64,000 bases of DNA, taken from NCBI GenBank assembly GCA_043799545.1, contig JAZDNO010000031.1, forward strand, positions 1 to 64,000, written 5' to 3'. Shown piece after piece: positions 1-64,000 of this stretch; within the stretch, counting starts at the first letter, position 1, and each line of letters starts with the position of its first letter. Origin of the DNA: Methanobacteriota archaeon (lineage in GTDB: Archaea > Thermoplasmatota > Thermoplasmata > SG8-5 > DAIRED01). Made by a program: the position numbers and the translations under genes. Under the pieces are notes generated by a model. It had not been told where the DNA came from. It made no database searches and saw only the letters and a list, made by a program, of their open reading frames with translations.

Positions 1-134
1 TTTTGGTCCGCGCAATCATTCTTCGCATCCAATACTTTGCCTGCCGGGTTTTTGTTTAATTGCCTCGTTTTACTCATTTTATGGGTTGCATTCAACAATC
101 ATGGGGCCCCCCCCCCCCCCAGCGACTCTCCGAA

Positions 135-911
135 TCACTCACCACCTCTCTTTTTTGCAACAATAATTATCCCATCGCTCCGTTCGTGGTTAAACTTGCT
201 AAACTCGATGTCCCCGTATATCTTCAAATCGCTGAATCCTGCCTCGGTCATTAACCCTTTGAGTTTATCCGCAGAGATGATGCAATAATCTGACGAGTTC
301 ACTTCAAACTTTGGTTTTCCAGCGGTTTCTATGACTGAAATGACGTTAAACGTCGCCCTGGCTCCATGATAATCCACCACGTAGACGAAGAATCTCGCAT
401 CGCCATTCGGCTCTTTATGATAATGCATCGGGATGAATCTTGTGTTCTCATTCTTCATTTTGGGAAGATTCCGTATTTCCACGAGCAAACAACCATCATC
501 ATTCAGAATTGAAAACATGCTGGCAAGAACCATATTAATACCATCTTCCGATTCATGGTTGAGAGAATTTCCCCAACAAATGACGCAATCGAATTTCTTG
601 TCAAAAGCATCAGTTAATTTCTTAAAATCCGCATGGCAGATATCAATCTTTGTTTGACTGGAGGCCGAGTTTTGCCGAGCCTTATTTATCATATCTTCGC
701 TTACGTCGGAACCCGTGACATCGTAACCCAGTTTGGAGAGTTTAATGGCATGCCACCCTGTCCCGCATGCGCAATCCAGAATTGTTTTTATTTTAAATTG
801 ATTGAGTACATTCCGGAAGAATAGGATATCTGTCTCATATCGTTTGTCCGATATCATGACATCATATTTGTCTGCAAACCCACCATAGAATGTTTTAGCA
901 TCCTTTTCCAT
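135..911 (-). CDS. Class I SAM-dependent methyltransferase
   Basis: ILDCACGTG SAM-binding motif I and FDCVICWGNSL motif; lies in an AT-rich patch. Confidence 0.9.
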   Translation of the reverse strand: MEKDAKTFYGGFADKYDVMISDKRYETDILFFRNVLNQFKIKTILDCACGTGWHAIKLSKLGYDVTGSDVSEDMINKARQNSASSQTKIDICHADFKKLTDAFDKKFDCVICWGNSLNHESEDGINMVLASMFSILNDDGCLLVEIRNLPKMKNENTRFIPMHYHKEPNGDARFFVYVVDYHGARATFNVISVIETAGKPKFEVNSSDYCIISADKLKGLMTEAGFSDLKIYGDIEFSKFNHERSDGIIIVAKKRGGE

Positions 912-1023
912 GATGGAGGATAATGATCGACATCATAAAATTCTTTCTTCTTCGTATTATCCAATCCCCGGCCCATCGAATTGCGCCGCCAGCGTTAAAT
1001 ACGCCTGGCGTTTTGCTGCCGTT

Positions 1024-2136
1024 GTGAAATCCGAAGCCGTTCAGATGCTGTCGAGCGCAGCGCTGTTCTCGTCCGCCTTCCTCATACCCCTCATCCTCGT
1101 GGACGAGTGGGGGGTGCCCGAGTCCGCGGTCGGGCTGGTTGTCGCTGCGTACGCCGCGGCTGTGCTGGCGTCGTCGTGGGCGTTCGGGCGCCTGGCGGAC
1201 GTCCGGGGGCGCAGGCGAGTCCTGCAATTCGGTCTGCTGGCTTGCGTCGTTGCGAGCGCCCTGCAGTTCTTCGCGAGGACGCCCGAGGCGCTCACAGCCG
1301 TGAGGATTGTCATGGGCATATGCGCCGGGACGTTCCCGTCGGCGCTCATGGCCTACGTCTACGAGTCCAGGGGCCACGTCGGGAAGCTCACGTCCTTCGG
1401 TGCGGCCGGGTGGGTTGTGGGAACGCTCTTCGGAGGCTACGTCGCGGTGTACAGCCTCTTCGCGCCGTTCCTGCTCAGCACCGCCCTTTTTTCAATGGCT
1501 TTCGCAATTTCCCTGGTCCTGAAATTCCCGAAGGAGATGCGCGTCAGGGTCCCGATTTTCCCCGTCAACGTGATAAAACGCAACGCAGCCACATACATCC
1601 CCGTCCTCATCAGGCATTCGGGGGCTAACATGGTCTGGGTGATATACGCCATCTTCCTCTCAGGAATCAATCCGGACCCGATGTGGATTGGGATGGTATA
1701 CGTGATAAATTCGGGAACCCAGTTCGTCCTCATGCAGCTTCTCGACCCATACGGCGGAAGGAGGCTCCTCGCAATTGGGCTGGCGCTATCGGCCCTGACG
1801 TTCCTCCTGTTCACCCGGGCCACGTCCGAGTGGCACGTAATGGCTGCGCAGGTCGTGCTGGCCGCATCGTGGTCTTGCACCTACGTCGGCGCGATGAAGT
1901 GCATCCTCCAGGGGGGCGTGGAGCGCTCGACCAGCAGCGGCCTGATGGACTCGACACTGAGCCTCTCGGCAATAATCGGTTCAATCACTGGCGGGGTCAT
2001 CGCTTCGATGTTCGGGCACGTGGCGACGATGTTCGCGGCGATGCTCATGTCCCTGGCCGCGCTCGCAATCTTCGGCGCGCTCGTCATCAACCGAGCTTCA
2101 GGAGTTTCAATCCCGTCTTCGGGTCGTGCTTCCTAG
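1024..2136 (+). CDS. MFS transporter
   Basis: About 12 hydrophobic segments and MFS motif A (FGRLADVRGRRRVL). Start trimmed to GTG 1024 (ATG 1045 is an alternative) because the ORF-track start overlaps the divergent gene. Confidence 0.88.
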   Translation: MKSEAVQMLSSAALFSSAFLIPLILVDEWGVPESAVGLVVAAYAAAVLASSWAFGRLADVRGRRRVLQFGLLACVVASALQFFARTPEALTAVRIVMGICAGTFPSALMAYVYESRGHVGKLTSFGAAGWVVGTLFGGYVAVYSLFAPFLLSTALFSMAFAISLVLKFPKEMRVRVPIFPVNVIKRNAATYIPVLIRHSGANMVWVIYAIFLSGINPDPMWIGMVYVINSGTQFVLMQLLDPYGGRRLLAIGLALSALTFLLFTRATSEWHVMAAQVVLAASWSCTYVGAMKCILQGGVERSTSSGLMDSTLSLSAIIGSITGGVIASMFGHVATMFAAMLMSLAALAIFGALVINRASGVSIPSSGRAS

Positions 2137-2506
2137 TCATCTCAAAGCCGTCGATTTTAAGCATCGTCAGCTCGCACACCACGCACACCGAAGCCCTGTG
2201 CAGATGGCCGCCGATGACCTTGTGGTCCTCGCCAGCGACCGCCGCGTGGAGGTGGATTACCTTCCTGTCTGCCGTCGTGACGTTGCCATGCAGCCCCACC
2301 AGCTCCTTCGGCTTTGCGAAGAATTCGTTCCTGTAATCGCTGCCGTTGAAATAACCCAGCTCGAAATCGTCGAGCATCCCGATGCCGGTCAGCACGACGG
2401 CGGACTTCGCCCCGTGGGCATCCATCGCCGACGTTATCGCCTCGAAAAGATCCTCGCCGTCGTCGACGCGTGCGACAATGACGTTGCCGTCGATTGCGGA
2501 TTGCAC
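2087..2506 (-). CDS. PPC/DUF296 domain protein
   Basis: GIG, ELVGLHGNV, HLHAAV and GGHL motifs; 139 aa. Confidence 0.88.
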   Translation of the reverse strand: MQSAIDGNVIVARVDDGEDLFEAITSAMDAHGAKSAVVLTGIGMLDDFELGYFNGSDYRNEFFAKPKELVGLHGNVTTADRKVIHLHAAVAGEDHKVIGGHLHRASVCVVCELTMLKIDGFEMTRKHDPKTGLKLLKLG

Positions 2507-2510
2507 CGCA

Positions 2511-2900
2511 TCATCTCCTGAACGTGAAAATGTATCTCACCGGGACGCGGCGCTTTATTCCCGTGGCGTACGTGCACGCCCCGCATTTGTATCCCAGGGT
2601 CACAGTGCCGCCGAAGACCGTCTGGTTGCGCTCGCGGATTAGCTTCACGCCGCAAACGGGGCACAGGGCCATCGCGCGCTTCTCGTCGGTCTCGCGGTAC
2701 TTGATGTCGAGGCGTGCTATGCCGGCATTGAGAGCCATAAGCCTCAACCGACGTTCGCCGACGTGGTATTCTTCGCCTCCGCTGGACAGTGCCTTTTCCA
2801 CTAGCCTCTTGAGCTTATGCTGGGAGTCGATGCTTTTGTGTTTTTCTAGGACTTCCTGCATCGCCAGTAACACTGCGTCGTCCGGCGGTATCTTGTACAT
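2511..2900 (-). CDS. Hypothetical protein with C-terminal zinc ribbon
   Basis: CPVC...CGAC pair, basic helical N-terminus, 4 nt from the DUF296 gene. Confidence 0.7.
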   Translation of the reverse strand: MYKIPPDDAVLLAMQEVLEKHKSIDSQHKLKRLVEKALSSGGEEYHVGERRLRLMALNAGIARLDIKYRETDEKRAMALCPVCGVKLIRERNQTVFGGTVTLGYKCGACTYATGIKRRVPVRYIFTFRR

Positions 2901-2928
2901 GCCCTCCCCCTATGGCGCTAAACCGCGC

Positions 2929-3099
2929 TCAATCCTCGTCCTTCGACTTCTCGACCTTGATAGTCTTGCCGTCGTCGTCGAGTGAGACGTAGACGCGCTC
3001 TCCCTTTTTCAGGTCCAGCGTCTCCACAATCTCCCAGGGGATGGTCACGACAAGGGACTTGTTCCCTAGCTGGATTAACTTCCGCTTGAAGTTGGCCAT
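2929..3099 (-). CDS. AbrB/MazE/SpoVT-family DNA-binding protein (56 aa)
   Basis: RKLIQLGNKSLVVTIPWEIVETLDLKKGERV signature; ATG at 3099 with AT-rich promoter upstream. Confidence 0.88.
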   Translation of the reverse strand: MANFKRKLIQLGNKSLVVTIPWEIVETLDLKKGERVYVSLDDDGKTIKVEKSKDED

Positions 3100-3245
3100 C
3101 GTATCCTCAGCGGATATATAATGCAGGCCTATATATATATTTCGGTATAAATCAAGTATAAATCGCTTTTGGGCGCGAAGTAACGGCCAGACAGGACGGT
3201 CGAACCGCTTCGATGCATGGCATCGCCCGATCAAACCTCTGGAGA

Positions 3246-4211
3246 CTACTCCTCTTTTTTGGGCGGGTGCTGCTGAGCCGGCGGCTGCCATCCGGGCGGC
3301 GGTTGCTGGTAAGCCGGCGGCGGCGCCTGGTAGTAGCCAGGCGGCGGATAGTACGCGCCCGGAGGATATTGGGGCATCGGCGGTGCGGGAGGCTGGATAG
3401 GCTTCAGCTCGCCACTCTCCAGCCGCCCAAGCGCATGCTTGTAGCACGCCAGGTAAATCGCGAAGCTGATCAGCGAAAGACCAACTGGCAGTATCGAAAG
3501 CACATTCATGTCGTTGAACCCGGCGAGAGCGTCTTCGGCCTGGACCGCGACCAACGCCACACTCAGCACGGTGCTCCCTATCGTCGTCGCGACGCCGACC
3601 CAGAAGCCTGCCTGGAGGTAGCCCTTGTGCTTGTCATCCGCAAGCTCGCGCACCAGGTTGACGACCGCGAGATTCCAGAAGGCCGCGCTGACGACGGAGA
3701 AGGTTCCGCCGATTGCGCTCGAAAGGATGAGGTCCTGCCGGTATTGCCCCAAATCCACGGGCGAAGTCTGACCCATCATCATGTTGGAGTCGAAAATTAT
3801 GGCCGCGGATATTCCCGAGCCGACTATCGAAATGACGAAGGCCACGCCTATGAATATCAGCGCCTTGCGCACCCGTTCCGCGTGGGGCGGCCCGAACTCG
3901 TGCCTGCCGCGATGAATCTTTACTATTCCCATGAGGTAATAAACCAGGGCGGCCAGGCCGACGACGAGCAGCACGAGCGCCGAAACCGCCAGGACGGCAA
4001 TCGCCCCCATCATGGATGAGCTGATGTCCTCCGGAGCCTGTATGTCCTCGAAGCCTGCAAGGCTCGTGAACGCCACCGAGACAATCACCAGGACCAGAAC
4101 CATTACGATGAGCGTGAGGTACATGGCTCTTACGATGTTCGCGAGCCCCTTCTTCGTCTCTTCCGGTGCTGGCTGCGGGTACCATGCTGGCCCGTAGTAC
4201 GGATACGCCAT
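3246..4211 (-). CDS. Multi-pass membrane protein with Pro/Tyr/Gln-rich termini
   Basis: About 7 hydrophobic helices; C-terminal low-complexity tail PPGAYYPPPGYYQAPPPAYQQPPP. Confidence 0.8.
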   Translation of the reverse strand: MAYPYYGPAWYPQPAPEETKKGLANIVRAMYLTLIVMVLVLVIVSVAFTSLAGFEDIQAPEDISSSMMGAIAVLAVSALVLLVVGLAALVYYLMGIVKIHRGRHEFGPPHAERVRKALIFIGVAFVISIVGSGISAAIIFDSNMMMGQTSPVDLGQYRQDLILSSAIGGTFSVVSAAFWNLAVVNLVRELADDKHKGYLQAGFWVGVATTIGSTVLSVALVAVQAEDALAGFNDMNVLSILPVGLSLISFAIYLACYKHALGRLESGELKPIQPPAPPMPQYPPGAYYPPPGYYQAPPPAYQQPPPGWQPPAQQHPPKKEE

Positions 4212-4326
4212 GTTTCAACCTCTAGGCGGCGATGCCCTGCAACGGTTAAATATCTTTGTCGGGGATTCCAGCGGAACACCGTACCATCAGCACTCTGTTG
4301 ATGCAGCATATTACGTCAAAATCGGT

Positions 4327-4421
4327 CGAGCGAGCAGGCGAGCCCGAGGCTTTTGGGATACCATACCACTTTTCCCCGCAGGGCGAGCCAGCGGAGCGAG
4401 ACAGGAAAAGAGGTTGCGGGG
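4327..4421 (+). repeat. Dispersed ~95-bp intergenic element, copy A
   Basis: Aligns to 15556-15649 with 12 differences in 95 columns; internal cttttcc...ggaaaag stem. Confidence 0.9.
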
Positions 4422-4470
4422 CTACATGTACTGCGCTCGTGCATGAACCCCTTTCGCCATCGCTCGCTAC

Positions 4471-6090
4471 ATGGAGCAAATGGTTCAGCTAGGTGCGGTC
4501 GTGGCTTTCGCGCTTCTCGGCGTCGCAGCGGGTGCGCTGACGGGGATAATTCCTGGCCTGCATGTCAACAATCTGGCGCTGCTGGTTCTCGCCGCGGGCG
4601 GGGCGTTGACAGCTCTTGTCCTCTCGATATTTCCGGCGGCTTCGCTCTTCGACATAGCGCTGCTGACAGCCTCCCTCATCACCTCAGTTGCAGTGACGCA
4701 CACGTTCGTGAACTGCATCCCATCGACCTTTCTGGGCGCGCCCGACGAGTCCACATCGCTCAGCGTCCTGCCGGCCCATAGGATGACGCTGGAGGGCAGG
4801 GGATACGAGGCCGTGGAGCTGTCGGCGATGGGCAGCCTGGGCGGTCTCCTCGTTTCCTTCTCTCTTCTGGTGCCTGTGTTCATCGTAATCGGTCCCCCGA
4901 TGGGCGGCTACGAGAAGGTGATCAACACGTCGGTTGTGCTGATTCTCATCGTCGTCGTGGCCATACTCGTCCTCGACGAGGGCTCCCGGCCAGCCAAGAC
5001 TGGTGTGGCACTCAACGGAATCGTCGTCAAGGGAGGCGACGAACCTTCCGAAGACGTGTCGTCGTTGTCCCTTGGAAACCGCGCCAGGGTCGAAGGGCTC
5101 GTGACGAGGGCGTGCGGCGGTTCGGACTTCTGGCTTCGCGACGCGACGGGCGAGGTCCACATCAAGCTGAAATTCGGAAATGCGCCCGAGCCAGGAAGGC
5201 GCGTTTCGGTTGCTGGAAAGGCAGTCCGGGGATCTGAGCGGAACGGCGGCGCGAAGAGGATGGCGCTTGCGCTGGCCGTGTTCGGCATGGCGGGGGCGCT
5301 GGGCTCGATTCTGCTAATCCCCGAAGGAGTCGCGGGAATACTGCCGACCCCCGTGAAAGCGGACGACGGGGCCGTGCTCCTGCTGCCCCTGTTCTCAGGG
5401 CTGTTCGGCCTACCCCTTCTGATTTCCAGCATGAAGGGCCGGGACCGCGTACCGCCGCAGGGGACGCGGGCGAGGCCTAAATTGCCGGGCTGGCGCAGGG
5501 CGCGCGGAGCATTATCCGGAACCGTGGGCGGCTGCGTCACCGGCTGGCTTCCGGGAGCTTCGAGCGCCGTGGCTGCCGCGATATCGGCGCAGCTGTCTGG
5601 TTGCAAAGGCTCCGGGGACGACGAGTCCGACGAGTTCATCGTGTCCGTATCGGCGGTCAGCACGGCGAACGCAATCTTCAACCTCCTGGCGCTCTTCGTT
5701 CTCATGAGGGCGCGCAGCGGGGCGATGAAGGCCGTGCAGGGTATCATGGGAGACAACGTGGAGCTGTGGACCTCGCTGGGAAGCGTGCCATGGGCTCTGA
5801 TGTGCCTGCTCGCCGTCGTTCTGGTTTCCGGGGCGATGGCCTTCCTCATCACGCTGTGGGTGGGAAAGCGCGCGGCGAAGCTCCTGCCGAGGTTGAGCTA
5901 CCGCCCGCTAGCGGTCGGCGTGTGCTGTTTCATGGTGGCCATTTCGCTCGTATTCGGAGGCTTGCTCGGGTCGGGGATATTGGCCTGCGCGTACTTCATC
6001 GGAAAATTGCCGGAGAAGCTCGGCGTTCGCCGCGTCCATCTGATGGGATGCATCATCGTGCCGACGCTGTGGTTCCTTATGTTCGCGTGA
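4471..6090 (+). CDS. Tripartite tricarboxylate transporter TctA-family (DUF112) membrane protein with inserted OB-fold-like domain
   Basis: TGIIPGLHVN, THTFVNCIPSTFLGAPDE...VLPAH and GWLPGASS TctA motifs; soluble insertion at about 4981-5250. Confidence 0.85.
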   Translation: MEQMVQLGAVVAFALLGVAAGALTGIIPGLHVNNLALLVLAAGGALTALVLSIFPAASLFDIALLTASLITSVAVTHTFVNCIPSTFLGAPDESTSLSVLPAHRMTLEGRGYEAVELSAMGSLGGLLVSFSLLVPVFIVIGPPMGGYEKVINTSVVLILIVVVAILVLDEGSRPAKTGVALNGIVVKGGDEPSEDVSSLSLGNRARVEGLVTRACGGSDFWLRDATGEVHIKLKFGNAPEPGRRVSVAGKAVRGSERNGGAKRMALALAVFGMAGALGSILLIPEGVAGILPTPVKADDGAVLLLPLFSGLFGLPLLISSMKGRDRVPPQGTRARPKLPGWRRARGALSGTVGGCVTGWLPGASSAVAAAISAQLSGCKGSGDDESDEFIVSVSAVSTANAIFNLLALFVLMRARSGAMKAVQGIMGDNVELWTSLGSVPWALMCLLAVVLVSGAMAFLITLWVGKRAAKLLPRLSYRPLAVGVCCFMVAISLVFGGLLGSGILACAYFIGKLPEKLGVRRVHLMGCIIVPTLWFLMFA

Positions 6091-6150
6091 GCGCGTTACG
6101 CTACATGTACTCTTCCGGGGATATGAACGCCCCCCGCAATTCCTCGCCCG

Positions 6151-8889
6151 GTGACAGAAATGAACACCTCAAGGACGATGGCGGTTTGCGCGGTCTTCGT
6201 GATCGCGTTGCAGGTACTGGGGAACGCGGCGCTCGGAGAGACTGCGGGGCGCGTCGACACCGGCGTGAGGTTCTCGGAGCTGATGTTCAATCCCATGGGC
6301 ACGGAGCAGGACGGGGAATGGGTTGAAATATGCAACTACGGCTCGACTTCCGTGAACCTCGGCGGCTGGACTCTGACGGACCAGGACGCGGCGCCCGAAC
6401 TGGTCTTCCCCGATATCGAGCTGACATCTGGGCAATTCGTCGTAGTGCACACCGGCGCAGGAGAAAACGGAACGGACGCTTCCGGAACCGTTCACTTCTA
6501 CATCGGGCGCACCTCCGGCGTGTGGAACAATCCCGGCGACGACTCTCTCCTGCTGGACTCGGATTCGAACGTCGCGGACTTCTTCTCCTACGGGAACGGC
6601 ACGGGTCTCGACGCGTGCCCTGCCGAGGGATACTGGCCCCATGCCGCGCAGCTTCCCGCCGAGGGACTCTCCCTCGCGCTGGCGGGCGAGCCGATGAACG
6701 CCTGGCTGCCGCGCGTGCCGTCCGAGGGCCGCGCAAACGGAGCACCCTTGTGCACTGACGTCGTTCTGATAACGGGCGTTTGCTACGCCCCGCTGGACAG
6801 CGGCGAGTATGCGGAGCTGACAAATGTCGGCGATTCGTCCTTCGACTTGTCTGACTGGCAGCTCACGGATTTCGACGGAACGCTGGCATTTCCCGAGGGC
6901 GCGGCAATCCAGCCAGGCAACGAATTAGTCATCGCCGAGAACGCCACGAAGTACATCGTCGCCTTCGGTTCGTGGCCCGACTTCAGCTACGGAAACATGA
7001 CTTGCGTGGACAAGGGTTTCGGACTCGCCAACGCGGGCGAGGAAATCGCTCTTATTGACCCGTGGGGGGTTCCAGCAGACATCTACGTTTTCGGCAGCTC
7101 GGAGTATGCAGGGGTCGGCTGGACGGGCGCGCCGGCGACTGTCCTGGGCAATGGCAAGGTTTCCACCAGGTTCAGCGAAGGCGGGTTATTCGCAGACACA
7201 AATACTTCATCGGATTGGGATGTCGGGCGCGAGGTTGAACCCGGCCAGACCGCTGCTGTGTCAGGGACTTTCAGCACGTCAAACCTGACCGTGATGGCCT
7301 TCCCCGACGCCGGGAGGGGGCGCGTCCTGTCGTTGATGGACGAGGCGGAGAATGAAATACTTGTCAACATGTACGAGCTCACCGTAAGCGAGGCCGCGGC
7401 AAGGCTGGTCTCAGCAGCGGAAAGGGGCGTCCGGGTCAGCGTCTTGCTCGAGGGAGAGCCCGTTGGAGGCTTCACCAGCGTTTCGGCAGAGCTGTGCGAC
7501 CTGATGTGCAACGCGGGAATCGACGTGCGCCTGATGACATCACGCAGCGGCGCTCGCGAATCGTACAGGTTCGACCACGCCAAGTACATGGTCGTGGACG
7601 GGCGGACGCTTTACCTGAGCACTGAGAACTGGAGCCCGAACGGGCTGCCGGCGGACGGATGCGCTGGCAACCGCGGCTGGGCGGCCGTGGTCCGAGAAGG
7701 TTCCCTGGCATCATTCTACGCGGGGGTATTCCGGGCGGACTGGGAGAACTTCACGACGCCATGGGCGGAAATAGCTGGCGAGATGGATGTCGTCGAACCG
7801 GACGCGGTCTTCGAGGCCAAGCCGTTCGAGCGACTCTTCGCGCCGGTGAACGCGACAGGCGTTTCGGTCATCAGGCCGGTGCTCTCCCCCGACACCTCCA
7901 TGTCGAACGGCACAATCATCGGAATGATTCGCGCAGCGAAGAAGGAGATATGCGCGGAGCAGATGTCCGTCTACAAGGACTGGGACCACTATGCGGGCGG
8001 AATCAAGATATCAGAGCCGAACCCGTACCTGGAGGAGCTGCTAGGCGCAGCCAGGCGGGGGGTCGGGGTGCGCGTGCTCATGGATTCGACGAGCTACGAC
8101 GGGGAGCCGTGCGACAACGTCGCCGCTGTCCAGTACCTGAACACGATGGCGGCCTTGGAAGGCTTGAACCTCTCGGCGAAGCTCGTCGCGCCAGGGCCTC
8201 ACGGCTTCGTGAAAATTCACGCGAAGGGGATGGTCGTGGACAGCGAGACGGCGCTCGTGTCAAGCATCAACTGGGGACGCAACTCTGTGGTTGAGAACCG
8301 CGAGGCTGGGCTGATAATCGAAAGCGCATCTGCGGGTGAATACTTCCGCGCGGTATTCGACTACGACTGGCGGGACGACGTGATGCCGCCCGTGGCCGAG
8401 ATAGACGTGCCATCGGAGGCGCTGGTCAACTACAGTGTCGAGATTTCAGCGAACGGCTCCTGGGACGACATGGGGATTGCGGGCTACGAGTGGCTCATTG
8501 ACGGGCGGCTCGTGCTCTCCGACGAGTACGCGCTGTACTGGATGTTCACGACCCCTGGCAACCACACGGTCAGGCTGACAGTCGCGGACGCATGGGGAAA
8601 CGAGAACTCGACCGAGCGGGTCGTCAGCGTCGAATGGGGCGAGTCGTGCGTCTGTCCAGAACAGCCGCCGGAGGGGGACGGCATGCAGGAAGACGGAAGC
8701 GCGGCCCAAACCGCGACAGGCGATTCGTCCGGTACAGGCGGCATGGGAATCGGAGCGCTGGCATTCCTCTCGATACCGGGGATAGCGCTGGTGGCCGGGT
8801 GGGGCTTGTCGTCGAGGCTATCGAAGGGGAAGCGCGGGAAGTCCGGGAAACAGGCGGTCTTGGAGCAGGCCGATGGCGCGGTCGAGTGA
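6151..8889 (+). CDS. Secreted, C-terminally anchored phospholipase D-superfamily protein (2 lamin-tail domains, 2 HKD motifs, PKD domain)
   Basis: Signal peptide; FSELMFNP..GEWVEI lamin-tail motif; HAKYMVVD and HAKGMVVD; PKD-like YEW...PGNHTVRLTV; terminal TM helix. Confidence 0.88.
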   Translation: MTEMNTSRTMAVCAVFVIALQVLGNAALGETAGRVDTGVRFSELMFNPMGTEQDGEWVEICNYGSTSVNLGGWTLTDQDAAPELVFPDIELTSGQFVVVHTGAGENGTDASGTVHFYIGRTSGVWNNPGDDSLLLDSDSNVADFFSYGNGTGLDACPAEGYWPHAAQLPAEGLSLALAGEPMNAWLPRVPSEGRANGAPLCTDVVLITGVCYAPLDSGEYAELTNVGDSSFDLSDWQLTDFDGTLAFPEGAAIQPGNELVIAENATKYIVAFGSWPDFSYGNMTCVDKGFGLANAGEEIALIDPWGVPADIYVFGSSEYAGVGWTGAPATVLGNGKVSTRFSEGGLFADTNTSSDWDVGREVEPGQTAAVSGTFSTSNLTVMAFPDAGRGRVLSLMDEAENEILVNMYELTVSEAAARLVSAAERGVRVSVLLEGEPVGGFTSVSAELCDLMCNAGIDVRLMTSRSGARESYRFDHAKYMVVDGRTLYLSTENWSPNGLPADGCAGNRGWAAVVREGSLASFYAGVFRADWENFTTPWAEIAGEMDVVEPDAVFEAKPFERLFAPVNATGVSVIRPVLSPDTSMSNGTIIGMIRAAKKEICAEQMSVYKDWDHYAGGIKISEPNPYLEELLGAARRGVGVRVLMDSTSYDGEPCDNVAAVQYLNTMAALEGLNLSAKLVAPGPHGFVKIHAKGMVVDSETALVSSINWGRNSVVENREAGLIIESASAGEYFRAVFDYDWRDDVMPPVAEIDVPSEALVNYSVEISANGSWDDMGIAGYEWLIDGRLVLSDEYALYWMFTTPGNHTVRLTVADAWGNENSTERVVSVEWGESCVCPEQPPEGDGMQEDGSAAQTATGDSSGTGGMGIGALAFLSIPGIALVAGWGLSSRLSKGKRGKSGKQAVLEQADGAVE

Positions 8890-8976
8890 AGGACGGCCAG
8901 CAGGAACGGATGCCGTTTAGTCGAAGCAAAACCTTTGCATTATCCTTTTATATATCAACCGTTTGTAGTCCTTTGC

Positions 8977-10746
8977 ATGAGAATCGCGGTTCTGCTCAGG
9001 GACAGGTGCCAGCCGAGGCGCTGCAACCTGGAGTGCATCAAGTTCTGCCCCCGGGTCCGCATGGGGGACGAGACAATCACAATCCAGCCCAAGGAAAAGC
9101 CGGTCATAGCCGAGGCGCTGTGCGTCGGCTGCGGCATATGCGTCCACAAGTGCCCCTTCGAGGCCATCCGCATCATAGGCCTCGCCGAGGAGCTGGCGGG
9201 GGAGATGGTCCACCAGTTCGGAGTGAACGGCTTCAGGCTTTACAGGATGCCCGTTCCGATGAAGGGCCAGGTCGTCGGAATCCTCGGTCCAAACGGCATA
9301 GGCAAGACCACCGCGATAAACATACTCTCGGGAGCCATGGTCCCCAACCTGGGGGACCTCGAGAACGCCCCTTCGTGGGACAAGGTCCTCGCCCGCTACA
9401 AAGGCACTGAGACACACAATTACCTCGTCGACATCGCCGGAGGCAAGACCAAGACCGCGATGAAGCCCCAGTACGTCGACAAGCTGCCGAAGGTCCACAA
9501 GGGAAAGGTCCGGGCGCTGTTGAAAAAGGTCGACGAGACGGGGAAGATGGACGACATCGCATCCCAGCTCGGCATCGACAAGGCGCTGGGCAACGAAATC
9601 TCGGAGCTTTCGGGAGGTGAGTTGCAGAGGGTCGCCATGGCAGCGACGATGCTGAAGGACGCGGACGTCTACTTCTTCGACGAGCCCTCGTCGTACCTGG
9701 ACATAGACCAGAGGCTCAAGTGCGCGCGGCTCGTCCAGGCCCTGGCCAAAGACAAAAAGGTCGTTGTCATAGAGCACGACCTCGCAGTTCTGGATTTCCT
9801 GGCGGAGAGCGTACACCTCACCTATGGAACGGAGGGGGCGTACGGCGTCGTGACGGGCCCGCGCCCCGTGCGAACGGCTATAAACGTCTACCTGGACGGC
9901 TACCTGAAGGAGGAGAACATCCGCTTCCGGGACAGGGAGATTTCCTTCGAGCCAAAGGCTCCGCGCAGCGAGTGGAGGACAAAGCCGCTCATCGAGTTCG
10001 GCGCGCTCGAGAAGGATTTCGACAACTTCAAGCTCAAGGCCTCCCCGGGCGTCATAAGAACTGGAGAGGTCGTCGGAGTCCTCGGCCCGAACGCCACGGG
10101 GAAAACCACCTTCGTCAAGATGCTGGCCAGCGAGATAGAGCCGACGAAGGGAGCGCTGGAGGGCAAGGTCAAGGTAAGCTACAAGCCGCAGTACATCAAG
10201 CCCGAGTTCGAGGGCTGCGTGCGCGACCTGTTCATGAACGTGCTGGGGCCGGGATTCGAGTCGGGCTTCTTCCAGTCCGAAATCGGGATGCCGCTCCAGC
10301 TCGCGCCGCTGTGGATGAAGGACGTCCAGACCCTCTCGGGCGGCGAACTTCAGAGGGTGGCCATCGCGCTGTGCATATCGCAGGACGCCGAACTTTATCT
10401 CATCGACGAGCCCAGCGCCTATCTTGACTCCAACCAGCGCATGGAAGCTGCTCGCACGATACGCCGGGTCATGGAGAACCACGGCCACAGCGCGATGATT
10501 GTCGACCACGACGTCTACTTCGTCGACCTGGTGGCGGACAGCATCATGGTCTTCGAAGGCCAATCGTCCGTGCGAGGCGAGAGCCACGGCCCCTTCCCGA
10601 TGAAGGAGGGTATGAACCGCTTCCTGAAGAACGTGGGCATCACGTTCCGCCGCGACCCGGACACGCACAGGCCGAGAATCAACAAGGAAGCGTCGCGCCT
10701 GGACAGGGAGCAGAAGACGAGCGGAGACTACTACTATGCCGCGTGA
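8977..10746 (+). CDS. rli: Ribosome recycling ATPase ABCE1/RLI
   Basis: N-terminal Fe-S cysteines (CQPRRC..C..FCP; CVGCGICVHKCP); two ABC domains with GPNGIGKTT/GPNATGKTT and LSGGELQR; start trimmed to ATG 8977. Confidence 0.97.
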   Translation: MRIAVLLRDRCQPRRCNLECIKFCPRVRMGDETITIQPKEKPVIAEALCVGCGICVHKCPFEAIRIIGLAEELAGEMVHQFGVNGFRLYRMPVPMKGQVVGILGPNGIGKTTAINILSGAMVPNLGDLENAPSWDKVLARYKGTETHNYLVDIAGGKTKTAMKPQYVDKLPKVHKGKVRALLKKVDETGKMDDIASQLGIDKALGNEISELSGGELQRVAMAATMLKDADVYFFDEPSSYLDIDQRLKCARLVQALAKDKKVVVIEHDLAVLDFLAESVHLTYGTEGAYGVVTGPRPVRTAINVYLDGYLKEENIRFRDREISFEPKAPRSEWRTKPLIEFGALEKDFDNFKLKASPGVIRTGEVVGVLGPNATGKTTFVKMLASEIEPTKGALEGKVKVSYKPQYIKPEFEGCVRDLFMNVLGPGFESGFFQSEIGMPLQLAPLWMKDVQTLSGGELQRVAIALCISQDAELYLIDEPSAYLDSNQRMEAARTIRRVMENHGHSAMIVDHDVYFVDLVADSIMVFEGQSSVRGESHGPFPMKEGMNRFLKNVGITFRRDPDTHRPRINKEASRLDREQKTSGDYYYAA

Positions 10747-11296
10747 GTTCGTGGTATTCTCCCGCACCGGCCACACCGGACCCGAATTCAAGTCGCTTCG
10801 CGAGGGCGGTCGTCTGGATCTTGTATACCAGTCCATCCTCATGGCTCTCTTCAAATCGCACGGAATCCGCCGGGACACCGTCTTCCGCGCCTTCCTTGGA
10901 GGTCCTCCACGCCCGCCATTGGAACTAATCGTAGACGGGGGCCAGCTCCGCGATGCGAGGACCGACGAGGTCACGTGGGAGCATATCCTGCGGCACGTGC
11001 TGGACGGGCGCGAACACCCGGGCGTGTCGCTGCGAAGGAACAGCTTCCAGACGTTCCTCAAGGAGCGCCGGGGAATATTCGTCCTTGAGGAGTCTGGAGA
11101 GAGCATCAGGACTGTCGAGCTGGGCGGAAGCCCATGCTTCGTGCTCGGGGACCAGGTCGGCTTGCCGAGGAAGGAGGAGAAGTACGCCCTCCGTGCAGGG
11201 ACGAAAGTATCGCTTGGCGGCACGCGCTACATGACCGCCCAGTGCATCAACATCATCAACTACACCCTCGACCTGCGCGAGGTCCCGGAGGGCTGA
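10736..11296 (+). CDS. trmY: tRNA (pseudouridine(54)-N1)-methyltransferase, SPOUT
   Basis: GRLDL...ALFKSHGIRRD, GGPP and FVLGDQVGL motifs. Confidence 0.9.
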   Translation: MPREFVVFSRTGHTGPEFKSLREGGRLDLVYQSILMALFKSHGIRRDTVFRAFLGGPPRPPLELIVDGGQLRDARTDEVTWEHILRHVLDGREHPGVSLRRNSFQTFLKERRGIFVLEESGESIRTVELGGSPCFVLGDQVGLPRKEEKYALRAGTKVSLGGTRYMTAQCINIINYTLDLREVPEG

Positions 11297-11297
11297 A

Positions 11298-11963
11298 ATG
11301 GACCCGGTCTCGTGGCTCGTCCAGTTCGTACTGCACCTCGACACAGAGTTGCCTGACCTGATAAGCCAGTACAGGGGCTGGGTCTACGTTTTTCTCTTCC
11401 TGGTGGTGTTCTGCGAGACGGGGCTCGTCGTCTTTCCTTTCCTGCCTGGCGACTCGCTAATCTTTGCGGCGGGCGCTCTAGCGGCCACCGGTTCGTTCGA
11501 CGTCTGGCTGTTGTTCGTCGTCTTCGCGAGCGCCGCCCTATTGGGTGACACTGTGAATTACTGGATCGGACATTATTTCGGTCCGAGGCTTTTCAAGCGC
11601 GAGGATTCCCGCATATTCAGGAAAGATTATCTGAACAAGGCGCACACTTTCTACGAGCGCCACGGCGCCGAGACGATAGTCCTGGCGAGGTTCGTTCCTG
11701 TCATCAGGACTTTCGCGCCGTTCGTCGCCGGCATGGGCGAGATGAACTACAGGAAGTTCATCATCTACAATGTCTCAGGGGGGATCCTCTGGGTGTCGGT
11801 ATTCCTCTCGATGGGCTTCCTCGTAGGCAACCAGCCGTTCGTGCAGGACAACTTCGGCCTCGTGCTCATCGCGATGATACTGATTTCATTCGTTCCGATG
11901 GCGGTAGAGGTGTGGATGGAGTGGCGGAGGTCGAGGAAGGGAAAAGCGGAAGGCAAAGTGTGA
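11298..11963 (+). CDS. DedA family membrane protein
   Basis: FCETGLVVFPFLPGDSL and LARFVPVIRTFAPFVAG motifs. Confidence 0.95.
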   Translation: MDPVSWLVQFVLHLDTELPDLISQYRGWVYVFLFLVVFCETGLVVFPFLPGDSLIFAAGALAATGSFDVWLLFVVFASAALLGDTVNYWIGHYFGPRLFKREDSRIFRKDYLNKAHTFYERHGAETIVLARFVPVIRTFAPFVAGMGEMNYRKFIIYNVSGGILWVSVFLSMGFLVGNQPFVQDNFGLVLIAMILISFVPMAVEVWMEWRRSRKGKAEGKV

Positions 11964-11976
11964 GTTGAACGGCGCA

Positions 11977-12798
11977 TCACTTCTTCCCTATCACGAGGAT
12001 ATGCTCGCTCGAGCCGACGACCGCCGGGTCGGTGCAGAGCCTCTCGTGCGTCCAGAGCCAGTTTTTTAACGTCTTCTTGTCGCCCGCGTAGCGGTTGATT
12101 CCGTGCTCGCCCCTTATTGCCAGACCCTCGAGACCGACCGACTCCACATGCCTGATGCCGTTCTCCTGAAAAAGCCTGACAACCTCTTCGTGCAGGAACA
12201 GGTGGCAGTAAATCCCGCCATGCCAGCTGAAATCGTCCCCCGTCTCCACTATGCTTCTCAGGTTGCGGGTCTTTTGCAGTTCCACCGGATAATACATCTG
12301 CATCGTTCTAATCGCGGCAAGCCTTCCGATTACGGAGGCGAATATCGGCGCACCCTTTTTGGCCACGCGCTTGAGCTCGCCCAAGGCCCTCATCCTTTTC
12401 TTCTCTCCTTCGATGTGCCCGAGCGGTCCTCCCAGGCACAGAACAGCATCGAAACTCTCGTCGTCGAACATCGAGAGGTCGGAGATTGAACCTTCGTGCA
12501 CGCCTTTAATTTTCTTCTGGACGCGCTCCTTTTTTATCTCCTTTCGGGCTATGTCCAGCAGCTCTTTCGTCAAATCGAACAGGACGACGTCGTAGCCAAG
12601 TTTTGCCAGTTCAATCGAGTATCGGCCTGGGCCGCAGCCGGCGTCGAGCACCAGCCCTCCCTTCGGCAGGTATTTTTTCAGGTAGCTCATCGTAGTGTCG
12701 AACTCAAGCCTGTGGAATGCGTCTTTCTGCAAACGTAGCCACTCCTTCTGCGGGTTGGCCGCATAGGATTCCATTGTACGCTTCTCGACGCTCGCCAT
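11977..12798 (-). CDS. Class I SAM-dependent methyltransferase
   Basis: VLDAGCGPGRYS and FDAVLCLGGPL motifs. Confidence 0.92.
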   Translation of the reverse strand: MASVEKRTMESYAANPQKEWLRLQKDAFHRLEFDTTMSYLKKYLPKGGLVLDAGCGPGRYSIELAKLGYDVVLFDLTKELLDIARKEIKKERVQKKIKGVHEGSISDLSMFDDESFDAVLCLGGPLGHIEGEKKRMRALGELKRVAKKGAPIFASVIGRLAAIRTMQMYYPVELQKTRNLRSIVETGDDFSWHGGIYCHLFLHEEVVRLFQENGIRHVESVGLEGLAIRGEHGINRYAGDKKTLKNWLWTHERLCTDPAVVGSSEHILVIGKK

Positions 12799-12850
12799 CG
12801 GGCGCTCGAATGCGCTAGTTGTATTATAGTTTGGCGGAACCCCGCGGCTC

Positions 12851-15307
12851 CTACGGGTATATCACCGTCGCCGGCGGGTTCGGTATACCGTAATCGGCCG
12901 GGTTCGGCCGGCTGTAGATGAACTGGTATGTGTTCGACCATGAGGCGTCCGAGGACGAGAAAGAATCGGAATTGTACGAGTTCGCGCTGCTGGCGTATCC
13001 TCCGACAGTGGCTTCCTCCCAAATCTCGACGCCTGTTTGTTCGTTCTTGAACGCCAGATATTTGATGTGGACGCTCCATGTTATCGGTTGCACCTCTTCA
13101 GTGTTCGAGTCGTGGTCGGCATAGTAATGGATGCGGATTTCATATGTTCCGTAGAGGTCGGCCGAGTTTGGCAGCGCCATCCCTTCGGTCGCGTAGTAGT
13201 GCTCCGGCCCGTACCCGCGCGTGTTGTCGAAGTCCAGATAGGGGCTGTTCGCATCGTACCCTTTATTCTGGTAGTAAATGTGCCTGCCTTCGACCCCGTC
13301 GATTGTAGGCTCAAGAACGTGGAGGTCCACGTCGCTGTCGGACTGGCCCCAGGCCATGGTGATTGTTAGGGCCGCCGGCGAAGCGGTGCATTTGACCTGG
13401 TCGCGCAGGAACCCCGCCCATTTCGACAGCGTGTTCGCATCGGTCGCGAGGATGATGATGTCGTTCGTTCCGGTGAAAAGCGGGATGACCTGGGAGAAAG
13501 CCCCGTTGGACACGGGAGTTTCAAACTTCTGGCCGCTGACGAATATCAGCGTCGAGGTCACGGCCTGCTGGCCGCCCGATATCGTTCCAGAGAGGGTGAT
13601 TTTATTTTCAGCGGTGTCGCGCACATCGTCCGAGTCCGTATCCTCCGGTGTGGTGCCAGTGGGAGTGCTGGTCGGGTCGGTCAGCTCCACTTTGGGGAAG
13701 ATGGAGTCGTCGGCGAACTTCTTCTCGGCTGAATCGTAGAGGCCCTTGAAGGCGCTGTCGGGCGTGAAGACCTTGTCGCCCGCGTGGAAGAACCAGTTAA
13801 ATTTCAATGGCGTGAATCCAGCCGCCAGACCCGATTCGTAAATCTGTGTGAAACCGCTCGTGTAGTTGAAAGGTATCTGTTTACGCACTGTTCCCGATGC
13901 GGAGCCCGGATCGTTGGGGTCGTAGGTGTCGAACGCCCCGTTGCTGTACTTGTACGCCAGTATCGCATGCGAGCCAGGGTTCCAGGTCCCGTTCCTATAT
14001 TGCAGGTAGAGGCCTATCACCTGCGGCTCCCCGCTGACAATCATGCCGTGGATGAGGCTGATTCCCGCGGTTCGAGAGGGAGAGTTTATCCTCGTCATCT
14101 CAGGGATGTTGAGCTTCCACGTGGCATCTAAGGACGCCCTCGAAGCAAGCTGTATTGCGGTAGCGTCGTCGCGCCACTCAGACTGGTCGCCCTCTCGGTA
14201 CTTGTCGTAGAGGTCCGCGCCGGATACCGGCTTCTGCCACCTGTAGTACCATTTCGCGAAGGCGGACATCCCGAGGCAGTTTCCGCCTGCGGTCAGGTAC
14301 GAGCCCTGGTTGGGGATGAAGAATCCATCAGATTCCGGGCGGAATCCGGTATCGTAGCCGACGCTGATGTTCTGCCCCTCGAAGTAGTCCATGACGGCTT
14401 CGATCGCCGTGAAGTTGGAGAACGTGCTTATGGCGAACGAGATTGTGTTGGCCGTCAGATCCTGGTTTATGAATCCCGTGGCGCTGAGGCTCTGGGTGAG
14501 GGCGTCGTAGCGGTAGAATCTGACGTTGTTCTCGTTCGTGACGAGCGCCGGGTCGTAAGGCATCGTTACCAGCGCAGGCGTGTCGAGGACGTGGAACTTG
14601 TTCCAGAGCTGCGAGCCCGTCGCCTCGATCTGGATCATCTTGCTGACGATTTTGGTGCCGTCCGGGAGGCCGGACACCTGGTTGATGTCCGCATACCTCA
14701 CCGCATAGGAAATCGCCTCATTCGTAGCGCCACTGGGAATATCGAGCCTGAAGCCGTTCAGCGGATTCGCCGCGCTAGCGACCGAGAGGCTGCCTCCCGC
14801 CGCTCCTATGGCTTGAGAGACGGCCGAGGTGAAAGTCCCTGGAGTGAGGATGTTGCTGCCGGGCTCGACGGTCTGGGAGCCATCGTCGCCGCCGTCATCC
14901 CCGCCATCCGGCGTGCCGGTGCCAAAAAGCAGGACTGCCCCGACGCCTGCGATGACGATTATCGCCACTACTGCGATCACCGCTATCACGAGGAAGGTGG
15001 AAGGACCGCCTCCTGACGAGGGACGAGGGTGCGTCGCCGGCTGCTGCGGGGGCGGATAATACTGCGGTTGCGGATAGGGCTGGCTCGGTTGCTGGTACGT
15101 CTGTTGCTGCTGATGGGGAGCCTGCTGGTAACCCAGGTCGGGCTGCTGCTGTTGCTGATACGATGGCTGAGGCTGTTGATATGCAGGTTGCTGGTATGAT
15201 GGCTGCGATTGTTGGTAGGATGCCTGGCCAGACTGTACAATCTGCGTTCCGCATTTCGGGCAAAAAACCGTCTCACTCCATGCACCGCAATTCTGGCAGG
15301 TCGCCAT
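12851..15307 (-). CDS. Membrane-anchored surface protein: zinc ribbon, Q/P/Y linker, TM, ZU5-like, papain-like Cys-His-Asp domain, Ig-like, YfaP/DUF2135-like
   Basis: CQNC..CPKC; one TM helix; GGNCLGMS / SHAILAY / YDPN; DVDLHVLEP...DFDNTRGYGPEHY. ATG 15307 follows a GGTGA RBS. Confidence 0.75.
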   Translation of the reverse strand: MATCQNCGAWSETVFCPKCGTQIVQSGQASYQQSQPSYQQPAYQQPQPSYQQQQQPDLGYQQAPHQQQQTYQQPSQPYPQPQYYPPPQQPATHPRPSSGGGPSTFLVIAVIAVVAIIVIAGVGAVLLFGTGTPDGGDDGGDDGSQTVEPGSNILTPGTFTSAVSQAIGAAGGSLSVASAANPLNGFRLDIPSGATNEAISYAVRYADINQVSGLPDGTKIVSKMIQIEATGSQLWNKFHVLDTPALVTMPYDPALVTNENNVRFYRYDALTQSLSATGFINQDLTANTISFAISTFSNFTAIEAVMDYFEGQNISVGYDTGFRPESDGFFIPNQGSYLTAGGNCLGMSAFAKWYYRWQKPVSGADLYDKYREGDQSEWRDDATAIQLASRASLDATWKLNIPEMTRINSPSRTAGISLIHGMIVSGEPQVIGLYLQYRNGTWNPGSHAILAYKYSNGAFDTYDPNDPGSASGTVRKQIPFNYTSGFTQIYESGLAAGFTPLKFNWFFHAGDKVFTPDSAFKGLYDSAEKKFADDSIFPKVELTDPTSTPTGTTPEDTDSDDVRDTAENKITLSGTISGGQQAVTSTLIFVSGQKFETPVSNGAFSQVIPLFTGTNDIIILATDANTLSKWAGFLRDQVKCTASPAALTITMAWGQSDSDVDLHVLEPTIDGVEGRHIYYQNKGYDANSPYLDFDNTRGYGPEHYYATEGMALPNSADLYGTYEIRIHYYADHDSNTEEVQPITWSVHIKYLAFKNEQTGVEIWEEATVGGYASSANSYNSDSFSSSDASWSNTYQFIYSRPNPADYGIPNPPATVIYP

Positions 15308-15555
15308 AATTTCACCAAAGGGCAAAAATGCGGAGATGTATTAAAAAGTATGGCCGAAAATTTCAGAATGGTAGTAAGTATGATTTCGATAGAACAATAA
15401 CAAATTCATCACAACGAGATTGAGGTCAGGAGGTGATTACTCGTTGTGGAGACGGACTGACTCCCCGATGGGTAATTGACGAAAACCGTCAGTCCTATCC
15501 ATTCCCCTCTGTCACAATCGAAATTCAAACGTTCCTGCATTCGCAGAAAATAGTC

Positions 15556-15649
15556 CGAGCGAGCAGGCTGACCCGAGGCTTTTGGGATACCTACAACTTT
15601 TCCCCGCAGGGTCAGCCAGCGCAGCGAGGAAGGAAAAGGGGTAGCGGGG
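15556..15649 (+). repeat. Dispersed ~95-bp intergenic element, copy B
   Basis: Aligns to 4327-4421; its last 8 nt coincide with the 3' end of the tRNA on the opposite strand. Confidence 0.9.
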
Positions 15650-15763
15650 AATGGATTTGAACCATTGGTCTACGGGTTATGAGCCCGTCGGGATTTTAGG
15701 CCCCTGGCCTTAAGCCAAACCGGAGGAATTCCGGTTAGGGTTTCCTAGCTACCCCACCCCGCT
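15642..15763 (-). tRNA. Initiator tRNA-Met(CAU) with 47-nt D-loop intron (15741-15695)
   Basis: Acceptor AGCGGGG/CCCCGCT (A1:U72), discriminator A, anticodon arm ACGGG-CTCATAA-CCCGT with three G:C pairs, T arm AATGG-TTCAAAT-CCATT. Removing 47 nt gives a 75-nt cloverleaf; CCA is not encoded. Confidence 0.93.
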
Positions 15764-15813
15764 ACAGAGTGGTCCCAGCAACCGCCTGGGGAATGGTAGA
15801 GAGGGGCGCGCTC

Positions 15814-15820
15814 TTATAAA
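15814..15820. promoter_or_regulatory. Palindromic TATA box (ttataa) between divergent tRNA and E1-like genes
   Basis: Only AT-rich box in the 120-bp divergent spacer, about 50 nt from the tRNA and about 65 nt from the ATG. Confidence 0.45.
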
Positions 15821-15882
15821 GGTTGCGCAAATGCGAAAAACGTTTATCCAGGCAAGGGTTTTCAGGTCGGATGTGCGGGGAG

Positions 15883-16671
15883 ATGGTAAAGGCAGGCTAT
15901 CAGGACGGCGACCGCCTCGACCGCTCGAAGCGGCTGAGCTGGTTCGATTCCGATGCGCTGGCGAATGCGCGAGTCCTGGTCGTCGGAGCCGGGGCGATTG
16001 GAAACGAAACCGCAAAGAATCTCGTCCTGGCCGGATTCAAGAAAATAACGCTCGTCGACATGGATCATATCGTCCTCTCGAACCTCAACCGCTGCCTCTT
16101 CTTCTCGGAGGCGGACGCGGGCGGAAAAAGGCTCAAGGTGGATGTCGTGGCCGAAGGGATGCGGCGGCTGGACACCGGGGTCGCCGTTGAAACGCGTTCG
16201 AAGCCCGTGCAGGAAATGCCGGACGATTTCATCCCCGGCCATGATCTGGTACTAGGATGCCTGGACAACCTCGCGGCGAGGCTCTACATAAACTCCCGAG
16301 CATACGCGGCGGGGATCCCGTACGTCGACGCTGGCACCGACGGCTTCGTCGGAAAGGTGATGATGGTTATCCCGCCAGAAGGCGCGTGCCTGGAGTGCGG
16401 CGCGAACCGCTCCCACGCGAAAATCGTGCAGCAGAGGTTCGGCTGCACGGGTTCGGACGTCACGTTCTTCGCTCCCAAGCTGGCCGCGGAGATAACGACC
16501 ACAAGCGTCGTCTCGGCAATCCAGGTCAGGGAGGCGATGAAGCTGGTATGCGGAAAAAGGGAGCTGGCGATTAAGAACGTCGCCTACTACGACGGAAACC
16601 GCAACGTCTTCGAGGAGCTGGAGGTTCAGATGAATCCGGATTGTCCGAACCACCTTGCGAGGCGCGGATGA
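15883..16671 (+). CDS. ThiF/MoeB/E1-like adenylyltransferase
   Basis: VLVVGAGAIGNE, DMDHIVLSNLNRC, CLDN, ACLEC zinc motif, terminal CPNH. Confidence 0.9.
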   Translation: MVKAGYQDGDRLDRSKRLSWFDSDALANARVLVVGAGAIGNETAKNLVLAGFKKITLVDMDHIVLSNLNRCLFFSEADAGGKRLKVDVVAEGMRRLDTGVAVETRSKPVQEMPDDFIPGHDLVLGCLDNLAARLYINSRAYAAGIPYVDAGTDGFVGKVMMVIPPEGACLECGANRSHAKIVQQRFGCTGSDVTFFAPKLAAEITTTSVVSAIQVREAMKLVCGKRELAIKNVAYYDGNRNVFEELEVQMNPDCPNHLARRG

Positions 16672-16694
16672 CCCCGGGCTCATCTTCCATCTGT

Positions 16695-17534
16695 CTAGGC
16701 CTTTCCATCCCTGATGACGCGAATTACCTCTAGCGAAAAGTCGCACGATTCGCAGGAGTGGGTCAGGCTACCGAGCGACACGATGTCCGCCCAGGCCGCA
16801 TAGTCGGGGGCGTTCTCCTCTGTTATTCCGCCAGAAGCCTCGATTTCGGTGCCCGGCGCCAGCTTTCGTACCGCCGCAGCGATGCGCCCCCCCTCTTCAG
16901 GCGAGGCGTTGTCTATCATTATCACGTCCACGCCTATCCCGGCTGCTGCCACGGCCTCTTCCTCGCTAGTGACCTCGACCTCGACGCGCAGTCCCGCGGG
17001 CGCGCCCGCCTTGACGCGTCTCACCGCCTCGGCGACCCCCCCGGCGAGCTGGATGTGATTGTCCTTGACAAGGATCATGTCGTAGAGCCCGCTCCTGTGG
17101 GGCCAGCCTCCCCCCAGGACGACGGCGCGCTTCTCGAACCTGCGGAAACCCGGCGTCGTCTTCCGCGTCGCGGCGACCCTGACCTTCGGGTTCACGGCCC
17201 GGCACGCCTCCACCAGCATCCGCGTCTTGGTCGCGATGCCGCTCATCCTCATCACTATGTTGAGGGCCGTGCGCTCCCCGGAAAGGACGGCCTGGGCGCT
17301 CCCTTCCACCTCCAGAGCTGGCGTGCCGGCGTCAAGCCAATCGCCGTCCTTGGCAAGGGGGTTGACTTTCGCACCCAGCCTGGCAAAAACCTCCGCGGTC
17401 TCCGCGAGCCCCGCGGCGACGCAGCGCTCCTTGCAGAGCATCCTGGCGTACAGCCTCTCGTTCCTGGATATCGATGCGGTCGTCACGTCTCCAGCGCCCA
17501 AGTCCTCTTCCAGGAATCGGTCGATGTCGTCCAT
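16695..17534 (-). CDS. nadC: Nicotinate-nucleotide diphosphorylase (carboxylating)
   Basis: ATRKTTPG, HRSGLYDMILVKDNH, EVEV, IMIDN and EASGGIT motifs. Confidence 0.97.
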   Translation of the reverse strand: MDDIDRFLEEDLGAGDVTTASISRNERLYARMLCKERCVAAGLAETAEVFARLGAKVNPLAKDGDWLDAGTPALEVEGSAQAVLSGERTALNIVMRMSGIATKTRMLVEACRAVNPKVRVAATRKTTPGFRRFEKRAVVLGGGWPHRSGLYDMILVKDNHIQLAGGVAEAVRRVKAGAPAGLRVEVEVTSEEEAVAAAGIGVDVIMIDNASPEEGGRIAAAVRKLAPGTEIEASGGITEENAPDYAAWADIVSLGSLTHSCESCDFSLEVIRVIRDGKA

Positions 17535-17633
17535 CGTCCACCGCTACGCCAAATCGGGTAATAAACCTTCCCCGCGAAGGGCGAGTTTGGTGTGCATCGC
17601 GGGTATCTCGTAGCAGGGCATTTATAGACCTAT

Positions 17634-17927
17634 GTGCATGATTGTCGTGCGCGTTTCGCGCGGAGGCATTACGTGGGCACTAGCATAGAGAAGTATGGAC
17701 TGGACAGGCTGCACCGGAAGGGCCTGGAGCTTTCTTTCAAATGCCCCAGGTGCAACAGCGCCAGGCTGTGGATGAAGCACAGGGAGGATTTGGATTTTTG
17801 GCACGGCGTCGTTTGCCCCAAGTGCGGCACCAAAATTATCCTGGATTCTCTGACCCTGGTCGTGATGAACGAGGGTGCGTGCGCCCAGGCGGAGGCCGGC
17901 TCGGTGAAGGATCAGGTCCACGCCTAG
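17634..17927 (+). CDS. Small zinc-ribbon protein
   Basis: CPRC and CPKC pairs; fills the gap upstream of the tRNA methylase; start uncertain. Confidence 0.55.
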   Translation: MHDCRARFARRHYVGTSIEKYGLDRLHRKGLELSFKCPRCNSARLWMKHREDLDFWHGVVCPKCGTKIILDSLTLVVMNEGACAQAEAGSVKDQVHA

Positions 17928-17964
17928 CGACAGGGTAAAATACGGAGTTGGCTCTCGCCCAGCC

Positions 17965-18972
17965 GTGAGGCTCTGCTTCGAGACTTCCGGAGAGCATCCG
18001 ACGCTTCCTGGTGCAGAGATAGCGGCCACGGTGGGGGCAGTCGCGGGAAGGAAACCTTCTGTCACATCGGACGGCCTGGCGATATTCGCTTCGTGCCCTG
18101 CGCGAGCGTCCGCGGGCGTGGTTTCGAGGCTTGCCCTCTGCCATTCGGTTTCCGAGGTTTTGGGGGAGGGCGTTACCGTTGCCGGCGCTGGCGGAATCGC
18201 CCCGCTGAAAGATATCTCCGGAAAATCCGTGAAGGTGCGCGCCACCATCGTATCCGGCGGATGGACCAAAGCACAGCAAGGGGCTGCGGAGCGGAAGGTC
18301 GGAGCCGTGCTTGCAAAGCGAAACGACATCGACCTGCGCGACCCGGAGATCGAGGTGCGGATCGTTCTCGGCTCCATGGCCAGAGTGTGCCGGTTAATTG
18401 GAAAAATCGACAGAAAGGGATTCGAGGCGCGCAAGGGCGAGAACCGACCGTTCTTCTCACCCATATCGCTGCATCCGAAGTACGCGAGAGCGCTGGTCAA
18501 CCTCTCGGGGGTGAGGCCGGGCGGGCGCTTGCTCGACCCTTTTTGCGGGACGGGCGGGATACTCATCGAGGCGTCGCTCGCGGGCGCGAAGCCCATGGGG
18601 AGCGACCTCGACCCCGGAATGGTTGATGGCTCGGCGAGCAACATGGCGCACTTCGGACTGAAACCCGCGAGACTGGAGAAATGCGACGTTTCGGGGATAA
18701 CGGGGTTTTTCGGCCAGGTGGGCGCGGTCGCTACCGACCCGCCGTACGGCAGGGCGTCGTCAACGGGGAAGGAGAAGCCAGGTCTGCTGCACAGGCGCAT
18801 GCTGCTCGCCATCCGAGACGTTCTGGTTCCGGGAGGGCGCGCGGCCATTGTGCTACCCGATACCTCGGTCTTGAAGCATCTTCCGGACGGGCTCCGCATG
18901 GCGGAGAGCCATCCGTTGAGGGTCCACCGCTCGCTCGTAAGGCACTTCGTGGTCCTGCGAAAAGATGGCTAG
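17965..18972 (+). CDS. trm11: tRNA (guanine(10)-N2)-dimethyltransferase (THUMP + methyltransferase)
   Basis: RPFFSPISLHPKYARALVNL, LDPFCGTGG and TDPPYG motifs. Confidence 0.9.
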   Translation: MRLCFETSGEHPTLPGAEIAATVGAVAGRKPSVTSDGLAIFASCPARASAGVVSRLALCHSVSEVLGEGVTVAGAGGIAPLKDISGKSVKVRATIVSGGWTKAQQGAAERKVGAVLAKRNDIDLRDPEIEVRIVLGSMARVCRLIGKIDRKGFEARKGENRPFFSPISLHPKYARALVNLSGVRPGGRLLDPFCGTGGILIEASLAGAKPMGSDLDPGMVDGSASNMAHFGLKPARLEKCDVSGITGFFGQVGAVATDPPYGRASSTGKEKPGLLHRRMLLAIRDVLVPGGRAAIVLPDTSVLKHLPDGLRMAESHPLRVHRSLVRHFVVLRKDG

Positions 18973-20510
18973 CTGGATACGAGCCCGAAGTTCACAGCGT
19001 TCTCGTCCCTTATGCTTCCGCCCGAATCGCTCTTGGCCTGGCCCGTGAGCTGCACGTGCTCCGTTCCCGCAAAGCCTGGGGGAATGATGAAAGTCACGTT
19101 TACCGTGGCGTAATCGCCGCTGTTCAGCCCCAATGTGGCTGTCTCGTTCGTCCCCTCGGGTTCAGACGAGCTGACGAGAACGTTCCAGCCCTGCGTCAGC
19201 ATCGTCCTGTTGAGCGACGCCGTCACGTTCACGCTGAGCCAAGTATTGCCGGTGTTCACCACCGCCATGGTATAAGTGGATTTGCTGGCCGTCGACTGCG
19301 CGCTCAGGTTGACGGCCGCGTTTCTCAGGATGACGACGTTGTCCGCATCGGGCGCCAGGTTGTCCGTGAACTCGAACCCGTACTCGCTCTGTATCTCTCC
19401 CATTGGGACAGGGACGAAACATAGCACCAGCACGACGGCCAGAGCCGCGCCGACGTACTTGCGCGAGTCGCCCAGCCTCGTCACGTCGTTCAGCGGCGGC
19501 GGGTGCCTGATGCCCATGAAGAAGATGAGCACCGCGAAGATGAGCCAGCCGAAGTAGAGGAAGATGCCCAGGAAGACGAGCAACCCCATCGCGGCGTAGC
19601 TGGCCCATTTGGCGCTCGAACCGAGGAGCGCGCGGGCGATGTGGCCGCCGTCCAGCTGCCCGGCTGGAAGGAGGTTTATGGCCGTGACGAACAGCCCGAC
19701 CCAGCCTGCGAAGGCGAGGGGATGGATGACCCGGTTGCCAGGTATCGGTGCGAACGCCATCAGCGCCTCGTAAAATACCGACGGCCCGATGAATGTGCTC
19801 CCGCCGGAGTTTACTATCTCGTTACCAGAGCCAGCGCCCGTCAGTGCCAGCCCCGCCATAGTCATCGGTATGGCCAGCAGGAAGCTGGCTATCGGGCCGG
19901 CCGCGCCGATGTCCAACAGCGCCTTGCGGCTCGGTATCGGCTCCCGGATGCTGATGAACGCCCCGAACGTGCCCAGGGGCGGAAAGCTCGGGATGAAGAA
20001 TGGCATCGAGGCCGCGACCCCGTGGCGCTTGGCGGCGTAGTAATGGCTCAGCTCGTGTGCGCCGAGAATCACCAGAAGAGGGAGCGCGAACGTCAGGAAC
20101 CCCATCATGAGGATTTCCGACGCCCAGACCGAGCCGGTAGCGCCCGTGTAACCGTACCAGAGAGAAGCGCCGGCGATTATCGTCGTCGCCACGGTGACGA
20201 AGAAGAATATGACGTTCACCCATGCGCCGGTGGGCTTCAAGGGCGGAGTGCGCACGACGTGGACCTGGTGCTCGCCTCGTTCGTATGTCAGTATCGGCAC
20301 GTAGTTGTGGAGGCGCATCTCCTTGCGCAGGTTGTCGAAGTCCTGCTCCAGCCTCTGGGGGTCCACGTTGCACGAGAGCGAGACGGTGTCGTAGGTGACC
20401 CTTGTCTCGTAAATCGGGAAGTGCTTGCCCACCAGCCCCCTGATGAACTCGATGTCCGCGGGGTACTGCGTCGGCTCCTGGGGCGGGGTGTACGGGCCAG
20501 CCATTGACAT
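18969..20510 (-). CDS. Site-2 protease (M50) with C-terminal soluble Ig-like domain
   Basis: HELSH zinc motif, AAGP and NLLPAGQLDGGH; beta-rich C-terminal ~140 aa. Confidence 0.93.
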   Translation of the reverse strand: MSMAGPYTPPQEPTQYPADIEFIRGLVGKHFPIYETRVTYDTVSLSCNVDPQRLEQDFDNLRKEMRLHNYVPILTYERGEHQVHVVRTPPLKPTGAWVNVIFFFVTVATTIIAGASLWYGYTGATGSVWASEILMMGFLTFALPLLVILGAHELSHYYAAKRHGVAASMPFFIPSFPPLGTFGAFISIREPIPSRKALLDIGAAGPIASFLLAIPMTMAGLALTGAGSGNEIVNSGGSTFIGPSVFYEALMAFAPIPGNRVIHPLAFAGWVGLFVTAINLLPAGQLDGGHIARALLGSSAKWASYAAMGLLVFLGIFLYFGWLIFAVLIFFMGIRHPPPLNDVTRLGDSRKYVGAALAVVLVLCFVPVPMGEIQSEYGFEFTDNLAPDADNVVILRNAAVNLSAQSTASKSTYTMAVVNTGNTWLSVNVTASLNRTMLTQGWNVLVSSSEPEGTNETATLGLNSGDYATVNVTFIIPPGFAGTEHVQLTGQAKSDSGGSIRDENAVNFGLVSS

Positions 20511-20550
20511 GGTATTCGCGCGGTTGTAGATAAGGGTTGCCGATGAAAAT

Positions 20551-23208
20551 CTACTTGACTTGAGCTCTCAGCGCATCCATAAACTTATCCGCCTGCTCCC
20601 TGGAGCCGCAGACGAACTGGGCGAAGTCCGGGCGCCCGCCGCCCTTCATGCCCAGCGGCGCCGCGGCGGCCTTCCCCAGCTCCCCTGCGCTGAGCGCCTT
20701 GTCCGAGCTGGATACGAATATCGTGGGGGCGTCGTCCCCCGATGCAACGGCCGCGAATTTGACCGCTTTGTCGAGGGACAACTCTTTCGAGACTTCCTGC
20801 GCCAGCGTCCTCGGTTGTTCTAAGGCTTTGAACACGAATCCGTCCTTGGCGGATGCCGCCAATTTTGCAGCGATTTCCTTCGCCCCTACCCTCTCCGCTT
20901 TAATCTGCCCCTTGCGCAGCGCCTTCAACTCCTCGCCCATGCGCTTGACGCTAGCATGAACCTCGTTCGGGCGCACTCCTAGCTCGTCGGCGGCGTCTGA
21001 CAGCGCCTTCTCGCCCTTGCGCACGTGGTCGTAGGCGGTCTTGCCCGCAACGAACTCGATTCGCACGACGCCGTCCTGGATGCGCTTGACCCCTATCAGT
21101 TTGATGAGCCCGACCTCGCCCGTGCGCTCGCAGTGCGTGCCCGCGCAGGCCTCGACGTCCTCGCCCAGGATGTTCACGACCCTGATGTCCCTGCCGGGCA
21201 CGGCACCGCCCTGGTAGAGCCTGAAGCCGTGCTTTCCCTCGGCCTCGGAGCGAATCATAAAATGGGAGTCTATCTCGATGTCGTCGAGCACGATGCGGTT
21301 CGCGACCTCCTCGATTTTCAAAACCTCGTCGCGGGTTATGGACTGGTAGTGCGTGATGTCCAAACGTCCGGACTCTAAATCCTTGTGCGCCCCGGCCTGC
21401 CAGACGTGGTTGCCCAGCACCTGGCGCGCCGCGGCGTTGACGATGTGCGCCGCCGTGTGGTGGCGCATGAGCTGCCTGCGCCTGGGCCAGTCTATCTTGC
21501 ACCTCACTTTCGCTCCAACGACCAGTTTGGATGAGGCCTTGGCCAACTCGTGCACGACGACCGTGCCGACCTTGCGGACGTGAGTGACGGGCACGCCTGA
21601 AATATCCCCCAAATCGGAAATCTGGCCTCCGCCCTCGGGGTAGAAATAGGTCTTGTCCAGCACGACCGCGTTGCCGAATACCGTGAGCACGTTCGCCATG
21701 AACGTCTTCTTGTAAGGGTCCTGGTAGAACAGAAGCTCGGTCGGTGGCGCGTCGATGCGCGTCTCCTCGCCGGCCGCGGCCTCCTTCTCCGGTTTGATGT
21801 GCCTCTCCGCCACGCGCTTGTAGAAATCGTCCGGTATCGTCACCTGGCTCTTCGTGAACTCCCTCACAATCTCCGGGTTGAGACCGTGCGTGTCGTACAA
21901 GTCGACGAGAGTCTCCAGGTCGAACGGCTTTCCGCCCAGCCTGGATTCGATCTGGCCCACGAGCGCCTTCCCCTTGGAGAGGGTCTCCCGGTACTTTTCC
22001 TCCTCGACGGAGACTATGCGCAAGATTCCGTCGCGATTCTCGGCCAGCTCCGGGAAGTGGGGCGCGTAATACGCTATGTGCTCGGCGACAATATCGGCGA
22101 GCGGGAGGCTTAGTTTCAGAGCTGAAATGGAGCGCAGCGCCCGGCGCACCAGCATCCTTGCGAAATAGCCGGCCTTGACGTTCGACGGCATCACGCCGTC
22201 GTTGAGGAGGAACATGAGCGCCCGCGAGTGGTCGCATGCGATGTAGATGTTCTCCATCGGCGTCGTCTCGACCAACAGTTTGTCGAGCGGGATTCCAAGC
22301 CGGTCGGCGACCTTCTGCCTGATTGTGCGCAAATCCGCAGCGGTGTCGATGTTGAGCATTCCGGAGACCTTCGAGAACTCGGAGAGGATGTCCTTGTCGC
22401 CTACGAATCCCGTCTCCTTCTTCACGCGGGCCAGTGTGGGACCGAAGCACGCCTCGTACGCTGAGGACGAGCCCTGGGACATCCAGGTGAAGCGCTCCAG
22501 CCCGTAACCGGTGTCAACGACCTTCATGGGCAGCGGGACCTTGCCCTTGTCCGTCTCGGCGTACTGCATGAAGACCAGCGTCGCAAGCTCAACACCGTCG
22601 ACTATGACCTCGAAGCAAGGACCGGAATTTCCGCCGCCGACCCAATCCGCCTCGATGTAAGTGATGTGCTCCGGACCGACGCCCAGCTCCCTCAGCAAGC
22701 CGTGGCAGAGTTCAACGGTGCGGTCCTTGAAGTAAATCTGCTCTTCAGGAGTGTTGAAAGCGTGATGGGCTATCATCTCGAACATCGTGAAGTGGCTTCC
22801 AGTGCGCCCGACGTTGTCTATGTCGTTGAACCTCGCGCAGGTCTGGGAAATGGTCAGGGGGTTGGCCGGAGGTTTTATCGTCCCGTTCAGGACCCACGGC
22901 TGGAAGTCGTAGATGGATGCCTGGGTGAAGAAGACGTCGTCCCGCCATCGGGCGGTGATGGGATACCTGGCAATCCTGGTGTGGCCGTTGCGCTCAAAGT
23001 ACGAGAGGTACGCCTCGCGCATCTGGTGGATGTCCAGCGCTTTGGCGAAAGGGGATTTTCCCAGGAACTGGTACGGCTCGCACGGGGACTCGTTGCAGGT
23101 TTCCAATCCTCCCTGGGTCCAGAACTGCTTGCCGCACTTCGGGCAGCGCCTGCGCTGGAAGCCTCCCGCGTGGAAGAACTCCAGGTCGTACTCGGAAGCG
23201 TCAGTCAT
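20551..23208 (-). CDS. alaS: Alanine--tRNA ligase (archaeal type)
   Basis: VVDTGYGLERF, editing HTAAH...CAGTH, C-terminal KGGG; start trimmed to ATG 23208. Confidence 0.97.
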   Translation of the reverse strand: MTDASEYDLEFFHAGGFQRRRCPKCGKQFWTQGGLETCNESPCEPYQFLGKSPFAKALDIHQMREAYLSYFERNGHTRIARYPITARWRDDVFFTQASIYDFQPWVLNGTIKPPANPLTISQTCARFNDIDNVGRTGSHFTMFEMIAHHAFNTPEEQIYFKDRTVELCHGLLRELGVGPEHITYIEADWVGGGNSGPCFEVIVDGVELATLVFMQYAETDKGKVPLPMKVVDTGYGLERFTWMSQGSSSAYEACFGPTLARVKKETGFVGDKDILSEFSKVSGMLNIDTAADLRTIRQKVADRLGIPLDKLLVETTPMENIYIACDHSRALMFLLNDGVMPSNVKAGYFARMLVRRALRSISALKLSLPLADIVAEHIAYYAPHFPELAENRDGILRIVSVEEEKYRETLSKGKALVGQIESRLGGKPFDLETLVDLYDTHGLNPEIVREFTKSQVTIPDDFYKRVAERHIKPEKEAAAGEETRIDAPPTELLFYQDPYKKTFMANVLTVFGNAVVLDKTYFYPEGGGQISDLGDISGVPVTHVRKVGTVVVHELAKASSKLVVGAKVRCKIDWPRRRQLMRHHTAAHIVNAAARQVLGNHVWQAGAHKDLESGRLDITHYQSITRDEVLKIEEVANRIVLDDIEIDSHFMIRSEAEGKHGFRLYQGGAVPGRDIRVVNILGEDVEACAGTHCERTGEVGLIKLIGVKRIQDGVVRIEFVAGKTAYDHVRKGEKALSDAADELGVRPNEVHASVKRMGEELKALRKGQIKAERVGAKEIAAKLAASAKDGFVFKALEQPRTLAQEVSKELSLDKAVKFAAVASGDDAPTIFVSSSDKALSAGELGKAAAAPLGMKGGGRPDFAQFVCGSREQADKFMDALRAQVK

Positions 23209-23259
23209 GCTTGGCCGTGGCATCAAAGAGGGGGTTAATAAAAGTACTGAGCCCAAGCG

Positions 23260-24330
23260 CTACTTCTTATTGTCCGGGTGGCTGGAGCAATGCGGGGCGT
23301 GCTCCTCCTGGCGGCCGCACGGACAGCCCTCGCCCAGCGTGACGTGAAGCTCTGGCTCTGGTTTTTTCTTGCCCGCCACAGATGCGATGATGGCGATGCC
23401 AAGGATTCCGACGACGACTGCGAGGGACATGAGTATCGGCACCTCGTAAATCGGCATCCAAGTTATTCCCAGCACCGGTGGTCCCGCGAGAATCATCTTA
23501 ATCCCTATGAATGCCAGCACGACGACGAGCGCCGGTTTGAGGTACTTGAAAGACTGGAGCCCGCCGGCGACCACGAAGTAGAGGGCTCTCAAGCCCAAAA
23601 TCGCAAAGACGTTCGACGTGTACACGATGAAAGTGTCCGAGGTTATGCCCAGCACTGCCGGGACCGAATCGATGGCGAACAACACGTCAGTCAACTCGAC
23701 CATCGCCAGGCAGAGGAGCAGGCAAGTGCCCAGGCGCCTTCCGTTCACCTTGTGGAAGAACTTGCCGTCGTGCGCGTCCTCCGAGAACGGAAGTATGCGT
23801 TTCATGAACTTGTACAGACGGGACTCGGACGGGTCGAACTCATGGTCCCCCATCGCTGCCATCTTGATTGCTGTATATATCAGGAGGCCGCCGAAGAAAT
23901 ACAGAACCGGCTCGTAGGCGTGGATGGCGGCCGTGCCTGCGAATATGAAGATGCCCCTCATGACGAGCGCGCCCATGATTCCCCAGAAGAGGACATGGTG
24001 CTGGTCCTTCGATTTCACTCCGAAAAAGGAGAACAGGATGACGAAGACGAAGAGATTGTCCACCGACAGCATCTTCTCCAGGACGTAACCGGTCAGGTAA
24101 GCCGCGACGGCATCGGTCCGGTTTAACCCGTCCCCTGTTGCGGTCGCGGGATATTCGAGCCAAATGACGATTGAGAACGAAATCCCGATTGCAATCCAGA
24201 AGACGGTCCACTTCACAGCCTCCTTCATGTGGATTGTGTGCGCCTTTCGCTGGAAGACCCCCAGGTCCAGGGCCAGAAGGATGGCTATGAGCGCGAAGAA
24301 ACCGGCCCACATCAAAGTCTGGCTTATCAT
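23260..24330 (-). CDS. TerC/Alx family membrane protein
   Basis: LEKMLSVDNLFVF, LFAIDSVPAV and SNVFAILGLRALYF motifs. Confidence 0.95.
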   Translation of the reverse strand: MISQTLMWAGFFALIAILLALDLGVFQRKAHTIHMKEAVKWTVFWIAIGISFSIVIWLEYPATATGDGLNRTDAVAAYLTGYVLEKMLSVDNLFVFVILFSFFGVKSKDQHHVLFWGIMGALVMRGIFIFAGTAAIHAYEPVLYFFGGLLIYTAIKMAAMGDHEFDPSESRLYKFMKRILPFSEDAHDGKFFHKVNGRRLGTCLLLCLAMVELTDVLFAIDSVPAVLGITSDTFIVYTSNVFAILGLRALYFVVAGGLQSFKYLKPALVVVLAFIGIKMILAGPPVLGITWMPIYEVPILMSLAVVVGILGIAIIASVAGKKKPEPELHVTLGEGCPCGRQEEHAPHCSSHPDNKK

Positions 24331-24371
24331 CGGTTAGCCTGTCCCGACAAAGCGGACTCACATATTAAGCA

Positions 24372-25442
24372 TTATGTCAGGATGTCCCCGAGTTTCCCCT
24401 GTTCCTGCGCGGTTTTTATCTCGCGCGCTATGCGCCTGCCCGTGGTGAGTCCCGGCTCCATGAACTCGCTGTAGGGTGAGCCTGGAACGTTCACGTTCGT
24501 GCCTGCCACTATCCGCGCGGATATCTCGAAGCAGACGAACTCCAGCTTGTCGTTGACGATGGTCTCCAGGCAGAACGGCCCCCACAAGCCTCCGAAGAGT
24601 TCGTACGCCTTCTCGACGGTGCGCTCTCCCATGTCGAAAACCTTCGGCAACAGCGACTCCCTCAGGACGACCGGCACGTTGCCCGTCACGACGAAGGACG
24701 GATATATGTCGAGGCGTTTGAGCTCCTCCTGCCCGCCTAGCTTGTACATCTCGTCCGCGTTCGATTCGTCCCGGCGGTCGGCGCCCATGAGTTCCAGCGA
24801 GCCGTTGGGAAGAGCGTATCCCCCCTTCTGGAGAGGCGAGAAGAAGTAGTGGAGATAGTACCTCGTTCCGAGGATGTACTCCTGGATGTTGTACTTCTGG
24901 GAGAGGTCGATGCCCAGCTTGAAGTCGTGGTAGTCCTTGGCTATGAAGAACCCCCTCCCGCCCTTGGCCCCGTGGTACTTCACCATCACCGGGCGGTTGA
25001 TCTTCTCGGGGCTGTCTATGAGCTCCGGCATGTTCACGCCTGCGGAGGAGAGCCACGCCCTCTGCTTCACCCTGTCCGATTCCCAGTCCAGCACCGCGCG
25101 GTTGCCGAAGTTGGGCAGGTCGAGGTCCGTGAAGCGCTCGGCGCCCAGGTACTCGACGAACGAGCCAGTCGGGACTATCACCACGCCCCTGTCCAGTAGC
25201 TCCGGCGCCCTGTCGATTATCTCGTCGTACGATTTGACCGAGAAGAATTCGTCAGGCTTCGCCAGCGGGAAAGCGTCGTAGAACCTCGGAGGCTTGCCGA
25301 TGCAGATGCCCAGGGTCTTGAACCCCTCCGCGCGCGCCCCGTGGAAAATCTGGAGGCTGGAATGGGAGCAGACGGTCGCAATCGTGAGCTCCTTCTCAGA
25401 ATATTCCTGCAGGTGCTTCGCGATGCGCCCCTTGGGAACCAT
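24372..25442 (-). CDS. purP: Formate-dependent FAICAR synthase, PurP family
   Basis: IATVCSHSSLQIFHGARAEGF, GNVPVVLRESLLPKVF and FEISARIVAGTN motifs. Confidence 0.93.
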   Translation of the reverse strand: MVPKGRIAKHLQEYSEKELTIATVCSHSSLQIFHGARAEGFKTLGICIGKPPRFYDAFPLAKPDEFFSVKSYDEIIDRAPELLDRGVVIVPTGSFVEYLGAERFTDLDLPNFGNRAVLDWESDRVKQRAWLSSAGVNMPELIDSPEKINRPVMVKYHGAKGGRGFFIAKDYHDFKLGIDLSQKYNIQEYILGTRYYLHYFFSPLQKGGYALPNGSLELMGADRRDESNADEMYKLGGQEELKRLDIYPSFVVTGNVPVVLRESLLPKVFDMGERTVEKAYELFGGLWGPFCLETIVNDKLEFVCFEISARIVAGTNVNVPGSPYSEFMEPGLTTGRRIAREIKTAQEQGKLGDILT

Positions 25443-25465
25443 AGCCTTGGATAGAGGCCGGGTAA

Positions 25466-26506
25466 TTAAATTTTTCGTTCGGCAAACTTTATGCGGTCTC
25501 TCGCCCTCAACGACATCCAGACTATCATCAGCATCACGGGTATCTCAATCAGCGGTCCCACGACCGTCGAGACAGCGACCATCGGCATCGTGGCGAAGGC
25601 GGTGAGCGCTATCGCGATTGCCAGTTCGAAGTTCCTGCCAGTGCAGTGGAATCCCATGGTGGACGCGTCTTCGTAATTGTAGCCGAAGCGCCTGCACGTG
25701 TAGAACACCAGGTTGTACAGCAGAAAGAAGAACAAAACGACTGGAATCGCCATCTGCCACACCAGGTTGGGATTGTCCAGTATGACGCCGCCTTTCAGGG
25801 AGAACATCACCACCATCGTGAAAAGCAGAGCGATGAGCTGCATCGCGCCGAATTTCGGCAGCAATTTTTCCTTCAGCCAGACCTCTCCCTTGGTCTTGAT
25901 AAAATAGTTCCTGGTCAAGACCCCCAGCATCAGCGGCAGCCCGAGGTACAGGAGCACGCTCTGGCCAATGAGTATGATGTCTATCGCGATGTACGCCCCG
26001 ACCAGCAGGGCGATGTAGAACGGGGTCGTTATAACCTGGATTATCGAATTCCAAGCCATCAGGACTATTCCGAGGGGGCCATTTCCCTTCGCCAGGTCTG
26101 TCCACACCAGCACCATCGCGATGCACGGCGCTACGCCTAGGAGTATGAGTCCGGTCCAGAGGTATCGCGCCGCTTCTGGTGTTATCATACCGAGGTCCTG
26201 TAGAATCACCTCGAAGAAGATGTATCCCAGAGCGAACAGCAGGAACGGGTTGACGCAGTAGTTGAAGAACACAATTATACCGACCTGTTTCTTGCTTTTC
26301 ATCGCTGCCTTCAGCTCGCCAAGCTCTATCTTCGTCATCGCAGGGTAAATCATCAGGAATAACCCGATGGGGATGCCAAACTCCAGATGCTCGCTGAAAT
26401 TTGGGAAGTACTTACCCATCAATAGACCTATCGCGATGCACAGAGCGACCCACACCGCCAACAGCTTCTCGATCCAGCCCAGCTTCCCGGCTTCATTCTC
26501 TCCCAT
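25466..26506 (-). CDS. acr3: Arsenite efflux transporter, Acr3 family
   Basis: GVAPCIAMVLVW, GRNFELAIAIA and VGPLIEIP motifs. Confidence 0.94.
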   Translation of the reverse strand: MGENEAGKLGWIEKLLAVWVALCIAIGLLMGKYFPNFSEHLEFGIPIGLFLMIYPAMTKIELGELKAAMKSKKQVGIIVFFNYCVNPFLLFALGYIFFEVILQDLGMITPEAARYLWTGLILLGVAPCIAMVLVWTDLAKGNGPLGIVLMAWNSIIQVITTPFYIALLVGAYIAIDIILIGQSVLLYLGLPLMLGVLTRNYFIKTKGEVWLKEKLLPKFGAMQLIALLFTMVVMFSLKGGVILDNPNLVWQMAIPVVLFFFLLYNLVFYTCRRFGYNYEDASTMGFHCTGRNFELAIAIALTAFATMPMVAVSTVVGPLIEIPVMLMIVWMSLRARDRIKFAERKI

Positions 26507-26511
26507 ATCTA

Positions 26512-26796
26512 TCACGCTCCATTACCTGGGTGCGACTTCCTCAACCTCTTGAGCTCGCCGGCCAGCCACGCCAGCGTCGGGAACGATATCGCCCCCTCGG
26601 GGCAGTTGTTCGCGCAGCCGGTACACCCTACGACGCAGTTGTGCGGCCTGGCGACGACGGGCTTTCCGTCCCAGTCGTACGTGTCGTGGGGGCAGTTCTC
26701 GGCACAGGTCTTGCATTTCGAGCACTTGTCCAAATCAACGGTGGGGAACCAGCCTATCTCGTCGCGCGGGATGCCCTTGTACGTCCCGCCCGTCAC
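26512..26796 (-). CDS. 2x[4Fe-4S] ferredoxin-like protein
   Basis: CSKCKTCAENCP and CVVGCTGCANNCP; GTG 26796 after a GGTGA RBS, overlapping the upstream TGA. Confidence 0.9.
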   Translation of the reverse strand: MTGGTYKGIPRDEIGWFPTVDLDKCSKCKTCAENCPHDTYDWDGKPVVARPHNCVVGCTGCANNCPEGAISFPTLAWLAGELKRLRKSHPGNGA

Positions 26797-27041
26797 CCTT
26801 TCACCCTGGCCTTGTTGATTAGCGCCACAACGTCTTGCACGGTGAGCGTCTTGCCAGCCGCCACGACCTTTCCGTCGATTGCCAGGGCGGGCGTGGACAT
26901 TATCCCCTTCTCGACCATCTCGTTTATGTCCGTCACCTTGACCACCTCCGCCTGGACGTTCATCTGCTTCACTGCCTCGCGCACGCTCATCTCCAGGCTG
27001 ACGCACTTGGCGCAGCCGACACCGAACACCTCGATTTTCAT
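26793..27041 (-). CDS. Small thioredoxin-family redox-active disulfide protein
   Basis: MKIEVFGVGCAKC...GIMSTPALAIDGKV; this is the real part of ORF-track entry 26793..28211. Confidence 0.92.
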   Translation of the reverse strand: MKIEVFGVGCAKCVSLEMSVREAVKQMNVQAEVVKVTDINEMVEKGIMSTPALAIDGKVVAAGKTLTVQDVVALINKARVKG

Positions 27042-27052
27042 GTTTTCACCTC

Positions 27053-28204
27053 TCACCCGACCATCCAACCGAATATCAACCCTGCGACCGTGCAAAGAAC
27101 GGCTACCATCCCGACGTAAACGAGGGTCTTTTTCGAGCCCATGACCTGCCTTATCACAAGCATACTCTGCAGCGAGAGCTCCGGGTCCGCGAGCAGGTAA
27201 GCCAGCAAAGGCCCGCGCGCCATCCCCAGGTCGAGGAACATCCGCGCGATTGGGACCTCGACGAGCGTCGGGAAGTACATGAAGACGCCGAACATGACTG
27301 CGATGAGGTTTGCTGACAGGGTGTTGCCGCCAACGTACTCGGCGACCAGATCCTCGGGGATGAGCGCCCCGACGATGCCGGCGGCGAAGACACCGACCAG
27401 CAGGAGCGGTAAAATCATCTTCGTGAAGAACCATGTCTCGCGCATCCAGGCTTTGTTCTCGTCGCTCGTGTTGGTCTTCAGCGCCCAGTAGGCGGCGATT
27501 CCCGCGACGACAATGGCCGCCGGGAGCTGGAAGAATAGGAGTGACTGCCACGCGTCCCACCCGAAGAAGTACCCGACTGGCGCGGTCCCCGCGAGGAGCA
27601 CACCAATCAGGAGGGCGAACAGAACGGCGACCTTGCGCTTTGCCAGCCTGCCGAAGAACGTGACATCCGGAGCGGTGGTCGGGGCGGGGATGGGTTCGGT
27701 GATCTTCGATTCGCTTGGCGAAGGGGCGGCGGCATCGATCTTCCCCTTCCGCTTGTCGGCGCGCTCGAATATCAGCCCCATCAACAACCCTATGAGCATG
27801 CCGAAAAGGATGGCCAATATTCCTCGCGCCGCGGCGATGTCCCAGCCGATGAGGCTGCCCGTGTACGTTATCGCGAGGATGTTTATCGCCGGGCCCGTGA
27901 AAAGGAACGTCACAGCCGGGCCGAGGCCAGCGCCTTTTTTCCATATCCCCGCGAAGAGCGGAAGGATGGTGCAGGAGCAGACAGCTATGAGCAAGCCCGC
28001 AGCAGCGGCTATCGGATAGGAAATCCAGCGCGGAGTGTTCGGCCCCAGGTACTTCGTGATGGCCTCCTTGTCGAAGAGGGCCGAGAGCGCACCGGCGATG
28101 AAGAACGCCGGGACCAGGCAGAGGAGCACATGTGCCGACAGGTAGTCCAGCAGGCCCGAAAGACCCGCCCACAGTAGGTCGAGGATTGCCACAGCGTAGT
28201 CCAT
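27053..28204 (-). CDS. DUF318/ArsP-type permease
   Basis: HVLLCLVPAFFIAG, VCSCTILPLF, FMYFPTLVEVP and PELSLQSM motifs. Confidence 0.9.
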   Translation of the reverse strand: MDYAVAILDLLWAGLSGLLDYLSAHVLLCLVPAFFIAGALSALFDKEAITKYLGPNTPRWISYPIAAAAGLLIAVCSCTILPLFAGIWKKGAGLGPAVTFLFTGPAINILAITYTGSLIGWDIAAARGILAILFGMLIGLLMGLIFERADKRKGKIDAAAPSPSESKITEPIPAPTTAPDVTFFGRLAKRKVAVLFALLIGVLLAGTAPVGYFFGWDAWQSLLFFQLPAAIVVAGIAAYWALKTNTSDENKAWMRETWFFTKMILPLLLVGVFAAGIVGALIPEDLVAEYVGGNTLSANLIAVMFGVFMYFPTLVEVPIARMFLDLGMARGPLLAYLLADPELSLQSMLVIRQVMGSKKTLVYVGMVAVLCTVAGLIFGWMVG

Positions 28205-28215
28205 ATTTCATCTCT

Positions 28216-28243
28216 AAGTATTTCTAATTTATCCGAAATGCTT
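28216..28243. promoter_or_regulatory. Inverted repeat (9-10-9) just upstream of the permease start
   Basis: aagtatttc-N10-gaaatgctt, 8 of 9 positions complementary. Confidence 0.4.
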
Positions 28244-28334
28244 CACGACTATTTAAGAGTTGCTCCTTCGTGGTTGGTAGTTGCGTGTTCCCCACAGGAA
28301 GTTTTATTTACCTTTGTGCAGATATGGTGCTGAT

Positions 28335-28354
28335 ATTTCAATAATTGTTGACAT
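28335..28354. promoter_or_regulatory. Candidate ArsR operator
   Basis: atttcaataattgttgacat, 16 of 20 positions palindromic, 17 nt before the arsR ATG. Confidence 0.55.
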
Positions 28355-28371
28355 TCCACGGAAGGGCGCAC

Positions 28372-28716
28372 ATGGCGAAAGCGATGAAATCGGGCTGCGG
28401 GAACGGCAGGACGCCGGCGAGGCCGAAGAAGCTGAACATCGACGAGGCGAGAATAGGGCGGTACGGCAAATTGTACGACGCGCTCTCCGACCCGCTCAGG
28501 CTGAGGATTCTCTCCATCCTTTCCGTCCAGTCGCTCTGCGTCTGCGTGATAAAGGAGATAGTGGTCGTGCCCGACTCCAAGCTGTCATACCATCTCTCGA
28601 TACTCAAGGGCGCGGGGCTGGTCAGCAGCAGGCGCGACGGCAACTGGATAATGTACAGCCTGACGAAGACCGGTAGGAAGTACGCGAGCGAGCTCCAGTC
28701 CGGGAAGGGTGACTGA
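28372..28716 (+). CDS. arsR: ArsR/SmtB family repressor
   Basis: ALSDPLRLRIL, LCVCVI alpha3 metal site, SKLSYHLSILK and GLV..RRDG motifs. Confidence 0.92.
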   Translation: MAKAMKSGCGNGRTPARPKKLNIDEARIGRYGKLYDALSDPLRLRILSILSVQSLCVCVIKEIVVVPDSKLSYHLSILKGAGLVSSRRDGNWIMYSLTKTGRKYASELQSGKGD

Positions 28717-29715
28717 GTGTCCAGGAAGGCGCGGGCGAAGGGGGACGGTAAGAAGGAACTGCTCGCAAAGGGCTACGTCGAGTGCTTCTACTGCAACAAG
28801 CCGGTAAAGCCAAGTGCGCTCCGCTGTCCGAGCTGCGGCAAGATATTCTCGTCCGGGAAGAAGCTGGCGGCGATAATCGTCGCGGCGCTCGTCATGGCGT
28901 CGGCGACGGCCTACGTCTATCTCGACGATGCCGGGCACGAGCCGGGAACTCCTGACGTCGTCTTCCCCTCCGTTCAGTCGAACTCGCCCATCGGCAGCGC
29001 TGTGGCGACGAGCAGCGCCATCACGGTCACGTTCACGAGGGACATGGTCGCGTCGGCCGTCCAGTCGGCGTTCTCCACGTCGCCCTCGACATCCGGCGCG
29101 TTTTCGTGGAGCGGGAGGACGATGACCTACGTTCCGTACCAGGCGCTCGCCCAGGGGTCGACATACCGTGTGACCGTAGGCAGCGGCGCCAGGTGCGTGT
29201 GCGGGAACCCGCTCGACTGCGGCATTTACGCCTGGTCCTTCACGACGGTCGGCGGAACGGCGACGGACGTCAGGCGCGATGTTGGCACGGGCGACGACGA
29301 CTTCTGGACCGCATACCCATCGTCCCACCTGCACGCCGGAACGACCGTGAACCATCCGCAGTGGGTCAGGACGGCCGTGGCATCGAAGCCCATATTCATC
29401 CTCACGCACAGCGAGGGCTGCGCCCCCTGCATCACCATGACTGACATATACAACAATGTGAAAGCGAAGTACGGCTCGCAACTGGCATTCTACGACCTCA
29501 TCTCCGGCACGAGCGAGCCGCAGGCCAACGAGACCTTCGCGGCCTACGACCCGAACGACTCGCAGCATTACGTGCCCCTACCAATCGTGTTGTCTAAGGG
29601 ACCGGGCGGCGAGATTATTTGGCACAGTTGGGAGGGGGTCGTTTACCAGCCTGAACTGGAAGGATGGCTTAACGATGCGCTATCTTACCACGCAGAGTCC
29701 GGTCTGGTGGGTTGA
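28717..29715 (+). CDS. Membrane-anchored protein: double zinc ribbon, TM, Ig-like (Big_5), thioredoxin-like domain
   Basis: CFYC..CPSC, TM helix, ITVTFTRDM Ig-like motif, CAPC thioredoxin motif; GTG directly after the arsR stop. Confidence 0.8.
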   Translation: MSRKARAKGDGKKELLAKGYVECFYCNKPVKPSALRCPSCGKIFSSGKKLAAIIVAALVMASATAYVYLDDAGHEPGTPDVVFPSVQSNSPIGSAVATSSAITVTFTRDMVASAVQSAFSTSPSTSGAFSWSGRTMTYVPYQALAQGSTYRVTVGSGARCVCGNPLDCGIYAWSFTTVGGTATDVRRDVGTGDDDFWTAYPSSHLHAGTTVNHPQWVRTAVASKPIFILTHSEGCAPCITMTDIYNNVKAKYGSQLAFYDLISGTSEPQANETFAAYDPNDSQHYVPLPIVLSKGPGGEIIWHSWEGVVYQPELEGWLNDALSYHAESGLVG

Positions 29716-31088
29716 TGGTCGAGAAATCGAAAGTTGCGTCCCTTGTGGTCGTCGTCATCGTCGCCTTGGCAACAATCGCAGCTTCATTCGTCGCTTTCGA
29801 CCGCTTCGGCAATAACGTTTCAGGACAGATAGAGCCCACTCGCGATTTCACGGCGATGGACCACCTCAACCGCACGTTCTCGCTGTCCGATTTCAGGGGG
29901 GACGTGACCATCCTCCACATCACCCAGATTGAGAACCCCGTCTGCATCGAGTGCGAGATGCACATACGGGACCAGATTCAGGAGCTGGCCGTCCTGTACG
30001 GCGAAGCGAATGTGAGCATAATAACCCTCAACGTCAGGAAGAATGCATACTCCGACGACGGATGGGAACTGGTGCGCGACTGGTATGACATGAACATATC
30101 CTGGCACTGGGTCGAGGAGCGCGAACCGTACGCCATCGCCGGGCTCTACCAGAAATACTGGGACGTCGATGGGAACTTCGCCAACCCCACGCTGGTGATG
30201 GTAGACCGGGAACAGAAAGTCGTCGGCGTGTACCACATATACACTATGAGCCGCGGAGAAGTGGACGGTGTCCAGACCGCCGACTCGCTGCGAGATGATG
30301 CAAAGGCCATAGCAAATGGGGAGTGGGTCGGGTTCCAAGGCGAACTCGACGAGGGCACGACTTACGTTGGAATCTTTCTCCTGGGCATGGTGTCGAGCTT
30401 CTCGCCATGCTCCCTGTTCATGCTCTTCGCCCTGGTCTCCTTCGTCATCTCGTCTGAAAAGGATGAAGATGCGGCAGCGAAGCGCACGCCAGACTGGAAG
30501 GCGGGAATATGGATAGGGGCGGCCTTCTCGGTCGGAATGTTGCTCACCTTTGCGTTGCTGGGCGCGCTGGCGTCCTACGTCGGGATATTCATAGAGTCTT
30601 CCGCGACGTTTTCGCTTCTCGTCGGGGCGGCGCTGATAGCCCTCGGAATTAACGTCGTATGGCCGGTTAGTGATGCGCTGAAGCGATTGCTCAGACCCAG
30701 CGGAGACGATATTTGCGGTTCCGACGATGGCACGAAGAAGTTGCTGAATCGTATTGGAAAAGGAAGGAGCGGGCTGGCTGGATTGACGCTCGGGATACTT
30801 TTTACCATCGGCTGGACGCCCTGCGCCCTCGCGATGGTCCTACCCGTGCTCGTGCTGATAATGAGCGGTAAGGTCACGATTCTAACGGGGATTGCGATGA
30901 TGTGCGTCTTTGCGCTGGGAAGAGCCATGGTCGTGACATCATTTTGCGCGGCCATAGGCGGGATGAAGAGCCGGATTTACACCAATTTCCTCGCTGCCGG
31001 CAAATGGATACAACCGGTCTTTGCAGCGACAATGATTGCACTGGGTGCGATATACGTGCTAAGGTTCTGGGGTATCAACCTCTGGTGA
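29715..31088 (+). CDS. ccdA: Redoxin domain fused to CcdA/DsbD-type membrane disulfide reductase
   Basis: N-terminal TM, FSLSDFRG and CIEC; membrane domain SSFSPC and GWTPC catalytic cysteines. Confidence 0.85.
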   Translation: MVEKSKVASLVVVVIVALATIAASFVAFDRFGNNVSGQIEPTRDFTAMDHLNRTFSLSDFRGDVTILHITQIENPVCIECEMHIRDQIQELAVLYGEANVSIITLNVRKNAYSDDGWELVRDWYDMNISWHWVEEREPYAIAGLYQKYWDVDGNFANPTLVMVDREQKVVGVYHIYTMSRGEVDGVQTADSLRDDAKAIANGEWVGFQGELDEGTTYVGIFLLGMVSSFSPCSLFMLFALVSFVISSEKDEDAAAKRTPDWKAGIWIGAAFSVGMLLTFALLGALASYVGIFIESSATFSLLVGAALIALGINVVWPVSDALKRLLRPSGDDICGSDDGTKKLLNRIGKGRSGLAGLTLGILFTIGWTPCALAMVLPVLVLIMSGKVTILTGIAMMCVFALGRAMVVTSFCAAIGGMKSRIYTNFLAAGKWIQPVFAATMIALGAIYVLRFWGINLW

Positions 31089-31155
31089 CGGCACTGCCAG
31101 GCCGTAAGGGCGCGTCTTCACATGCGCCTGCTGGTAGCGGTGCGCCTGGCTGGGG

Positions 31156-32367
31156 TCAATGCCCGGTATGCTCGACACCGGCCCGTATCGCCCACGCCAC
31201 CATCGCAGCCTTTCTGCATTCCGCCACGTCGTGGACGCGGACAATGTCCGCGCCGTTCAAAACGGCGGCCGAGACCGCCGCCAGCGTTCCCTCCAGCCTA
31301 TCGCCGGCGGGGAGGTCTAGTATCTTGCCAATGAACGCCTTCCGCGACGGCCCCACGAGGATTGGCAATCCTAGGGAGCGCAGCTCAGCCAACCGCCTCA
31401 AAATCTCCAGGTTGTGCTCCGCAGCCTTGCCGAAGCCGATGCCAGGGTCGACGATGATTCTGTCGCGGGAAATCCCCTTCGACTCGGCGTGGCGAACTCG
31501 GGCTTCCAGGTATCTGGCCACGTCTTCCACAACGTCTCCGTAGGAGGGGCTGTCCTGCATCGTGCGCGGGTTGCCGAGCATGTGCATCAGGACGACTGGG
31601 CATTTCCGCTCGGCGACTAGCCTGGCCATGGATGGCTCGCCTAAAGCGCTCACGTCGTTGACGATGGACGCGCCGGCATCCAGCGCGGCCTCGGCCACCT
31701 TGGCGTGGCGCGTGTCGATTGATATCGGAATTTTCACGGCCTTAGCCAGGCTCTCGATCACGGGAATGACGCGTTTCAGCTCGGTTTCCACTGATACAGG
31801 CTTCGCCCCTGGCCTGGTGGATTCGCCTCCGACGTCGAGGATGTCGGCGCCTTCCCGAGCCATCCCCTTCCCCTCGGAAATTGCGTTGGCCAGCTTGAAG
31901 TTCTTGCCTCCGTCGGAGAACGAGTCCGGAGTGACGTTGATGATGCCCATGATTAGAGGTTGGCGCCCGAAGTCGAGCCTACCCTTGCGCAGCTTCATCA
32001 CACCAAGGGAGGAATTGGTGAAATTCCCCAAAGTAGCTTCCATCCCGTCGGCGACGATGGCCAGCTTGAACGGCTGCTGCCTCAGCTTGTGGCAGAGGCG
32101 CCTGAGCTGCGACTCGGTACCGAAGACCGCCACCTTCTCGTCGTGCTGCGAGCCGGCGATTGCGCCCCATGGCACCGCCGCTTCAGCGCCGCAGGCCAGC
32201 GCCTCCTGCTTGAGGATGTTCGCCCTCCGGGCGTCCAGGCCTTCGATTATCAAGACGCGGAAGACAGCCTTCGGCGCCATGATTTCGCAACCCTTGGGGT
32301 CGACGCCGAGGCGGAGCATCAGCTCGGAGGCTTCGCGCTGGTCCCGGACTATCCGGACGTGGGCCAT
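31156..32367 (-). CDS. folP: Dihydropteroate synthase with N-terminal extension
   Basis: MGIINVTPDSFSDGG, DVGGESTRPG, DPGIGFGK, SRKAFIG and IVRVHDV motifs; start trimmed to ATG 32367. Confidence 0.96.
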   Translation of the reverse strand: MAHVRIVRDQREASELMLRLGVDPKGCEIMAPKAVFRVLIIEGLDARRANILKQEALACGAEAAVPWGAIAGSQHDEKVAVFGTESQLRRLCHKLRQQPFKLAIVADGMEATLGNFTNSSLGVMKLRKGRLDFGRQPLIMGIINVTPDSFSDGGKNFKLANAISEGKGMAREGADILDVGGESTRPGAKPVSVETELKRVIPVIESLAKAVKIPISIDTRHAKVAEAALDAGASIVNDVSALGEPSMARLVAERKCPVVLMHMLGNPRTMQDSPSYGDVVEDVARYLEARVRHAESKGISRDRIIVDPGIGFGKAAEHNLEILRRLAELRSLGLPILVGPSRKAFIGKILDLPAGDRLEGTLAAVSAAVLNGADIVRVHDVAECRKAAMVAWAIRAGVEHTGH

Positions 32368-32484
32368 CGCAAGGCCTAACCCCTTCGGAATATAAATGCG
32401 GTTCGGCGCCCGATAAATCCATATTCGCGCGCTCCTTACGCGCCCATCGTGCCTCGAAAAAAACAGCCTATTAAACGAATATGT

Positions 32485-33945
32485 ATGAAAGAGCGGCTTC
32501 GTCAATCGGAAGAGCTGCACCGCATCATCCTGACCAATATCTCGGATTCAGTCTTTCTCACGAACGACAGAGGGGATTTCACATTCATCTGCCCCAATGT
32601 GGATAACATCTTCGGCTACAGCTTCGAGGAGATATACGCGATGAATAACATCGATGCGCTCATGGGGGCTGACGTTTTCGACCAGGCAAGTCTGGAGCGC
32701 GCGAACGAGCTGCGAAATATCGAGCGGATCGTTATTGATAAGCATCGCAAACCGCATACGGTACTGGTGAACGTGAAGAAGGTGGAAATCATGTACGGCA
32801 CGAGGCTCTTCACATGTAGGGACATAACGGAGTACAAGCGCGTGGAGGGGGAGATGACCCGCTACTTGAGAGATAAAAAGGCGGTGGAGAAGGATCTCAC
32901 GCTTTTCTTCAATCTCTCCGCAGACCTTTTCTGCATCCTGGACGCGGGAAAGTTTAAAAAACTTAACCCCGCCTGGCACGCGGGTCTCGGATACCCCGTG
33001 AACGATTTGATTGGGACATGTGCGATAGAGCTGGCTCACCCCGACGACAGGCTCGTTACAGAGGCGGCAAGGGGGAGCCTCAAGGCTGGCCATGTCATCA
33101 GGTACGAGAACCGTTACCGCCACCGGGATGGGAGTTACCGCTGGATATCGTGGAACGGAACGATGTCCGACGACGGTTTGATACATGCGGTCGGGAGGGA
33201 CATCACCTCCCAGCGTCGTGAGGAGGACGAGATGAGGCGCCGATTGCTGACGTTCAGGGTCGAGACAGGGCGGACTTACCTCGTCCCCGAAGCGTCGCCG
33301 ATGAAGCTGGCAGGCGCGTTCTCGGAATTGTTGGCGATTAACCATGCTGGTTTGGTCATCTCCAGGAGGCGCAGAGAAGACGCGATTCCGTCCGCCACAA
33401 TGTCCTTCTCGCACCTGTGGATGTCCGAGAGGGGGGGCGATGGGGTCGTGCACCCGGAAACGGAGGCTATTCTTGCTATTATGGAGGGGATACCAGACGA
33501 GAGTGTCATCGTACTGGACAGCCTGGAATACTTAGTCGCGAAGTTGGGGTTCTCCGCCGTCCTGTCGCTGGTCAACCGAATCGTCGAGGCCGCCTTCTTC
33601 CGCAATCTGATTGTCCTTTTAGGAATCGACCCGGTCTGCGTGAGTCCGGACGAACTGGTGAAGCTCGCGAAAGATACCCTCGCGCTGGAACCATACCCGA
33701 GAGCCGACCTCTCTGTGGATTCCATGGAACTGCTTCAGAATGCCTACATGATGAACATCCGCGGGAAACGACCCACTCGCACCGAGTTGTGCCAGGCACT
33801 TTCAATAAGCCAGCCCACATTGCGCCACCGAGTCAGGGAGCTTGTAAGGTCGGGGCTGCTCTGGGAGGCGGGGATGGGCCGATCGGTCGTCATAGAGATC
33901 ACGGAGGCGGGCAGGCAGGTCCTGGAGAAAAAGCGCCTAGGCTAA
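32485..33945 (+). CDS. PAS-PAS-DUF835-wHTH one-component regulator
   Basis: Two PAS/PAC blocks (CRDITE, GRDITS), DUF835-like GRTYLV...IVLDSLEYL, C-terminal wHTH (ISQPTLRHRVRELVRSGLL). Confidence 0.82.
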   Translation: MKERLRQSEELHRIILTNISDSVFLTNDRGDFTFICPNVDNIFGYSFEEIYAMNNIDALMGADVFDQASLERANELRNIERIVIDKHRKPHTVLVNVKKVEIMYGTRLFTCRDITEYKRVEGEMTRYLRDKKAVEKDLTLFFNLSADLFCILDAGKFKKLNPAWHAGLGYPVNDLIGTCAIELAHPDDRLVTEAARGSLKAGHVIRYENRYRHRDGSYRWISWNGTMSDDGLIHAVGRDITSQRREEDEMRRRLLTFRVETGRTYLVPEASPMKLAGAFSELLAINHAGLVISRRRREDAIPSATMSFSHLWMSERGGDGVVHPETEAILAIMEGIPDESVIVLDSLEYLVAKLGFSAVLSLVNRIVEAAFFRNLIVLLGIDPVCVSPDELVKLAKDTLALEPYPRADLSVDSMELLQNAYMMNIRGKRPTRTELCQALSISQPTLRHRVRELVRSGLLWEAGMGRSVVIEITEAGRQVLEKKRLG

Positions 33946-34025
33946 TCATTTTTCATCGTTTTTCAATGTTTTTTTCAATATTCCTATAATGGTCGTGGGG
34001 ATACCAGCGCTTTGCAGGTGTATCA

Positions 34026-35255
34026 ATGGCTGTCGATACAGGAAATGTCGCCTTCATGCTCATCGCAACGAGCTTGGTGATGCTGATGACCCCGGGGCTC
34101 GCCTTTTTCTACGGTGGGTTGGTGGGCAGGAAAAACGTACTGACTATAATGCTGCAGAGTTTCGTTTCCATGGCGATAACGGATGTGTTGTGGTTCACGG
34201 TGGGATTCTCGATGTGCTTTAGCGGCAACGGGCCGATAATCGGAGATATGCACCACGCGTTCCTAATGAATATGGACATGAACACGCCGTTCGCGGGCAA
34301 TCCAACGATACCTCTGTATGTGTTCTGCGTCTACCAAATGATGTTTGCTGTAATTACTCCTGCTCTCATCACCGGAGCCTTCACGAATCGCGTGAGCTTC
34401 AAGTCGTATCTTATCTTCCTCTGTGCCTGGCAGTTCCTCGTCTACTACCCGTTCGTCCACATGGTATGGGGGGGCGGGATACTCGCCGACTGGGGCGTGA
34501 AGGACTTCGCTGGCGGCATCGTCGTGCATGCGACGGCTGGGATGGCCGCGCTGGCAGCGGTCTTCTACGTCGGCGCCCGCCGCATCAAGGAGAGCGGTGC
34601 GCACAGCATTCCGCTCGTAGCTCTCGGCACGGGTCTGCTCTGGTTCGGCTGGTACGGTTTCAACGCTGGTAGCGAGCTGGCGGTTAACGAGGTCACAGTG
34701 CTGGCGTTCTTGAATACGGACCTTGCAGCCTCGGTCGCTGCGGCGACGTGGCTGATATTGGCTTGGAAATTCGAGAAGAAACCGAAGTTCCTCGGACTGC
34801 TCACGGGCGCGATAGCGGGACTCGCCACGATAACCCCCGCGGCAGGATACGTCACGCCAGGGGCTGCCATAGCCATCGGATTTATCGCCGGAGCGGTCTG
34901 CTACTCGGCCATTTGGTACAAGAACAAGAGGAAGTGGGATGATTCGCTCGATGTATGGGGCGTTCACGGGATCGGTGGGATAACCGGAACGATACTCTTG
35001 GGTATCTTTGGCTACTACGGAGTGACTGGGCTTGCCTATGGTGGTTTCGAATTCTTCGGGAAGGAAGTCCTAGCGGTGTTGTTTGCTGCTGGATATGCCT
35101 TTGGCTTCACATACGGCATGCTGTGGGTGATAAACAAAATAACGCCAGTTCATGTCACAGAAAACGAAGAGGTTCTGGGTTTAGATACAGCACTCCACGG
35201 AGAAGAAGCTTACATAGATGAAAAGCCGGGCGATGCCGACACCAGGAAATTTTAA
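34026..35255 (+). CDS. amtB: Ammonium transporter (Amt)
   Basis: MTPGLAFFYGGLV, DFAGGIVVH, LWFGWYGFNAGS, DDSLDVWGVHG and GLD..LHGE motifs. Confidence 0.97.
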   Translation: MAVDTGNVAFMLIATSLVMLMTPGLAFFYGGLVGRKNVLTIMLQSFVSMAITDVLWFTVGFSMCFSGNGPIIGDMHHAFLMNMDMNTPFAGNPTIPLYVFCVYQMMFAVITPALITGAFTNRVSFKSYLIFLCAWQFLVYYPFVHMVWGGGILADWGVKDFAGGIVVHATAGMAALAAVFYVGARRIKESGAHSIPLVALGTGLLWFGWYGFNAGSELAVNEVTVLAFLNTDLAASVAAATWLILAWKFEKKPKFLGLLTGAIAGLATITPAAGYVTPGAAIAIGFIAGAVCYSAIWYKNKRKWDDSLDVWGVHGIGGITGTILLGIFGYYGVTGLAYGGFEFFGKEVLAVLFAAGYAFGFTYGMLWVINKITPVHVTENEEVLGLDTALHGEEAYIDEKPGDADTRKF

Positions 35256-35353
35256 CTACCCAGCTAAAGCCAGGCACTCCTATGAAATCCGCAGGTAGAG
35301 CGGAGACCCGCCCCGCGCAAATTACTTAAACCTCCGGCTGGATACGTTCACGA

Positions 35354-35995
35354 ATGAAGATGCACAGCATCCCCGGCTTGGGAATGGACTCCAACGTCTT
35401 CGTCGTGGAGAACGGAGGAGAGACCGTCGTTATAGACGCGGGCATGGACGCGCGGGCCGAGTACGTGCTGGATTCGTTGGGCAAGATACTGCGCGGCGCC
35501 AAACCTTCCGCGCTCGTCCTCACCCACATGCACATAGACCACGTCGGGGGCGCGGCCGCAATCGTGCGCAAATACGGGTGCGAGGCCGTGATGCACGAAA
35601 AGGACGCGGATGCGATAATCAAGGGCGACCAGATGTCCACAGGCGCGGCGATGTTCGGTGGCGTGGCGGAGCCGATGAGGGTCAGGAAGCTAGCCGAAGG
35701 TGAAATGGTTGCGGGAATGATGGTCATCCACACTCCCGGTCATACCATCGGCTCGATGTGCCTGTACGATAAAAAATCGAAGGCGCTCATATCCGGCGAC
35801 ACTGTCTTCCGGGACGGTGTGGGGCGGTGGGATCTGCCCACCGGGGACGTGAAGGCGCTGCACGAATCGGTGGCCATGCTGGCGGCCATGGAAGTGGACG
35901 GTATTTACCCCGGCCACGGTGAGGTTGCGGAAACGGGAGGCTCGCGCCTCATAGCCAACAACCTACGGTATCTGGAATCTTTCGGGGGCTTCTGA
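35354..35995 (+). CDS. MBL-fold metallo-hydrolase
   Basis: THMHIDHVGG, HTPGHT, SGDTVF and PGHG motifs. Confidence 0.95.
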   Translation: MKMHSIPGLGMDSNVFVVENGGETVVIDAGMDARAEYVLDSLGKILRGAKPSALVLTHMHIDHVGGAAAIVRKYGCEAVMHEKDADAIIKGDQMSTGAAMFGGVAEPMRVRKLAEGEMVAGMMVIHTPGHTIGSMCLYDKKSKALISGDTVFRDGVGRWDLPTGDVKALHESVAMLAAMEVDGIYPGHGEVAETGGSRLIANNLRYLESFGGF

Positions 35996-36615
35996 TGGTT
36001 GGACCGAAGGAGTACTGCCGCAGCCAGATATACGACGACACGTTGCGCGACATGGCCGCTCAGGGGCTCGCGAGGGGCGAGGTCGCGATATATCCGACCG
36101 ACACGCTGTATGCCCTGGGGGCGAGCGCCCACTCCGAGCACGGCGTTCAGCGGGTCGCGGAGCTGAAGGGTCGCCCTTTGGGAATGCCGATGTCGTTCGC
36201 GTTTCCAGACATCGAGAGCATTCTGATTTGGACGGAGCCGAGCCAGCTTGCGAAGGCCGTCATGGAGCAGAACCTTCCAGGGCCACTCACGATTGTTCTG
36301 CCGGCGAATGAGGAGGCGCCAAAATACATCGTGAACGCGGACGGAACTCTCGGCGTGCGAATCCCCGACGACGAGGTCATCAGGATGCTTTTGGCAGACG
36401 CGGGCCCGCTCTCCGCCACCAGCGCGAATCTCCACGGCGGCAAGGACCCCAATAGCATGCGGGACGTTCCGAAGGAGCTTCTGGACAAGGTCGACCGCGT
36501 CATAGATTTCGGGCCTTGCAAGCACCGGGGCTGCTCCACCGTAATCAAGATAATCGGCGACGACATAACCCTCCTGCGAGAGGGGGTGATTCCGTTACGG
36601 GAGCTCAAAAGATGA
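35995..36615 (+). CDS. tsaC: L-threonylcarbamoyladenylate synthase (YrdC/TsaC domain only)
   Basis: YPTDTLYALG, KGRP, PGPLTIVL and ATSAN motifs. Confidence 0.93.
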   Translation: MVGPKEYCRSQIYDDTLRDMAAQGLARGEVAIYPTDTLYALGASAHSEHGVQRVAELKGRPLGMPMSFAFPDIESILIWTEPSQLAKAVMEQNLPGPLTIVLPANEEAPKYIVNADGTLGVRIPDDEVIRMLLADAGPLSATSANLHGGKDPNSMRDVPKELLDKVDRVIDFGPCKHRGCSTVIKIIGDDITLLREGVIPLRELKR

Positions 36616-37502
36616 ATCAGGAGGATGTGCTGGACGCGCACAGGAAGGCCGGCGCAATCGCCCGCAAGGCCAGGGAGATGGGGCTCTCGATGGTCAAGCC
36701 GGGGGTGCGCTACCTGGACCTGGCGGAGACTGTGGAAAAGCTCATCCTCGACAGCGGGGCCAGGCTCGCCTTCCCGGTGAACATCGCGGTCGACGACGTC
36801 GCCGCGCATTACACCCCCGTCCCGAACGACAAGCTCGCATTTTCCCAGGGCCAGATAGTGAAGCTCGACGTCGGCACCCACATCGACGGGTGCATCGCCG
36901 ATACGGCTGCGACTGTGGAGACGGGCACGAACCGCTGGAGCGCCCTCATCGAGGCGTCGCGCGCAGCCCTCGACGCTGCCCTGGACGTGCTGGCTCCGGG
37001 CGTCGAGCTGAGGAAAGTCGGAGGAGCCGTTGAGCGCACCATAGAGGCCAGGGGTTTTCGTCCGATATCGAACCTATGCGGGCACAGCGTAGCGGCCTAC
37101 GACCTGCACGCAGGGCACAGCATCCCCAACGTGATGGACGACAACTACGACACCCTGTCGCCTGGAACGGTAGTCGCCGTCGAGCCGTTCGCCACCAATG
37201 GCGCGGGCCACGTCTCGGGGAAGAAGAACAGCAATATATATCGTTTGCTCAGGAAGCCGGGGGCTGGCGACATCGAGAGCTATCCCATCCTGGCCGACAT
37301 CTACGGAGAGTTCAGACAGCTGCCGTTCTCGGAGCGCTGGTGCGCGGCGCGGAACCCGAAGTCGTCCGCGCAGCTGGCGAAACTCACCCGAAAGGGCATC
37401 GTGGCCTTCTACCCGATGCTTATGGAGGCGCGGGGCGGCATGGTGAGCCAGGCAGAGCACACGGTCATCATAACGGAAGACGGGAACGAAGTGATAACTT
37501 AG
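36612..37502 (+). CDS. map: Type II methionine aminopeptidase
   Basis: AFPVNI..AAHYTP, DVGTHIDGCIADTA, NLCGH, EPFAT and SQAEHT motifs; start ATG 36612. Confidence 0.97.
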   Translation: MNQEDVLDAHRKAGAIARKAREMGLSMVKPGVRYLDLAETVEKLILDSGARLAFPVNIAVDDVAAHYTPVPNDKLAFSQGQIVKLDVGTHIDGCIADTAATVETGTNRWSALIEASRAALDAALDVLAPGVELRKVGGAVERTIEARGFRPISNLCGHSVAAYDLHAGHSIPNVMDDNYDTLSPGTVVAVEPFATNGAGHVSGKKNSNIYRLLRKPGAGDIESYPILADIYGEFRQLPFSERWCAARNPKSSAQLAKLTRKGIVAFYPMLMEARGGMVSQAEHTVIITEDGNEVIT

Positions 37503-37503
37503 T

Positions 37504-38706
37504 TCAAATGGTGTACCCCAGCCGCATCCTCTTCCTCAGCCGCGCAGCCCTCTTCTTCACGTCCCGGCCTCTCGCCCCGTCCGCGATTATTCCTGCCAGC
37601 TCCCCCATTTCCTTCTCGGCGAGGCCCATCCGGGTCACTTCCTGGACGCCAATGCGCCCGACCGCGTCCGTCACGATGTCGCACCTCTCCAGGCGCTTCG
37701 CGGCCGTGTTGACGTCCGTTCCCGAGAACTTCGAATAGCGCTTCTGGTCGATGATGAGTTGGTGCGAGGCGGTGAAGCCCAGGTGACCGTAGCGCAGCGG
37801 GTAGCCGAGCGCGTCCAGCTCCCGCCCGAGCGCCTTGGAGTTTTTCACAACCTGCGCGGCATATCTGTGGCCGTGTTTATTCCATTCCAGGAGCGCCTGC
37901 CCCGTCGCGGCTATGCGGTTGAGATGGGTGTTGTCGAGAACGCGCCATGTGAGGTTTTTCGTCACGGCATTGGCAATCTCAGAATCGTTCGTCAGCACTA
38001 CTCCTCCTTGCGGCCCCCAGAACGTCTTGTGCGTGTTGCCGACAACAATGTCCGCTCCCTCCTTCAAGGGGTCTTGGAACGACGGCAAAATCCCGAGCAC
38101 GTGGGCGGCGTCGTAGCCTAGTCTGGCACCGACGCTCTGGCAGGCTTCGGCAATCTCCTTCACCGGATGCGGGAAGGGAAGGTACGACGCCCCGAGGACG
38201 ACGAGCGACGGCTTTAATTTGCAGACTAGCGCGGCAGCTTTCGCGCCGTCTACCGTGCCGTTCCGCGAGTCGTATGGCAGGTACTTGGCTTTTAAGCCGA
38301 GGATGTCGGGGATGTACGGCTGGCAGTAGCCGTCGTATCCTCCGTCTTTCGAGTCCATTGTGAGGAGCAAGTCGCCTTTTTTGCAGCATGAGGCAAGCAT
38401 CAGAATCGAAGCGATATGCCCCGATAGCGGGTCGAGAAAGGCGTGCTTCGCGCCAAAAGCCTCTCGCGCCAGCTTCGTGGATTCGTCAACGACCTTCTCC
38501 GAAACCAGTGTTCCTCGGTAGGCGTTCTCGACCATGACGCCGTGGACTTCCGTGTTCAAAGGCATCGAGTAGCGCGATGCCAGGTCTGAGGACAAGAGGC
38601 TCTTGACTGCCGGGCTGGCGATGTTCTCGGAAGGAATCAGGTTGATCGCTCTGCGGAGGCGCCAATCATCATGAGCCCTCACCAGCTTCTGGATTTTCGT
38701 AGACAT
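37504..38706 (-). CDS. glyA: Serine hydroxymethyltransferase (archaeal type)
   Basis: NLIPSENIAS, YDAAHVLG, THKTFWGPQGG (PLP lysine). Confidence 0.9.
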   Translation of the reverse strand: MSTKIQKLVRAHDDWRLRRAINLIPSENIASPAVKSLLSSDLASRYSMPLNTEVHGVMVENAYRGTLVSEKVVDESTKLAREAFGAKHAFLDPLSGHIASILMLASCCKKGDLLLTMDSKDGGYDGYCQPYIPDILGLKAKYLPYDSRNGTVDGAKAAALVCKLKPSLVVLGASYLPFPHPVKEIAEACQSVGARLGYDAAHVLGILPSFQDPLKEGADIVVGNTHKTFWGPQGGVVLTNDSEIANAVTKNLTWRVLDNTHLNRIAATGQALLEWNKHGHRYAAQVVKNSKALGRELDALGYPLRYGHLGFTASHQLIIDQKRYSKFSGTDVNTAAKRLERCDIVTDAVGRIGVQEVTRMGLAEKEMGELAGIIADGARGRDVKKRAARLRKRMRLGYTI

Positions 38707-38709
38707 GGC

Positions 38710-38886
38710 TCAGTTGTATATCGAAAAATTGTCCTGCGGCGGGCGCATGGGCGGGTCCATCTCGTCCTCGGCCTCGTCGAACTCCATGACCATGTTGACC
38801 AGGGTGTTGACGACTTCGCGCAGCTGCTGGACCTCGGACCTGAGGCGCTTTATCTCCCCGAGAAGTTCGTCGTTCGGTTTAGGCAT
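38710..38886 (-). CDS. Small coiled-coil/acidic protein (58 aa), below the ORF-track cut-off
   Basis: MPKPNDELLGEIKRLRSEVQQLREVVNTLVNMVMEFDEAEDEMDPPMRPPQDNFSIYN; purine-rich RBS; stop 3 nt before the glyA start. Confidence 0.75.
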   Translation of the reverse strand: MPKPNDELLGEIKRLRSEVQQLREVVNTLVNMVMEFDEAEDEMDPPMRPPQDNFSIYN

Positions 38887-38925
38887 TTTTATCCCCCTAG
38901 AGCCTCTACATAGCGGTATGGGTTT

Positions 38926-41430
38926 TTATTTCTTTCTAACAGATGCGGCCTTGGTCAGTTGCTCCGCGTCTTGAGCGCCCTTCTCGTCCCCGACCTCGCG
39001 CAGGCACGCGGCCGCGAGCCCTCCCAACTCCCTCGCCCGGTCCGGTTTTCCAAGTTCCGCAAGCCCCCTCGCAGCGTCCGCGAGCCTCTGGCCCCTGAGC
39101 CCCGCCTCGGGGAATTTCATGCTGGAAGCGATTCCGCTTTCGAGCATCTCTTCCGCTCCCGCGCCCCCGAGTTTAACGAGCGTCCGCCCGAGGTTGATTC
39201 GCGCCGCCCCTATCAGCCCCTCGTCGCCGAGGCTGTCGAGCAGCTCGACCGCCCTCTCTCCCGAGCGCTTTGAAGATTTGAAATCCCCCGCGCAGAACTG
39301 CAGGTGCGCCAAATTCGTAGCCACGGCGGCCTCGAGCCTCAGCAGGCCCGCCTTTTTCGCTGCGGCCATCGCATCGGCCAGCTTCTTCGCGGCTGGCGCG
39401 GTCTCTCCGTCCTGCGCCATTGATATCGCGACGTTGGCCAGTATCACCGCGGCATCGGCCCTCTCCCCGGCTTTCACAGCGTGGCCGTGCGCCTCGTCGA
39501 GCCACTTGCGGGCCTTGGCGGAATCGCCCAGGTCGAGAGAGATGACTCCCAGCTCGTTCGCAGCCTCTCCCGCCAGACGCCAGTCCTTCCTCTTCTTGGC
39601 GGCGGCGAGCGCCTTGGCGAGCGTCAAGGCCGCCTTCTCGTACTCCCCGGAGCGCCTCTCCAGCCCGCCGAGCACTCGCAGTCCCTCCGCCCCGCACTTG
39701 TCGATGGCGGATTCGAGCATGCCCCTCGCCCCGGCGAGGTCGCCTTGTCGGGATAGGAGCCTGGCCGAGCGCAGTCGCCCCCTTATCGATTTCTCGCCTG
39801 ATGATGACAGCGCCAGCTTTCGCGAGAGCTCAAGTGCAGTCTTGTTGTCCCCGACATTGAAGGCCAGCTCAGCCACCAGGTCGTCCATGTCCTCAGATTT
39901 GCCGGGGCAGCATTTCAGCGCGATGGCAAGGGATTCTGCGATGTTCCCACCTGAAAGGATGCGGTCCCGATGCATCCGCAAGTGCCTCGCAGCTTCGGGC
40001 AAGCGGCCGGCCTTCCAGAGGTGGTGAAGGCGCTCGAACGGATCGTCCGCGTTGAGGTAGTAGTCTGCGGCGGAGGAGTGGAAGGCCTTCATTGCCGCGG
40101 CGTCGGCGCAAGACGAAACCGCCGCCCTGACCGCGCGGTGGACCGAAATGTTTCCGCCAGAATCCTCTTGCAGCAGCCCCGAACGCATGAGCGCTCCCAC
40201 CGCGGCTGGGCTGGATGACGCGGCGGACTGGGGGACAGGGACCCTATGAACCGAGTATCCGCCCAGCGCGTCGAAAGCCTCGGAGTCCAGGCCGCCCAGC
40301 ACGTCCCGCACCAGATGCCTCAGGGCGTCGCGTTCCGCGACCTCCGAGCCTGGCTTGACCAATGCCAGCGCCATCGGGTGGCCGCCCGTCAGCTCGAACA
40401 GGCGCTTCGCGTCCGCCTTGCCGGAAATGCCCCGATTTTCAAGGAGTTCCGCTGTCTCGTCTGCATCCAGCCCGCCGAGGTTGATTTCGGTGACCGAGCC
40501 GCTGGAAGTCTCAGGAACGCCGTAAAACGCTGGCTTGGCCTCGCAGCAGAGGACGATTTTCAACCCTCCGTCTCCGTGCCCCAGAGCCTCCATGAACGGG
40601 TTCAGTGATGCCGCGGCGTGGGAATAGCCCCCGACGACGACGAGCATCCGCCTCCTTGCGGAGCACAGAGCCGCCGCCACCTCCCTCGCATCGGGCCTCC
40701 TGGAACCCTGGAATGCGAACCCAGGCAGGCCTGCGAACCTGGCGACCTCCCCTGCGAACCGCTCCGCGGAATCGAGGGCGCTCCCCGCGTGCCACATCGT
40801 CGGCAGGCCCGCTCCCGCGAACGCCTTCGCGACCAGGCTGGACTTCCCTATTCCCTGCATGCCAAGGACGACGGCGAACCTTCCGCCCCCGGCGAGCCAG
40901 CCTTTGAGGGATTCGACCTCGGCCCCGCGCCCGACGAAACCGTCCGGGACGGGCCAGGCGGCGGGGGTTGATTTGGACTTGGCATCGGCCAGCTTGGATT
41001 CGTCGAGGTCGCCGCCGCCCGCGAGCAGGCCGATTGCGCGAGCCTCGGAAAGACCCAGCGCCCCGGTCAGCCGCTGCAGCGCGGCCGCGCCGTCCAGTTC
41101 CTTTGCGCCCTCCTCTGAAACGAGCGTCACGCGCTTGCGGAGCGCCGCCTCGCGCATGGCCAACGCCTCCTTGTACGAATCTGCGTTCAGGAAGTACACT
41201 TTCTTCTTGGTCCTCGCGCCTCTGACGTGCGCCTGGCGTTCGACCAGCTTCCCTTTCTCCTTGAGCTTCCCCAGCTCCAGCGCGGCGTGCGCCCTGCTGA
41301 TGCCGCAGCCCTCGGCCACGCCTTCCTGCGTCACGCCGGACGGGACCTCGAACTCCTCTGCGAAGCGGGAGAACCTGGAAAGATGGAGCACGATGGTCTC
41401 CCACACGCTGAGCGGACCTCTCTTCGCCAT
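38926..41430 (-). CDS. wHTH + STAND-like P-loop NTPase + TPR repeats
   Basis: TQEGVAEGCGISRAH wHTH, FVGRGAEV, GMQGIGKSSL Walker A, GGHPMALAL, helical repeats. Confidence 0.85.
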   Translation of the reverse strand: MAKRGPLSVWETIVLHLSRFSRFAEEFEVPSGVTQEGVAEGCGISRAHAALELGKLKEKGKLVERQAHVRGARTKKKVYFLNADSYKEALAMREAALRKRVTLVSEEGAKELDGAAALQRLTGALGLSEARAIGLLAGGGDLDESKLADAKSKSTPAAWPVPDGFVGRGAEVESLKGWLAGGGRFAVVLGMQGIGKSSLVAKAFAGAGLPTMWHAGSALDSAERFAGEVARFAGLPGFAFQGSRRPDAREVAAALCSARRRMLVVVGGYSHAAASLNPFMEALGHGDGGLKIVLCCEAKPAFYGVPETSSGSVTEINLGGLDADETAELLENRGISGKADAKRLFELTGGHPMALALVKPGSEVAERDALRHLVRDVLGGLDSEAFDALGGYSVHRVPVPQSAASSSPAAVGALMRSGLLQEDSGGNISVHRAVRAAVSSCADAAAMKAFHSSAADYYLNADDPFERLHHLWKAGRLPEAARHLRMHRDRILSGGNIAESLAIALKCCPGKSEDMDDLVAELAFNVGDNKTALELSRKLALSSSGEKSIRGRLRSARLLSRQGDLAGARGMLESAIDKCGAEGLRVLGGLERRSGEYEKAALTLAKALAAAKKRKDWRLAGEAANELGVISLDLGDSAKARKWLDEAHGHAVKAGERADAAVILANVAISMAQDGETAPAAKKLADAMAAAKKAGLLRLEAAVATNLAHLQFCAGDFKSSKRSGERAVELLDSLGDEGLIGAARINLGRTLVKLGGAGAEEMLESGIASSMKFPEAGLRGQRLADAARGLAELGKPDRARELGGLAAACLREVGDEKGAQDAEQLTKAASVRKK

Positions 41431-41471
41431 CCGCCCGGGATTGCCCGGCCCCTACTTAAAATTTGACTTGG

Positions 41472-41498
41472 AAAAAATTGCGCCCGCCAGCGCGGGCG
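41472..41498 (-). terminator. GC hairpin plus U-tract
   Basis: Minus strand cgcccgc-gctg-gcgggcg followed by caatttttt. Confidence 0.55.
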
Positions 41499-41603
41499 GC
41501 GGCGGGCATGGATGTGGGACAGATATGAGCGCAATGGCCGATGGACGCTGGCGAGATATGCCATCCTCAGCAGTCTCGGCCACGCACTTTCCCGCAGCGT
41601 GGC

Positions 41604-41717
41604 CTAGACTGGCTCAAGGCTGACAGCCCCGTCGGTCAGCCCGACGCGTATCCTCAGTCCAGCGGCCGTTATCGCCAGCTCAAGACCGAATGCGTTGGAT
41701 TTCTCGTTGCCGTTCAT
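41604..41717 (-). CDS. Putative 37-aa peptide
   Basis: MNGNEKSNAFGLELAITAAGLRIRVGLTDGAVSLEPV, preceded by a GGTGATG RBS and divergent from the wHTH gene. Confidence 0.5.
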   Translation of the reverse strand: MNGNEKSNAFGLELAITAAGLRIRVGLTDGAVSLEPV

Positions 41718-41807
41718 TTTTCATCACCCTAGACGAGTAACGTAATAGCTTGGGGGCTATTAAAACTTTTGTTTTAATGAAGTAAACGGTGATGTTCATC
41801 ATAGAAA

Positions 41808-41825
41808 TGTTTATATCATTAAACA
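41808..41825. promoter_or_regulatory. Perfect 6-6-6 inverted repeat over the TATA box (candidate operator)
   Basis: tgttta-tatcat-taaaca; weaker copy gtttta-atgaag-taaacg at 41771-41788. Confidence 0.6.
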
Positions 41826-41851
41826 ATCATATGGTATCTGGGTGATAAAAA

Positions 41852-42481
41852 ATGAAGATGATGAAGATGATATCGAACCCGGAAGCCTTCCAGCTGCTGG
41901 CCGACGAGACGCGCCGCAGGATGATTTACCTGCTGAGGGTCAAGGAGATGACGGTGAGCCAGATAGCCGAGCAGATGGGGCTCACACCTCAGGCCATATA
42001 CCACCACATACACAAGCTAAAGGAGGTCGACATGATTGAGGTGGCGCGCGAGGAGCGCATAGGCCACTTCATCGAGACATACTACCGCTCCACGGCGGAG
42101 ATGTTCCACATATCTCACGGGAAGCGCGGGGCCGAGAAGGACTACGAGGAGCAGACGAAGGCGGCCCTCGACGGCCTCGAGAAGCTGGGAATGAAGGTGG
42201 AATGCGGCCCCGGCACGATTAAAGACTTGATCGGCCTTGCCAGGGAGATGGAGGAGTGCTGCGCGATGAAGGACTGGGCCGACCGCATATCGGACCTCGG
42301 CCTCGACTACCTCACGCAGCAGGCCGTCCTGGAGTACGCCCAAATGGCCGCCATGAGCGAGAAGGAGATGGCGGAGAACGAGGAGCGTGCGCGCAAAGTC
42401 TGGAAGATACTCCGCTCGTGCGTCGAGGTCGGCCCGGCTTTGAAGAAATCGAAACCGGAAAAGAAGAAGGGCAAGAGATAG
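41852..42481 (+). CDS. ArsR-like winged-helix transcriptional regulator
   Basis: LLADETRRRMIYLL, MTVSQIA..TPQAIYHHIHKL and IETYYR motifs. Confidence 0.9.
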   Translation: MKMMKMISNPEAFQLLADETRRRMIYLLRVKEMTVSQIAEQMGLTPQAIYHHIHKLKEVDMIEVAREERIGHFIETYYRSTAEMFHISHGKRGAEKDYEEQTKAALDGLEKLGMKVECGPGTIKDLIGLAREMEECCAMKDWADRISDLGLDYLTQQAVLEYAQMAAMSEKEMAENEERARKVWKILRSCVEVGPALKKSKPEKKKGKR

Positions 42482-42563
42482 GGCGCTCAAGCGGCAGGCC
42501 CCCTGCGGGATTCCCCGGGAACACCCGCCCGCTGTTTTAATACGCAAACGTCTATGTTGAAAC

Positions 42564-42920
42564 ATGTTCGGGAAGGCCGTAGTCCGCGCGGGATGGAAGT
42601 TCGCCATATTCTTCGGCGTGGCAATCGCAGTCCTGTCCATCCTGGCCGTGCTGTTCTCCGGCGGTTACGAGAGCACCTGGGTATCTTTCAAGGACAAGCT
42701 CTTCCTGGGGGGTCTTTTTGTGGTGACGGTGGGGGCATTCATCGGAGCGGGATTCGCGCACAACATCTACTACGGAAGCGGTCTCTACAAGATGTCCAGC
42801 ACTTACATGCACGCAGTCAACGACGACCGCCTGCAGAGGAGGAGGGAAGACTTCGTCTTCATGATTTCCTGCTTCATCGGCGGGGGAGCCCTGGTGTTGC
42901 TGCCCTTCCTCCTGCCGTGA
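42564..42920 (+). CDS. Small membrane protein (about 3 TM)
   Basis: Three hydrophobic segments; lies directly upstream of pelota. Confidence 0.65.
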   Translation: MFGKAVVRAGWKFAIFFGVAIAVLSILAVLFSGGYESTWVSFKDKLFLGGLFVVTVGAFIGAGFAHNIYYGSGLYKMSSTYMHAVNDDRLQRRREDFVFMISCFIGGGALVLLPFLLP

Positions 42921-42950
42921 TTCCGATAGTTCCATATTCCACTTAGGCGA

Positions 42951-44006
42951 TTGTCGGGCGAGATGAAGCTGCTTCACTGGGACGGACGGACGGGGACCGC
43001 AAAGCTCCTGACGCACACTATGGACGACCTCTGGCACCTCTACAATCTCGTCTCACCTGGGAACCTCGTTCACGCCTCCACGCACCGAAGGGGCGAGGAG
43101 AAGAGCGACAAGCTCCGCGCCGAGAGGGCCGATAAAAAGCGCATGTGGCTGGGAATCCGCGTCGAGAAGGTGGAGTTCCACGAGTTCTCGGACAGGCTGC
43201 GAATCTCGGGCACGATAGAGGAAGGGCCGCAGGACATCGGCCAGCATCACACCCTCAACCTCGAGCCGGGCGACGACATAGAGCTCACCAGAGAATGGCG
43301 AGCCATAGACCAGCAGCGCGTCCGGGACGCTGAGAAGGCGACCCACCAGCCGCTCGTGACGTTCATAGCGCTGGACGACGAGGAGGCGGTCTTCGCCGTC
43401 GTGCGCCAGTACGGAGTCCAGGAGATCGCGCGCATCAAATCCAACAAGGCCGGAAAGGATTATCCGTCCGCGAAGGGCCAGAAGGAGGCGTACTTCATGG
43501 AAATCCTCGACAAGCTCGCGGGGATGCATGGGTCGGACGCCCTGATAATCATAGGGCCGGGGTTCGAGAAGGAGGAGCTCTCGTCCTACGCCAGGGAGAA
43601 GCGCCCGGAGCTCGTCAAGGGGGCGCAGGTCCTCGGCACGGGGCAGACCGGGATGCGCGCCGTCAGCGAGGTGATGAAGGGGAACAAGGCCGGCGACATA
43701 GTGTCCGGCGGCAGGGTGGCGATGGAAACGTCCCTCGTCGAGGAGCTGATGGCCAGAATGGGCAAGGACGGGGCGGTTGCCTACGGGCCAGCCGAGGTCA
43801 AATCGGCGATAGAGAGCGGTGCGGCGGAGACGCTGCTCATAACTGACGAGCTGGTGCGCGAGAAAGGCTCAGAGGAGCTGATGCGCCTCGCCGAATCGAC
43901 AGCGTGCCGCGTCGTTGTGATAAGCACGGTGCACGAGGGCGGGAAGGAGCTGAGCTCGCTGGGCGGGGCGGGGGCGCTGTTGCGGTACAAGCTCTCGGGG
44001 TCTTGA
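42951..44006 (+). CDS. pelA: Pelota/Dom34 ribosome rescue factor
   Basis: DDLWHLYNLV, RLRISGTI, GQHHTLN, GPGFEK and LGGAGALLRY motifs. Confidence 0.97.
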   Translation: MSGEMKLLHWDGRTGTAKLLTHTMDDLWHLYNLVSPGNLVHASTHRRGEEKSDKLRAERADKKRMWLGIRVEKVEFHEFSDRLRISGTIEEGPQDIGQHHTLNLEPGDDIELTREWRAIDQQRVRDAEKATHQPLVTFIALDDEEAVFAVVRQYGVQEIARIKSNKAGKDYPSAKGQKEAYFMEILDKLAGMHGSDALIIIGPGFEKEELSSYAREKRPELVKGAQVLGTGQTGMRAVSEVMKGNKAGDIVSGGRVAMETSLVEELMARMGKDGAVAYGPAEVKSAIESGAAETLLITDELVREKGSEELMRLAESTACRVVVISTVHEGGKELSSLGGAGALLRYKLSGS

Positions 44007-44066
44007 CCGGTATCGATTATCATCGAATTGAATACCTTTAAATATCCTCAAACCTACGTATTCCCG

Positions 44067-45740
44067 ATGAAGTGTAGGCTCCTAACAGTCGTCGCGGCCT
44101 GGGCAATGGCCTCAATCCTTATCGCTCCAATGGCGATATTTGGCGAAACGCCGGTCGAAGAGGTCAATCTGTATGCCCCTGGAATATACGATGTCGATTT
44201 CCAGGACTCCTTCGGGATGTCGCTCGTCAACGGCATGGCCGACGCGGGAAGCCCCGGGGCGGCGCCCGGGTACAGAGTTGTCGTGAACGCCTACGACCCG
44301 GATGGCTGGGGGGATATCTCTGAGGTCCACCTGCGCGCCTGGTACGACGAGGGGCTGGCCGCCGTTCCCAATTATGGCCCGGAGATGCCGGATTCCAGGG
44401 AGAACCTGCAGTTTCACATGGTGTTCGATACCGCCCTTGGTTTCTGTTTCATGGTTTATCCTGAGCAATCAGACCCGGAGGTCGCCACTGCGTACGGCGG
44501 TTGTTTCATGTTTCAGACGAGCCCCACGGACCTGTCAATCAGCCTCGGCTTCGCGATGCACGAGCAGGTCAGGGCCGCGGCAGGCCCGTTCACCGAGATG
44601 CCGGGCCAAAAATTCGACGGAGGTTTCCCCGGAAGCCAGTCGGGACCATTCGCCCTAAACGACCCCTACACGTGGGACTTCGAGGTCGAGGTATTGGATT
44701 CCGCTCTCGGCTCGGCGCGCGCCTACGATGAATTCGGGATTTACCGATACCTGTCTCTCGACGCTCTGGAGATGCCAGGCGAAGGCCACCTGTACGCATG
44801 CGGGCCACCGAGTACGACGGATGTGCTTTTCAACCCCTCGAATTCGGATTTGCTGTACCATGCCAACTGCGAGCACAATCTGGGCGTATGGATAACCGAT
44901 TTGGCGCACGAAGAACTTGGATTCATCACCATCCCCGCCACAAGCATCGCGGTCTCGGGCGGCGAGATGTCCGCGAGGATTTCGTTTGCTGGCGCTGGCC
45001 CGTCGAACACTCTATATTTACTCGGGGAATCATACGAAACAGTTTCGTCGAAGAGCTTCAGCCGGACGACGTCAATCACAGATTTCTCCGGGACGCTCCC
45101 GGTCACATTCTGGGTGGACATACCGGCCGTGCCATCGGGAACGTACAGCGGGATGCTGACATACATACTCAACGGTTTGAGCGTCCAAACCGAAATTTCT
45201 GTCTCCGTACCGGAGTGGTTCGACATCCCAGTCTCCGCCGGATGGAACCTGATTTCGCTGCCGCTGGCGCCAGTTTCCGAGTCGATAGCCATCGCGCTGA
45301 TGGACAGATCCTACTGGAACAACGATGCGCAGTGGGATAGGGCCATGTGCTTCGACTCGTGGGACACGGCGGACCACTGGGAGCAGTATTCGGTTTCGTG
45401 GGCGCCTTCGCTCAACGACTTGGCCTGCATCAATTCGAGCCGGGGGATATGGCTGCACGTCACGGATCCCGGCGACGGATACATCGAAATCTGGGGAACT
45501 TGGCTGAACTGCACGCAAACAAACCTCAGAGCCGGCTGGAACCTCGTCGGTTATCCAACGTTGACAACTGGTGTCACTGTCGCCGAGGCGTTCGCGGGCA
45601 CCGGAGCGGACATAGTCGAAGTGGTCGACCTGGCCCAGCCCTACCTGACCAGGGTCGCGGAGCAGACCTACGTCATGACGCCCGGCGAGGGGTACTGGGT
45701 GCACGTGCCGTCTGACATCATTTGGACCGTGTATTGGTAG
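44067..45740 (+). CDS. Secreted/surface protein with C-terminal GWNL(I/V) repeats
   Basis: Signal peptide, acidic beta-rich body, AGWNLISLPL and AGWNLVGYP; start ATG 44067. Confidence 0.75.
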   Translation: MKCRLLTVVAAWAMASILIAPMAIFGETPVEEVNLYAPGIYDVDFQDSFGMSLVNGMADAGSPGAAPGYRVVVNAYDPDGWGDISEVHLRAWYDEGLAAVPNYGPEMPDSRENLQFHMVFDTALGFCFMVYPEQSDPEVATAYGGCFMFQTSPTDLSISLGFAMHEQVRAAAGPFTEMPGQKFDGGFPGSQSGPFALNDPYTWDFEVEVLDSALGSARAYDEFGIYRYLSLDALEMPGEGHLYACGPPSTTDVLFNPSNSDLLYHANCEHNLGVWITDLAHEELGFITIPATSIAVSGGEMSARISFAGAGPSNTLYLLGESYETVSSKSFSRTTSITDFSGTLPVTFWVDIPAVPSGTYSGMLTYILNGLSVQTEISVSVPEWFDIPVSAGWNLISLPLAPVSESIAIALMDRSYWNNDAQWDRAMCFDSWDTADHWEQYSVSWAPSLNDLACINSSRGIWLHVTDPGDGYIEIWGTWLNCTQTNLRAGWNLVGYPTLTTGVTVAEAFAGTGADIVEVVDLAQPYLTRVAEQTYVMTPGEGYWVHVPSDIIWTVYW

Positions 45741-45776
45741 TCCGCGCTGAACGGCGTTTCTTTTTCCGGCAGTCAG

Positions 45777-46349
45777 TCACGCCCTTCCCCGGCTCTCCCC
45801 CTTCGCGGCCGCCGTGGCAACGAGGTGCGCCAGCCTCAGAGGCTCGGGAATGGCTCCCTGGACAATCGATTTCCGTATGATCTCTTCCGCCTCACGGAAT
45901 TCCATGCCCGCGCAATCGTAATAAACCGGGCTGTGCCCCGTGTCCAGTTTCCTCAACTTTCTCCTCGAAAGGATTCCGTATCTCCTATCCCAATCGTCGA
46001 AATTTATCTTCAGGGCGCCCTTCACCGCCTTCATGTCCGGCTTGTCCCTCGTCAATGTGATTACGGCTATTTCCGTCTCCTGGCTCAGCACGTCGATGTC
46101 GATGACGTTGAACCCCCCCATCGCCGCTCCGTCGAGCATCATCGCCTTGGGCTGGTCTCTATAGGGCGAAGCCCGGACCATCTTCCCGATGGTCTCGCCA
46201 GCATCCTCGCCGTCGACCTGCACGGTGCCAATCAAAACGGCCTCGACGTAGTTCGGAAGGCGCACCAGGACGCCCGCGAGCGGCGCGTGCCTGTCCGTGA
46301 ATTTGAACGGCCCGTCGTCGAACGCCAGGACGCGCACGTGGGATTTCAT
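45777..46349 (-). CDS. DUF99 family protein (endonuclease V-like/endonuclease dU)
   Basis: RVLAFDDGPF, VDGEDA, MLDGAAMGGFNVIDI and IPEPLRLAHLVA motifs. Confidence 0.92.
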   Translation of the reverse strand: MKSHVRVLAFDDGPFKFTDRHAPLAGVLVRLPNYVEAVLIGTVQVDGEDAGETIGKMVRASPYRDQPKAMMLDGAAMGGFNVIDIDVLSQETEIAVITLTRDKPDMKAVKGALKINFDDWDRRYGILSRRKLRKLDTGHSPVYYDCAGMEFREAEEIIRKSIVQGAIPEPLRLAHLVATAAAKGESRGRA

Positions 46350-46371
46350 GGTTTTCCAGCCTGCGTCCCCG

Positions 46372-46737
46372 TCACCACAGCGGCAGGGAGCCAGTCACCT
46401 TGTCCACGAGCGACCCGGGGCCCGGGCCTATCCCGAGGCAGGTCGCGGTACCCGGAGGAAGCTCGGTCATGCCAGCGTCCTCGATGAGCGCGGTCGGCAA
46501 CCTCAGCGAACGGGCCTTTCTCTCAAGCTCGCGAAGCTCCGCGAGGCCGCTCGCCTTGAGCACGACCTTGCGCTGCCCCTCGCTGTACCAGTCGCCGAAC
46601 TCCTTCGGTGTCTTGCTCTTGGCGAAATGCGCGCAGCTCACGGCCGCGTGCGCCACCTGCGCAGACATCTTGCCGGGGCTCATCCCCAAGTCCGCTCGCA
46701 CTACGATGACCATCTTGTGTTCGAATTCACCCTTCAA
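46372..46737 (-). CDS. pth2: Peptidyl-tRNA hydrolase type 2
   Basis: KMVIVVRADLGMSPGKMSAQVAHA, GQRKVVL and DAGMTELPPGT motifs. Confidence 0.97.
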   Translation of the reverse strand: MKGEFEHKMVIVVRADLGMSPGKMSAQVAHAAVSCAHFAKSKTPKEFGDWYSEGQRKVVLKASGLAELRELERKARSLRLPTALIEDAGMTELPPGTATCLGIGPGPGSLVDKVTGSLPLW

Positions 46738-47320
46738 GTCCCTCGCCTCCCGCCAGGCTCTCCAGCTCCGCGTCGACCTTCTCGATTTCGTCGACCGCCT
46801 CGCGCTTCAGCCTCGCGTACTTGTCGCGCCTGCTGCCCACGTTCATCCGCTCCTTCGCCTCGAGCCCTTCCACCCTCTTCTGCAGCTCCACGCGCTTTTT
46901 CCCCAGCTCGTCGAGCTTCATCTTTCCGGCGGGGGTGCGCCTCCGCATGTCCATGCTCCGGGGGTCGTGCGGCGGGAGCCTCGCAAGCTTCGGGTGCAGG
47001 CGCGCGGTCCAGCGGTACGCTCCGCGCCACCAGCCGACCGCGAACAGGGCGCCGGAAAGGGCGAGAAGCGAAGCCCAGAGGTAAGGCGCGTCTATGTACC
47101 CCAGCCCCGTATCAGGGTTCGTGCCGAGCGCGTTGAGCCCGAAGTTCACGAGGATGACGAGCGCCATGCTCAGGCCAATCCCTATGGTGATGCGGTAGAC
47201 TAGGTCTATCTCCGAATCGAACTCGTTGCGCCTTGGAAACAGGGCGTTCACGAGGCAGTAGCCCGGCACGAAGAAGACCACCAGAAGCCCCGCGACGACC
47301 TGGACTGGATTCGCCATCAT
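46727..47320 (-). CDS. DUF1616-like membrane protein with coiled-coil C-terminus
   Basis: FFVPGYCLVNALFP...IGIGLSMAL; start trimmed to ATG 47320. Confidence 0.75.
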   Translation of the reverse strand: MMANPVQVVAGLLVVFFVPGYCLVNALFPRRNEFDSEIDLVYRITIGIGLSMALVILVNFGLNALGTNPDTGLGYIDAPYLWASLLALSGALFAVGWWRGAYRWTARLHPKLARLPPHDPRSMDMRRRTPAGKMKLDELGKKRVELQKRVEGLEAKERMNVGSRRDKYARLKREAVDEIEKVDAELESLAGGEGLEG

Positions 47321-47506
47321 CCGCTTGATGGGGCGGCGGGATAAAAAGGTTTGCGGATGGCCTGGTTTTGCGCGCGCCTTCGGGAGGAGGGAGGCGCAAC
47401 TTTTATTAGCGCTGGAATCCATTAGCCACCAGCACGAAAATGCGGAATTCGGCGGCGCTTTTCAGAGGGCCGGCTAGTTTCGATTTCAGGCGCGCGCCAA
47501 GGAGGG

Positions 47507-48652
47507 ATGCATTTGAAAGTCAAGAGCGTCATTCACCTGGACCAGGTGAAGGGGATAAAGCCGGAGGAGCTGGAGGAGCTTAGGAAGGTGAGCGCCAAGT
47601 ACGCCTTCGCCTCGAACGAGTACTACCTCTCCCTGATAGATTGGAACGACCCGGACGATCCCATACGCAGGATTATAGTCCCTTGCAGGGAGGAGATGGA
47701 CGACTGGGGCTCCCTCGACCCGTCGAACGAGAGCAGGTACACCGTGATGCCAGGCGTGGAGCACAAGTATTACAGGACCGTTTTGGTGCTGGCCAGCAAC
47801 GCTTGCGCTGGGATATGCAGGTTCTGCTTTAGGAAGCGGATATTCCAGAGGGGGCACGCCGGCGTGGTCAAGGACGTGGACGCCGCATTGAAGTACATCA
47901 GGGACCACGAGGAGGTGACGAACGTCCTCCTGACGGGCGGCGACCCGCTGATGCTCGCCACGTCGCGAATCGAGAAGCTTGTGGCTAGCCTGAGGGCGAT
48001 AGACCACGTGCGCATTATCCGGATAGGCACGAAGATGGTGGCGTACAACCCGCACAGGATTCTGGACGACAAAGGGCTTCTCGAAATCTTCCGGAGGTAC
48101 AGCACCCCCGAGAAGAGGATTTACGTGATCACCCACTTCTCCCACGAGAGGGAGCTGACAGACGCGGCGGTGCGGGCCATCGACGAGATAAGGATGGCCG
48201 GGGGGATTCTCGCGAACCAGACGCCGTTGCTCATGGGGGTGAACAGCGACCCGAAGGTGCTGGCAAGACTGTTCCAGAAGCTGTCGTTCGTCGGGGACCC
48301 TCCTTACTACGTCTTCCAGTGCCGCCCGGCGATTGGCAACAGGACCTTTGCGGTTCCCATCGAGGAAGGATACCTGATATTCGAGAAGGCGAAGAGCATG
48401 GTCTCAGGTCTCGCCAAGCGTGCTCGGTTCGTCATGTCGCACGCTTCTGGAAAGATAGAGATTGTCGCCGTGACCAAGGAACACACGTATTTCAAATACC
48501 ACCGCGCGGCGAGCGACGAAGACTGCGGCAAGATTATGGTGTTCAAGAGGAATACGCAGGCGTACTGGTTCGATGACTACAAGGAGCCCGTGTTCGTGGA
48601 GAAGCTCTTCACCGGGCTTCACCAGAACGTTGGGGAGGACGAGTTGGTGTAG
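47507..48652 (+). CDS. KamA-family radical SAM/PLP aminomutase (substrate uncertain)
   Basis: CAGICRFC CX3CX2C motif, LLTGGDPL, RIIRIGT, NQTPLL.GVN, and the HASGK PLP-lysine region. Confidence 0.9.
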   Translation: MHLKVKSVIHLDQVKGIKPEELEELRKVSAKYAFASNEYYLSLIDWNDPDDPIRRIIVPCREEMDDWGSLDPSNESRYTVMPGVEHKYYRTVLVLASNACAGICRFCFRKRIFQRGHAGVVKDVDAALKYIRDHEEVTNVLLTGGDPLMLATSRIEKLVASLRAIDHVRIIRIGTKMVAYNPHRILDDKGLLEIFRRYSTPEKRIYVITHFSHERELTDAAVRAIDEIRMAGGILANQTPLLMGVNSDPKVLARLFQKLSFVGDPPYYVFQCRPAIGNRTFAVPIEEGYLIFEKAKSMVSGLAKRARFVMSHASGKIEIVAVTKEHTYFKYHRAASDEDCGKIMVFKRNTQAYWFDDYKEPVFVEKLFTGLHQNVGEDELV

Positions 48653-48775
48653 GCGGGCTCGACCTGGTCCCGCATAGCAACCCCCGCGCGATGCCATCAT
48701 GCTTATATGCCATGACGCCGTTATGGAATTGGTGGGCATGCAGGCCCGCCGTCCAGCAAAAGGCGGGGTGACAAA

Positions 48776-50047
48776 ATGGCCATCGGATTTTCGCACCTCT
48801 TCTCGGAGAGGGCGCGCGCGATGAAGGCGTCGGAGATAAGGGAGCTTTTGAAGGTCACCCAGAAGAAGGGCGTTATCTCCTTCGCCGGCGGGCTGCCGAA
48901 CCCCGCCGCGTTCCCAGTTGAGCAGATAAAGGAAATATCAGAACGGCTGCTGGCCGAGCGCCCGGAGGAGATCCTCCAGTACGGAACGACCGAGGGCGTC
49001 ACGGAGCTGCGCCGCGCAATCGCCGAGCGCATGGTGAGGAAGGGGATAGAGTGCACGGAGAAGAACGTCCTCATCACCCAGGGCTCGCAGCAGGGGCTGG
49101 ACCTCATCAGCAAGGTCTTCCTGGACCCGCGGAACCTCGTCATCACCGGCTTCCCCACGTACCTCGGGGCCGCCAACTCGTTCGCGGCATACCAGGCTCA
49201 GATGGAGGGGATACCGCTCGACGACGACGGCATGCCCCCGGACCTCCTGGAGGAGAAGCTCTGGCGGATGCACCGACACGGGCGGAACTCGAAGATGCTC
49301 TACCTGGTGCCGACGTTCCAGAACCCCTCGGGGGTGACGATGACCGAGAGCAGGCGCAGGAAGATGCTGGAAATCGCCGCGCAGCACGACCTCCTGGTCA
49401 TCGAGGACGACCCGTACAGCGACATCCGTTTCGAGGGGGACGAGGTGAAGCCGATGAAGTCGTTCGACAAGGACGGCAGGGTGATTTACCTCGGCACGTT
49501 CTCGAAGATACTAGCCCCAGGTTTGCGCGTAGCCTGGGCGATAGGCCCGGAGGAGATGCTCGCGAAGATGATAATCGCGAAGCAGTCCACGGACCTTTGC
49601 TCCAACACCTTCGGCCAGTGGATAGCGCACGAGTACCTGGCGAGCGGGCAGGTCGAGCCCCACGTCGCGAAGATATGCCAGCTGTACAAGCGCAAGCGCG
49701 ACATAATGCTCGGGGCGATGAAGGAGCACTTCCCCGAGGGCGCGGCCTGGACGAGGCCGCAGGGCGGCATGTTCACGTGGGCCACGCTCCCGGCGCACAT
49801 AGACACGCGGGAGATGTTCCAGCAGGCGCTGGGCAAGAACGTCGCGTACGTCATCGGCTCTGCCTTCTTCCCGGACCACTCGGGCCGCAACACGATGAGG
49901 CTCAACTTCACCTACCCGACGGACGAGGATTTGGTAGAGGGCGTGAAGCGCCTGGCGGGCGTCATTAGGGAGGAGATGTCGGTCACCAGCACCCAGGCCA
50001 AGAAGCACGTCCAGGAGAAGATGAACGGGATGCTCGCTGGGGTCTAG
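48776..50047 (+). CDS. PLP-dependent aminotransferase class I/II (LysN/MocR-like)
   Basis: ISFAGGLP, QYGTTEG, TFQNPSG, IEDDPY and TFSKILAPGLR motifs. Confidence 0.95.
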   Translation: MAIGFSHLFSERARAMKASEIRELLKVTQKKGVISFAGGLPNPAAFPVEQIKEISERLLAERPEEILQYGTTEGVTELRRAIAERMVRKGIECTEKNVLITQGSQQGLDLISKVFLDPRNLVITGFPTYLGAANSFAAYQAQMEGIPLDDDGMPPDLLEEKLWRMHRHGRNSKMLYLVPTFQNPSGVTMTESRRRKMLEIAAQHDLLVIEDDPYSDIRFEGDEVKPMKSFDKDGRVIYLGTFSKILAPGLRVAWAIGPEEMLAKMIIAKQSTDLCSNTFGQWIAHEYLASGQVEPHVAKICQLYKRKRDIMLGAMKEHFPEGAAWTRPQGGMFTWATLPAHIDTREMFQQALGKNVAYVIGSAFFPDHSGRNTMRLNFTYPTDEDLVEGVKRLAGVIREEMSVTSTQAKKHVQEKMNGMLAGV

Positions 50048-50082
50048 ATTCCCGGCGGTCTCTACTGCCTTCCCATTGCGGA

Positions 50083-50111
50083 AATCCCAGGTCCCGGGGA
50101 GCCTTGGGATT
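50083..50111. terminator. Hairpin between convergent genes
   Basis: aatcccagg...ccttgggatt stem with an inner tccc/ggga pair. Confidence 0.45.
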
Positions 50112-50209
50112 AGCGACTCCTTAACGTTTATCGTTCGGTAATCTTTTTTCGTGACGGCTTCTTTATTCTAACTCCTCATGCGTGTGACAAGAGATTAATC
50201 ATCTGTGTG

Positions 50210-50356
50210 TCATGGTTGTTCAGTTTTGCTCTTCTTCTTCTCTGGTGGCGGCGGTGGAACACCGCCAGGTACTGCCACCATAACTTTTTCGAATATTTTC
50301 TCGGTTCCTTCTAGATGATCCAGCCTAGGTTGCTCTTTTTTCCTTTTTTCATCCAT
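50210..50356 (-). CDS. Putative 48-aa Pro/Lys-rich peptide
   Basis: MDEKRKKEQPRLDHLEGTEKIFEKVMVAVPGGVPPPPPEKKKSKTEQP; ATG 1 nt after the upstream stop, with GGAGGG in RBS position. Confidence 0.55.
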   Translation of the reverse strand: MDEKRKKEQPRLDHLEGTEKIFEKVMVAVPGGVPPPPPEKKKSKTEQP

Positions 50357-50357
50357 A

Positions 50358-50915
50358 TTATCCCTCCGGTATTATTCCTAAATCCCTGAACACTTGTTGC
50401 TTTATTTCCAATTTTTCCTTAATAGGGAGCTTAATATTATATTTAATGTCGCTGTTCTTATCTAATTGTTCTACACGATCGCGTATCTTTTTATACTCTT
50501 TCGAGAGTTTATCTTCGGGCATATCCGAATGGTCCTCCCATAATCTATTGTAATCGACGCATATATTATTGATTCTTTCCAGGTTTTTTGTAACGTACTT
50601 ACTCGAATCCGGTAGTTTTATCAGTGGTATTATAATGGTTCCGACGCATGTGATGAGCGAGAAAACTTTCATAGCCCATTGTGTGTTGTCTAGCAACATC
50701 CAACTTCCGACAGTGGTCGAAGAGGTAAATGCAACGAAGAACTTTGAAAGTGTATCCCACCTATCGTACTTATCTCCGATTCGCTGATAGTACGCTACAT
50801 TGAAGTTTGCCGTTACCATGGCCTTCCATAATTTATCACGGGTTTCGGTCATAACAACACTCACCATGTTCACGATGCTTAAACATGTATAATAATGTAT
50901 CACAAATCTTCTCAT
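50358..50915 (-). CDS. SLATT-like two-TM protein
   Basis: Helix - two short TM hairpin - helical tail layout (YYQRIGDKYDRWDTLSKFFVAFTSS...W); AT-rich; true start may be ATG 50870 or 50852. Confidence 0.6.
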   Translation of the reverse strand: MRRFVIHYYTCLSIVNMVSVVMTETRDKLWKAMVTANFNVAYYQRIGDKYDRWDTLSKFFVAFTSSTTVGSWMLLDNTQWAMKVFSLITCVGTIIIPLIKLPDSSKYVTKNLERINNICVDYNRLWEDHSDMPEDKLSKEYKKIRDRVEQLDKNSDIKYNIKLPIKEKLEIKQQVFRDLGIIPEG

Positions 50916-51079
50916 ATCGATATTTTTTATTATTGTTTAGTCTAACAGTCCGAAATCCTCCTTGAGCTTGTCGAACTTGTGATCATTCGATGGAACAATC
51001 GCCCTCTGGACTATCGATCTCATTCGTCAGCGATTCCCGCGTCCTGCATCTTGTTCTATCTATTACTCTTTTTAATTTA

Positions 51080-52081
51080 TTATAATTTTTGTCTCTGATG
51101 TTGCGTTCCACATCTGGGGCAGATAGAATCGCTGTTTAACGGTGTTCCACAATTCCAGCAAGTGCCATAGTTCTGCGGCGTTTTCGTGTGCGACATGGAT
51201 ATTGCGGCCACAACAATTACAATAATTACAATTATAATGACAAGTATTAATCCAAATAAGAGTGGAGTGTATGTGGTGGATGTAGAGCTAGAGTCATCGA
51301 AACCATCATTACTATCTTCATTAGTGTTGTCGATTGGTGTAGTATCATCGATAGGAGCGATGTAATCGTGTCTGGTTGGATCGTATGGGTAGTAATCTGA
51401 GTTATCACCTACACCATCATTATCGGAATCCCTTGTTTCGCTCGCATCAGTTGGGAATGCGTCAGCATTGTCCCCCACACCATCGTTATCTGTGTCCTTT
51501 GATTCGGTAGAATCAAGCGGGAACTCGTCAGCGTTATCGCCTACACCATCGTTATCTGAATCTGTTGTTTCAAGAGGATTGTCTGGGAATGCGTCGTCCG
51601 TGTCTGCCACACCATCGTCGTCTCTATCCCTTCCAGCAATATCTATGATATTGTCAACGGTTGTTACACTCGTAGGTTGCCAACCGAGTAGCCAATTATT
51701 AGTTTCATATGTTATTTTGGCATGGTAGTAATGGACACCTAATGTAGTCGAAACTGGAACGCTGAAATGTATAGTGACACTCATTGAATCATCTGTTGCA
51801 AGATACTTCGGGTCCGGAGTGAACACGCCCTCATAATAATATCCTGCAGCATACCAGTCGAACCAAATACCAATATAGGTTATTCTTATCTGCTCATTTG
51901 CACCGTTCTTAAAAGAGATAGAAATGTCCTTGGTCTCATCTTGACGCACTGGAGTATCAAAGAAGACAAATTTTATTTCCTCTATTGTTGCAGCGCTACA
52001 AATCGGTGCAAGTGCACTCACTATTAGTAAAGCCACAAAAATCAATCCTACGATTTTATTCCGTCTCTTGAAGCGGCTCAT
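51080..52081 (-). CDS. Surface protein with thrombospondin type-3-like Ca-binding repeats, TM and cytoplasmic zinc ribbon
   Basis: Signal peptide; four D.D.DGVGDN.D.FP repeats; TM; CWNC..CPRC; start ATG 52081. Confidence 0.82.
   Translation of the reverse strand: MSRFKRRNKIVGLIFVALLIVSALAPICSAATIEEIKFVFFDTPVRQDETKDISISFKNGANEQIRITYIGIWFDWYAAGYYYEGVFTPDPKYLATDDSMSVTIHFSVPVSTTLGVHYYHAKITYETNNWLLGWQPTSVTTVDNIIDIAGRDRDDDGVADTDDAFPDNPLETTDSDNDGVGDNADEFPLDSTESKDTDNDGVGDNADAFPTDASETRDSDNDGVGDNSDYYPYDPTRHDYIAPIDDTTPIDNTNEDSNDGFDDSSSTSTTYTPLLFGLILVIIIVIIVIVVAAISMSHTKTPQNYGTCWNCGTPLNSDSICPRCGTQHQRQKL
51410..51625 (-). repeat. Coding tandem repeat with ~63-nt period (21-aa TSP3-like units)
   Basis: Recurrent acaccatcgttatc / caccatcattatc blocks about 63 nt apart. 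Confidence 0.8.
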
Positions 52082-52248
52082 CCGATTCCCTCGAGGCACC
52101 CATCATCGACGCTATATAAGCCACTTTCGGATGGGTTCAATGAGCGTTGGGATTCGTTGTGAAATAACTATTTGAATGCTGGTGGTTGCTCCTCCGAATA
52201 ACCATGTGAGCCGATTCGCACAGCCGGGGAAAATCTCTGGATTCCTAA

Positions 52249-52950
52249 TCAGTATATCGTCGCCCCTGCCAGCACGTCTATTCCGTTCTTTCCCATCGAG
52301 TACGGCTTCACCTTGCGCGAGTGCGCCGTCCGCCGCATCTTCATGACCCTTATCGCCAGCATGACCTCGTTCTTCTCCTTCAGGTCGACGTAGGACAGCA
52401 CTATGACGCCGTCGGCGACGTACTCTACCAGCCCGTCGCGCGAAACCGTCGGCTGCTCCGGCCTCGCTTCGGCAGTGAATATCGCGGTCGCGCCGGCCTT
52501 CTTGATTATCTGGCAGAGCGAGAAGAGCTGCGCCCTGCACTCGCTCTCCGTCTCGAAGAGCATGTTGAGCAGCGATATCGAATCCAGGACGAGTCGCTTG
52601 GCCCCGCGGCGCAGTATCTCCGCCGGCAGCTCGTTCTTCATGCGCGCGAGCGCGGCCTTCGCGTCCGAGGGGTCGAGCTTGAAAACCGCCAGCGCCCCGC
52701 TCTGGATGTGCGGCGCGATGTCCCAGCCGTAGGCGAGCGCGTTCTTGGCTATGGCCTCCTGGTCCTCCTCCAGGCTGATGTAAATCCCCGGCTCCCCGGC
52801 CTTGACTCCGGCCATGAGGTACTGGAGGCTGAGGGTCGTCTTGCCCGTACCGCAGGACCCTATGAGGGCGACTATGTGGCCGCGCGGGACGCCCCCGTTG
52901 AGCATTTCGTCCAGCCCCTGAACTCCCGTGCTGACTTTGTCTTCCGGCAT
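52249..52950 (-). CDS. KaiC/RAD55-family ATPase
   Basis: STGVQGLDEML.GG, GSCGTGKTT, YISLEE, LVLDSI and MKMRRT motifs; start ATG 52950. Confidence 0.93.
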   Translation of the reverse strand: MPEDKVSTGVQGLDEMLNGGVPRGHIVALIGSCGTGKTTLSLQYLMAGVKAGEPGIYISLEEDQEAIAKNALAYGWDIAPHIQSGALAVFKLDPSDAKAALARMKNELPAEILRRGAKRLVLDSISLLNMLFETESECRAQLFSLCQIIKKAGATAIFTAEARPEQPTVSRDGLVEYVADGVIVLSYVDLKEKNEVMLAIRVMKMRRTAHSRKVKPYSMGKNGIDVLAGATIY

Positions 52951-52958
52951 TTTTCCAC

Positions 52959-53807
52959 CTACATTATCTTGTCCATGTTTATCACGACGAGGCCGCCCTT
53001 GGCGCTGACCATCGTAGGGAACCTGGCAATCCTGTCCCGCTCCACGTGCGGCAGGACGGTCATGAACTTCTCTATGTACATGTAACGCTGGCGGCCCGAG
53101 CCCTTCGTGTACCTCTGCCACTCGAAGACTATGACTCCGTCCACCGAGTCAACAATCATCTGCTGCTCCTTGGGGTCCAGGATGTCCTTCGTTAGAAGCA
53201 GGTAGACTATGCCGCCCCACCTCTTGGCCGCGCGCTGCATCCCCCTGAGCACCGTGATGAGGTCGCGCGTGTCGACGGTCTTTGATATGACCAGATCCGT
53301 CAGGGAGTCTATGACGACGAGGGCGTTTCGGGCGTTCTCGTCCAGGAACTTCACTAGGGCGTTGAGGACGTCCTCCTTTTCTGGGGATTCGAAGAGGGAG
53401 CCCCCGTTGTCTCCGGTGTTCGTCCATGAAGCTGGCACGATGCTCTGGCGGAAGTAGTTGGCGGAGAAATCCTTGAAGACCAGCTTGTCCTTCAGCCCCT
53501 CGTAGTAGGTGTAGTCGAACGACGTGGCCACCTCGCGCAGGATGTCCTCCTTCGGGCGGACGAATGTGATGTAGCACAGCTTCTCCGGAAGCGATGCGTA
53601 ATCGCAGTAGCTGCCGAGGTAGTGGTGCATGTACTCCGGCCTGCCCTGCACAGTCGCAATCTTGAAAAGCGAGGTGTATACGAACTCGTTCTGGCCTGCG
53701 CCGACGTCCCCAAGGAGAAGCACGACGCTGCCCCCTGGCAGGCCGCCCTTGATTATCGAGTCGAAGTCCGACACTCCAGTCGGCACTCGTTTGACATCGT
53801 CGCCCAT
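52959..53807 (-). CDS. KaiC/RAD55-family protein with degenerate Walker A
   Basis: PTGVSDFDSIIKGG, GDVGAGQNEF (no GKT), VVIDSLTDL. Confidence 0.88.
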   Translation of the reverse strand: MGDDVKRVPTGVSDFDSIIKGGLPGGSVVLLLGDVGAGQNEFVYTSLFKIATVQGRPEYMHHYLGSYCDYASLPEKLCYITFVRPKEDILREVATSFDYTYYEGLKDKLVFKDFSANYFRQSIVPASWTNTGDNGGSLFESPEKEDVLNALVKFLDENARNALVVIDSLTDLVISKTVDTRDLITVLRGMQRAAKRWGGIVYLLLTKDILDPKEQQMIVDSVDGVIVFEWQRYTKGSGRQRYMYIEKFMTVLPHVERDRIARFPTMVSAKGGLVVINMDKIM

Positions 53808-53925
53808 CCGTTCACCTATGCATGGACATATCGGTTCTCACCGATATATAACTTTCTTCCGGGGCAAATGGTCCCGCGAAGGCAACCCCGAAAAGCCTTA
53901 AATCCGCCAAGCCTATCGGTGCCTC

Positions 53926-54252
53926 ATGCCCGATAACGATTTCTCCATCTGCATGATGAACACGCCAAGGGGAGTAATTATTGACTTCGAGATCACCGCT
54001 GGCTCGCCAGTCTCGTCCGTCTTCGGCGTCAACAAGTGGCGCGAGCGCATCAAAACTTCGATTGCAGCGAAGGCGAAGGACGGCGCGGCGAACCGGGAGA
54101 TGCTGAGGTTCTTGGCAGGCGTCTTCGGCGTCCCTTCATCCTCAATCCAGCTTGTCTCCGGGGAGAAATCGTCCCAGAAGAGGGTGGAAGTCGCGGGCAT
54201 GAACGTCGATGTGGCGGTGAAGAAGCTGGAGGCCGCCCTTGGACGATGCTGA
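53926..54252 (+). CDS. DUF167/YggU family protein
   Basis: AKDGAANREMLRFLA and LVSGEKSSQKRV motifs. Confidence 0.9.
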   Translation: MPDNDFSICMMNTPRGVIIDFEITAGSPVSSVFGVNKWRERIKTSIAAKAKDGAANREMLRFLAGVFGVPSSSIQLVSGEKSSQKRVEVAGMNVDVAVKKLEAALGRC

Positions 54253-54697
54253 GCGCCTGGAACTCCTCGATAAACTCATCGAGGAACTGAAGGAGGCTTC
54301 TCTCTCGATGCCGATAATCGTCGAGGGGAAGCGCGACACGAAGGCGTTGAGGGCGCTGGGAGTCGAGGGAGAAATAATCGGGCTCAACCAGGGAATGGGG
54401 ATTGTCGCGTTCTGCGAGGGCGTGGCCCGCGCCCATGGAAAGGTCATCCTCCTCACCGACTGGGACGCGAAGGGGGGGAAGCTCCACCGCGCTTTGGCCG
54501 ACTGCTTCAAATCACTGGGGGTCAAGACCGACGGCGAGCTCCGGCGCGGGCTGGCGCGCCTGGCGAAGAAGGGCGCAAAGGACGTCGAGGGCGTCCCGGG
54601 GTTCATCCTATGGCTCGTGAAGCAGGACGGGGCGGGGCTGAAGACGACCATCGACTACGCGAAGCGGGTGAGGGCGCGCAGGGAAAAGGATATCTAG
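54239..54697 (+). CDS. Stand-alone Toprim domain protein
   Basis: IIVEGKRD and ILLTDWDAKG motifs. Confidence 0.92.
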   Translation: MDDAERLELLDKLIEELKEASLSMPIIVEGKRDTKALRALGVEGEIIGLNQGMGIVAFCEGVARAHGKVILLTDWDAKGGKLHRALADCFKSLGVKTDGELRRGLARLAKKGAKDVEGVPGFILWLVKQDGAGLKTTIDYAKRVRARREKDI

Positions 54698-54727
54698 CGC
54701 CATGCGGATTTGAGGCGGGTGACAGGA

Positions 54728-55210
54728 ATGGAACTCAAGCTAGTCGCAATCGAGAAGCCGGAGGACGCAAATTTCATACTCGGCCAGAGCCACTTCATCA
54801 AGACCGCCGAGGACGTCTACGAGGCGATGGTCAACTCTGTCCCGGGGGCGAAGTTCGGGGTTGCTTTCTGCGAAGCATCGGGCGACAGGCTCCTGCGCAT
54901 GGAGGGGAACGACCCGGAGATGCTGGAGTTGGCGAAGAGGAACGCTCTGGCAATCGGTGCGGGGCATTCGTTTATGGTGTTCATGCGCAACGCATATCCC
55001 GTCAATGTTCTCGGGGCAATCAAAAGCGTCCCCGAAGTGTGCAATATCTTCTGCGCGACAGCGAACGCCACCCAGGTCGTCGTAGCTGAAACGGAGCAGG
55101 GGCGCGGGATACTCGGAGTCATCGATGGCCACCCCCCCAAAGGCGTCGAGGACGACGCGGGGAAGAGGTGGAGGAAGGAGTTCCTGAGGAAGATAGGGTA
55201 CAAGCTGTAG
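54728..55210 (+). CDS. Adenosine-specific kinase family protein
   Basis: NFILGQSHFIKTAED, FCEASG, IFCATAN and GRGILGVIDG motifs. Confidence 0.92.
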   Translation: MELKLVAIEKPEDANFILGQSHFIKTAEDVYEAMVNSVPGAKFGVAFCEASGDRLLRMEGNDPEMLELAKRNALAIGAGHSFMVFMRNAYPVNVLGAIKSVPEVCNIFCATANATQVVVAETEQGRGILGVIDGHPPKGVEDDAGKRWRKEFLRKIGYKL

Positions 55211-55213
55211 AAC

Positions 55214-55259
55214 ATTTGGACCCAATTTGGGCACGATTCCGGCAAACGGATATTTAGCC
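55214..55259 (+). promoter_or_regulatory. Tandem TTTGG repeat + BRE/TATA-like block, copy 1
   Basis: atttggacccaatttgggcacgattccggcaaacggatatttagcc; same spacing as 56944-56989. Confidence 0.7.
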
Positions 55260-55313
55260 TAGCCTCCATAGTTCGCCCGGCGAGGAAAAACGCCGACATG
55301 GAGGCAAACAAAC

Positions 55314-56021
55314 ATGGAAAAGAAAAAGACAATCGGAGCCGTACTGGCGCTCGCACTGCTGTTCTCATCTATCGGAATGATTGCGGCAGCGCAGGCAGCC
55401 ACCGACGATGGCGCTGGCGATACTGGCGCTGTCGAAGTTACGGCGGGCGAGCAAGGGAACGAAACGACGGAGTTGCGCGTCCTCATAACCATGGAGCAGA
55501 GGGCGGCGATGTCCGCAGTCGTCGACGAGATGCGCGCGGCGAACGTGACCCACGACGACATCATGGCCGAGATAGACGCGATGACGAGGGACTACATGGC
55601 GCAGAACCTCGAATCGTACGGGGTGGCTGAAGCGGACTCGGCCAAGATACTAGACGCAATCGACGATATCGATGCCATGGAGCAGGAGATTCGCGACACG
55701 GCAGAGGAGCTCCGTGAGCTTGGCCTGAACAGGCGCGAGATTCGCAACCAGACGCAGCCCATGCTCGATGAGATGCGCACGATGCGCACCGGGCTGGCAG
55801 ACCTGCTTGCGCAGTACGACATACTCCCGCCGATGTGTGGCCCGGCGGGGCCCGGGATGATGCCACGCCAGGGATTCGGGCAGAACGGCACGGGGTGCAT
55901 GGGGCCGCAGGGACGAGAGGGAAATGGGCCGCAAGGCATGGGTGGAATGGGTGGCATGAGGCCGGGCAGGCCGATTCCTCCGAACGGGAACTGCACCGGA
56001 AGACAAGGTTTCGAACCTTGA
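55314..56021 (+). CDS. Secreted helical protein with Gly/Pro/Met-rich tail
   Basis: Signal peptide ending AQA, amphipathic helices, GPGMMP...GMGGMGGM tail. Confidence 0.75.
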   Translation: MEKKKTIGAVLALALLFSSIGMIAAAQAATDDGAGDTGAVEVTAGEQGNETTELRVLITMEQRAAMSAVVDEMRAANVTHDDIMAEIDAMTRDYMAQNLESYGVAEADSAKILDAIDDIDAMEQEIRDTAEELRELGLNRREIRNQTQPMLDEMRTMRTGLADLLAQYDILPPMCGPAGPGMMPRQGFGQNGTGCMGPQGREGNGPQGMGGMGGMRPGRPIPPNGNCTGRQGFEP

Positions 56022-56050
56022 ACCTGGACTGAACCCGCGTAAATCATTTA

Positions 56051-56089
56051 GCGGGACGGAGGCAATTGCCCATAGCGCCTCCGTCCTGC
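56051..56089. terminator. 13-bp intergenic hairpin
   Basis: gcgggacggaggc-N13-gcctccgtcctgc. Confidence 0.55.
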
Positions 56090-56171
56090 GTCATTATTGC
56101 ATGCCACACGCACGTTGGCACTAGAAACGGCAAGGCATGATTTATATGTCGAACGGGGCATACGTGATTGG

Positions 56172-56498
56172 ATGCAGGCTGTCAGGCAGCTGATATGGTG
56201 GCTCATCGCGGGGAGCGAGGGCGGAGTGAACAGGGGGCGCATAATCGAGACGCTGAAGAAGAACCCCTCCAACGCGAACCAGCTTTCGGAATCATTGAAG
56301 CTCGACTACAAGACAATCCGACATCATCTGGACGTTCTGACCAAGAACAATCTCGTGACGACGATAGGCGGAAGCTACGGCAAGATGTTTTTCCTGTCCC
56401 CGATGCTCGACCAAGACTACGGCGTTTTCGAGGAGATTTGGGCCAGAATTGGGAAAAACGAGGTAAAAGGCGGGAAGCATGAGGATGTGAGCAAATGA
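56172..56498 (+). CDS. Winged-helix (ArsR-like) transcriptional regulator
   Basis: LIAGSEGGVNRGRII, NANQLS..LDYKTIRHHLDVL and YGKMFFLS motifs; start ATG 56172. Confidence 0.9.
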   Translation: MQAVRQLIWWLIAGSEGGVNRGRIIETLKKNPSNANQLSESLKLDYKTIRHHLDVLTKNNLVTTIGGSYGKMFFLSPMLDQDYGVFEEIWARIGKNEVKGGKHEDVSK

Positions 56499-56944
56499 AC
56501 AAGGAAACGAAGTTGGTGCTGATAATCGTGGCGATGATAGCAGTGGCCGGGGCGGTCGGGTTTGCGTCGAGCAGCGTATTGATCAAACCTCCCGAGCACT
56601 TCGTGCCGCCGGACTTCAATCCCGAGCAGCCTCCCCCCAACAGGATCGACCCGGCAGACAGGGACAGCTTCATCAATGCCAAGTCCGCACTGACGATGAT
56701 AAACATGGTGCTCTCGGTAGCGCTCATTGCCCTCTACGTGAAGATATACGGGGAAACAAAGGCGCAGTTCACGATGGGTCTGATATCCGTCATGCTGGCG
56801 TTGTTCCTGTACGCGCTGATGTCCAACCCGATGATTCCGATGCTGTTCGGCTACCGCATCTTCGGTGTGGGGCTGTTCTCGATAATGCCGGACATATTCA
56901 CGACGGTAGCCCTGTCGATTCTCATCTATCTCACCGTGAAATAG
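56495..56944 (+). CDS. Membrane protein (about 4 TM), translationally coupled to the regulator
   Basis: ATGA overlap; hydrophobic segments. Confidence 0.8.
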   Translation: MNKETKLVLIIVAMIAVAGAVGFASSSVLIKPPEHFVPPDFNPEQPPPNRIDPADRDSFINAKSALTMINMVLSVALIALYVKIYGETKAQFTMGLISVMLALFLYALMSNPMIPMLFGYRIFGVGLFSIMPDIFTTVALSILIYLTVK

Positions 56945-56989
56945 TTTGGGAGAGATTTGGGTGAGACTCTGGTAAATCGATATTAACGG
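56944..56989 (+). promoter_or_regulatory. Tandem TTTGG repeat + BRE/TATA-like block, copy 2
   Basis: gtttgggagagatttgggtgagactctggtaaatcgatattaacgg. Confidence 0.7.
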
Positions 56990-57048
56990 TGCCGCCGTAC
57001 AAGCAGACGTGCCGTTCAGCTAGACATAGCGGCCAAAGGAGTGAAAGC

Positions 57049-58302
57049 GTGTCGTCCACGGGCAGGAGCTTGAAGAACCTATTGAGGAACAAGACAAGGA
57101 CTTTCGCCGTCGTCCTGATAATCGGTCTGAGCATCTGTGTTTACCTTTCGATGTCCATAGTGAGCGGGAACATAAGCAACGACGCGTCGGACCTCGCCGA
57201 GGGCATGGACACGACCGTCACGGTGAGGGCGGCCGGGACATTCGGACCGATGAGCGGGGATGCGATGAACGAGTCAGTCGTCCCGACGATACGCACGGTC
57301 TCGTACGTCGTCAACGTCCAGAGGCTCGCAGTCGTGATGGACCGAGGGGACGACAGTGGGACGTTACAACCGGGCGAGTTTGGCGGGAGGCCCAGCATGC
57401 TGATGATGCAGGGCATTGATCCGTGGGGGGGCATAATTTTAAACACAGGTGGTACAGTTGAGATCACCTCCGGCAGGACCATCGATGAGGCCGAGACGAA
57501 CGCCTTTGTCGCCATAATCGGCGAGAACTACGCAGCGACTAACTCTTTAGCAGTCGGAAGCACGCTGGATGTCAACGGGACTTCCATCCAGGTCGTGGGG
57601 CTTTTCAGCAGCGGCAACAGGTTCGGAGACGACGCCATCATCATGCCCTACGAGACGTTGAAGGCGGCTCGGGAGCTGGAAGGCCCGAACACGGTCTATG
57701 TCAAGATTGATTCGATAGGCAACATGGAATCGGCCGAGGCGGCCCTCAAGACTGCTCTCGGAGACGAATACGACGTAGTCCCCGCGACGGAGGTGCGGGG
57801 CGATTTCATGCAGCAGAACATCGACAACATCAAGGCCAACAGCCAGCTTAGCTCGATTGTCGCCCTCATCACGGCGAGCGTCGTGATGGTATTTGTCATG
57901 GTCCTCATCACCCGCGAGCGAATCAAGGAGATTGGCATTCTAAAGGCGATAGGCTTCAAGAATTCAAAAATTATCTCCCAGTTCCTGACGGAATCGATGG
58001 CGCTGGCCGTAATCGGTTTCGTTGTCGGCATCGCGATGACGATGGTCATGGGGCCGTACATAGCAAACACTGTTCTCGGCACATCGACGACTTCCAATAT
58101 GCCCGGGGGCGGCATGACCTTCCAGGGTCGGCCTGGAGGCGTCGGTGGCATGGCCTCAGCAACGCTGGATTTCAGCCTCAGCGCGGACCTCGTCGTTTAC
58201 ACATTGGTATTCGCAATCGTCCTTGGAATCATAGGCGCGATGTACCCAGTGCTCCGCGCGATAAAGCTCAGGCCAGCTGACGCGCTCAGGTACACGGAGT
58301 GA
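57049..58302 (+). CDS. ABC transporter permease, MacB/FtsX family
   Basis: KNLLRNKTRT, large extracellular loop, ERIKEIGILKAIGF and P..RAIKLRPADALR motifs; GTG 57049 after a GGAGTGA RBS. Confidence 0.93.
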   Translation: MSSTGRSLKNLLRNKTRTFAVVLIIGLSICVYLSMSIVSGNISNDASDLAEGMDTTVTVRAAGTFGPMSGDAMNESVVPTIRTVSYVVNVQRLAVVMDRGDDSGTLQPGEFGGRPSMLMMQGIDPWGGIILNTGGTVEITSGRTIDEAETNAFVAIIGENYAATNSLAVGSTLDVNGTSIQVVGLFSSGNRFGDDAIIMPYETLKAARELEGPNTVYVKIDSIGNMESAEAALKTALGDEYDVVPATEVRGDFMQQNIDNIKANSQLSSIVALITASVVMVFVMVLITRERIKEIGILKAIGFKNSKIISQFLTESMALAVIGFVVGIAMTMVMGPYIANTVLGTSTTSNMPGGGMTFQGRPGGVGGMASATLDFSLSADLVVYTLVFAIVLGIIGAMYPVLRAIKLRPADALRYTE

Positions 58303-58311
58303 GGTGAGAGC

Positions 58312-59313
58312 ATGAACCCAAGCGAAATGGAAGCAAAGGCCATCGCAGTCAAAACTCCTGGCGAAGCATCGAGGGCGGCGGACGCACCTGAGGTTGAAAA
58401 GGAAGATTACGTCGTAGTCCTGGAGGACGTGTCCAAGGATTTCGCAGTCAGGGGTCAGAGCACGCCAGTCCATGCCCTCAAGGGCGTGAACATGAAAGTT
58501 CCGAGGGGAGCGCTCGTCGCTGTCAAGGGAGAGAGCGGCAGCGGCAAGACTACGCTGCTGCAAATCGTCGGCGCACTGGACGTGCCTACGGACGGCGTCG
58601 TATTCGTCGGGGACAGGGACATCTCGGCGATGAGCGAGAGCGAGCTGACGAATCACCGCGCAAAGACCGTGGGCTTCATATTCCAGAACTTCAACCTGAT
58701 ACCGAACCTGTCTGCGCTGGAGAACGTCGAGCTGCCGATGGAGGCGCTCGACCGCCCGACGGCGGAGCGGAGGCGCGCGGCGGTAGACCTTCTCACAACT
58801 GTGGGGATGGAGCACAGGATGGACTACAAGCCCATGAAGCTCAGCGGCGGGGAGCAGCAGCGGGTAGCCATCGCGAGGGCGCTGGCCAACGACCCGACGA
58901 TCGTGTTGGCGGACGAGCCGACGGGCAACCTGGATTCCAAGACGGGCGCGTCGATAGTCGAGCTGCTTAACAAGCTGAGGACCGAGCGCGGCACGACAAT
59001 CATCATGGTCACGCACTCGGAGGAGGCGGCGCGCGCTGCGGACTTTGCCTACATCATAAGCGACGGGGCCATCACAAACAAAAAGGACCTTGGCGAGGAG
59101 TTCGAGATGGCATCCAGGAAGAAAGCGTTGCGCGAAGAGCTTGCCGTGACGGCGGGCATAGCCAGCAGGCTATTCTCGGCAGGGTACGACGACGTGGATA
59201 CAATCGACGACCGCGACCTGGCCGACCTCACCGAGGTCGTCGGGGACGAGAAGCAAGCCAAGAAGATAATCCGGAACGCAGAGAGGGCGAGGAAGAAACG
59301 GGACAGGCAGTAA
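58312..59313 (+). CDS. LolD/MacB-type ABC ATPase with C-terminal HhH-like extension
   Basis: GESGSGKTT, LSGGEQQR, LADEPTGNLD and VTH motifs; ~70 extra C-terminal residues. Confidence 0.93.
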   Translation: MNPSEMEAKAIAVKTPGEASRAADAPEVEKEDYVVVLEDVSKDFAVRGQSTPVHALKGVNMKVPRGALVAVKGESGSGKTTLLQIVGALDVPTDGVVFVGDRDISAMSESELTNHRAKTVGFIFQNFNLIPNLSALENVELPMEALDRPTAERRRAAVDLLTTVGMEHRMDYKPMKLSGGEQQRVAIARALANDPTIVLADEPTGNLDSKTGASIVELLNKLRTERGTTIIMVTHSEEAARAADFAYIISDGAITNKKDLGEEFEMASRKKALREELAVTAGIASRLFSAGYDDVDTIDDRDLADLTEVVGDEKQAKKIIRNAERARKKRDRQ

Positions 59314-59398
59314 ATCCATCCGCGGAATCGGGTGTTGTGCGGCCCGCTGCGGCAATTCGGGCGCAACCGATATATCGCACAATGTAATCCACGGCTGG

Positions 59399-59974
59399 AT
59401 GGCAGATTGGCTCGTCGCCTTCGGCACCGCGTTCGCGATGATATTCCTCTTCGAGATGGGGGACAAGACCCAGCTCATGACAATATCGTTCGCCGCGAAA
59501 TATCCGCGCTGGCTCGTCTTCTGGGCGGTTTATTCCGCGATGGCCCTGCTCACCCTGATGGCCGTGGCGATAGGCGGGGTGATAACCAGGTACGTTCCGA
59601 TTCACCTCATCCAGGTCGTGTCGGGAATAGTTTTCATCCTGTTCGGAGTCTGGGGGCTCTGGAAGATGAACGAGGAGGGGGACGGCGACGGCGAGGAAAG
59701 GGACGGGCGGAAGCCATTCGCCATGATTTTCACCATGCTGGTCCTCGCCGAACTCGGGGACAAGACGCAGCTCGCGACAATAACATTGGCGTCGTCCTAC
59801 GACTGGCTGCCGGTCGCATTGGGGGGGCTGCTGGGCTTTGCAGCGGTAGTCGCGCTCGGCGTAGCGCTGGGCGAGGTCATAGCCCGCAAGGTCAAGAGGG
59901 AGTACGTCGTAATCGGGGCGGCTGTGTTCTCGATGGCGATGGGGGCGTATTTCATCTGCGAGGCGTTAATCTAG
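59399..59974 (+). CDS. GDT1/TMEM165 (UPF0016) cation transporter
   Basis: Twin EMGDKTQ and ELGDKTQ motifs. Confidence 0.95.
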   Translation: MADWLVAFGTAFAMIFLFEMGDKTQLMTISFAAKYPRWLVFWAVYSAMALLTLMAVAIGGVITRYVPIHLIQVVSGIVFILFGVWGLWKMNEEGDGDGEERDGRKPFAMIFTMLVLAELGDKTQLATITLASSYDWLPVALGGLLGFAAVVALGVALGEVIARKVKREYVVIGAAVFSMAMGAYFICEALI

Positions 59975-60046
59975 AAATAGCACTTTCGGACAACCCCGGT
60001 ACTAACCCTTATATCCGCCGCAGCCAATCCGAGTGCAGGGATAAAC

Positions 60047-60988
60047 ATGCCCGAGATGAAAGTAGAAGAACTGCCAGGAGTGGGGGCCGCGACCGCGGAG
60101 AAGCTGAAAGATGCCGGATACACGACGGTCATGCAGGTTGCGGTCGAGTCCCCGAAGACGCTGGCCGAGCTCACGGAAATCGGCGAAGCCGTGGCCGCGA
60201 AAATCATCGCCGCAGCGAAGAAGAACGCAGAGATAGGCGGATTCGAAACCGGCGATGTCGTGATGGAGCGCAGGAAGACGGTATCCAAGCTCACGACATG
60301 CTCCAAGGCCTTCAACGACCTGATGGGGGGCGGCTTCGAAACGCAGGCGATAGTGGAGCTGTTTGGGGAATTCGGCTCTGGCAAGACTCAGATCGCGCAC
60401 CAGTGCGCAGTCACGGCCCAGCTTCCCGAGGACAAGGGCGGCCTCGACAGCGACGTCATCATCATAGACACGGAGAACACCTTCCGTCCCGAGAGGATTG
60501 TCCAGATGGCTACCGCGCTGGAGATGGATCCCGAGGACGTTCTAAAGCGCATCCACGTCGCAAGAGCATACAACTCGCACCACCAGATGCTCCTCGTCGA
60601 AAAGGCTGACGCGATTGTGAAGAAGCACAAGGTCCGCCTCATCATCGTCGATTCGCTCACGGCCCACTTCAGGGCCGAGTACATCGGCAGGGGCACGCTG
60701 GCCGACAGGCAGCAGAAGCTGAACACCCACATGCACGACCTCCTGCACTTCGGAGACATGAACAACGCGCTCATTGTCGTGACGAACCAGGTCTCGGCGA
60801 AACCGGACACGTTCTTCGGCGACCCGACGCGCCCAATCGGTGGCCACATAGTCGGACACACCGCCACGTTCCGCCTCTATCTCCGCAAGAGCAAGGGCGG
60901 GAAGCGCATAGCCAGGCTCATCGACTCTCCCAACCTCCCCGAGGCCGAGGCGGTCATCACCGTGAGCGAGGTCGGGATAAGGGACTGA
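60047..60988 (+). CDS. radA: DNA recombinase RadA
   Basis: N-terminal HhH ([12 protein letters not shown]), [19 protein letters not shown] and GGHIVGH motifs. Confidence 0.98.
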
Positions 60989-61066
60989 AAGGGCTGGTTA
61001 ACAGCCATTTGGCGATTCAGCCTAGTCTCGAAACGTTTATATATCAACCATCCCTCCGAAGCTTGG

Positions 61067-61897
61067 ATGCCGATAAGCGTCGTAATCATTGCCAGGAACG
61101 CCGAGAACTACATGCGGGATTGCCTCGACAGCCTGGTCTGGCAGTCCAGGCACCCGCACGAGGTCATCGTGGTCGACGCCGAGAGCACGGACTCCACCCA
61201 GGCCATCGTCCGGGAGCACGAGAAGGCGCACGCATTCGTCAAGCTCTACGTCGAGCCTGGCACTCGGGGGGAAGGGCGCAACTACGGAGCGTCCAAGGCG
61301 ACTGGCGATATCATCGCATTTGTCGACGCGGATGCAATATGCAACGCGCTCTGGGTCGAGGGTATGGAGAACGCCTTCGCCGCCGGTGCGGACGTGGTCG
61401 CCGGGCGCGAGGTGCGCCTGGGATACACTGGCTTCACATCGCTCAAGCGCGTCGGGATGCTTCACAAGGGAGTGGACGTAACATACCCGAGCGTGAATCT
61501 GGCCTATAAAAAATCCGTGTTCGAGGCCATAGGCGGTTTCGACCCGTGGTTCAAGGAGGCGGAGGAGGTGGACCTTAACTTCCGCGCTGTCGACGCCGGT
61601 TACAAGCTGGTGTTCTGGGACAGGGCGATAGTCTATCACCGCGCCCGCGAGACCTTCACGGGCTTCTTCAAGCAGTCGTTCTGGTACGGCTTCGGGCGCA
61701 AGGAGCTCACGCTGCGCCACGGCAAGCTCTGGTCCAAGTACGACCCGGTCCACATGGTCCAGGTCACCTCGGACGAGTCGTTCTGGAAGCTGGTGCGCCT
61801 GGGGATATCCTTCTTGGGCTTCCTTTTCTGCAAGCTGGTTGGAAAGAAGAAAGACAGCAAGGAGAGGTTCCGCGTTTCAAAGGCGAGCGAACGGTGA
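61067..61897 (+). CDS. Glycosyltransferase family 2
   Basis: ISVVIIARN, VVDAESTDST, AFVDAD and IGGFD motifs. Confidence 0.95.
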   Translation: MPISVVIIARNAENYMRDCLDSLVWQSRHPHEVIVVDAESTDSTQAIVREHEKAHAFVKLYVEPGTRGEGRNYGASKATGDIIAFVDADAICNALWVEGMENAFAAGADVVAGREVRLGYTGFTSLKRVGMLHKGVDVTYPSVNLAYKKSVFEAIGGFDPWFKEAEEVDLNFRAVDAGYKLVFWDRAIVYHRARETFTGFFKQSFWYGFGRKELTLRHGKLWSKYDPVHMVQVTSDESFWKLVRLGISFLGFLFCKLVGKKKDSKERFRVSKASER

Positions 61898-61904
61898 GGG
61901 GCTT

Positions 61905-62720
61905 TCAATCCTCTCCTTCCCAAATCCTCATGTAATAATCGTTGATGAGGTTCCACCCGTAATCGTACTTGCTCCAGTCGCTTACAAAATAGTTAGCGAT
62001 AGCGCTGCACCTGTAGAACTCCCCCGAAACGTATGGCTTGTTGCCGTGGTCCGGGTGCGCGTCGGCCAGCTCTGGGCGGCAACGAAGGTCCCACGCGCTT
62101 GCCAGGCCCCCTTCCGGTTTTGCATAGCACGCGTCGCTCGTCGCGTCGAACACGGCCCAGCTTCCGACCCCTCCGCTCCTGATGTAGATTTCGACGACCC
62201 CGTGCCCCCAGTTCTTCCTAGTCATGTCGAACAAGTAAACGAGCCTCGAAGGCATTCCAGCAACTTGAGCCAGGGCGCAGAGCACCCTGGAAAGCTCCGT
62301 GCAGACGTAAGTCCCCCGCTTGATGAGTTCCTCCTCAGTCCCGCCGAAGAGCATCGTGTCCGTCGTCCAGAAACCTTTCTCCGTGCTCTTCTCCGGAGTC
62401 GGGAACTGGCTCTGGATTCCCGAGCACCATCGCGCGAGCGATTTCGCCCTGAGCTCGTCGCCGGACTGTCTAGCCACCCGTCCGACGATACCCTCAAGGT
62501 ACGGGCGCCCGCCTTTTTTGTAAGTTGCCCGCAATGGCGCACAATCCGAATACAACCACCCCTCGGTCTCGGGCAAGAGCTTGACCATCTCGTCGAGCAG
62601 TACGGAATCCACGGTTCCCGGGGCGTGGAGGTCGTTCTCCAGGCTCAGGAGCTCGTCGTACGTTCCGAAACCCGTGCGCCCCTTGTAAGCTTTGAGATTC
62701 ATGCCAGGTTTCATTTCCAT
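61905..62720 (-). CDS. Transglutaminase-like domain protein
   Basis: VCTELSRVLCAL..VAGMPSRLV, GHGVVE and WAVFD Cys-His-Asp triad; only the 3' part of ORF-track entry 61905..63998. Confidence 0.8.
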   Translation of the reverse strand: MEMKPGMNLKAYKGRTGFGTYDELLSLENDLHAPGTVDSVLLDEMVKLLPETEGWLYSDCAPLRATYKKGGRPYLEGIVGRVARQSGDELRAKSLARWCSGIQSQFPTPEKSTEKGFWTTDTMLFGGTEEELIKRGTYVCTELSRVLCALAQVAGMPSRLVYLFDMTRKNWGHGVVEIYIRSGGVGSWAVFDATSDACYAKPEGGLASAWDLRCRPELADAHPDHGNKPYVSGEFYRCSAIANYFVSDWSKYDYGWNLINDYYMRIWEGED

Positions 62721-62831
62721 GTGAGAACGAACGGCGAATGGAATAATATAATTTGCGACGCAGGTCGCATCTCCGCCACTTTCGCCTCCCCCCACATAAT
62801 CATATTTAACTCTCCAGGCGTTTGGGGGACA

Positions 62832-64000
62832 ATGCCCAAGCCCCTCTTCCCATACGAGCCGCGCGCGAACCAGCGCGAGTTCATGTCCCTCGTGAGGCGA
62901 ACCCTCAAGGAGCAGTCCCACGTCGTCGTCGAGTCCGGCACGGGCTCTGGCAAGACCGTGTGCGCCCTGGTCCCCTGCGTCGAACACGCGATGAGGAAAC
63001 ACAAGAAGGTCGTCTACCTCACGCGCACGAACTCCCAGCAGCGCCAGGTCATCCGCGAGTCCAGGGCAATCGCCAAGAAGGGCATGTTCTTCGCCTGCGG
63101 CGTCCAGGGCCGGCAGAACACATGCCTGATGCTCGAAACGGACCCCGAGTTCCGCGAGGGCTCCCCCGACGAGCTGGCCAAGTGGTGCGGCGAGATGAAG
63201 CGGCGCACTTTGAAGGGCAAGCCCGGCGGTTGCAATTTCTACGCCAAGCTCGTGGAGGCCGACAAGGACGCGCTCGATGCCTGGGCGAAGGAGCGCATCC
63301 CGACGGTCGAGGAGTTCGCGGCCCGCTGCCGATCCATCGGCGTCTGCCCGTACGAGGCGAACAAGCTCCTGATTCCAGATGCGCTGGTCGTCACCGCACC
63401 GTACGTCTACTTCTTCACGCCGCAGATCGTCCGCACGCTGGTAAGCTGGATGGGCGTGACATTGGAGGACGTCATCCTCGTCGTGGACGAGGCCCACAAC
63501 CTCCCGGAGTACGCCAGGGAGCTGCGCTCGGCCGAGCTCTCTTCGTGGACGCTCCGAGCCGCAGCGCGCGAAGCCGAGAAGTTCGGAGACTCCGAGCTGC
63601 TGCCGGGGACGAGCGTGGCCGACTTCTGCCGCCTCGCGGACGAAACCCTGGGCTACATCGCCGCCGAGTACGTGGCCGACGAGGACGGCCTCGTTCCGCC
63701 GAACGAGCTGGAGGGCGCTCTGATGAACGCGCTGAAGGTCACAAGCTTCAAGCTCCGCACGGTCTTCGAGAACCTCGTGGACTACGGAGAGATTGTCTCC
63801 GACTCGCGCCGCAAGGACGGCAGGCTCCCGCGCTCGTACGCGAGGGCCGTGGGCGCTTTCATGCTGTTCTGGCAGGCCCTGGATTCGGACGAGCACGTCA
63901 AGCTGGTCTACGGCGGGGACAACCCGAAGCTCGAGGCGTACGCCATGGACCCCTCGGGAGCCACGGAGGTCATCCTGTCCGCGCACGCGTCGCTTCACAT
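62832..64000 (+). CDS. xpd: XPD/Rad3 Fe-S DNA helicase (partial, runs off the window)
   Basis: FPYEPRANQ, ESGTGSGKT, TRTNSQ, four Fe-S cysteines (TC, WC, GC, VCPYE), DEAHNL; absent from the ORF track because it has no stop. Confidence 0.95.
   Translation, partial: MPKPLFPYEPRANQREFMSLVRRTLKEQSHVVVESGTGSGKTVCALVPCVEHAMRKHKKVVYLTRTNSQQRQVIRESRAIAKKGMFFACGVQGRQNTCLMLETDPEFREGSPDELAKWCGEMKRRTLKGKPGGCNFYAKLVEADKDALDAWAKERIPTVEEFAARCRSIGVCPYEANKLLIPDALVVTAPYVYFFTPQIVRTLVSWMGVTLEDVILVVDEAHNLPEYARELRSAELSSWTLRAAAREAEKFGDSELLPGTSVADFCRLADETLGYIAAEYVADEDGLVPPNELEGALMNALKVTSFKLRTVFENLVDYGEIVSDSRRKDGRLPRSYARAVGAFMLFWQALDSDEHVKLVYGGDNPKLEAYAMDPSGATEVILSAHASLH

Follow-up and report, generated by a model that had tools for sequence, protein, structure and literature searches.

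How does an archaeon make its initiator tRNA when the only gene for it is interrupted in the D-loop by an intron with a relaxed splice motif, and the only splicing endonuclease (EndA) that its genome encodes has no specific loop? The locus that raises this question lies in a 64,000-nucleotide stretch of DNA, here called the window, on contig C24 of the assembly of an uncultured Thermoplasmata archaeon, of 2.06 Mb in 31 contigs (58% GC, 94% complete). McrA was not found in this genome, and affiliation with the methanogens was rejected on that ground. We consider it very probable that the locus is a working initiator tRNA-Met (iMet) gene with an EndA-type, protein-spliced intron between tRNA positions 20a and 21.

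The minus strand from 15763 to 15642 reads exactly as in the preliminary description of this DNA, and its features are listed below. The tRNA index i equals 15764 minus the coordinate; the cut position is ambiguous inside the A runs, and the coordinates assume that each bulge is cut between its second and third nucleotides.

15642..15763, minus: initiator tRNA-Met(CAU) gene, whole, intron included, 122 nt
15742..15763, minus: 5' exon, tRNA positions 1-20a, index 1-22, in the same register as intron-less relatives
15695..15741, minus: intron, 47 nt, index 23-69, placed by the fold, self-match and comparison with intron-less genes
15642..15694, minus: 3' exon, tRNA positions 21-73, index 70-122
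15681..15679, minus: anticodon CAU, on a stem closed by three G:C pairs
15744..15747, minus: exon strand of central helix H, UAGG (positions 17, 17a, G18 and G19), from the minimum free energy (MFE) fold
15697..15700, minus: intron strand of central helix H, CCUA, from the MFE fold
15741..15743, minus: AAA bulge at the 5' splice site, closed by H on one side and h' on the other, from the MFE fold
15694..15696, minus: 3' splice-site AAA, with no exon helix closing it (C16 opposite U22), a 3x2 internal loop in the MFE fold
15701..15740, minus: inner helix h', CCCU (15740..15737) with GGGG (15704..15701), including the two hairpins it encloses
15736..15718, minus: hairpin 1, 7 bp, from the MFE fold
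15717..15705, minus: hairpin 2, 5 bp, from the MFE fold
15814..15820, minus: TTTATAA, resembling a TATA box, 51-57 nt upstream of the mature 5' end, read from the sequence
15634..15637, minus: TTTT run, 5 nt past the gene, read from the sequence

The 5' exon consists of the acceptor 5' strand, U8 and G9, the D-stem 5' strand and the D-loop AGCUAGGAA, up to GGAA. The 3' exon runs in the order A, UCCC, G, anticodon arm (three G:C pairs, CAU), T arm, acceptor 3' strand and discriminator A; CCC comes next, and CCA is not encoded. The TTTATAA element is likely the archaeal promoter of the gene, AT-rich TATA-like elements being found upstream of the iMet gene in several relatives too, and the TTTT run is likely an archaeal oligo-T terminator. 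The gene sits between an 824-aa ORF (12851-15325, minus) and a divergent ThiF-family gene (15823-16671, plus), after which come a quinolinate phosphoribosyltransferase gene (16695-17534, minus) and a 425-aa ORF (17622-18899, minus); neither the 824-aa nor the 425-aa ORF has a Pfam match.

Removing the intron in silico leaves a 75-nt cloverleaf, with a predicted spliced junction GCUAGGAA-AUCCCG, that ARAGORN names tRNA-Met(CAU), and the earlier assignment, an initiator tRNA-Met interrupted at 20a/21 by an intron of 47 nt, is borne out. The product has the marks of an archaeal initiator: the anticodon CAU, A1:U72 and, in the anticodon stem, three G:C pairs in a row (29-31:39-41). It is identical to the genes of five intron-less relatives at 65-69 of 75 positions (87-92%) and to that of a sixth at 62 of 75, and the intron-less relatives all read GGAAAUCCC at the D-loop junction, in the register of the excised product.

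Folding the 122-nt gene without constraints gave an MFE of -51.1 kcal/mol (z = -2.6; 3 of 200 shuffles reach that stability) and recovered the acceptor, anticodon and T arms. It also recovered the 4-bp central helix with AAA on both sides that had been read from the letters: UAGG pairs with CCUA (index 17-20/64-67), a 3-nt bulge stands on each strand, and the 5' bulge occupies index 21-23. The 4-bp inner helix CCCU/GGGG (24-27/60-63) follows and forms a three-way junction with hairpins of 7 bp (28-34/40-46) and 5 bp (47-51/55-59), so that the branched shape proposed for the intron stands, with both hairpins slightly longer than had been given. The 3' site is a 3x2 internal loop, A14 G15 C16 against A68 A69, beside a register-shifted D-stem. 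The structure of the preliminary description, which keeps a canonical D-stem, comes out at -49.7 kcal/mol, 1.4 kcal/mol above the MFE. The outer helix h, which would pair exon with exon over 2 bp or more and directly close the 3' bulge, is absent. C16 faces U22 in the fold, as had been noted of the exon-side helix, and a strict hBHBh' motif is impossible because these two nucleotides cannot pair. A strict BHB in another register was rejected as well: three other cut-site pairs yield the same mature sequence, and none of them, checked by hand, has a 4-bp helix. The motif is a relaxed one, of the HBh' or BHL-like class, at site 20a/21.

A genome-wide search for an initiator-type anticodon arm returned the gene at 15642..15763 as the only match; the two other CAU tRNAs in the genome are of the elongator or Ile2 type. 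The same-genus genome G001 and the relative G005 each have a single iMet match, which is again the intron-containing copy. An intron-less iMet gene elsewhere, raised beforehand as an alternative, was not found in the 94%-complete assembly. The prediction that default tRNA calling would pass over the gene proved right: ARAGORN reports no tRNA in the window and misses the gene genome-wide even with its intron option, and Rfam gives a partial, mis-registered match that scores 31.6 bits where the cut-off is 29. The genome tRNA scan did not find genes for Ala(CGC), Arg(GCG) and Arg(UCG) in the assembly; these may be unassembled or disrupted beyond detection by the scan. On the same contig, 24.5 kb past the end of the window (C24, 88555-88639), an 85-nt tRNA with the long variable arm of the Ser/Leu type is given the anticodon GAA (Phe) by ARAGORN.

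It could be argued that this copy is decaying or unused, a functional iMet gene lying in the unassembled part of the genome, or that the insert is never removed. Some 6% of the genome is unassembled, the rest being spread over 31 contigs, and no spliced read occurs among the RNA contigs, which came from relatives. Against this, neither exon is damaged and both are almost the same as in relatives, the interrupted copy is the only one found in three genomes (this one, G001 and G005), and the motif is kept with compensatory changes in at least 120 species, as described below. The elbow that the D-loop makes with the T-loop needs G18 and G19. An unspliced tRNA could not form it, because the central helix sequesters both nucleotides. 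We therefore regard an unused or unspliced gene as scarcely credible. The transcript data leave this balance where it is: the RNA contigs at the locus, from two metatranscriptomes, derive from relatives and not from this organism, and so carry no weight for or against splicing. One of them, of the intron-less type, reads GGAGAUCCC, and at its junction G stands in place of the expected A; a second retains a 28-nt intron unspliced. A DNA contig (run X2) is identical to the window across the intron, and in the search of sequencing runs the share of sampled words present in any one run never exceeded 20%.

The survey of iMet genes in Thermoplasmata that had been suggested as a check places the intron in a broad setting. 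We sampled 40 relatives and recovered the iMet gene in 36. Eight of the 36 carry an intron at the same D-loop site (one with a T-loop intron besides), nine a canonical intron at 37/38 (two with a T-loop intron besides) and two a T-loop intron alone, and the remaining 17 have no intron. A pattern scan that took one genome per species found the same-site D-loop intron in at least 120 species genomes; nearly all the matches listed are labelled as Thermoplasmata MAGs, including Methanomassiliicoccales and Ca. Lutacidiplasmatales. One match is filed under an Acidobacteriaceae MAG (L093, JASIAO010000353.1, 3 kb): an archaeal iMet gene with a 29-nt D-loop intron, on what is most likely a mis-binned Thermoplasmata contig.

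From these species genomes, 126 D-loop-intron iMet genes could be parsed, and such recurrence of one motif at one site goes far beyond chance. The central helix is CAGG/CCUG in 109 of them and UAGG/CCUA in 10, with Y-R covariation of the first pair. The 5' bulge is AAA in 122 of 126 and the 3' site is AAA in 118 of 126, and the intron is 27-50 nt long, with a mode of 28. Among 59 distinct introns of 28 nt, inner helix h' has 8-9 bp with compensatory changes: eight of its nine columns are paired in 52-59 of the 59 and the remaining column in 43, the pairs being G-C, A-U, C-G and G-U, and the loop varies freely. Exons and AAA bulges are invariant in this set while the inner helix varies, a pattern that is the signature of what we take to be a maintained EndA substrate. 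Single copy and same-site conservation with compensatory changes together identify a real intron and not a pseudogene.

The EndA gene tree places this genome, its congener G001, G005 and G002 in one group (SH-aLRT 96), and all four have the D-loop intron. Elsewhere on the tree, near-identical genomes of one genus differ in iMet intron state, which changes at least three times on well-supported branches and six times by parsimony. The tree is of a single gene and was made by a quick method; the row for G015 is aberrant (branch length 10, probably mistranslated) and was disregarded. One genus includes iMet genes that are intron-less or have D, AC, D+T or AC+T arrangements, and since the arrangements differ within one genus, turnover of iMet introns is fast. 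T-loop introns of about 120-130 nt are found in sister genera (L039, L061, L185 and L187, in G008, G017, G003 and G014), and one of 35 nt in L059 (G034); such introns sometimes co-occur with a D-loop or 37/38 intron. A copy of the iMet 5' end, 13-14 nt long (AGCGGGGUGGGGU...), lies 131 nt upstream of the intact gene in G019 (L050) and 62 nt upstream in G033 (L183), and looks like the footprint of an element integrated into the tRNA gene.

The branched shape of the intron has a much narrower distribution than the site. A two-hairpin intron is present in this genome, in the congener G001 and, more weakly, in G005; in other lineages the fold at the same site is unbranched, a plain hairpin or another shape. 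G001 keeps all three helices, and at the base of its hairpin 1 G-C replaces A-U. Because the introns outside this genus and G005 are unbranched, the site and the motif appear older than the branch. It had been proposed that the structured intron has a function of its own or a mobile origin, and neither proposal gained ground. BLAST with 7-nt words found no second copy of the intron in the genome, only chance matches of at most 14 nt. Neither a C box (RUGAUGA) nor a D box (CUGA) occurs in the 47 nt, and there is no ORF within them; a guide-bearing intron of the box C/D kind, as in tRNA-Trp, and an intron-encoded peptide were rejected accordingly. The two-hairpin branch would be a lineage-specific elaboration of the intron loop, with no separate function detectable.

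The genome does contain other two-hairpin inserts, on which an argument for mobility could be built: the branched intron might be, or derive from, a mobile twin-hairpin cassette that occupies D- and T-loops in dead tRNA fragments. At about 50246-50440 of contig C15 stand two dead 5' halves of tRNA-Ser(UGA), each with a two-hairpin D-loop insert of about 47 nt after GGUUUA, and on contig C12, downstream of tRNA-His (26864-26937), a spare tRNA-His 3' end bears a two-hairpin insert in its T-loop. Size, two-hairpin layout and D-loop position resemble those of the iMet intron. Against a common origin, the cassettes fold as tandem hairpins with neither a closing helix nor a BHB-like motif, BLAST with 7-nt words finds the intron unlike them and unlike the rest of the genome, and the same-site introns outside the genus and G005 are unbranched. 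Kinship with the cassettes was rejected on the missing similarity and the lack of a closing helix or BHB; descent from such a cassette is improbable, and a mobile origin is a weak lead.

Two other tRNA genes of this genome have introns of the same design. The gene for tRNA-Arg(CCG) (contig C30, 75687-75791, minus; L220/L221), which scores only 20 bits with Rfam, has a D-loop intron of about 30 nt after about position 17. Its helix is GUAG/CUAC, its 5' bulge has 3 nt and its inner stem is CCCGCC/GGCGGG; an outer helix is lacking. G001 and G002 share this intron, G030 and G022 do not have it, and intron-less orthologues fix the mature D-loop at about 10 nt. The gene for tRNA-Lys(UUU) (contig C27, 41308 to about 41475, plus), reported by neither ARAGORN nor Rfam and found by BLAST with the exons of tRNA-Lys(CUU), has three introns, in the D-loop at 20/21, in the anticodon loop and in the T-loop. 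In the introns of iMet, Arg(CCG) and Lys(UUU) alike, the exon strand of the ruler helix is made of the D-loop nucleotides around G18 and G19. As tRNA-Arg(CCG) and tRNA-Lys(UUU) share the D-loop intron design, EndA must process this class routinely.

Which enzyme is available for this task? The genome has one endA gene (contig C1, 19527-20618, minus, 364 aa), and a second EndA paralog was not found in the genome. Its Pfam architecture is N-C-N-C, and its two domains score 92 and 67 bits in the profile search. Tyr303, His311 and Lys342, in the C-terminal unit, align to Y115, H125 and K156 of M. jannaschii; aligned with M. jannaschii alpha, the catalytic unit shows hardly any gaps and no insertion, and the 10-residue crenarchaeal specific loop (CSL) of A. 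pernix falls against gaps. EndAs of broad specificity are marked by a Lys-bearing loop inserted beside the active site, the CSL in (alpha-beta)2 enzymes or the ASL in epsilon2 enzymes, and this protein has none. The N-terminal unit is a complete domain that matches the whole catalytic-domain profile (67 bits); it has Leu for the catalytic Tyr and apparently keeps the His and Lys of the triad. Among solved structures the best match (E 1e-40) is 5X89, the M. kandleri beta-alpha fusion, followed by A. fulgidus EndA (4e-27) and T. acidophilum EndA (8e-23, C-terminal part alone). The typing of endA that had been called for thus yields one gene for a two-unit, 364-aa protein without CSL, which appears to be alpha'2-like, with two tandem units in one chain and the C-terminal one catalytic. 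In this it resembles the alpha'2 enzymes of A. fulgidus (1RLV/2GJW) and T. acidophilum (2OHC), which likewise have tandem units, a catalytic C-terminal unit and no CSL; it is longer than either (364 aa against 305 and 289), and its N-terminal unit is without the deletion that PMC5829648 describes as typical of EndAs from Thermoplasmatales, Halobacteriales and Archaeoglobales. Nearly every sampled relative, with or without an iMet intron, has an EndA of about equal length that matches this one over its full length; a short, Thermoplasma-like EndA (an open frame of about 299 aa) was seen in G033 (1.49 Mb) alone among those sampled. The ligase RtcB is encoded in the genome (601 bits).

Two bodies of literature bear on what such an enzyme can cut. 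According to reviews, Euryarchaeota with alpha4 or alpha'2 enzymes have single, strict-BHB introns at 37/38 only (PMC4090602, PMC4033280). Efficient cutting of relaxed motifs is described as restricted to enzymes with a specific loop, and Hirata and Kaneta class the alpha'2 enzymes as narrow (PMC5829648, PMC6379350). On the other side, Tocchini-Valentini reports that homodimeric EndAs cut a BHL-like motif (PMC8707768), and the A. fulgidus enzyme cuts such a motif on full-length pre-tRNA (PMC6379350). The premise that homomeric EndAs prefer strict BHB, from which the preliminary description had set out, accordingly holds in the one body of work and is contradicted in the other. In PMC8707768, which restates Tocchini-Valentini et al. 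2005, the BHL-like motif is defined as a bulge of 3 nt together with an internal loop, with a 4-bp helix between them, which is exactly the geometry of the iMet MFE fold; as the iMet motif fits the definition exactly, no special enzyme is strictly required. The motif has been shown mainly at 37/38, whereas here it lies within the D-loop, where the elbow is unable to form before splicing.

The nearest known case is the pre-tRNA-Glu(UUC) of M. kandleri, which has an HBh' intron at 20b/21 in an organism whose EndA lacks a specific loop (Kaneta et al. 2018, PMC5829648). Like the iMet intron, it belongs to a euryarchaeal-grade lineage, lies in the D-loop one position away and has an HBh' motif with an unclosed 3' site, and the M. 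kandleri enzyme, like the EndA described here, has neither CSL nor ASL. The differences are that the tRNA is one for Glu whose gene bears a canonical intron too, that the M. kandleri EndA is a two-gene (alpha-beta)2 heterotetramer while both units here are in one polypeptide, and that the M. kandleri intron is that of one species, in contrast to an iMet intron that spans at least 120 species and is branched in this genus. The essential tRNA-Glu must be spliced in vivo, yet removal of its HBh' intron in vitro was poor with the A. fulgidus alpha'2 enzyme and with the loop-less M. kandleri EndA (PMC5829648). Among Crenarchaeota, D-loop introns at 20/21 are a known class (PMC4090602). The Aeropyrum pernix pre-tRNA-Thr has a protein-spliced, relaxed intron at a 20/21-type site, like that of iMet (Hirata 2011, PMC3241643), and Thermoproteales have several non-canonical introns per genome and, as in tRNA-Lys(UUU) here, genes with three introns (Sugahara 2008, as cited in PMC4090602). 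Their EndAs are (alpha-beta)2 enzymes and have a Lys-bearing CSL, which is absent from this EndA. The intron is therefore of a known kind, relaxed and at a 20/21-type site, in a clade and with an enzyme type for which the reviews do not lead one to expect it. In the literature searched, a scope outside which the tables of Marck and Grosjean 2003 and GtRNAdb lie, no paper reports non-canonical tRNA introns in Thermoplasmata or Methanomassiliicoccales, and prior documentation of this intron in the clade, raised at the outset as a possibility, was likewise not found there.

How, then, would the precursor be processed? We propose that iMet is transcribed from the upstream TATA-like box and that the CCUA at the 3' end of the intron pairs with UAGG of D-loop positions 17-19, G18 and G19 included, to form a 4-bp ruler helix. 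The inner helix and its two hairpins would hold the 5' AAA bulge in position, and the 3' AAA, 4 bp away on the opposite strand, would lie in an internal loop, completing the HBh'/BHL-like motif. Both sites would be cut by the single two-unit, alpha'2-like EndA, acting as a putative dimer; RtcB would join the exons and probably circularise the intron, after which G18 and G19 would be freed for the elbow between D- and T-loops and CCA would be added. We infer both that the precursor is cleaved and ligated in this way and that a plain EndA suffices. The sufficiency of EndA is unproven, because the loop-less enzymes of A. fulgidus and M. kandleri do poorly on a comparable HBh' intron (PMC5829648).

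This last point is where a further explanation enters. The preliminary description had suggested an endonuclease of broadened specificity, and broadening by a known determinant is unsupported, because the genome has a single alpha'2-like EndA with no CSL and no second paralog. Broadening by a route of another kind is possible: plain alpha'2 activity would be insufficient, and a determinant not yet described, other than CSL or ASL, would widen the specificity of EndA, either the complete N-terminal unit or surface residues. This genome and its class have many relaxed D- and T-loop introns, the A. fulgidus alpha'2 enzyme is poor on the 20b/21 HBh' intron (PMC5829648), the EndA described here is nearer to M. 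kandleri 5X89 than to the A. fulgidus and T. acidophilum enzymes, and its N-terminal unit matches the full catalytic-domain profile. The catalytic unit, on the other hand, has no insertion relative to M. jannaschii alpha and nothing equivalent to a CSL, almost every sampled relative has an EndA of similar length, even where the iMet gene is intron-less, and homodimers cut BHL-like motifs in the work of Tocchini-Valentini (PMC8707768). On balance we find this explanation doubtful, and prefer a working iMet gene whose protein-spliced intron is removed by the EndA at hand.

What the locus means for the biology of these archaea follows from this reading. An essential tRNA with one gene copy hinges on the excision of a relaxed D-loop intron, in a lineage whose sole EndA has no specific loop, and at least 120 species share this arrangement. 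As standard tRNA finders miss the gene, MAGs of these lineages will be scored as being without an initiator tRNA. The EndA and its iMet precursor form a natural, easily cloned enzyme-substrate pair with which to test what determines EndA specificity and to resolve the dispute between the two groups of authors. We also advance, tentatively, the broader idea that the EndA of Thermoplasmata other than Thermoplasmatales, with its complete N-terminal unit and neither CSL nor ASL, is naturally broad and removes relaxed D- and T-loop introns, including that of the sole iMet gene. If this is true, such an enzyme would be a third, independent route to broad specificity, and alpha'2 enzymes would no longer be tied, as they are in textbooks, to single canonical introns.
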